From the NCBI GenBank assembly GCA_044356455.1, contig JBIKWF010000047.1, positions 1 to 30,033 of the forward strand: DNA of 30,033 nucleotides. The letters are read 5' to 3'. The DNA is from Bdellovibrionota bacterium (GTDB lineage Bacteria; Bdellovibrionota_C; UBA2361; JBGSMV01). Below, in pieces: positions 1-30,033 of this stretch. Every line of letters begins with the position of its first letter. Position 1 is the first letter of the stretch. The translations under genes and the position numbers were made by a program. A model generated the notes under the pieces. The model did no database searches. It saw only the letters and a list, made by a program, of their open reading frames with translations, and was not told where the DNA came from.

Positions 1-471
1 ATGAAATTTCGTATTCTTTTTGCAGACCGGCCCAAACACGACCCTTTAGAGGCCTATGAGGCTGATTTTATTAAAAGAATTAGCCGCATGGGAACCCTCA
101 CCCTTGAGGAGATAAACTGTTCTAAATTCGCCAAGCTCGAGGCTAAGGCCAGGAAAAAGAAAGAAACGGACGCCTTGCTTGAGAGGGTAGAGCGCTCGGA
201 GTATTCAGTGGCTCTGGATGAGGGGGGAAAGGAGCATTCATCAGAGAGTTTTGCTGAATGGTTACAGGGGCTTGGGGTTCAGGGCAAGTCCCGGGTTGTT
301 TTTCTCATTGGCGGCGCCCACGGCCATGATGATTCGATTAAAGGCCGGGTGAACGCTATAATCTCCCTCTCCCGGCTGACGTTTACGTCTCAGTTGGCGC
401 GTGCTCTTTTAGTTGAGCAATTATATCGGGCCCTAAGCATAATAAACGGGACGCCCTATCATAAAGAGTGA
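1..471 (+). CDS. rlmH: 23S rRNA (pseudouridine1915-N3)-methyltransferase RlmH (SPOUT)
   Basis: 156 aa; LDEGGK..SSE.FA, FLIGGAHG, ISLSRLT and C-terminal EQLYRA..I..G.PYHK motifs typical of RlmH. Confidence 0.92.
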   Translation: MKFRILFADRPKHDPLEAYEADFIKRISRMGTLTLEEINCSKFAKLEAKARKKKETDALLERVERSEYSVALDEGGKEHSSESFAEWLQGLGVQGKSRVVFLIGGAHGHDDSIKGRVNAIISLSRLTFTSQLARALLVEQLYRALSIINGTPYHKE

Positions 472-529
472 CATGCTTGCTCTGGGTGACGGGCTCACCA
501 AGGGGGCACACTCTTCAAGGATCTTGCGT

Positions 530-1015
530 ATGGGAAAGGTCAGAAAATTCACAGCTCTCAATATTCGCAAGATTGCAGGCGGAAAAGATCCGGTGCGTTT
601 GGTGGAGGAGTTTATCCTTCGGCGCGGATTTGATCCCGACCAGTCTCAGCAACAGAAGACGGCGGATCATGTGCGCTGGATGCTTGCGCTTGGTAATGGC
701 GAAGAGCTTGAAGTGCTTGCAGAAGGCTTAAAAACACCGGCCGAAACAACCGTCTATATGGGCGTCAATGTTGTTACGGTGCCGGTGCGGGGCAGTGCAG
801 ATGTGCTTGCCGCAGCTTTGCAAATTGCAGACGGACTTGTGGGAATCAAGGTAAGTCTCGTTGGACATTACTTAGTTCTTAGTTCAACGCTTGGAGCAGC
901 AGGGCTCACGGTTGATGAGCTCGATTACAATTTCAAACTTATTAATGCGCAGCAGAATTGGTTCCGCGAGGCTCTTACTGATGAGCTGGGGTGGGAAGCA
1001 CTTCCGGAAGAGTGA
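530..1015 (+). CDS. Hypothetical protein, possibly YbjN/CesT-like chaperone fold
   Basis: ORF 473..1015; in-frame ATG at 530 with AAGGA upstream is the likelier start; ~160 aa alpha/beta pattern and acidic C-terminal helix resemble YbjN-like proteins (by eye). Confidence 0.5.
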   Translation: MGKVRKFTALNIRKIAGGKDPVRLVEEFILRRGFDPDQSQQQKTADHVRWMLALGNGEELEVLAEGLKTPAETTVYMGVNVVTVPVRGSADVLAAALQIADGLVGIKVSLVGHYLVLSSTLGAAGLTVDELDYNFKLINAQQNWFREALTDELGWEALPEE

Positions 1016-1017
1016 GG

Positions 1018-1152
1018 GGTAGGGCGCGCCGAATGAATTGCCGCGGAGAGTCTCGCCAGACGCCGCGATTACCCAATCAGCCACGTCGACAAATACAGGC
1101 CACGTGCCTGGACGGGAGATCTTGCGGCACCGCGGGGACGCGGCGCCCTACC
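1018..1152. repeat. Solo copy of the family A REPIN-like unit (GGTAG...CTACC)
   Basis: Right 54 bp (1099-1152) match the right block of the units at 23696-24321; left end GGTAGGGCGCGCCGAA has lost its hairpin. Confidence 0.85.
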
Positions 1153-1165
1153 TAGATGCCGTGAT

Positions 1166-1227
1166 GGTAGGGCGCGCCGTTCTGCCTCTGTCAGTGGGCG
1201 ACGGCGCGACGCGCGCCTCGGCGTGCC
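1166..1227 (+). repeat. GTAG-tagged REP with expanded loop
   Basis: GGTAG-GGCGCGCCG ... CGGCGTGCC stem arms around a ~39-nt insert. Confidence 0.55.
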
Positions 1228-1457
1228 GCATGATCGTTCAAGTCTGCGAAGCGAATTGGGCTTCTCCCGTAGTGAGGGGACGCGAATTTCGGGCTCGTAA
1301 CAATAGTTTAGGCGCACTTCTCACTTCGATTAACTAGCTTAAATTTCTAATCTTTTTAGCGCCGATGCGCCGTTCTGCTCCTCTTGCAGCTATGACGATT
1401 GTGCGTTCTCTAAATATGGCGATTGTTTAATCGCTATATTCAGTCTACTCTACCTTT

Positions 1458-2831
1458 ATGGCTGCCCCGCATGAAATTCTCGAAATCTACCGTTCTCACA
1501 ATCTGCATTGGGAGTCTGAGCAGCTATTTGGGGAGCGTGATCCGCAGCTTTCGCAATTTAATCTTCAGCCCCTCAGGTATGCGTACCCCTGCGAGCGCGA
1601 GATTCCGATTTCGGAACCTGGAATTTATCTACTTACGGGTGGACGCCAGCTAGGGAAGACCACCTGTCTTAAGAAGCTCATAGAACGTGCGCTCGCTCAT
1701 GGTGTGTCCCCCCAACGGATTTTCTATTTGCCTTGCGACACGATACTTGACCGTGCCGAGTTGTATAAAATCTTGAAGCTTTTTCTTGAGGGTGTCGTAG
1801 GGGAGGGCTCTCTACTGCTCATTGATGAAGCAACCTATGTGAAAGAATGGGAGCGCACCATCAAAGCATTGGCGGATGAAGGACTCCTCAGGTCCTCCGC
1901 CTGTGTCATTACGGGCTCAGACAAGGTGATGCTTGAGGATGCGACAACTCGACTGCCCGGTCGTAGAGGAAGCGGTGATAAAGTTAATTTTGAAATTCAG
2001 CCCCTGCTCTTTTCGGAGTATTTAACTCTCTTTACTCGGGGCGACGTGGCGATCGATCTGAGCGAGCACTTCGCCAGGTATTTGGTTCACGGAGGCTATC
2101 TCCCTGCGATTAATGGTTTCGAGTCAAAGGGAAGTGTTCCGCTAAGTTCAACCAGAACCTATCAGGAATGGGTCATGGGAGACTTCTTGCGCCTTGGAAA
2201 GAGCAAGGCAAATTTAGTGCAGGTGCTGCGAGCTATTCTCGCAACTTATGGTTCTCCACTTTCGTACCCTCGGCTCGCAAATCATACCGAAGGGCTAGGC
2301 AAAGATTCAGTGCATGAATATTGTACGCTGCTAAGTCGCCTGGGCATAATCATTGTCCAGCCGGCACTTGACCAGAATAGTCTTGGCCCCGCTCAGAAAA
2401 AAGACCGCAAATTCCACTTCTGCGATCCCTTTATCCTTCGCGCGCTCGCCCAACTTGTGAATGAAGCGAATGCGTCTCTTGAAGTGCCGGAGGAGTCAGC
2501 GATTGTTGAGAGTATTTGTGTCGCTCATTTTTCTCGTTTTTTGCCGACCTACTATCTAAAAGCAGAGGGGGAGGTTGATGTAGTGTGCGTTTCAAAGAAT
2601 AGTTTTCAGCCCATAGAGATTAAATGGAGAAAACAAGTTCGTCCTCAAGACACAAAGCAGCTATCGAAGTATTCGAATGGGGTGATTCTTTCAAGGCAAG
2701 AAGAAAGCGGTTTGCTTGGGAAGATTCCGTTACTACCGCTGGTCCCCTGTCTTGCTCAGCTGCCACGGCTTGATTTCGCTTGTCTTGCGGATTCTCTCCA
2801 GGATCTCTTTGCTCGGTTGCGAAAGAACTAG
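1458..2831 (+). CDS. AAA+ ATPase (AAA_14 + DUF4143 type) with C-terminal PD-(D/E)xK-like motif
   Basis: Walker A GGRQLGKT, Walker B LLIDEA, ITGS, L.GR, GGYLP, KFHFCDP, C-terminal EVDVV...IEIKW. Confidence 0.85.
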   Translation: MAAPHEILEIYRSHNLHWESEQLFGERDPQLSQFNLQPLRYAYPCEREIPISEPGIYLLTGGRQLGKTTCLKKLIERALAHGVSPQRIFYLPCDTILDRAELYKILKLFLEGVVGEGSLLLIDEATYVKEWERTIKALADEGLLRSSACVITGSDKVMLEDATTRLPGRRGSGDKVNFEIQPLLFSEYLTLFTRGDVAIDLSEHFARYLVHGGYLPAINGFESKGSVPLSSTRTYQEWVMGDFLRLGKSKANLVQVLRAILATYGSPLSYPRLANHTEGLGKDSVHEYCTLLSRLGIIIVQPALDQNSLGPAQKKDRKFHFCDPFILRALAQLVNEANASLEVPEESAIVESICVAHFSRFLPTYYLKAEGEVDVVCVSKNSFQPIEIKWRKQVRPQDTKQLSKYSNGVILSRQEESGLLGKIPLLPLVPCLAQLPRLDFACLADSLQDLFARLRKN

Positions 2832-2908
2832 TTTCAGAAATAACTTCAACCCCCCGCAACTTCTTACTCCTTTTCCCGATACATATAGGACTGCGGGAGG
2901 GGGTATCT

Positions 2909-4459
2909 GTGGTCATCCACGAAAATCAGTTTCTTGATAAATCTGGCAAACGGCGCGAGAGCGCTGATGTCTCTAAGGCGATTACGCTTGCGCGCTGCTC
3001 GTCGCCTGAGGCTCGGGAAAGGCTTTCCTTTGAATTAGCGAGTAAACTTGGGGTGTTGCCTCTTGGGCTGGTGCGTATCCAGTCTGGCGAGCTGTTTACC
3101 GCCGCGGTTCATTCGGAGGACTTTCAGGACCTGGAGGTCGCGCTACGGTTCGCTACCGGGCTGCGCCCCAAGCTCATTAAGGTGCCCAAGGAGGACTTGG
3201 AGCGCGCACTGATGATTGCATACTACGGAAGCGAGGCCGCCCTTGAGGAGCGAGTAGCGGCGCTAAGTGAAGTGGCGGCTAAGGAGCGCCTTAGGACTAG
3301 CTCTCTGCCTATAGGCCCGACTACGGAGGGCGAGATCCCTCAATTTATATCTGCGCTTCTTAAGTACGCGATTGCCCACCGTGCTTCTGATATTCATCTT
3401 ACCCCGCAGCGCGAGGGAACGCGTGTAAGTCTGCGCGTAGACGGAGAAGTGCTTGAGAGAGAGGGACGTGTTGCTTCTCAGGCCCAGCACGAGCAGCTTG
3501 TGAGAAGAATAAAAGTGTTAGCGCGCCTTAATCTCAATGAGCGCTGCGCGCCCCAAGATGGATCGTTTTTCCATCGCAGCGGAGTCACGCTGCTCTCGGT
3601 GCGTGTAAGCATCATTCCGACGGTGCATGGGGAGCGCGTGGTGCTGCGGCTCGCGGTAGATGCCGATGCGCTTTCTTTAAGAGACCTTGGACTTGATATT
3701 CGCACCGAAACAGCCCTGCATGAAATTCTAAGAAAGCAGGAAGGGGCGGTTTTGCTTGCCGGTTCTACAGGAAGCGGGAAGACGACCACGTTGTATGCAA
3801 TTTTAGAATCTCTGCGGGGAACTGGGCTGACGCTTTCGAGCATTGAGGATCCGGTTGAGCGCGAGCTCGCGGGAGTTTCTCAAACTTCGCTCAATCTTGA
3901 GCGTGGCTTAGGATTCGATCCTCTGCTGCGGGCGATTCTGCGCCAGGATCCCGACGTCATTATGGTGGGGGAGCTTCGCGATTCTGCAAGCGCAACAACG
4001 GCCCTGCAAGCAGCAATTACTGGTCACCTTGTCCTTTCCACCATTCACGCGAGGTCCGTATACGATATCATCACCCGGCTTGAGCATTTTGGAGTGCCCC
4101 GCTATTCGATTGGGGATTCCGTGGGCCTGCTCCTTACCCAGCGACTGCTTGGACGTCTCTGCCGGGCCTGCCGAGTCACTGACCTTGCTTTAACTCAGCA
4201 ACTAGGATTTGAGGCTTTTAGGGCAGTGGGGTGCAGTAAGTGTCACTATACAGGCTGCGTAGGGCGTGCGCTTGTGGTGGAGTCGCTTACTTTGGATGCC
4301 GAAATTCGCCGAGTCCTTAGAGCGAAAGATTTTGCCCCAGAAGACCTTGCTCGCGCCTGCACCCAAGACAACAATTCTTCCTTTAAGGATGGGGTTCTTT
4401 CGCTAGTGCGCTCTGGTATAGTGGCGGCTAGTGAACTTCGGCTCCTTGAGGATACCTAA
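2909..4459 (+). CDS. PilB/GspE-family type IV pilus / type II secretion assembly ATPase
   Basis: ASDIH, Walker A GSTGSGKTT, IEDPVE, LRQDPDVIMVGELRD, TGHLVLSTIH, Zn CRAC...CSKC; in-frame GTG at 2909 with GGAGG SD removes the overlap with the upstream gene. Confidence 0.92.
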   Translation: MVIHENQFLDKSGKRRESADVSKAITLARCSSPEARERLSFELASKLGVLPLGLVRIQSGELFTAAVHSEDFQDLEVALRFATGLRPKLIKVPKEDLERALMIAYYGSEAALEERVAALSEVAAKERLRTSSLPIGPTTEGEIPQFISALLKYAIAHRASDIHLTPQREGTRVSLRVDGEVLEREGRVASQAQHEQLVRRIKVLARLNLNERCAPQDGSFFHRSGVTLLSVRVSIIPTVHGERVVLRLAVDADALSLRDLGLDIRTETALHEILRKQEGAVLLAGSTGSGKTTTLYAILESLRGTGLTLSSIEDPVERELAGVSQTSLNLERGLGFDPLLRAILRQDPDVIMVGELRDSASATTALQAAITGHLVLSTIHARSVYDIITRLEHFGVPRYSIGDSVGLLLTQRLLGRLCRACRVTDLALTQQLGFEAFRAVGCSKCHYTGCVGRALVVESLTLDAEIRRVLRAKDFAPEDLARACTQDNNSSFKDGVLSLVRSGIVAASELRLLEDT

Positions 4460-4554
4460 GGAATCTCTAAAAAAGATCCGCTCCGTGAACTCTGTGCCCT
4501 CTGTGGTTGATTTAAAATTTAAAAAAAACCACAGAGAACACAGAGCGCACTAAG
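4460..4554. mobile_element. Family B MITE, partial, with family D internal palindrome
   Basis: CTAA|GGAATCTCTAAAAAA end; aligns to the reverse complement of 29036-29147 with one extra 9-bp unit; CTCTGTG..CTCTGTGGTT / AACCACAGAG..CACAGAG; far end decayed. Confidence 0.75.
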
Positions 4555-4593
4555 GGGGGGCGCGGACTCTTTGGGGAGCGTTGGAGGCTTTTA

Positions 4594-5067
4594 ATGCTGC
4601 CGCTTAGACCAAATGTATGTCTTCTTATTTTGAACAAAGAGAGAAATCTCTTTCTCGGACAGCGCTCCGGAGCCAGTGCAGTTTGGCAATTCCCTCAAGG
4701 GGGAGTTGAACACGGCTCTCTCGAGGAGAATGCTCTGCGCGAGGCGCACGAGGAGATGGGGGTGGATCTTAACCTCCTTCGAGTACTGCAGAAGCTGAGC
4801 GCGACGCATGAGTATGATTTCGCGAATCCCCCGGAGTACGCGCGTGGTGTATGGCGCGGCCAATCTCAGACTTTTTGGTTACTGGAGTTTCTTGGAGTAG
4901 ATGCGGACATCAAGCTGGACCGCTTCGAGCCAGAGTTCTCGAGTTTTGCGTGGTGCCCACCGGCTGAGGTGCTTGGAAGGGTCGAAGAGCGGAGGCGGAA
5001 GGGGTATGAGGCGCCGCTTAGAGAGGTCGTTGGCCTCTTAGAACAAGGTTTATTCCCGTCCTGGTAG
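4594..5067 (+). CDS. rppH: RNA pyrophosphohydrolase (Nudix) RppH/NudH
   Basis: RPNV, WQFPQGG, Nudix box GGVEHGSLEENALREAHEEMG, RGQSQTFWLL, PEF..F.W; GGAGG SD. Confidence 0.85.
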   Translation: MLPLRPNVCLLILNKERNLFLGQRSGASAVWQFPQGGVEHGSLEENALREAHEEMGVDLNLLRVLQKLSATHEYDFANPPEYARGVWRGQSQTFWLLEFLGVDADIKLDRFEPEFSSFAWCPPAEVLGRVEERRRKGYEAPLREVVGLLEQGLFPSW

Positions 5068-5335
5068 GGCGCCCTGTCCCCAGGGCGCCGCATGAGCTTC
5101 CGGCTTGCCGATTGCTGGCCTGCGCGAGGCAGGAAAACCTGAGGAATCTCTGATGAACCCACCTCTGTGTACCTCTTGGGCTGTTTTTTCTCCGCGTACC
5201 CCGCGTCCTCCGCGTTATTCATTAGTTTTCAAGTAACGCGGAGGGGAGTTTTTCAGAGATTCCTTAAGAATGGAGGTTTTTCAGAGGTCCCCTAACCAAG
5301 CATCTTTCGGCGCCCTAGGGACAGGGCGCCCTACC
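5063..5335. repeat. Family A inverted REP pair enclosing family B sequence
   Basis: GGTAGGGCGCCCTGTCCCCAGGGCGCCG (5063-5090) and its near-perfect inverse CGGCGCCCTAGGGACAGGGCGCCCTACC (5308-5335). Confidence 0.9.
5143..5291. mobile_element. Family B MITE with doubled right end (nested or tandem)
   Basis: GGAATCTCTGA left end; right ends TTTTTCAGAGATTCC|TTAA (5263) and TTTTTCAGAGGTCCC|CTAA (5291); 5264-5293 identical to 20718-20747. Confidence 0.8.
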
Positions 5336-5491
5336 ATTCAAATTTTTGGATGCCAAAAAGCACGAGGTGCCAAACGCAGGTTCCCTGCATCAAAACTGGG
5401 TGAGGGGGCTTTGCACCCTTTGGTCCGCCTTTAAAAAGATTTCTCGGTTTTCACAGGGACGACGTGAGCAGCGTCCTGGGACGGTTCTCAA

Positions 5492-5998
5492 ATGACTGAA
5501 CTTTCTAATCAAATTCTTCCTCTTGGTCTCGCCGGTTTGGTGGGGCTGTTTATTGGTCTGCAACTTATTCTTACCGCGGCGGTTCTTATGAGCCTGCGCG
5601 CTTCGGCGCGTGAGCGTAGCCAGCTCAACAAAGAGATGTTTGGACTCGTTAAGCGCATTGAGGGCCTTACCTCGAATCGTAGAGAGCAAATGCTTAAACA
5701 CTACGACGGAATGCTTGAGATGTTATCTACGCGCCTTCCTCCCACCATCGCGGCGCACACGAGCCAAGTTATCATAGACACTGAAAGTAAAATTCTTAAT
5801 CGCCTGGCCGAGCTTGAGCCAAACCTGCGAGATGATGAGACGAGCCGAAAGAAAATGGATGAGCTCATTGCGAGCATGGAGCACCTTGAGCAGTCGATAG
5901 TAGCCTCTGCCTCTGATACCGTTCAGCGTGTGATGGCAGAAGGACGACGTAGCCTCCTTGATGACGATAAGTACGCGGATCTTACGCTCGCAGCCTAA
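5492..5998 (+). CDS. Hypothetical membrane-anchored coiled-coil protein
   Basis: 168 aa; N-terminal hydrophobic helix (ILPLGLAGLVGLFIGLQLILTAAVLM) followed by charged helical region. Confidence 0.7.
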   Translation: MTELSNQILPLGLAGLVGLFIGLQLILTAAVLMSLRASARERSQLNKEMFGLVKRIEGLTSNRREQMLKHYDGMLEMLSTRLPPTIAAHTSQVIIDTESKILNRLAELEPNLRDDETSRKKMDELIASMEHLEQSIVASASDTVQRVMAEGRRSLLDDDKYADLTLAA

Positions 5999-6035
5999 AA
6001 AATGCGCGTTACATCGCAGTAATTTGATATTCTCT

Positions 6036-6075
6036 AGGTTGAGTAGTACGAAGGTTTTCTACGTACTCTCAACCT
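6036..6075. other. Stem-loop just upstream of recJ
   Basis: AGGTTGAG(T)AGTACG ... CGTACTCTCAACCT, 14-bp stem with a one-base bulge. Confidence 0.5.
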
Positions 6076-6088
6076 TGGTGGTGTGTGC

Positions 6089-7909
6089 ATGGCTCAGTCA
6101 GCAGTAAAGAAGCCGGGACGTGGTACTTCAAGTGCCGCACGCTCCCACGCACGCTCTTCCGGAGCATTGGCCTTTACGCCCTTTGGCGTTGCCCATAAGC
6201 AAATACGCCTGCGAGAACAAAACGAAGCCGAAGCAAAGAAAATAGAAAAAACGCACGGCGTAAGCCCTGTCACTGCGCGCATTCTTGCGGCGCGTGGGTT
6301 TACCTCAGATGAGCGCCTCAAGACTTACCTTGAACCCACGCTTAAAGAGGGACTTCCTCCTCCTCATAAGCTCCTCAACTTAGAGGCTGCTGCGCAGCTT
6401 GTCGCAGGCGTTGCGCGTGCGGGAAAATCTATCGCAATTTGCTGTGACTTCGACGTCGATGGTCTTTCAGGCGGCGCTCAGGTTTGCCATTTTTTGAAAT
6501 CAGCCGGAATTCCCGTTCGGGTATTTGTTCCCGATCGTTTTCAAGATGGCTACGGCTTAAATGAGAACATGGTGCGAGAGATCGCGGCCTCAGGCTTTAG
6601 CCTGATGATAACCGTCGATTACGGTACGACGAACACGAAAGAGCTAGGTCTCGCACGAGAGCTTGGCCTCTCAACGATAGTTATCGATCATCACCACGTA
6701 GGAGATCATCGCCCGCCCTGTGATCTTTTCGTTAATCCGCAGCAATCTAACTGTGGATTTGCAGAAGGCGTGCTTTGTGCTGCGGGACTTGCCTGGTATT
6801 TTGTTGCGGCGCTTCGGACGGCACTTGCCAAGGATTTTCCAGCGGTGGGTAATCTTGATCCGCGGCGCTATCTTGATTTGGCTTGTCTTGGGACTATTTG
6901 CGATATGGTGCCTCTCAAAGGCCCCAATCGCGTAATCGCCAAGCGCGGTCTTGAGATGCTTTCGTCAACTACGCGCGCAGGGCTCATCGCTCTCAAGTCA
7001 GTAATTGGGGCGAAGAAAGACGTTTCTTGTTACGACGTCTCTTTCGGAATTGGCCCACGCCTAAACGCCGCGGGGCGCATGGTGCATGGCGAAATGGTGA
7101 TTGACCTTCTCACCACTGCGGATAAAGCCTTCGCCGATGAGCTCGCGGGTAAGCTCAATCGCCTAAATGCGGAGCGCCAAGAAACAGAACTCGCAGTCAA
7201 AGAAAAAGCTATTAGCATTATCGAGTCGCGCTACCACGCCTCGGGACTACCGGCTGGGCTTGTGGTGTGGGACGACACCTTCCACACAGGCGTTATCGGT
7301 ATTGTGGCCCAGCGATTGGTAGAGAATTTCTATCGGCCTTCGGTCGTCATGGGGCTGGATGAGAAGGGCGTTTATAAAGGGTCAGTTCGAGGAATTAAAG
7401 GCTTTAGCGTCGTGGAAGCGCTCGGTGCGGTTGGTGAACACCTATTGAAATTTGGTGGTCACGAAGGTGCCGGTGGTTTCTCGGTAGAAGCGTCAAAGCT
7501 TGAAGGATTTGCCGAGGCCTTTGTTGAAGAGTGTGGGCGCAGGCTTGAAGGTATTGAGACCTCTCCCTTTGCGGAGGCTGATACTGAAGTTGCGCTCGGA
7601 GAGATTTCGCTAGACCTTGTGAATGAACTGAAGCGCCTGGCCCCGTTTGGTATGGGAAACCCCAACCCTCAGCTTCTGGTAAAGGGGCTTAAGGTTATGG
7701 ACCTTCGAACCCTTAAGGGTACGCACTTGAAAGCCACACTCTCAGATGGCTCGCGATTTATGGCTGGTATGCTTTGGCGCCAGACTACCCATCCCGCGCT
7801 TGAAAAAGGGGCGCTCGTAAACGTCGCAATTCGTGCTGACTATAATACGTTTAATGGTGTGACTGAGCTCCAGGGCAACTTGCAGGCTATTGAGCTAGTT
7901 AAGAACTAA
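6089..7909 (+). CDS. recJ: Single-stranded-DNA-specific exonuclease RecJ
   Basis: DHH motifs DFDVDG, PDRFQDGYG, ITVDYG, IDHH, GTICDMVPL, GPRLNAAGR, GSVR, FGGH, LAPFGMGNP; ATG 6089 (GTG 6083 alternative). Confidence 0.96.
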   Translation: MAQSAVKKPGRGTSSAARSHARSSGALAFTPFGVAHKQIRLREQNEAEAKKIEKTHGVSPVTARILAARGFTSDERLKTYLEPTLKEGLPPPHKLLNLEAAAQLVAGVARAGKSIAICCDFDVDGLSGGAQVCHFLKSAGIPVRVFVPDRFQDGYGLNENMVREIAASGFSLMITVDYGTTNTKELGLARELGLSTIVIDHHHVGDHRPPCDLFVNPQQSNCGFAEGVLCAAGLAWYFVAALRTALAKDFPAVGNLDPRRYLDLACLGTICDMVPLKGPNRVIAKRGLEMLSSTTRAGLIALKSVIGAKKDVSCYDVSFGIGPRLNAAGRMVHGEMVIDLLTTADKAFADELAGKLNRLNAERQETELAVKEKAISIIESRYHASGLPAGLVVWDDTFHTGVIGIVAQRLVENFYRPSVVMGLDEKGVYKGSVRGIKGFSVVEALGAVGEHLLKFGGHEGAGGFSVEASKLEGFAEAFVEECGRRLEGIETSPFAEADTEVALGEISLDLVNELKRLAPFGMGNPNPQLLVKGLKVMDLRTLKGTHLKATLSDGSRFMAGMLWRQTTHPALEKGALVNVAIRADYNTFNGVTELQGNLQAIELVKN

Positions 7910-8014
7910 GGGCGGCACGTACGGCGAGTAGGGTTTGGTTTTTTTTAGGGAAAGAGAAATCGGCGAATTCGAAAAACGATGTCGTAAGTATCTGAAGATG
8001 CTTGAGATTCGACC

Positions 8015-8764
8015 GTGGCAGCGCGCGCGAAAAAGGTGATTAGCGCCCCATGTCTCGCTACTCTCTTGAGTATGTCTTTACCAACTAGCTCTCCTTCATC
8101 TGGGCGACAGAGAAATTCTTTAGGCTGGGTAGACCCTACCGAGCCAGGTCTTACTGAGCCTCAGCAATTAATCGCGCGTCTGCTTTGGGCAGTTGAAACA
8201 TTCTCTGAGCGCTGGGCGGATCATGTAAGTTCCAACGGTGAGTTCAGCTCGGTGCTTTATCTTAGCGGCTTTATTGACGAGAGGTTTCTTAAGGAGCGTA
8301 GTCGAAGTCTAAAGGAGCAAGTCCTTAAGCATCCCTACCTTAAAAGTGCGATTGATGCGTTTTCGAGAGCTGGGGTTCCTATCTACTGTTATCGCGTAGC
8401 GGAAGGAGTAGCGGCTATCGGAATTCCAATTCCAAATTGCACGGACGCGCTTGCTGGCAAGATGGATCTCGTTTCCTCCGAGCTTCGGTCTCGCTATCTC
8501 GAGGCGCTTCCTAAGAATGCTTTGCATGGGCTTAAGGTCTCGGCAGGGTTGATTTCCTTCGCCCATTTGACTCCGCCTCAAGTGCCAAGCGAGCCGAAAG
8601 GGCGAGCGGCGCAAGAGGGCCTTCCCTCGGTTGAAGCTCCTGGCGCTCAAAATAGAGCAGCGTTGCCTACGCTACGGGACGAAGTTCCTCTCAACAGTTG
8701 CCAATCGGAGATGCGTTCAGAGACAGCCGGCGATGATGCAGAGCCCGCGAGTCCGCAGGCTTAG
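8015..8764 (+). CDS. Hypothetical protein, possible degenerate GGDEF-like domain plus disordered tail
   Basis: Motif order FSSVLYL..F / YRVAEGVAAIGIP / LKVSAGLISF parallels the GGDEF core; start uncertain (ATG 8072 possible). Confidence 0.5.
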   Translation: MAARAKKVISAPCLATLLSMSLPTSSPSSGRQRNSLGWVDPTEPGLTEPQQLIARLLWAVETFSERWADHVSSNGEFSSVLYLSGFIDERFLKERSRSLKEQVLKHPYLKSAIDAFSRAGVPIYCYRVAEGVAAIGIPIPNCTDALAGKMDLVSSELRSRYLEALPKNALHGLKVSAGLISFAHLTPPQVPSEPKGRAAQEGLPSVEAPGAQNRAALPTLRDEVPLNSCQSEMRSETAGDDAEPASPQA

Positions 8765-8781
8765 GAGTCTGCCCCGTAGAA
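8765..8781 (+). mobile_element. Solo family C terminal repeat
   Basis: TTAG|GAGTCTGCCCCGTAGAA, 16/17 identical to the left end at 20750. Confidence 0.65.
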
Positions 8782-8790
8782 CATTTCTTC

Positions 8791-9579
8791 TTACGCAGGC
8801 TGCACGGCGCGCCTAATTTTATCCTCAAGCGACTTCACTACCGACGCCATATTTTTTGCAGCTCTGTCGATTGCATCAAGTGCTTGAGCGGTCGGTCCGC
8901 TAGCTGCGGGGCCTCCCGCCTTGGCGACGAAAAGCATGGCTACGATTTCTTGCAGTGGGTTGTTAAGGTCGTTTCTAAGATCCGCTCCAAGAGAGCTTAT
9001 TGCTTCGGTCGAAATTTGTTTGTCGATTTCGCCTGACTTTACGACCGGAGCTGAAACACGCAGTGACTTTCCCCTCAGTGATAGTACTCGGTCTCCGGTT
9101 GACTCCGCTTTGGGCTGAAGTCTTCGCATGTGAGATACTTCGTATCCTCCAGATTTAAAGGCTTCAAGTTGCGAAGCACTCGCGTCTCCTACGATTGCAA
9201 CATCGGGGGGCGACTCCCTTGCTTGTAATATCGACTTTAGTCGCAAGAGGCCTCCGTCCGGCAGTACGGCGCTTGATACCACCAAATCGATTGAACGCCT
9301 GCTCAGTATAAGCTTCGCGAGTTCTAAGGACGGCGCATACATAATGGAGCAACCGGGGATGCTCAGTGTGAGCTGGAGAGTGATCTCTTTCGCCATTTCC
9401 TGACTAGAATTGATGACGAGTACGCGGTACTCGCGTTCTGAGACAGGGTGTGGATCGGGAGCTTGTAGTCGAGCCGACTTGCCTTGGGGCTGGGGGAGGG
9501 GAACGTTTCGCCGGGTGAACATACCGCGCCATCCTTCCACCGAGCGGCTGCCTAGCTGCTCTGGGGCACAAAACCTCAT
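8791..9579 (-). CDS. Pseudo-receiver + HisKA-like dimerisation domain protein (no HATPase)
   Basis: REC-like RVLVINSS...DLVVSSAVLPDG and H-box-like LRNDLNNPLQEI at the C-terminus; start may be ATG at 9522. Confidence 0.7.
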   Translation of the reverse strand: MRFCAPEQLGSRSVEGWRGMFTRRNVPLPQPQGKSARLQAPDPHPVSEREYRVLVINSSQEMAKEITLQLTLSIPGCSIMYAPSLELAKLILSRRSIDLVVSSAVLPDGGLLRLKSILQARESPPDVAIVGDASASQLEAFKSGGYEVSHMRRLQPKAESTGDRVLSLRGKSLRVSAPVVKSGEIDKQISTEAISSLGADLRNDLNNPLQEIVAMLFVAKAGGPAASGPTAQALDAIDRAAKNMASVVKSLEDKIRRAVQPA

Positions 9580-9805
9580 TATCCCGAAGAAACGACGTCT
9601 CTCAGGGGCCCGTGAGGAAATAGGTCAGAGGGTGATCGGGCCTCATTTTGCCCTCTTGTCCCTTATGATGCAGAAGGCGGCGCAGCGTTGCGTTGCTATA
9701 AGAAGTTTAAAGCAATTATTTTTTGGAGGTCTGAGCTACAGGCCGAGTAGGTCGCTTTGACTGTGATCTTTTGTTCTTCGTAGGGGGCAGTGCTGCGACG
9801 TGCGC

Positions 9806-11437
9806 TTAAAGCTTGGGCCTTGGCAAAATATAGGGAGCTACGAGCTGCTCCTCTTTGGCCTGGAGTTCCAAATTACTAATAAGGACTGCCGGAGAAATAG
9901 TAGTGACGGGTATGAAGCCCGACTCTGCGCCGCAGAATCCATTATCAACCGCTTGATGGTCTCCCACCGCAATGATGTTGTTAATGGCTTGGAGCGGGGT
10001 CCCCACAAAATTTACTCCGCGCACCGTTTCCTCTCGTCCGTCTGGATACACCAATGTGGCGAAAGAGATCTCTCCTGCGAATGCCTGGAAATCATAACTT
10101 GTCGTGTCAGTCTCGCCCCCGGAGGTTTCATACACAATCATTCCGAAGGGTTTGTTTTGAGCGCGAATCTCTTCAACGAGACGTTCTTTGAGTCCTTCGA
10201 ATGAGAGCGTTTTTTTGCCCTTAACGACAGTAACTGACATGCGGCTAATGGGCCGCTGATACTTCTTACTGCGTGCGTGTCCATTGGGAATATGCTTTCG
10301 AGGAGTTAATGCTGCTCGGGAGTTGAGAAAGCCTTTTAGAATGCCATCCTCTACGAGCACGGCATTGCGGGCGGGAGTGCCTTCATCGTCGTAGCTGTAC
10401 GATCCTATGCACTTGATTCCGGCAAAACGTGTCAGGCGCGGGTTGTCGTGAATTGAAATCGGGACATTAAATACTCGCTTGCCAACTTGACCCTTAAACG
10501 TTTGTCCTTCCCCGGCTGAGAGAAGGCGGCTGCCTTCAAGCCTATGGCCGATTGCTTCGTGGAAAAGAAGGCCAGAAGGAATCGGATAAAGCAGCACAGG
10601 CCCAGAAAATGAATGGATCGTTCGCGCGCGAATGAGCTTGAGGAGTTGGCTGTGCTTCTCGCGAACGAGCTTCTTGAAGGTGCGGATGTCAGGGAGTTCC
10701 TCTTGGGAAGCGCAATTTATTACGAGTTCGCGCTCAATAGTTGAGCCTTCGTTGGTGAGTTTTCCAATCATTACCGAAAGAGAAAACACGCGCTGATGCT
10801 GAACTATGACACTCCCCTCGGTGTTGACGAGGATCTTTGTCATTTGTTCAGCATCAAATTCTATCCAGCTACTCGAAACGTAAGGGAGCTCCGAGAGCCA
10901 GGCCGACATGTTTTTGCAGAATTTTGTCCAGTACTCTTCGTCGACACGCTCTGGCCGCGCAAAGCTCATGTAGCGCTGTGGCTTGAGCTTCTGGAATGAG
11001 GCGAGTCTCCGATTGGGATCTACTCGGGAAATACGGTTTGCTTCTTTATCGCTGAAGTCTGAGAGTGCTTCACGAAACTTTGCTTCCGTTAAGCGCCAGA
11101 CTGCGAGCCTCAGGCCGTCGTAAGAGCGATCGTCAATGGGAACGGTAACGTGCGAGACAGACTCGCGTTCATCGTCATTGTCCCTAAGCCCGCCGTTGGT
11201 TGTTTGATCGTAACGATAAGAGCCAACTCGTATGTCGCAGTATGCATTGCGGGTCCGGTCGGAGCGGCGGCGATAGGTTGAGCCGTTTGCGGCCCAGGTA
11301 TTAAACCATTCACTGTCCCTAAGAAGCAGGGAACAAAAATAAGGGCGGGGGAACCCCTGTACGTGCATACGCAGGGCTCTCCTGGCGTCCTTCTTTAGGA
11401 TATCTACGATTCGAAGGATGGCGGGCCTCTGGAGCAT
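9806..11437 (-). CDS. TldD/PmbA family metalloprotease (TldD-like)
   Basis: LFHEAIGHRLEG (HExxGH), YDDEG, NGHAR, NGFCGAESG..PV..ISPA. Confidence 0.9.
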   Translation of the reverse strand: MLQRPAILRIVDILKKDARRALRMHVQGFPRPYFCSLLLRDSEWFNTWAANGSTYRRRSDRTRNAYCDIRVGSYRYDQTTNGGLRDNDDERESVSHVTVPIDDRSYDGLRLAVWRLTEAKFREALSDFSDKEANRISRVDPNRRLASFQKLKPQRYMSFARPERVDEEYWTKFCKNMSAWLSELPYVSSSWIEFDAEQMTKILVNTEGSVIVQHQRVFSLSVMIGKLTNEGSTIERELVINCASQEELPDIRTFKKLVREKHSQLLKLIRARTIHSFSGPVLLYPIPSGLLFHEAIGHRLEGSRLLSAGEGQTFKGQVGKRVFNVPISIHDNPRLTRFAGIKCIGSYSYDDEGTPARNAVLVEDGILKGFLNSRAALTPRKHIPNGHARSKKYQRPISRMSVTVVKGKKTLSFEGLKERLVEEIRAQNKPFGMIVYETSGGETDTTSYDFQAFAGEISFATLVYPDGREETVRGVNFVGTPLQAINNIIAVGDHQAVDNGFCGAESGFIPVTTISPAVLISNLELQAKEEQLVAPYILPRPKL

Positions 11438-11526
11438 TTTACTAGGATACGGGATATTGCCAGATTTAAAAATGAAGGGATCTCGTAGAGAGATCGAAAA
11501 GACGTTGTTTTATTGAGGAGTTCTAG

Positions 11527-12063
11527 ATGGTTGAGAGTCAAAAAGTTCGTCGTTTGGCGCTGGCGGCGGAGCTTGAGATCCACGAAGGAGCAGACCTTTT
11601 GGCCTTCAGGGAGCAGTTTATCCGTCCTGAGGATAGGGCGGCCCTTCCTGAACTCTCGGTGCCTATGGTTTACCCTTTTGAATCTGATACAGAGACCGAG
11701 GCAATAGAGGACCATATCATCACGGCGCTCTCGGGGGTTCCCAAGTTTAAAATTTTGCTGCGTGGAATTACCGGGTATCCGGGTGGCTTTGTCTTGATGA
11801 ATGTTAAGACCGGAAACGATAGGCTTATTCTGGTCCACGATTTGTTGCATCAGGGGGCTCTGGCTGCTGCGAGTAATCCACTGTACACCTTTTTCCCCCA
11901 CGTGCTTCTCTTTCGCTGCGGTTCGCCGGAAGATACCAAGACCGCGGTTCTTAGGGGGCAAGCGCTTCAGAAGGGCTTTGAGGCAACGGTGCGCTCATTA
12001 CGTATTGAAGAAGTTGCAGATAATGGGGCGGTCCGGACGGTATCGGCGATTGATTTAGAGTAG
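11527..12063 (+). CDS. 2H phosphoesterase / 2'-5' RNA ligase-like protein, degenerate
   Basis: YPF after the first motif position, PKFKI, L..H..L, FFPHVLL second motif; first HxT missing. Confidence 0.6.
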   Translation: MVESQKVRRLALAAELEIHEGADLLAFREQFIRPEDRAALPELSVPMVYPFESDTETEAIEDHIITALSGVPKFKILLRGITGYPGGFVLMNVKTGNDRLILVHDLLHQGALAAASNPLYTFFPHVLLFRCGSPEDTKTAVLRGQALQKGFEATVRSLRIEEVADNGAVRTVSAIDLE

Positions 12064-12140
12064 GCGGATTGGAATTAAGCAACGCGGCGCCCATCCCAAG
12101 GGGAGTGATCTCATAAACTGATTTTTTCTAAGAGTTTTCT

Positions 12141-13304
12141 ATGACTTCGAAAAACGCATATTGCCCTCAGTGTGGGGGGAGTACCCCAGATGCCGCGAAA
12201 TTTTGTCCTTCGTGTGGGCACGCGCTTCAGGGCGGTGCATCTATCGCTCAGGCTGCCGCTTCTGGGAGGTCTTCTTTTTTGCCGAGGTTTGCCAAGCTCT
12301 CTGGCTCGCATGTGATGCTTGTTGGCGTCCTCACTGCTGCAATTACCGGAGCAGGCTGGTTGGTGAAATCCAATTTGGCTGGTGCGAAGCCTACCACTAC
12401 CTACGAGGAAGTTTCGGCAAAGAACGATCCTTCAAAAAATAATCCAGAACTGAAGAATTTGCGGGAAGCTGCGGAGAAGTCGCCGGGACAGGTTCAGGGC
12501 TGGAGAGACCTTGGCTCGGCGCTCCTGACTGAGCTTCAGACAGAGGATAAGCCTTCTCAGCAGCTCATTTTTGAAACTATTGAAGTACTCCGAAAAGTTC
12601 TAGACCTTGACCCTTCTGATAAATTCGCCTTGCTTACCATGGCAGATATATCGATGAACCAGCAGGTCTTCGATAAGGCGGCCGAGTATTACAGCCGCTA
12701 CCTTAAGGATTCTCCCTCCGATAAATTGGCGCGTTCGCGGTACGCGAGTGCCTTGGCATTTACTGGAAAAGCAGATCAGGCCGTGAGTGAACTTAATTCC
12801 GTGCTTAAGGAGGAGCCTACAAATTTCTCCGCTCTGGCATACCTCGCAGTAACCTATGCACAAATGGGCAAAAAGCCTATGGCGCTTGAGGTCGGGGCTA
12901 GGGCGCTTAAGAATGCTCCGTCTGAGGAGGCTCGGGCTCGCTTCTCTTCTTTTCTTGACTCAGTGAAAAATGAAGACGCCCCGTCTGGAACTGCTTCCAC
13001 AGACCAAGCTTCCTCAAATGCCAACTCTGTGAGAACTGAAGCGTCTGGCTTGAAAGCCGTTGAGGCTTTTGTGCGGAGCAATCAAGTCGCAGGGCCAAAA
13101 TTTGAACGAGCTGCCTTGGTAGATGGCATGGTCGCCCTCTATTTCAAGGATTTCCCCATGGATAAAATGCCGCCTTTTGTGAAAGATAAATTCACTACGA
13201 GCGTGCGCGAGCAGGTGCAAAAACTTGTCCCGGAAGCCACGAGAATCTCCTTTGTAGATTCAGGAAGTGGCGCCGAGATGGTGGCACTTAAGGCCAAAGA
13301 CTGA
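12141..13304 (+). CDS. Zinc-ribbon, transmembrane, TPR-repeat protein
   Basis: CPQC..FCPSCG ribbon, hydrophobic helix at ~aa 57-75, several TPR-like repeats (W..LG..L, ALLTMA, A..YLA..YA..G). Confidence 0.8.
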   Translation: MTSKNAYCPQCGGSTPDAAKFCPSCGHALQGGASIAQAAASGRSSFLPRFAKLSGSHVMLVGVLTAAITGAGWLVKSNLAGAKPTTTYEEVSAKNDPSKNNPELKNLREAAEKSPGQVQGWRDLGSALLTELQTEDKPSQQLIFETIEVLRKVLDLDPSDKFALLTMADISMNQQVFDKAAEYYSRYLKDSPSDKLARSRYASALAFTGKADQAVSELNSVLKEEPTNFSALAYLAVTYAQMGKKPMALEVGARALKNAPSEEARARFSSFLDSVKNEDAPSGTASTDQASSNANSVRTEASGLKAVEAFVRSNQVAGPKFERAALVDGMVALYFKDFPMDKMPPFVKDKFTTSVREQVQKLVPEATRISFVDSGSGAEMVALKAKD

Positions 13305-13422
13305 TGCTCCCTAGTGTATATGTCTGCTGCGCGGGTTCTTCGGATTCCTGGGAACAGACACACATCTTGCCATCTTGTCAGAGGCTGTCGCGGTGTGAGC
13401 GACAAGGCTAAGTGATATATTT

Positions 13423-14928
13423 TTACGCCATTAATAGGGGCAGCGGCAAATCGGCATCTTCTACATGGTAAGCGGGTCCAAGCATTTGAGTCGTCGGTTG
13501 ATATCCGAACCCAAACTCGTCTAGTCCGGCTCCCATGGTGCCCTTGATTGCGCCGTAACCGCCGTATTGGAACTCTCCCACACGTGGGCGCTCGTAGTCC
13601 TGTGGCTCGAGCCCCATCGCCTGAAGCACGCTCACGAGAAATCGATTATAGAGGAACCCCGGTCGCATGACCGCGCCAGTTCCGCCGCTGCCCCTTTCAA
13701 AGGAGGAACTAAGGTTGCGGTAGTCAATATAGTTACCGGTGGTGATGCGCCCATTAGCTGAACCAAAGGTTACTACCACTTGATCGACAATCCCGTGCGG
13801 ATAGCGGTTTTCAGCTACCCACATGATAAGCGAATTCTCGAGCATGGTTTTGCCATTACTTTCAGTAAAAGCCGCCATCTTAGAGACGAGATCGAAAAGA
13901 ATTTGCTGGACGAAGAAGCGATTGCGGTCAGCGATAAAGCTCTGTCCTGCTACCTGGTGCCACAGATGCGCGGTGCCATGCCAGTCAGCAAGATAGTCAA
14001 GTACGGTGCCCATGATCGTGGCAACTCTTGTGATGCCACAACGCATCGCTGCAATTATGACATCATTAAAGAGTTGGTGAATTTGCACTAAGGTAGGAAT
14101 GGTCGGGGCCGAGTTAAAGGCGAGAGATGGCGGAGTTGAGGGAGGCTCGCAGATGATTGCACTTCCAAGGCGATTCTGTAGGTCCTGTAGGTGCGCAATG
14201 TGGCCCTCAAAAATGTTTTTGTCCTGGGCGCTAAGTTTCGGATTATTGCGGACGTTTGCGTAATCGGAGAAGACCGCATCCACTAACGTGCGTTCCTCGT
14301 TGTATCTTGTGCCGCTGCCGCCCTGAAAAAGCGTGTTGAATACTGCGCGGGGATTGAAGACATGTGGCACTGCGGTCACGGGACCAGAAAGCGCTCCCGG
14401 TGTTGCATAGGCAACAGAGGAGCTTCCTTCCGCGTCAGGATGCACGACAATCGATCGTACTATGCCTTGAGCGTTCGAATAGATTTTCGGGGAGTAAGCC
14501 AAGATTTGGTCAATAGTGGCCTGCTCGGGGATACCGGGAGCCACAATCGGGTGAGAGAGATTTCCGCACACCGCCGTGGTGCTGTGCTCAATGGAGTGCG
14601 ACACGTCGAGCCCGCGGAGCACATTCATACGGCCGATATAAGGATTAAGAAAAGACCCCAGCACTGGGGAGATATTGGGCGTGAGGGCGCGGTGCCGTAT
14701 GACATGCCCAGGGTAGACCTCCACTGAGGTTGCACCAGGTTGTTCACCGATTATTGACGCGTCCAACATTCCGCCATGCGGAGTCCAGCACATAATAAAA
14801 CGAGGCTGGATGGCCATGGACTGGGCCAGTGCCTCCTTGGGCAGGAGTGATTCGAGAAATGGCAGAGCAAGGAGGCTTCCTCCCATTCCCGTAAGGAACT
14901 GCCTGCGTGTAAGAGCGTGGTATTTCAT
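13423..14928 (-). CDS. DUF1552 family protein with Tat signal
   Basis: N-terminal LTRRQFL.G....LALPFLESL, PHG, TIDQ..A, NPRAVF..LF, TRVAT, GKTMLENS, FGSANG; 4-bp ATGA overlap with upstream gene. Confidence 0.88.
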   Translation of the reverse strand: MKYHALTRRQFLTGMGGSLLALPFLESLLPKEALAQSMAIQPRFIMCWTPHGGMLDASIIGEQPGATSVEVYPGHVIRHRALTPNISPVLGSFLNPYIGRMNVLRGLDVSHSIEHSTTAVCGNLSHPIVAPGIPEQATIDQILAYSPKIYSNAQGIVRSIVVHPDAEGSSSVAYATPGALSGPVTAVPHVFNPRAVFNTLFQGGSGTRYNEERTLVDAVFSDYANVRNNPKLSAQDKNIFEGHIAHLQDLQNRLGSAIICEPPSTPPSLAFNSAPTIPTLVQIHQLFNDVIIAAMRCGITRVATIMGTVLDYLADWHGTAHLWHQVAGQSFIADRNRFFVQQILFDLVSKMAAFTESNGKTMLENSLIMWVAENRYPHGIVDQVVVTFGSANGRITTGNYIDYRNLSSSFERGSGGTGAVMRPGFLYNRFLVSVLQAMGLEPQDYERPRVGEFQYGGYGAIKGTMGAGLDEFGFGYQPTTQMLGPAYHVEDADLPLPLLMA

Positions 14929-17210
14929 TCAGATTTCCTCAACCGGAATGTCGGCGTATTTGCGACTTTCTTTAACAGCTGTTTTATAGACCCATTTGGC
15001 TTCGTTAATTCTTGTCGTAAGGCCTCTAGCGTACAGCTGTCCTGTTCCAGGTTTTCATGGCGACGGAAGCTGTAGCGAAAATAACGCCTACTGAGACACA
15101 TTTCAGCTTTGCCGCTTTCGACAATGCGATTGTTGAGCTCGGTCATGGTGGAGCTTGTGCGGTAATCACCCTCTACAATCGCAGATTCAACTTTGCTATT
15201 AATCGGATGATTTCCCAGCAGCGCTCCGCTCTGATCGTAGACAAGCTCAGTGCTGCGAAACCTGCCGAGTGAGTCAAAAACCTCCAAGCCAAAGCCAAGA
15301 GAATTTATCTTGCGGTGGCACGTCATGCAGTTTGATGGACTTGTGATAATCGAGAAGCGTTCTCGCGTCGTTCTGGATGCGTCAAATGCGGGGAGTTTGA
15401 CCATCTGCATGGTGGCCGGGTCGGGATCTGGCAGCTCATCGCATAAGATTTCTCTTCGTACTCTCGCACCGCGTTTGAGAGGATTGGTGTAGTACTCCCC
15501 TGCCACCAAACTTGCAGCTCTGGTAAGGGGCCCCTTTCTATTTTGGTTCTGAATAACCACGGGCGGAGATTGCGGTATCCATGCGGGGGCTTCGTAGATA
15601 GCCGCAAGCGTCTGAGTCCTCGCAAAGGAGAGATTGCTCTGGAACACGTCCTTCCAAGTGCCGTCCGTTTGCCAAGTGTAGTAGTCGAAGAGATCGAGCA
15701 GCTCTTGCCTCATGTCTTCACGAAGCGCTTGGCCCCCCGCGGGAATATTCAGACCTTCTGCAAAAGCTTGGAACGCCGGTGAGTTCACATTGTTGATCCC
15801 CGGAAGCCGCTCTAATCGAAACCACTGCGCAAAGAAATCGCTGCTCATTTCCTTCGTGCGATGCTCGGAAGCATCTGCGAACACGCGGTCGAGTTGCTGC
15901 TGAAATCCAGTCTCAGTGAGAATTGACCCCGTTCGTGCTGACTCAAATAATTCCGAGTCAGGGAAAGTTCCCCAGAACTGATAGGAGAGGCGAGAAGCGA
16001 GCTCATATGCGCTTAAGCGCAGGACGCCGTCTTGTCCTGACTCGGGTATTCCGTGAATTTCGAGGTGGTGCAGAAAATGAGGGCTCATCAGCAAGCGAAC
16101 GAGAAGGTCTCGAAGCGCGCGATCCGACTCGCGGCTCTGAAAGAATGAGCTTAGCTCAGAAACCTCGTCATCGCTTAAGGGGCGGCGGTACATCTTGAGC
16201 CCAATTGCTCGGACCGCAGAGTCAAAGCAAAGTAGCCCCTCGAACGATGAGCTAGGAATGCAGGACGAGCCTAAAAAGGCCTGTGCTCGTTCTGGGGTAG
16301 CGGTGACTTCTCCGGCAAGGGCTTTTGCTACTTCGAACCACGCGTCAATATGTTGCTGAGAAATGCGCGCGTCGAGCTGCTCAAAAATTTGTTCATCAAG
16401 AAAACTGCCGCGCGGAGCGTCTGGTGGGACGGAGCTTACGATTGGTTCAAGCTCTGTCCAAATGGCGAGCTGGTCGCTTGCGCTGAGGGGACGCAGAAGG
16501 TCGTACACTGAGTTGGTATATTGCTTTCTTGAAAGTCGCTTGAGGGGAGATGGGCTTAGAGCGAGGGGTTCTTCACACGAGAAACTGCGAGGCTCCTCTG
16601 CATTTTCGTTGGGAAGGGCGCGAATCCATTTTGCGATTGCGAGAACTTCCTTCACTGGGATGGGCGGCATGCCCTTAGGCATTGACGCCGGAAGATATCC
16701 CTCTGGGTTTCCCGCGAGATGGGAGTAAATGGGGGAAAGCTCAAGACTTCCTGGGATCACGCGTCCGTTTTGGATATACCACGATTCGGAATTTTGCCAG
16801 GAGCCTTGTGTCACATGGCACGTCATGCAGCGGCGTTGCAGGATAGGTTTAACAGAGGAGAAGGGGACGCGGGGGAGCTGCGGAGGGAGTTTAAGTGTTT
16901 CTTCGCACTTTATCGCCTCTTGTTTTAACTTGACGAAGAACTTTCTTTGCTTCTTCTTTGTCGCCGAAGCGCTAAACGGAAGACGCACGTCGGCAAGCCT
17001 TCGAATCTCGCTGCTTGAGAAGCGCTTCTTCTTCATCCCCGGAGGCGCCGTTCGGAGTGTGATCATGGCGAGCTTCTTACCTTCGCTTGAGCGACCTTCA
17101 CTGCAGGTAAGCCTCGTTCTTGATTGAGCGGTCGCGAGGGAGGTGAAAAGAAAGGTCGCGCAAAGAGCTGCGCTTAATTGAAATAACAACTTGATTTTTG
17201 CGATTCGCAT
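14925..17210 (-). CDS. DUF1592/DUF1588/DUF1595/DUF1587 protein with planctomycete-type cytochrome c domain
   Basis: Signal peptide from ATG 17210 (ORF extends to 17285); CMTCH...MP..I..WI; LKRLSRKQY.NSV.DL; YRRPL; LMSPHF; YELASRLSY..W..PD; second CMTCH..IN.LGFGLE.FD..G..R. Confidence 0.9.
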   Translation of the reverse strand: MRIAKIKLLFQLSAALCATFLFTSLATAQSRTRLTCSEGRSSEGKKLAMITLRTAPPGMKKKRFSSSEIRRLADVRLPFSASATKKKQRKFFVKLKQEAIKCEETLKLPPQLPRVPFSSVKPILQRRCMTCHVTQGSWQNSESWYIQNGRVIPGSLELSPIYSHLAGNPEGYLPASMPKGMPPIPVKEVLAIAKWIRALPNENAEEPRSFSCEEPLALSPSPLKRLSRKQYTNSVYDLLRPLSASDQLAIWTELEPIVSSVPPDAPRGSFLDEQIFEQLDARISQQHIDAWFEVAKALAGEVTATPERAQAFLGSSCIPSSSFEGLLCFDSAVRAIGLKMYRRPLSDDEVSELSSFFQSRESDRALRDLLVRLLMSPHFLHHLEIHGIPESGQDGVLRLSAYELASRLSYQFWGTFPDSELFESARTGSILTETGFQQQLDRVFADASEHRTKEMSSDFFAQWFRLERLPGINNVNSPAFQAFAEGLNIPAGGQALREDMRQELLDLFDYYTWQTDGTWKDVFQSNLSFARTQTLAAIYEAPAWIPQSPPVVIQNQNRKGPLTRAASLVAGEYYTNPLKRGARVRREILCDELPDPDPATMQMVKLPAFDASRTTRERFSIITSPSNCMTCHRKINSLGFGLEVFDSLGRFRSTELVYDQSGALLGNHPINSKVESAIVEGDYRTSSTMTELNNRIVESGKAEMCLSRRYFRYSFRRHENLEQDSCTLEALRQELTKPNGSIKQLLKKVANTPTFRLRKSE

Positions 17211-17654
17211 CACTTCCAATCCACCCGTGCGAGGTGGCCCCCAAAAGAGTGAAAGCATGAAGTGTGCCACTCCCCTAGGAAGCAAGTTGGGGTCATTGTT
17301 ACCCTTGAAAATCGAAACAGTTCCAAATGCTTAGAGAGGAACTGGCGCTGGCCGTTTCTTGATGCGGCGAAAAGGCAGGGAGCTAAGAGCCTTGCGCTAT
17401 GAAACAAGTGATACGCAAGGAAAGAGACCCTTGAAACAAGTAGTTTTTCCTGGGCCCACTCCCTCTGGACTGGTGCGCTGCATGGATTTCCTAGTTCAAA
17501 GGCCTAGAAATCACCGAGAAGACATTGATTTCTGTCCCCTCCATGGATTTATAGCGCGCAAACATCCCTAAACGTCTCTCTTATGTCGTCCCTAGAAGGC
17601 GCAGAGTCAGATTTTCTCAAGGTTTGAGGCATATGGCCAAGGCGGCCCTCTAAC

Positions 17655-19502
17655 GTGACGCTTTCGATTCGATCGAATAGCAACGCACTCAAAGCTGGGC
17701 GCGCCCTCGCAGATAGCGAGCGAGCGGTGTCGCGCGTATTCGAGCGCCTATCTTCGGGGCAGCGCATCAATCGTGCGAGCGATGACTCCGCTGGGCTCTC
17801 CGTAGCAAGTACTCTTTCGGCGCGTTCGCGTGTGTACGGCCAGGGAGTAAGAAATCTAAACGACGGCATCAGCCTGCTCAACATTGCTGACGGAACTCTT
17901 GGGGTAGTTTCATCTACCGTAGATAGGCTCAAAGAACTTGCGGAGCAGGCAGCCAATGGGACCTACTCAACTACGCAGCGTGTTGCACTTCAGAGAGAGG
18001 CGGACCAGCTTGTGGGGGAGTTCAACCGCCAGCTAGGGGCTACGTCGTTTAATGATCGTGCGCTCCTTAATGGCCTATTCGGGAACCTCGCGATTCAAGC
18101 AGGTAGTGGTACGGGTGCGGTGGTTCAATCAAATGTCGGAGGACTGCTCCAGCGCTCCATCGGCGACAGGACATTTACGGACGGAACTCGTATCGACACT
18201 GGAAGCACCAGCATTTCTGATATGGAATCGGCGGATGTCAACGGAGATGGGCTTGATGACCTTGTGGTGCTTGATAATGGGACCACGCTCTCAGTGTATC
18301 TGCAGCAAAGCGACGGAACTTTCGGGACGGCAACTTCGACTGCCACAAACGGTACTATGCTTGCTCTCGGAGATTTCGACGGTGATGGGCGAATCGACTT
18401 TGCGGTGGGAAAGAGTACTGGCGCGCTTACCATTCATACCGGGAATGGGTCTGGGGGGGCTTCCTCGGGTTCAAGTCTAACAGTCGGAACTGCGATTACG
18501 GACCTGCAGGTGGCAGATCTGAATGGCGACGGGCGAAGCGACCTTGGAGCTCTCACAAGTTCGTCCGTGGTGGGATTTTACAATTCAGGTTCGGCGCTTT
18601 CGGCTCCGGCTACAACGCTCCTGTCTTACTCGGGAGGCGGGACCCTCTCGGCGTTTAAGCTTGCGGATGTTACGGGAGACGGGGCGGCAGATATTATCAC
18701 TGGCAGCTCTACGGGCGTTATTTCCTCTTACGCGCGGGGTACTACCGGTGCCTATTCATTAGGAGGGGCCCATACTCGTGCCGGTGGCTTGGAGATTTCC
18801 GCGATTCAGGTCGGCGACCTGAATCGTGACGGGAATGTCGACATAGTCGCCGTCGGGCAAAATCATTTGACCTCACTTGCGGGGAACGGGGCGGGCGGAG
18901 TTTCCTTTATCGCAACGGGAGGTAATAAGGGGAAAGAGCTTCACCTCGCCGATGTAAATGGAGACGGATTACTTGATGCTGTGGGGAGTTTCGATGGGAG
19001 TATAGTTATTTCTTTTGGAAACCTAGACGGAACTTTTACTGCATCGTCGGAAGCTCCGTCGACAGCGTATGAGGGCGCCGTTTCGCGAGTAGTGATTGGG
19101 GATTATAATCGCGACGGTATTCTCGATGTTATTTCATCTTCCGGCACAAAGATCGGCTTTCAATATGGAAATAGCACCACCACTACCACCGCTCAGTACG
19201 TTACCCTAACCACTCAGTCAGGGGCGCAAAGTGCACTCTCCACGCTCGAGTCGCTTGCGCAGCGCATTGCGAATGAGCGAGGACGAATTGGCGCAATGCA
19301 AAGCAGATTGGAGGTAGCTGCAAATGTCCTACAGTCGGCGCGAGATAATTTTATAGCAGCGGCGAGCCGAATTACTGATGCTGATGTAGGGCTTGAAACA
19401 TCTGAGCTCGTGCGTCAGCAGATTCTTCAGAAATCTGGTGCGGCTGTGCTTGCGCAAGCGAATCAAGAGCCTTCGCTGGTGCTCAAATTGCTCGCAGCCT
19501 AG
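17655..19502 (+). CDS. fliC: Flagellin with seven FG-GAP/VCBS repeats in the hypervariable region
   Basis: Flagellin N: ERLSSGQRINRASDDSAGL, RN.NDGISL, RLKELA.QAANG; C: RGRIGAMQSRL, SRITDADV..E, QILQ....VLAQAN; seven D-x-(N/D/T)-x-DG-x-x-D motifs. Confidence 0.93.
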   Translation: MTLSIRSNSNALKAGRALADSERAVSRVFERLSSGQRINRASDDSAGLSVASTLSARSRVYGQGVRNLNDGISLLNIADGTLGVVSSTVDRLKELAEQAANGTYSTTQRVALQREADQLVGEFNRQLGATSFNDRALLNGLFGNLAIQAGSGTGAVVQSNVGGLLQRSIGDRTFTDGTRIDTGSTSISDMESADVNGDGLDDLVVLDNGTTLSVYLQQSDGTFGTATSTATNGTMLALGDFDGDGRIDFAVGKSTGALTIHTGNGSGGASSGSSLTVGTAITDLQVADLNGDGRSDLGALTSSSVVGFYNSGSALSAPATTLLSYSGGGTLSAFKLADVTGDGAADIITGSSTGVISSYARGTTGAYSLGGAHTRAGGLEISAIQVGDLNRDGNVDIVAVGQNHLTSLAGNGAGGVSFIATGGNKGKELHLADVNGDGLLDAVGSFDGSIVISFGNLDGTFTASSEAPSTAYEGAVSRVVIGDYNRDGILDVISSSGTKIGFQYGNSTTTTTAQYVTLTTQSGAQSALSTLESLAQRIANERGRIGAMQSRLEVAANVLQSARDNFIAAASRITDADVGLETSELVRQQILQKSGAAVLAQANQEPSLVLKLLAA

Positions 19503-19564
19503 GAGTGTGTTCCGTAGAAATGTAATTCTGTATTTTGAACACATTCCGAGGGGGCGGTTGTGCC
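19503..19564. mobile_element. Truncated family C element (inverted relative to the 20750 copy)
   Basis: CTAG|GAGTGTGTTCCGTAGAAATGTAATTCTGTATTTTGAACACATTCCG aligns to the reverse complement of the right part of 20750-20858. Confidence 0.8.
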
Positions 19565-19571
19565 AATCTCG

Positions 19572-20510
19572 TTATTCTTGTCCCTTGGCGATCTTATCGA
19601 GGGTTTCAGCATCTCCCTCAGTGTAGAAGTGATCCCCTCGCTCCAAGCGCAGCGAGGCGATTTGTTCGGCAATCATGCCCAGCATGAAAACAATAACCGA
19701 TGAGTTAATCATCAGGTGGGACATATTGGTAAATTGGTGGGTGAGGACATAGGTGTACACGTAGCGAAGAATTCCGAGGAAAAAGAGGAAGGAGCTAAGG
19801 GGGATAAAGATGCGAAGAGGGGAGAACGTCATCGCAATTTTCATGATGATAATCAGGAATTCAAAGCCATCGTGGATAAGCCGAATTTTACTTTTGCCGA
19901 TTCGATAGCGGGTTTGAATGGGTACGTAGGTAACGGACCGCCCTGATCGTAAAAAGGCGAGAGTCGAGGTCGTCGGATACGAGAAAGTATTGGGAAGCAT
20001 GTCACAGAAGCGCAGGGCATCTGCGCGACGCATTACACGAAAGCCGCTCGTGAGGTCTTTGATGGGAAAGGTTGCAATAAAGGAAGCGAGCTTATTGTAG
20101 AGCAGATTGGCTGCATCTCGATGCCAAGACGTTTCGGAGCCTTTGGCGCGCGCGCCCACCACCATATGATATTTTGAGATTTGTGAAAGGAGCCGAGGAA
20201 TGTCTTCAGGGTCGTGTTGTCCATCCCCGTCTAGGAAAACGAGCACAGCTCCATGGGATGCCCGAATGCCGCTCTTTACGGCAGCCCCATTTCCAATGTT
20301 GTAAGGGTGGCGGATGACCCTGGCGCCGTGTTTCTGGGCCACTTCTGCCGTTTCGTCCGAACTCCCGTCGTCTACCACGAGGAGTTCGCTATGAGGAATT
20401 GAGAGCTTGGTAATTCTGTCGAGCGTAGCGCCAATCGCCTGCGCTTCGTTAAAGGCAGGGATAATTATTGAAACTAAGATACTGCTAGTGTGCGAAGACG
20501 TGGAAACCAT
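19572..20510 (-). CDS. GT2 glycosyltransferase (DPM1/GtrB-like) with two C-terminal TM helices
   Basis: SIIIPAFNE, VVDDGSSD, DGDGQH, DLTSGFR, R.GKSK; ATG 20510 preferred over TTG 20534. Confidence 0.9.
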   Translation of the reverse strand: MVSTSSHTSSILVSIIIPAFNEAQAIGATLDRITKLSIPHSELLVVDDGSSDETAEVAQKHGARVIRHPYNIGNGAAVKSGIRASHGAVLVFLDGDGQHDPEDIPRLLSQISKYHMVVGARAKGSETSWHRDAANLLYNKLASFIATFPIKDLTSGFRVMRRADALRFCDMLPNTFSYPTTSTLAFLRSGRSVTYVPIQTRYRIGKSKIRLIHDGFEFLIIIMKIAMTFSPLRIFIPLSSFLFFLGILRYVYTYVLTHQFTNMSHLMINSSVIVFMLGMIAEQIASLRLERGDHFYTEGDAETLDKIAKGQE

Positions 20511-20616
20511 ATAGATAGGAGTAGTTGTAGCCAAGAAGATGCTCGAGGGCTAGGAGCCTATTTCCCTAGTTCTAAAAGGCCTCGAAGAGTGCTCGAGTGA
20601 GGGGGGCTCTAACTAG

Positions 20617-20745
20617 GGAACCTCTGAAAAACTTACCTCTGTGTACCTCTGCGTCCTCTTTGGTGAATTGCTTGATAAAATTTCACCACAGAGGACGCAG
20701 AGGTACACAGAGGTGTATTAAGAATGGAGGTTTTTCAGAGGTCCC
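20617..20745. mobile_element. Family B MITE (129 bp), IS5-like ends
   Basis: TIRs GGAACCTCTGAAAAAC / GTTTTTCAGAGGTCCC (15/16); flanks CTAG / CTGG; long internal palindrome ACCTCTGTGTACCTCTGCGTCCTCT..GGTGAA / TTCACC..AGAGGACGCAGAGGTACACAGAGGT. Confidence 0.88.
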
Positions 20746-20749
20746 CTGG

Positions 20750-20858
20750 GAGTCTGTCCCGTAGAAAATTCCTGCCACTACATGTTGTGGTGGCAGCGGG
20801 ACAGCCCACCTACGGATTGTGTCCAAAATGAAGATTTATGTTTCTACGGGACACACTC
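20750..20858. mobile_element. Family C MITE (109 bp)
   Basis: TIRs GAGTCTGTCCCGTAGAAA / TTTCTACGGGACACACTC (17/18); flanks CTGG / CTAG. Confidence 0.85.
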
Positions 20859-20887
20859 CTAGCCCAAAGGCTGGTAAATATCCCCTT

Positions 20888-20956
20888 CTCTTCGTGTTCT
20901 CTGTGTTCTTAGTGGTTGTTTTTAAAAACCACTAAGAACACAGAGAACACGAAGAG
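20888..20956. repeat. Free-standing family D palindrome: perfect 30-bp inverted repeat, 9-nt loop
   Basis: CTCTTCGTGTTCTCTGTGTTCTTAGTGGTT-GTTTTTAAA-AACCACTAAGAACACAGAGAACACGAAGAG. Confidence 0.92.
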
Positions 20957-20986
20957 GAGTATTTGAGGGGTTTCTTAGTTCATTCT

Positions 20987-22081
20987 ATGCGAGTCCTTTT
21001 CTCCTATCATCGCCACAAGCCCGGTGGCTTCTGCAAGCGTCTTTACCGGGGCATGAATGCCCTTGCGGAGCGGGGCCACGAGGTCTTCTACCTCACGGCG
21101 GAGCCGCCGGCTCAGGGCCTAAGTCCCAAGGTTCGAGTTCTTCCGCTTGTATTTGGACGGCCCTCGGGAGCCTTTACCTGGGTAGGATTCTATTTTCTGG
21201 GTGCTCTTCAAGCCGCATTTCTCTCAAGGCGATATCGTATCGACCGCTTAGTCGCTTTTGGTCCCTTTTATTCAGCCATGCTCAAGTTGGCGTCTCTTGT
21301 CTCTGGTGCGCCCGTGGTTTTGTTTGTGCGGAGTCGGCTTGGGGTTTCTTCCCCTCGTGGCTGGATTTTTGATTGGATGTTCCAGCGTGCAGATTGGATT
21401 GGGCTTAGATGCGCCAAGGTTGTTGTGGTGCTGACTGAGGTTATGAAGTCTTATATTCAAGAGCTGTTGCCGCGAAATTCTCGTGCCACGATTGTGAATC
21501 TTCCCAATGATATTAATGTCCTTCATCCCCTTGTGCTTTCTCGTGCTCCCAAGGAGAAGGCTTATATCGCACTGACGTTAGGGGCATTCTCGGAGACCAA
21601 AAATCTTTCTTTTCTTCTCGAGGCTTTTTCTGAGCTAAGGGCATTCGGGTCTGACGCGTGGCAGCTTAAAGTGGTGGGGCGAGGAGACGCGCTTGCCGCC
21701 TTTGAAGCGGAGGTTAAGTCCCGCGGGCTCACTTCGATTGAGGTAATCCCTTGGGTCACGCAGGTCGACTCACTATTCGAAAAAGCTGCGCTTCTTCTCC
21801 ATCCTTCGCGTCATGAAGGCATGCCTAATGTTGTACTGGAGGCCATGGCGTTTGGTCTTCCTGTGCTCTGTGCTGATATTCCTGAGCTACGAGAACTTAT
21901 GGGCGACGAGCGCTGCCTTATGCCTATAAATGAACCTCGGGCCTTGGCGGAGAGGCTCTTGAGGATGGCAGAAGATCCTCGGCTTCTTCAGGAGCTTGGA
22001 GCTCTTATCCACAGGAGGGCTGGAGAGCTAGTATTCGATTGGAATGGCAGGTTTGAGCAAATTGTAGTGAATTTAAGATAA
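20987..22081 (+). CDS. GT4 (GT-B fold) glycosyltransferase
   Basis: GG..K, L.ERGHEV, K.L..LL.AF, PSRHEGMPNVVLEAMAFGLPV (ExxxxxxxE); ATG 20987 preferred. Confidence 0.9.
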   Translation: MRVLFSYHRHKPGGFCKRLYRGMNALAERGHEVFYLTAEPPAQGLSPKVRVLPLVFGRPSGAFTWVGFYFLGALQAAFLSRRYRIDRLVAFGPFYSAMLKLASLVSGAPVVLFVRSRLGVSSPRGWIFDWMFQRADWIGLRCAKVVVVLTEVMKSYIQELLPRNSRATIVNLPNDINVLHPLVLSRAPKEKAYIALTLGAFSETKNLSFLLEAFSELRAFGSDAWQLKVVGRGDALAAFEAEVKSRGLTSIEVIPWVTQVDSLFEKAALLLHPSRHEGMPNVVLEAMAFGLPVLCADIPELRELMGDERCLMPINEPRALAERLLRMAEDPRLLQELGALIHRRAGELVFDWNGRFEQIVVNLR

Positions 22082-22187
22082 ATGTTTACAATTTTAATCT
22101 AATTGGAGATAAACTTAAGCTAAGTTCGTCGATTTTTATTTATTCGGCTTTTTTTTAATAACCCCATTTTTCGCCCCTGGAGAGGTC

Positions 22188-23642
22188 ATGACTGAGCAAA
22201 AGAGCACCACGCAGCTACGCCATTTTCTTGAAATTCCTTATGACGAGCTCGAAGAGCTCAATCTCCAAGCCAAAGAAAAGCAACTTGCTCGGCGTAAGCC
22301 CGATGAACTTCGAGAGCACTACATTAAGTATTTAAACGACGAGAAGCGTATTAAGGCAGTAACCGTTGGGTTCACTGACCTTGAAGGGCGCTTTCACATG
22401 CTCGACTACGATAAGAAGTTTCTTCTTAAGTCGTATGACAATCTAACCTTTGACGGGTCTTCCATTCGCGGTTTCTCGGTCGTGCGCGAGTCGGATTTAA
22501 GGCTTGATATTGATTGGGGTACGCTCCGGTGGCTTCCTTCCGATGTGTTCGGACCAGGGAAAGTCTTGGTGTTCGGGCTCATTAAGGGACAGGATGGCTC
22601 GGGATATTCCTCTGATATGCGAGGGCGCCTGAAGCATTTCGTTGACGAGCTTCATCAGCGCGATGGGACTCAGACCGCGGTTGCAGTTGAATGCGAGGGA
22701 TTCCTTTTTGAGGGAATTAACGCTGAGCAGTCCTTTAACGATTCAACGCCCTTTAAGCTTGTTTCTCCGGGTGGCTACTATCATAGTCTTCCCAAAGATC
22801 CTTTGAAGCTATTTATTGATGCCTTAGCCGAGGCTCAGCGTGCGCTTGGTTTTGAAAATGAAAAGGATCATCCAGAGGTCGCTCCTTCGCAGTTCGAGCT
22901 TAATTATAAATATACCGATGCACTCGTCGCAGCGGATCAGATTCAGCTTTATAAGCTTACCGCGCGTCAGGTTGCGGCGAATATGGGCATGACCGCGTGT
23001 TTCTTGCCCAAGCCAATTGCCGGAATCAATGGAAGCGGAATGCATGTGAATCTTTCGCTTTCGAAGAATGGAAAGAATTTGTTCTGGGATCCTAAGGGTG
23101 AGGACAATCTTGCTGAGGGAGCCTGGAGCTTTGTTGATAGACTTCTCAACAACGCGAACGATATTTGCCTCATCATGAATTCGAGCGTTAATGCGTATCG
23201 CCGCCTCGATCCGCACTTCGAAGCTCCGAATCAGATTAAGGCTTCGGCGGTAGATAGGACCTCCATGGTTCGCATTCCGCTAGGGAATGAGAAATCGGCG
23301 CGCATTGAAGTGCGAACCGTAGCTCCTGATTCAAATCCCTATATGACGTTCCTTGCGATACTCGCGACGGGACTCAATGGCCCGATGACGGAGACGCTTA
23401 ATTCAGAGAATCGACGTTCGCGGACTCGGTTCCTTCCTGGGAACGTGTATGACGCAATCCGTCTCATGAAGGGCAGTGCGTTTGTCTCGGAGGTCTTTGG
23501 AGAGGAGAACAAAGAGAAGTTCCTTGAGCGTAAGCTGTTCTCTGCGGATAGGTGCCCTAAGGAGCTTGGAACGGTGGTAAAGACCAGCGAAGTGATCTTC
23601 CATCACGAAGTGACGAACCAGTACTTACTGTCTAAGTTCTAA
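22188..23642 (+). CDS. glnA: Glutamine synthetase (type I-like)
   Basis: FDGSSI, ECEGF, HPEVAPSQFE, PKPIAGINGSGMH, NAYRRL.P.FEAP, RTSMVRIP, RIEVR; GGAGAGG SD and AT-rich upstream region. Confidence 0.9.
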   Translation: MTEQKSTTQLRHFLEIPYDELEELNLQAKEKQLARRKPDELREHYIKYLNDEKRIKAVTVGFTDLEGRFHMLDYDKKFLLKSYDNLTFDGSSIRGFSVVRESDLRLDIDWGTLRWLPSDVFGPGKVLVFGLIKGQDGSGYSSDMRGRLKHFVDELHQRDGTQTAVAVECEGFLFEGINAEQSFNDSTPFKLVSPGGYYHSLPKDPLKLFIDALAEAQRALGFENEKDHPEVAPSQFELNYKYTDALVAADQIQLYKLTARQVAANMGMTACFLPKPIAGINGSGMHVNLSLSKNGKNLFWDPKGEDNLAEGAWSFVDRLLNNANDICLIMNSSVNAYRRLDPHFEAPNQIKASAVDRTSMVRIPLGNEKSARIEVRTVAPDSNPYMTFLAILATGLNGPMTETLNSENRRSRTRFLPGNVYDAIRLMKGSAFVSEVFGEENKEKFLERKLFSADRCPKELGTVVKTSEVIFHHEVTNQYLLSKF

Positions 23643-23667
23643 CGCGGCGTGGGTCACGCGCTCTACC
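23643..23667 (-). repeat. Variant GTAG REP immediately after the glnA stop
   Basis: Reverse strand reads GGTAG-AGC-GCGTG-ACC-CACGC-CGCG. Confidence 0.55.
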
Positions 23668-23695
23668 ATTTTCTTCGTCAGTTGATTGTACCTAT

Positions 23696-24321
23696 GGTAG
23701 GGCGCGCTGTCCCAGCGTGCCGAACAAATGCGGCGCCTATTCCACCTATGGTGGAAACTGCCCAATAAGAATAGCAAAGAAGAACACGCCGCGTGCCAGC
23801 ACGAGAGATCTTGCGGCGCCCTGGGGACAGGGCGCCCTACCTAGTGGCGCGGCGTTTCTGGTGGGGCTACCCCTCGCATCATCTCAGAGAACATGCGGAC
23901 GGGGTGCTTTTCCCCACCCCCAATGCCTCGCCTATGGGTAGGGCGCGCTGTCCCAGCGTGCCGAACAAATGCTGCGGAGCTTCCGTGGGTGGTGGCGATT
24001 CCGCATTCAACGAAGGGGATAAAAAGATGCCACGTGCCGGTACGAGAGATCTTGCGGCACCCTGGGGACAGGGCGCCCTACCTAGTGGTGCGGAGTTTTT
24101 AATGAGGCTACGAGTTCTTCGGCCCCCATCCTCTCAGAGAACATGCGGTCCTTGCCCCAAGATGCCTCGCCTATGGGTAGGGCGCGCTGTCCCAGCGTGC
24201 CGAACAAATGCAGCGCCTATTCCACTTGCGGTGGAAACTGCTCAATCAGAATACGGAAGAACAACACGCCGCGTGCCAGCACGAGAGATCTTGTGGCACC
24301 GCGGGGACGCGGCGCCCTACC
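23696..24321. repeat. Tandem array of three 146-bp REPIN-like units (BIME-like), period 241/239 bp
   Basis: Units 23696-23841, 23937-24082, 24176-24321; identical 36-bp left block, near-identical 54-bp right block, 56-bp variable core; related 95/93-bp linkers. Confidence 0.95.
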
Positions 24322-24387
24322 TAAGGGGCGGCGTTTCTGGCAGTGGCGTGGCTGCATTTGTAAGCCGCACGCCAGAGGCTGGGTGGG

Positions 24388-24990
24388 CTAGGGCTTCGCT
24401 CCGCCGTCATTCTGCGCAGTGACCGCTGGAGTAGGCTCGATCGAGAGGGGCTCCTTCGTGACCGCCATAAACACCTCCCCAACTCCAAATCCCCACTTGC
24501 TCGCCCATGCCCGGTTGAGAACGACTCCGTCACTTTTAAGGAACATCCAGTCGTCAAAGCTCAGGGTCCACACGCTATCACCGATTTTCTGCTTGAGCCG
24601 GTAGCTCCAGCGAAGCGCGTTCCCGTATGACTCGATCGTTCCGACCCCAACCAAGTCTTCTGTGCGCACTTCATACTCGTGTTCGTTTAGCTTTCGAATT
24701 TCAAAAACTCGCTGAGAACTTTCGCCACTGTCATATCGAAATTCCTCATGCAGTGTGAGAACGCCATCTTTCCAAGAGCCGTCGAGGAGGACCTCAAAGT
24801 GTGCCTGTGCATTGTTAAATCGGTCGAAGAATATTCCCCGGCCTTTTGTCTTCCCCACAAAAAACTCCTCGGGGATAAAGCGCGGCGCAGAGCCGTCAAA
24901 GTCCTTAGGCTGCATGGACGAGCAGCCCATGCTGAAGAGGATAAGTAGAGCTAAGCAATAGCGAAGGATGCTGCTTGTATGTTTTGGCAT
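24388..24990 (-). CDS. DUF3833 family lipoprotein
   Basis: Lipobox-like SMGC; F.PEEFF.G....G...DR, L.E.F.Y..G, GNAL.W.Y.L, FDDWM. Confidence 0.85.
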   Translation of the reverse strand: MPKHTSSILRYCLALLILFSMGCSSMQPKDFDGSAPRFIPEEFFVGKTKGRGIFFDRFNNAQAHFEVLLDGSWKDGVLTLHEEFRYDSGESSQRVFEIRKLNEHEYEVRTEDLVGVGTIESYGNALRWSYRLKQKIGDSVWTLSFDDWMFLKSDGVVLNRAWASKWGFGVGEVFMAVTKEPLSIEPTPAVTAQNDGGAKP

Positions 24991-25166
24991 AGCGAGTTCT
25001 CTGTCTTGTTACTGTTTCTGCTGACAAGAGCCGGGGCTTATGAACGAGAGGCTATCTCAGGTGAGGGCTGTGGGCTATTTCCCTCAGGGAGAGTTGCCCC
25101 CAGACGCTTCCTGTTTTTTCTTCCCCTGAGGATACTAAGAGAAATAACTTTGGGGAGGAATAGGCC

Positions 25167-25796
25167 ATGCAGAGAATCTGTGCGCTTCTGTTGTTGTTCC
25201 TCGTGGGCGGCACGTCGACGTGGGCAGTAGAAGTGAAAAATGAGCAGCATCGGGTATGCCTCGGCGAAACCTGCTTTCCTCGCTGTTCCGACATTTCAAA
25301 GCTGCCCATTTCAGGCGCTGCGCATTTCCGTTACTGGGGATTTCGAGTCTACTCCGCCGCACTTTATTACTCGCCGGAAAACGGAGCTTCGGCTGTTGAC
25401 CCTTTGGCAGCAGGTAATCTTGAGCTCAAGCTTTCGTACTACAGGTCTTTTGAGATAGAGGACTTTATAAAGAGCGGTGAGTCTCTTATGCAGGAGAATC
25501 CGCAAGTCAACTTTGAGCGAATTCGCACGCAGTCAGAACAGATGAACTCCCTCTACCGAGCGGTAAAACCGGGAGACTCTTATTCTATTTACTTTCGTTC
25601 AGGGAGAGGAATCGAGCTGAGATTAAATGGGGATCTGTTAGGGACCGTTCCGGGGGACGAGTTTGGAAGAGCATACCTCGGCGTGTGGCTTTCGAGCACA
25701 AGCATAAGCGAGAAGTTTACAAGAACAATTCTTTCGCCCGAGCGCGTGCGAATCCAAAACGGAGGTCGCGAGCTAACTGCCGCTGATTGTTCCTAA
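25167..25796 (+). CDS. Chalcone isomerase-like (Chalcone_3) secreted protein
   Basis: Signal peptide; F.YWGF.VY.AALY, L.L.Y.R, V.PGD, F...YLG.WL; GGAGG SD. Confidence 0.8.
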   Translation: MQRICALLLLFLVGGTSTWAVEVKNEQHRVCLGETCFPRCSDISKLPISGAAHFRYWGFRVYSAALYYSPENGASAVDPLAAGNLELKLSYYRSFEIEDFIKSGESLMQENPQVNFERIRTQSEQMNSLYRAVKPGDSYSIYFRSGRGIELRLNGDLLGTVPGDEFGRAYLGVWLSSTSISEKFTRTILSPERVRIQNGGRELTAADCS

Positions 25797-25907
25797 GGAG
25801 CCTCTGAAAAAACTCGATATTTTTTCTCTCTGTGTCCTCTGTGATTTTTCAACAATCTAAATGAGCCACCGAGGGCACAGGGATGACGGAGTGGACATTT
25901 CGGAAGG
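25797..25907. mobile_element. Family B MITE with decayed right end
   Basis: CTAA|GGAGCCTCTGAAAAAACTCGATAT...; collinear with 29036-29147 in the same orientation. Confidence 0.8.
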
Positions 25908-25914
25908 CGGCTGG

Positions 25915-28683
25915 CTACGCCGCAGGGGGTTCAGCCGCAGGAGATTTTTTCTTGGGCTTTGTGGCCTTGGGAGCCTTCGCTTTGCTCTTTGCGGGAGCCT
26001 TGGCTGCCTTGGGAGTTTTTGCTGCCTTCGGTGCTTTGGGCTCTTTGACTGTTTTCGCTGCCACTGGCTTTTTTGCCGCCGGCTTCTTTGCGCCACGCTT
26101 CTTGGGTGCCATGGCGGCACGTTGATCAATAAGCTGTACGGCTTCGGGTAGCGAGAGCGCTTCCGGCTGTACTCCGCGTGGAAGAGAGGCGTTGGTGGTT
26201 CCGTCAGTTACATAGGGTCCATAGCGACCATCTTTGATGACAATGACGGATTCGGTAGATGGATGTTTGCCCAACTCTTTAAGAATCTTGGGCTGAGCTG
26301 CGGCTCGGCCTGCGCGGCGACGAGGAGACTTGAGAATCTCCACCGCTTGCTCAACAGTTATCTCAAGCAGGGACGGCCCTCCGGCAGGGATACTGCGCGT
26401 TTCGGCTCCACACTTTATGTAAGGACCAAAGCGACCATTCTGCACCACGATATCTTCATTATTCTCGGGATGCTTTCCAATGCTCTTGGGAAACTCGAGA
26501 AGTTTGAGGGCAATTTCAAGAGTGAGCGTAGAGGGCTCCATTCCGGGAAGAAGGGATGCCATCTTGGGCCTGTCGCCACCTTCGGTTTGCTCACCGAGCT
26601 GAATATACGGACCAAATCGGCCCTTCTTGAGATATACGTTTTGCGCAGTTTGGGGATGCTCCCCTAACTTGTCTGGTCCCTTGGCTGCGTCGGCGAGCAT
26701 CTGCAGCGACTTCTCTATGGTGAGTTCGTCTGGGCAAAGGTCGTCGGCAAGGCTCGCGCGCTGGGTTCCGTCTGAAAGAAAAGGTCCGAAGCGGCCGACG
26801 CGGATTTCGATTTTTCTTCCGTCGCTTGTTGTGCCGAGCGGAATACCGTTAATCAGGCGCGGATCGATGAGCTCTTCGCCTTGGGTGATAAGTTTTTTAA
26901 GCCCAGGATGACCATTTCCAAAGTAGAAATGCTTTAGATATTTTATGTTGTGCTCTTCGCCGCGAGAGATGGCGTCGAGATCATCTTCGAGTCGCGCGGT
27001 GAAATCGTAGTCAATGATGTCCTTGAAGTACTGCTCCATGAGCTGGGTGAGCACCATGGCAAGATAGGTGGGAACAAGCGCAGTTCCTTTCTTGAAGGCG
27101 TACGATCGGCTAAGGACGACGTCCACTATTGTAGCCCAGGTACTTGGACGGCCGATGCCTAAGCGCTCAAGCTCCTTAATTAGGCTTCCTTCGGTAAAGC
27201 GTGCAGCAGGCTGCGTCTCATGCGAGATGGCTTCAAGCGCTGAGGTCTCGAGATTCTCGCCAACGGTAAGTGCAGGAAGTATGCGCTCCCTATCGGCGAG
27301 TTCCTGGTCAGGATCGTCGGACCCTTCGACATACGCTCTAAGATATCCAGGGAATTCTATGGTGCTTCCCGTGGCGCGGAAGGAGGCGTTTGCTACCTTA
27401 ACGTCGACGCTCATACGCTTTCCGCGTGCGTCGCTCATTTGGGAGGCGATAGTTCGCTTCCAAATCAACTCGTAAAGCTTAAAGGCTTCGTCGCCAAAGC
27501 GTTCGCGGACTGCCTGTAGAGTTGCGAACTGGGAGCCTGCAGGACGAATTGCTTCATGCGCTTCTTGGGCATTTTTAACTTTGGTCTTATAAATGCGCGG
27601 TTCGGGATGGAGAAATTCATTGCCGAAATCTTTCGCTATCAAGCTGCGTGAGGCATCGAGCGCTTCTTGAGAAAGCGTGGTCGAGTCGGTACGCATGTAG
27701 GTGATAATTCCGTTTTCGTATAACAGCTGCGCAACTTGCATGGTTCGCCTTGCGGCAAATCCTAGTTTGCGGCTTCCTTCTTGTTGGAGCGTGCTGGTAG
27801 TGAAAGGGGGATAGGGGCGCGTGGTGTAGGGTTTCTCTTCGACGCTCGTAACGGAGGCGGTTTCTGTGAGGAGGTCCTGGCGCAACTTTTCTGCTGCAGG
27901 GCCTTCGAGATGCACGACGTCGGCTTTCGGGTCGAGTAAGCCGGTTTCCGGTACGAAGTCCTTACCTATTGCTACTCGCTTGTTATTGAGGTGCGTGAGT
28001 TCGGCCTCAAACTTGTCGGGAGATGCTCCTTTTTGAAGCTTCTTGAAAGTGGCTTTAAGGTCCCAGTACTGGGAGAGTTTAAATTTAATACGCAGACGCT
28101 CACGCTCAACCAGGAGCCGCATCGCGACACTTTGTACTCGTCCGGCGCTGAGTCGCGGCGCGACTTTCTTCCAAAGGAGTGGGCTGATTGAGTAGCCGAA
28201 GAGTCTATCAATAATACGTCTCGTCTCTTGGGCTTTCACGAGATTCACGTCAAGGTCGCGGGGATTGGCGAGTGCTTCGGCAATCGCTTCCTTGGTGATT
28301 TCGTGGAACACCATGCGCTTGACGGGGACTTTGGGCTCAAGCGCTTGGATTAAATGCCAACTGATCGATTCTCCTTCTCGGTCTTCGTCGGTTGCGAGGA
28401 AGAGAGAGGGGGCGTCTTTTAGTGCTTTCTTGAGTTCTGAGACGCGCTTTTTTTTGTCGTCGGGAATGATGTAGAGCGGTTCAAAGTCTTCATCGACCTT
28501 GATGCCAAGCCTTGCCCACTTTTCTTTTTTTACGGCTTCTGGGATCTCGGACGCGTTGTTAGGGAGGTCGCGAATATGACCGTAGGACGCAAGTACCTCG
28601 TACTTGCCACTGAGAAACTTCTCAATGGTGCGAGCCTTCGTGGGAGACTCTACAATTACTAATGGTTTGTCGCTCTTTGCCAT
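25915..28683 (-). CDS. topA: DNA topoisomerase I (type IA) with C-terminal repeats and Lys/Ala-rich tail
   Basis: LVIVESP.KA, GHIRDL, ATDEDREGE, SAGRVQS, ITYMRTDS (catalytic Tyr), AQEAHEAIRP, GIGRPST; four GR(F/Y)GP(Y/F) repeats. Confidence 0.97.
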   Translation of the reverse strand: MAKSDKPLVIVESPTKARTIEKFLSGKYEVLASYGHIRDLPNNASEIPEAVKKEKWARLGIKVDEDFEPLYIIPDDKKKRVSELKKALKDAPSLFLATDEDREGESISWHLIQALEPKVPVKRMVFHEITKEAIAEALANPRDLDVNLVKAQETRRIIDRLFGYSISPLLWKKVAPRLSAGRVQSVAMRLLVERERLRIKFKLSQYWDLKATFKKLQKGASPDKFEAELTHLNNKRVAIGKDFVPETGLLDPKADVVHLEGPAAEKLRQDLLTETASVTSVEEKPYTTRPYPPFTTSTLQQEGSRKLGFAARRTMQVAQLLYENGIITYMRTDSTTLSQEALDASRSLIAKDFGNEFLHPEPRIYKTKVKNAQEAHEAIRPAGSQFATLQAVRERFGDEAFKLYELIWKRTIASQMSDARGKRMSVDVKVANASFRATGSTIEFPGYLRAYVEGSDDPDQELADRERILPALTVGENLETSALEAISHETQPAARFTEGSLIKELERLGIGRPSTWATIVDVVLSRSYAFKKGTALVPTYLAMVLTQLMEQYFKDIIDYDFTARLEDDLDAISRGEEHNIKYLKHFYFGNGHPGLKKLITQGEELIDPRLINGIPLGTTSDGRKIEIRVGRFGPFLSDGTQRASLADDLCPDELTIEKSLQMLADAAKGPDKLGEHPQTAQNVYLKKGRFGPYIQLGEQTEGGDRPKMASLLPGMEPSTLTLEIALKLLEFPKSIGKHPENNEDIVVQNGRFGPYIKCGAETRSIPAGGPSLLEITVEQAVEILKSPRRRAGRAAAQPKILKELGKHPSTESVIVIKDGRYGPYVTDGTTNASLPRGVQPEALSLPEAVQLIDQRAAMAPKKRGAKKPAAKKPVAAKTVKEPKAPKAAKTPKAAKAPAKSKAKAPKATKPKKKSPAAEPPAA

Positions 28684-29035
28684 TTCGTTTTCGTGGGCTA
28701 TTGCGTTTTCGTTGGATAGGTAGCGGCGGATAATACAGATGTCGCTCCCACATGCAAGAAAACGGCGTTTTCAAGGAGCGCTTGTCTATCAGAACCTTCG
28801 CTACGAACGTGCCATGCGGCTCGGTATCCTTAGTATTTCTGAGCTCTTGAGGCAAATATCGTCCTTAGGAGCTGTGTTTCTGCTGTTTATTAGATAGCCG
28901 GGAGAGGGTTGTGGGATTCAGCGCTGCTAGGTGAGCGAGGGCGGAACGGCTTTTGATTGCTGAGTTGAAAAGCAAAAAGGCGAGGTGTGAGAGCCTGCGC
29001 GGGGTTCTGAGTGGGGGGACACGAGAAATCTCTAA

Positions 29036-29147
29036 GGAGCCTCTGAAAAACCTCGATATTGTATTTTTTCTCTCTGTGAACTCTGTGGTTTTTTGAGCAA
29101 TTTAAATCAGCCACAGAGTTCACAGAGTGGACTTTTTCAGAGGTTCC
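29036..29147. mobile_element. Intact family B MITE (112 bp) with CTAA target-site duplication
   Basis: CTAA|GGAGCCTCTGAAAAA ... TTTTTCAGAGGTTCC|CTAA (14/15 TIR); internal perfect 17-bp IR CTCTGTGAACTCTGTGG / CCACAGAGTTCACAGAG. Confidence 0.92.
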
Positions 29148-29310
29148 CTAATAGACATCAGAAGGCCACGCGTGCGCCCGCTTTGGGAAAAAGTGAGGGT
29201 GCCGAGTATCGAACTTTCTTCGCAGAGATTTTACGTGCCATCGGCAATCTTGAGGGGACAATCTGCCGGTGCGAATTTATTGCCTGGGCTATCTGTGCTC
29301 AGATAGAGAG

Positions 29311-29832
29311 ATGAATCTTCCGTCTTCGTCCGCTAAAGCTATTTTATTGATGGGTGTTGCTGGTGCGGGTAAGAGCACGATAGGAGCGGCGCTCGCGGCA
29401 CAGCTCGGGTTTCGCTTTATTGAGGGGGATGATTTCCATTCCGAGGTGAACCGAAAGAAGATGTCGGAGGGTTTCCCGCTCAATGATGAAGACCGGGCGC
29501 CATGGCTAGAGGCCATACGCCATGAGCTAGAGGCATCTCTCAGTGCAGGACGCTCTTGTGTAGTGGCTTGTTCCGCCTTGAAGGAGCGTTATCGGCAAAT
29601 ACTGGTAGCTGGCCTTCCTGTAATGGTGGTGTTTCTTAAGCTGTTACCAGAGATTGCAGAAAGCCGAGTGCGAGCTCGCTCCAAACATTTTTTTTCTCCG
29701 ACGCTGGTGGCAAGCCAATTCTTAGCTCTTGAGAATCCGAAAGAAGGGCTCTGCATCGATGCGAGTCTTCCCGTCGATGAAATTTTACTCAGCATAGAGA
29801 AATCGCTGACCTCTACCTTTGCGCGGCGTTGA
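29311..29832 (+). CDS. gntK: Gluconokinase (GntK/IdnK type)
   Basis: MGVAGAGKST, EGDDFH, KM..G.PL.DEDR.PWL, ACSALK..YR, HFF...LV.SQF..LE; ATG 29311. Confidence 0.9.
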   Translation: MNLPSSSAKAILLMGVAGAGKSTIGAALAAQLGFRFIEGDDFHSEVNRKKMSEGFPLNDEDRAPWLEAIRHELEASLSAGRSCVVACSALKERYRQILVAGLPVMVVFLKLLPEIAESRVRARSKHFFSPTLVASQFLALENPKEGLCIDASLPVDEILLSIEKSLTSTFARR

Positions 29833-29858
29833 GGGGGAAGGCGATTTCTTCGTTCTTG

Positions 29859-29912
29859 GGTAACTTCTAAAAAACTTCGAGTCCTAATACACCTCTGTGT
29901 ACCTTCGTGTCC
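29859..29912. mobile_element. Degenerate family B end
   Basis: GGTAACTTCTAAAAAACTTCGAGTCCTAATACACCTCTGTGTACCT aligns to the reverse complement of the right end of 20617-20745. Confidence 0.6.
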
Positions 29913-30033
29913 TTGTAAGTTCCTATTTGGCAGGTACCACCGGTGCACGGTAGGTATCAGATGCCCGCGGTGTGGGAGTTCGATCCGTGTCCGGAATATC
30001 TTTGAAGAGAGTTCGGCACAGAGCGCGAACACC

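Follow-up and report, generated by a model that had tools for sequence, protein, structure and literature searches.

A flagellin with a predicted VCBS-type beta-propeller as its outer domain, and its divergent paralogues in uncultured Bdellovibrionota

The window, that is, the whole stretch of 30,033 nucleotides analysed here, is one entire contig from an uncultured lake bacterium of the Bdellovibrionota. On its forward strand lies an uninterrupted open reading frame (17655-19502) of 615 codons, starting with GTG, the product of which is identical to record P0125. The gene has the following features:

17655..19502, forward strand: flagellin gene with a VCBS-type beta-propeller outer domain (615 aa, GTG start; assigned by Pfam and predicted fold)
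17655..18152, forward strand: N-terminal D0/D1 helical region (aa 1-166; Pfam Flagellin_N at aa 5-140, and model)
18153..19187, forward strand: predicted seven-bladed beta-propeller (aa 167-511; AlphaFold2 model, aligned range 172-511)
18234..18260, forward strand: calcium-type motif 1, Asp-rich, in blade loop A-B (aa 194-202)
18372..18398, forward strand: calcium-type motif 2 (aa 240-248)
18516..18542, forward strand: calcium-type motif 3 (aa 288-296)
18666..18692, forward strand: calcium-type motif 4 (aa 338-346)
18816..18842, forward strand: calcium-type motif 5 (aa 388-396)
18951..18977, forward strand: calcium-type motif 6 (aa 433-441)
19101..19127, forward strand: calcium-type motif 7 (aa 483-491)
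19215..19499, forward strand: C-terminal D1/D0 helix (aa 521-615; Pfam Flagellin_C at aa 530-613, and model)

By its PF00669 and PF00700 regions, the 615-aa protein is a bacterial flagellin. Flagellin_N (PF00669) matches aa 5-140 (E 5e-30, 104.8 bits against a cut-off of 26.6) and Flagellin_C (PF00700) matches aa 530-613 (E 4e-15, 56.2 bits against a cut-off of 23). Together with the helices in the model, these matches bear out the intact flagellin termini noticed in an earlier, sequence-only reading of this DNA. In addition, six stretches of the protein match FG-GAP_3 (PF13517) above the cut-off (E 5e-43). TcdB_toxin_midN matched below its cut-off, probably through the shared repeat. The core-to-propeller and propeller-to-core junctions are both bridged by contigs of an independent run (X2) with no differing letters, so the fusion of flagellin and propeller is not a misassembly. 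No other flagellar gene was found by Pfam among the 24 open reading frames scanned in the window, as had been noticed before. Divergent from the flagellin gene, on the reverse strand (13423-17285), are a gene for a DUF1592/DUF1588 (PSD) protein with two CxxCH-like motifs and then one for a DUF1552 (HXXSHH) protein. Scans for sigma-70 promoters and terminators gave scores near shuffle level, and the 23 upstream regions scanned for a sigma-28-like promoter scored 8-11, within the background of 500 random windows.

The seven Asp motifs are present exactly as the sequence-only reading had listed them, 45-50 aa apart, with the first Asp codons one codon beyond its figures. When the insert was shuffled 10,000 times, 9,903 shuffles had no motif, 97 had one and none had more, against the seven observed. 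The AlphaFold2 model, built from a 119-row alignment, has a mean pLDDT of 90.6 and a pTM of 0.83; its ends are helical, and 28 strands lie in the middle, from aa 167 to aa 510. Searched with Foldseek, it matches flagellar filaments best and then seven-bladed propellers. In the VIA structural ranking, integrin-alpha heads come first (Z 31.2, rmsd 2.5 over 315 residues), and aldos-2-ulose dehydratase and other propellers trail them by 1-2 Z. The model and the integrin-alpha matches thus support the seven-bladed fold originally suggested for the insert. Sequence matches in the PDB include a secreted esterase (8w20) and PVL-type lectins (PVL E 8e-7). According to the strand order, the N-terminal strand at aa 167-181 closes the last blade. 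Paired with aa 499-510, this strand would connect the propeller to D1 as a two-strand stalk and, since both D1 links depart at the C-D loop position, the stalk would share its face with the Asp loops, a geometry deduced from DSSP strand order and motifs, without coordinates.

Counts of blade motifs in 833 blades from 119 proteins place this propeller among the known families. The Asp motif is almost invariant, and all seven copies are retained in 91 of the 119 proteins. Other motifs are rare: the aromatic-Gly pair ahead of strand A is found in 59 blades, Pro after strand B in 46, G[AS]P in 6, GW in loop D-A in 6, and Trp-Asp ending strand C in 2. With the Asp motif near-invariant while GW, G[AS]P, aromatic-Gly and WD are rare, the domain is, by motif, VCBS-type. 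The VCBS supercluster is defined by an Asp-rich A-B loop (Pereira and Lupas 2021, PMC8023676); the propeller studied here has seven four-stranded blades with a DxDxDG-like A-B loop, and Ca2+ binding is predicted from this motif. As in the VCBS superfamily, which includes PVL lectin and integrin-alpha (PMC8023676), there are seven blades, an Asp-rich loop A-B and a conserved Gly in loop C-D; unlike in that superfamily, there is no GW, Trp or FG-GAP/Cage motif, and the domain is inserted in a flagellin rather than placed after a signal peptide.

Three other assignments were rejected on the same counts. First, an FG-GAP/Cage propeller carries an FG pair and a GAP/Pro cage motif in each blade (PMC3192720), and both are rare here; the FG-GAP, integrin-type identity initially proposed for the insert is therefore not supported as stated. 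Second, a WD40 repeat has Trp-Asp at the end of strand C, a pair present in just two of the blades. Third, GW in loop D-A makes up the pocket for sugar in PVL and tachylectin (Pereira and Lupas 2021, PMC8023676), and the 615-aa flagellin has no Trp at all. Since this known motif is missing, neither a PVL/tachylectin-type propeller nor the label of lectin, also used in the sequence-only reading, is supported.

The gene had also been put forward as a candidate for an undescribed system. The architecture is, however, already catalogued, and what is added here is the repertoire. Fields et al. 2024 (PMC11532411) list a flagellin outer-domain cluster #55, 'WD40-repeats', with PF13517 in 16 of its 40 members and A0A521GVE6 as representative model. 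Flagellin_N, PF13517 and Flagellin_C are combined there in 545-670 aa, mostly in metagenome-assembled genomes; the 615-aa flagellin likewise has flagellin ends around a PF13517 propeller, within about 550-700 aa. The cluster also includes propeller flagellins without PF13517, from Paenibacillus, Desulfovibrio and Chlamydiales. It is treated in one clause and one origin remark under the WD40 label, with no experiment, and the parts of PMC11532411 examined hold no calcium loops, paralogue expansion or lineage for it, to which Supplementary Figs 4-5 may add. A literature search, with most subscription papers outside its scope, returned no paper devoted to the propeller-flagellin family or its expansion.

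The source genome (G000; 93% complete, 1.2% contamination) has a near-complete flagellar gene set with stator, switch, export, rod, ring, hook, junction and cap proteins: MotA/B, FliL-R, FlhA/B/F/G, FlgA, FlgC-L, FlgN, FliE, FliF, FliH, FliI and FliK, together with two FlgE, two FliD, FliS and FliW. Its FliA-like gene is interrupted by a contig end. Export and assembly genes are thus present in the genome, as the sequence-only reading requires. Flagellin genes with both ends number 22 in this genome, next to two half genes at contig ends. Of the 22, seven have a full propeller (one of them cut C-terminally by its contig), one has a partial propeller, ten have an insert of 180-210 aa and four are short. 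The earlier suggestion that the 615-aa flagellin may be one of several with inserted domains is therefore borne out, the set being large and its inserts different. The ten medium inserts (G000 C100, C113, C122, C169, C186, C202, C205, C26, C52 and C74; L030-L032, L153-L159) have no Pfam match. The insert gave a moderate model (pLDDT 72) that comes closest to FlgE chains of the hook (best E 6.6e-4, TM 0.40); this possible hook-like resemblance is a lead only. Several medium-insert flagellins carry one Asp-rich loop, and the type is also present in G075, G012 and G013.

Codon usage was scored against 19 ribosomal-protein genes. Two short flagellins reach the 98th and 100th percentiles, the other two the 56th and 5th; the seven propeller flagellins lie at the 40th-74th, with the gene studied here at the 56th. 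This suggests that short flagellins may be major subunits and propeller flagellins minor ones. About 8 kb from a short flagellin, a 690-aa protein (L013:1377-3446, reverse strand; G000:C13) with a beta-rich middle and a helical end has a faint Flagellin_N match below the cut-off (E 2e-4) and is possibly a highly diverged display flagellin. A tandem pair of FliD cap genes lies at L013:14262-17484 (forward strand), and at least two FliD matches are common across the phylum.

The homologue search gave 2,842 matches, ordinary flagellins and propellers included. The best 120 of them, the own record aside, have the same architecture at 36-44% identity, and the same Pfam set (flagellin ends and PF13517) recurs in 119 of the best 120, again with the own record excluded, P0072 being without PF01839. 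The source names are mostly Bdellovibrionota, and the Atlas clusters agree with this. Using a profile built from close matches, a propeller flagellin was found at E 1e-100 or better in 57 of 124 phylum genomes, all of one class and incomplete drafts, and many of the 57 have at least ten. FliD is present in 54 of these 57 genomes and in 107 of the 124; two of the three FliD-less carriers have FlgK, and 53 of the 107 FliD-positive genomes have no propeller-flagellin match at the threshold. Flagellin_C matches number 5 to 36 per genome in 29 of 31 genomes, with 36, FlgL included, in G013. Many flagellin paralogues per genome are also known from the magnetotactic bacteria MO-1 (14 genes) and MC-1 (15), given as the highest known numbers in a 2020 review (PMC7175107). 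In contrast to these, there are 22 in G000 and the 36 matches in G013, with several different outer domains.

The propeller-flagellin genes are scattered, away from flagellar operons, and no conserved neighbourhood was found among the 73 neighbours scanned of 86 listed. The adjacent GT2/GT4 and DUF1592/DUF1552 genes do not recur as context; by Pfam, a glycosyltransferase is found in 1 of the 73, in addition to the GT2 of the window. In some relatives, three or four copies follow one another head to tail, with overlaps or gaps of a few bases (L120, L123), which makes co-transcription seem likelier than exclusive switching. Propeller flagellins that are split or interrupted, with a frame change or an internal stop (L119:5622-7497, L141:3564-5486, L150:1493-3364, L118:9131-10495), are consistent with gene turnover or assembly error. 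Flagellins with about three Asp-loop blades (L027:5787-7139, forward strand; L124:3625-5001; L166; L167), too few for a closed seven-bladed propeller, might form oligomers or be deletion products. Among longer forms, 1 of 24 matches has a propeller; in the flagellin P0129 (1,287 aa), repeated modules rich in beta structure, about 670 residues altogether, stand within the VCBS propeller.

In trees of the D0/D1 core (midpoint-rooted quick searches), all insert-bearing flagellins of the lineage fall on one side of a branch with 97-98 support, which sets them apart from other phyla and from the short type; a single short-type row with a very long branch grouped with the insert-bearing ones in the first tree and was omitted from the second, which also left out C216 and most outgroup rows. 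Monophyly of the propeller flagellins alone was not retained: their 97-support branch had two exceptions in the first tree and was split in the second. Nested among VCBS flagellins, in the 98-support group, are an accessory flagellin with a PD40/TolB-like propeller (L037:371-2413, forward strand) and a flagellin with a ConA-like Laminin_G_3 outer domain (L170:241-1821, reverse strand; G020:C152; E 5e-14). Since they are nested in this way, outer domains appear to have been swapped, which implies, as far as the core trees go, an accessory-flagellin group with VCBS, PD40, ConA-like and hook-like outer domains. A further flagellin with a PD40/TolB-like propeller is split ahead of its C-terminal part (L119:7856-9520, forward strand).

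Within genomes, cores may be 80-95% identical, with propellers at 29-44%, the same as between genomes. In paralogue pairs of G013, for example, the N-core reaches 95% identity and the propeller 31-39%. In G001, of the same genus as the source genome, the best propeller identity among the copies compared is only 31-37%, and therefore no clear orthologue is seen there. At fourfold sites, the closest G013 paralogues are 0.36-0.37 identical in the core versus 0.29 in the propeller, near saturation, which suggests old duplicates rather than a fast-switching cassette; recent conversion of the whole core was mostly rejected. One G013 pair is 95-100% identical across the first 40 codons. As judged from these sites, the similarity of the cores is mainly the result of long purifying selection, local conversion having played some part at the 5' end. 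In one allele pair, 31 of 327 propeller sites differ versus 4 of 274 core sites (p 1.4e-5), and in contigs of another run, only 1 of 4 differences in the propeller and 1 of 10 in the C-core change a residue.

The two faces of the propeller differ. In 119 aligned proteins, the entropy is 3.21 bits in the B-C/D-A loops versus 1.44 in the A-B/C-D loops. The length of the A-B loop is nearly constant (sd 0.1 or less) and that of the B-C and D-A segments is not (sd 1.3-2.0), length changes being almost confined to the B-C/D-A loops. In this alignment, then, the face with the calcium loops is invariant, and the one across from it is hypervariable. No conserved ligand-binding residue was found on the variable face of the 119 proteins; the sole position reaching 40% is a Gly. 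The variable loops are rich in Ser, Thr and Gly, with 0.5% Trp, a composition that would suit a surface that is inert or glycosylated no less than one that binds. Under relaxed constraint, too, surface loops should change faster, without positive selection.

We give a probability of roughly 45% to the possibility that the protein, an intact flagellin in which a predicted VCBS-type propeller replaces the usual outer domain, is a minor filament subunit displaying a variable binding face. The propeller flagellin would pass the flagellar channel unfolded, like other flagellins, and co-polymerise with the short major flagellins in the filament. External Ca2+ would then bind the seven Asp loops and stiffen the stalk-bearing face. 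The face formed by the B-C and D-A loops would point away from the stalk and, since it differs between paralogues, their targets would differ as well, and a cell holding several of them could carry binders for particles, surfaces or prey cells. What speaks for this model is the fold as predicted, the flagellar genes of the genome, the set of paralogues and the one-sided pattern of conservation. The other domains of the accessory group, some of a recognised binding type such as the ConA-like Laminin_G_3, and the FliD genes in 54 of the 57 carriers also count for it, and the average codon usage of the propeller genes is as expected of minor subunits. Co-assembly has a precedent in MO-1, all 14 flagellins of which are reported in its filaments (PMC7175107). 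Flagellinolysin is likewise a foreign folded domain displayed from the variable region of a flagellin, with the difference that its insert is an enzyme with activity shown in filaments (PMC5595980), whereas the insert of the 615-aa flagellin has no evident catalytic residue; VCBS, FG-GAP and propeller are not mentioned in the text or the portion of the supplement of PMC5595980 searched.

Several observations count against display. No conserved pocket is seen, the face is rich in Ser, Thr and Gly, GW is absent, and the faster change of the loops may reflect relaxed constraint. The flagella of Bdellovibrio are membrane-sheathed, and a sheath, if present, would hide the propeller. Moreover, in G075 (single contig, 82% complete), which has 11 flagellins, three with a propeller and four short ordinary ones, plus FlhA, no rod, hook, FlgK, FlgL or FliD match was detected. 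These gaps are probably missing sequence, the simpler reading given the four short flagellins.

It is somewhat unlikely, but well worth considering, that the propellers are instead a variable protective or hydrodynamic coat, which would thicken the filament and mask its core from flagellum-binding phages or grazers, the variable face serving to avoid binding. Variable loops of this composition without a conserved pocket, and the many divergent versions per genome, would fit such a coat, and outer domains have been discussed as modifiers of motility and surface (Fields et al. 2024, PMC11532411). However, the average codon adaptation suggests too little protein to cover a filament, a ConA-like lectin-fold domain is present in the same accessory group, and the glycosyltransferase neighbour is not conserved.

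An improbable alternative places the calcium-loop propellers inside a sheathed filament, as spacers or anchors between core and sheath. Related Bdellovibrionota have thick flagella (PMC13200544), and a title cited in PMC7175107 concerns a sheath whose assembly depends on calcium, in a magnetotactic bacterium that has many flagellins. Yet a structural partner should conserve the outward face, which is the most variable one; the 53 of 107 FliD-positive genomes without a match at the threshold also speak against it, and sheathing in the lineage of the 615-aa flagellin is putative. Quite improbable, too, is that the flagellin ends are an export tag only, the protein being released as a soluble binder and not polymerised. 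The scattered genes without shared neighbours, the grouping of accessory cores apart from short flagellins and the hook, rod and cap genes undetected in G075 would agree with release, but both D0/D1 ends are complete and conserved, including a C-terminal helix unnecessary for export alone, and missing sequence accounts more simply for G075. Least probable is a tolerated passenger, a single old propeller insertion, since multiplied, that has drifted with no role under selection: patchy distribution (57/124 genomes), the split copies L119, L141 and L150 and loop change that may need no positive selection would allow it, but all seven blades keep a nearly invariant Asp loop in proteins whose propellers are about 32% identical, most copies examined are intact, and maintaining up to 18 or more genes of 600 residues is costly.

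The display model has a wider form, tentative but possible, in which the flagellum is a display platform: an accessory clade with interchangeable outer domains, expanded to 20-35 genes per genome, would provide an antibody-like panel recognising prey or surfaces. If so, the proposed display flagellum would be the flagellar counterpart of the MAT fibre repertoire of Bdellovibrio, a paralogue family with diverse binding parts and broad prey recognition (PMC10769870). The analogy is one of organisation, MAT fibres being trimeric and unrelated to flagellin, with glycan binding shown for one member (PMC10769870). At the genome level, the interest lies in flagellin counts above 14-15 and in one accessory group with swapped outer domains. 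If the display reading is true, the flagella of this widespread uncultured lineage would be organelles of recognition that have diversified, and propeller flagellins would be a natural self-assembling scaffold with a 345-residue domain.

Finally, the source genome carries an FlhA/SctV-family gene within a Tad pilus locus (L019:9609-18758, reverse strand; G000:C184) and a separate type III-like locus with SctV-like, SctJ-like and FliN-like genes and a TPR chaperone (L020:9426-14238, reverse strand; G000:C7). Extra FlhA/SctV-family genes are also present in the seven relatives searched; such loci are possible contact-dependent killing machinery.
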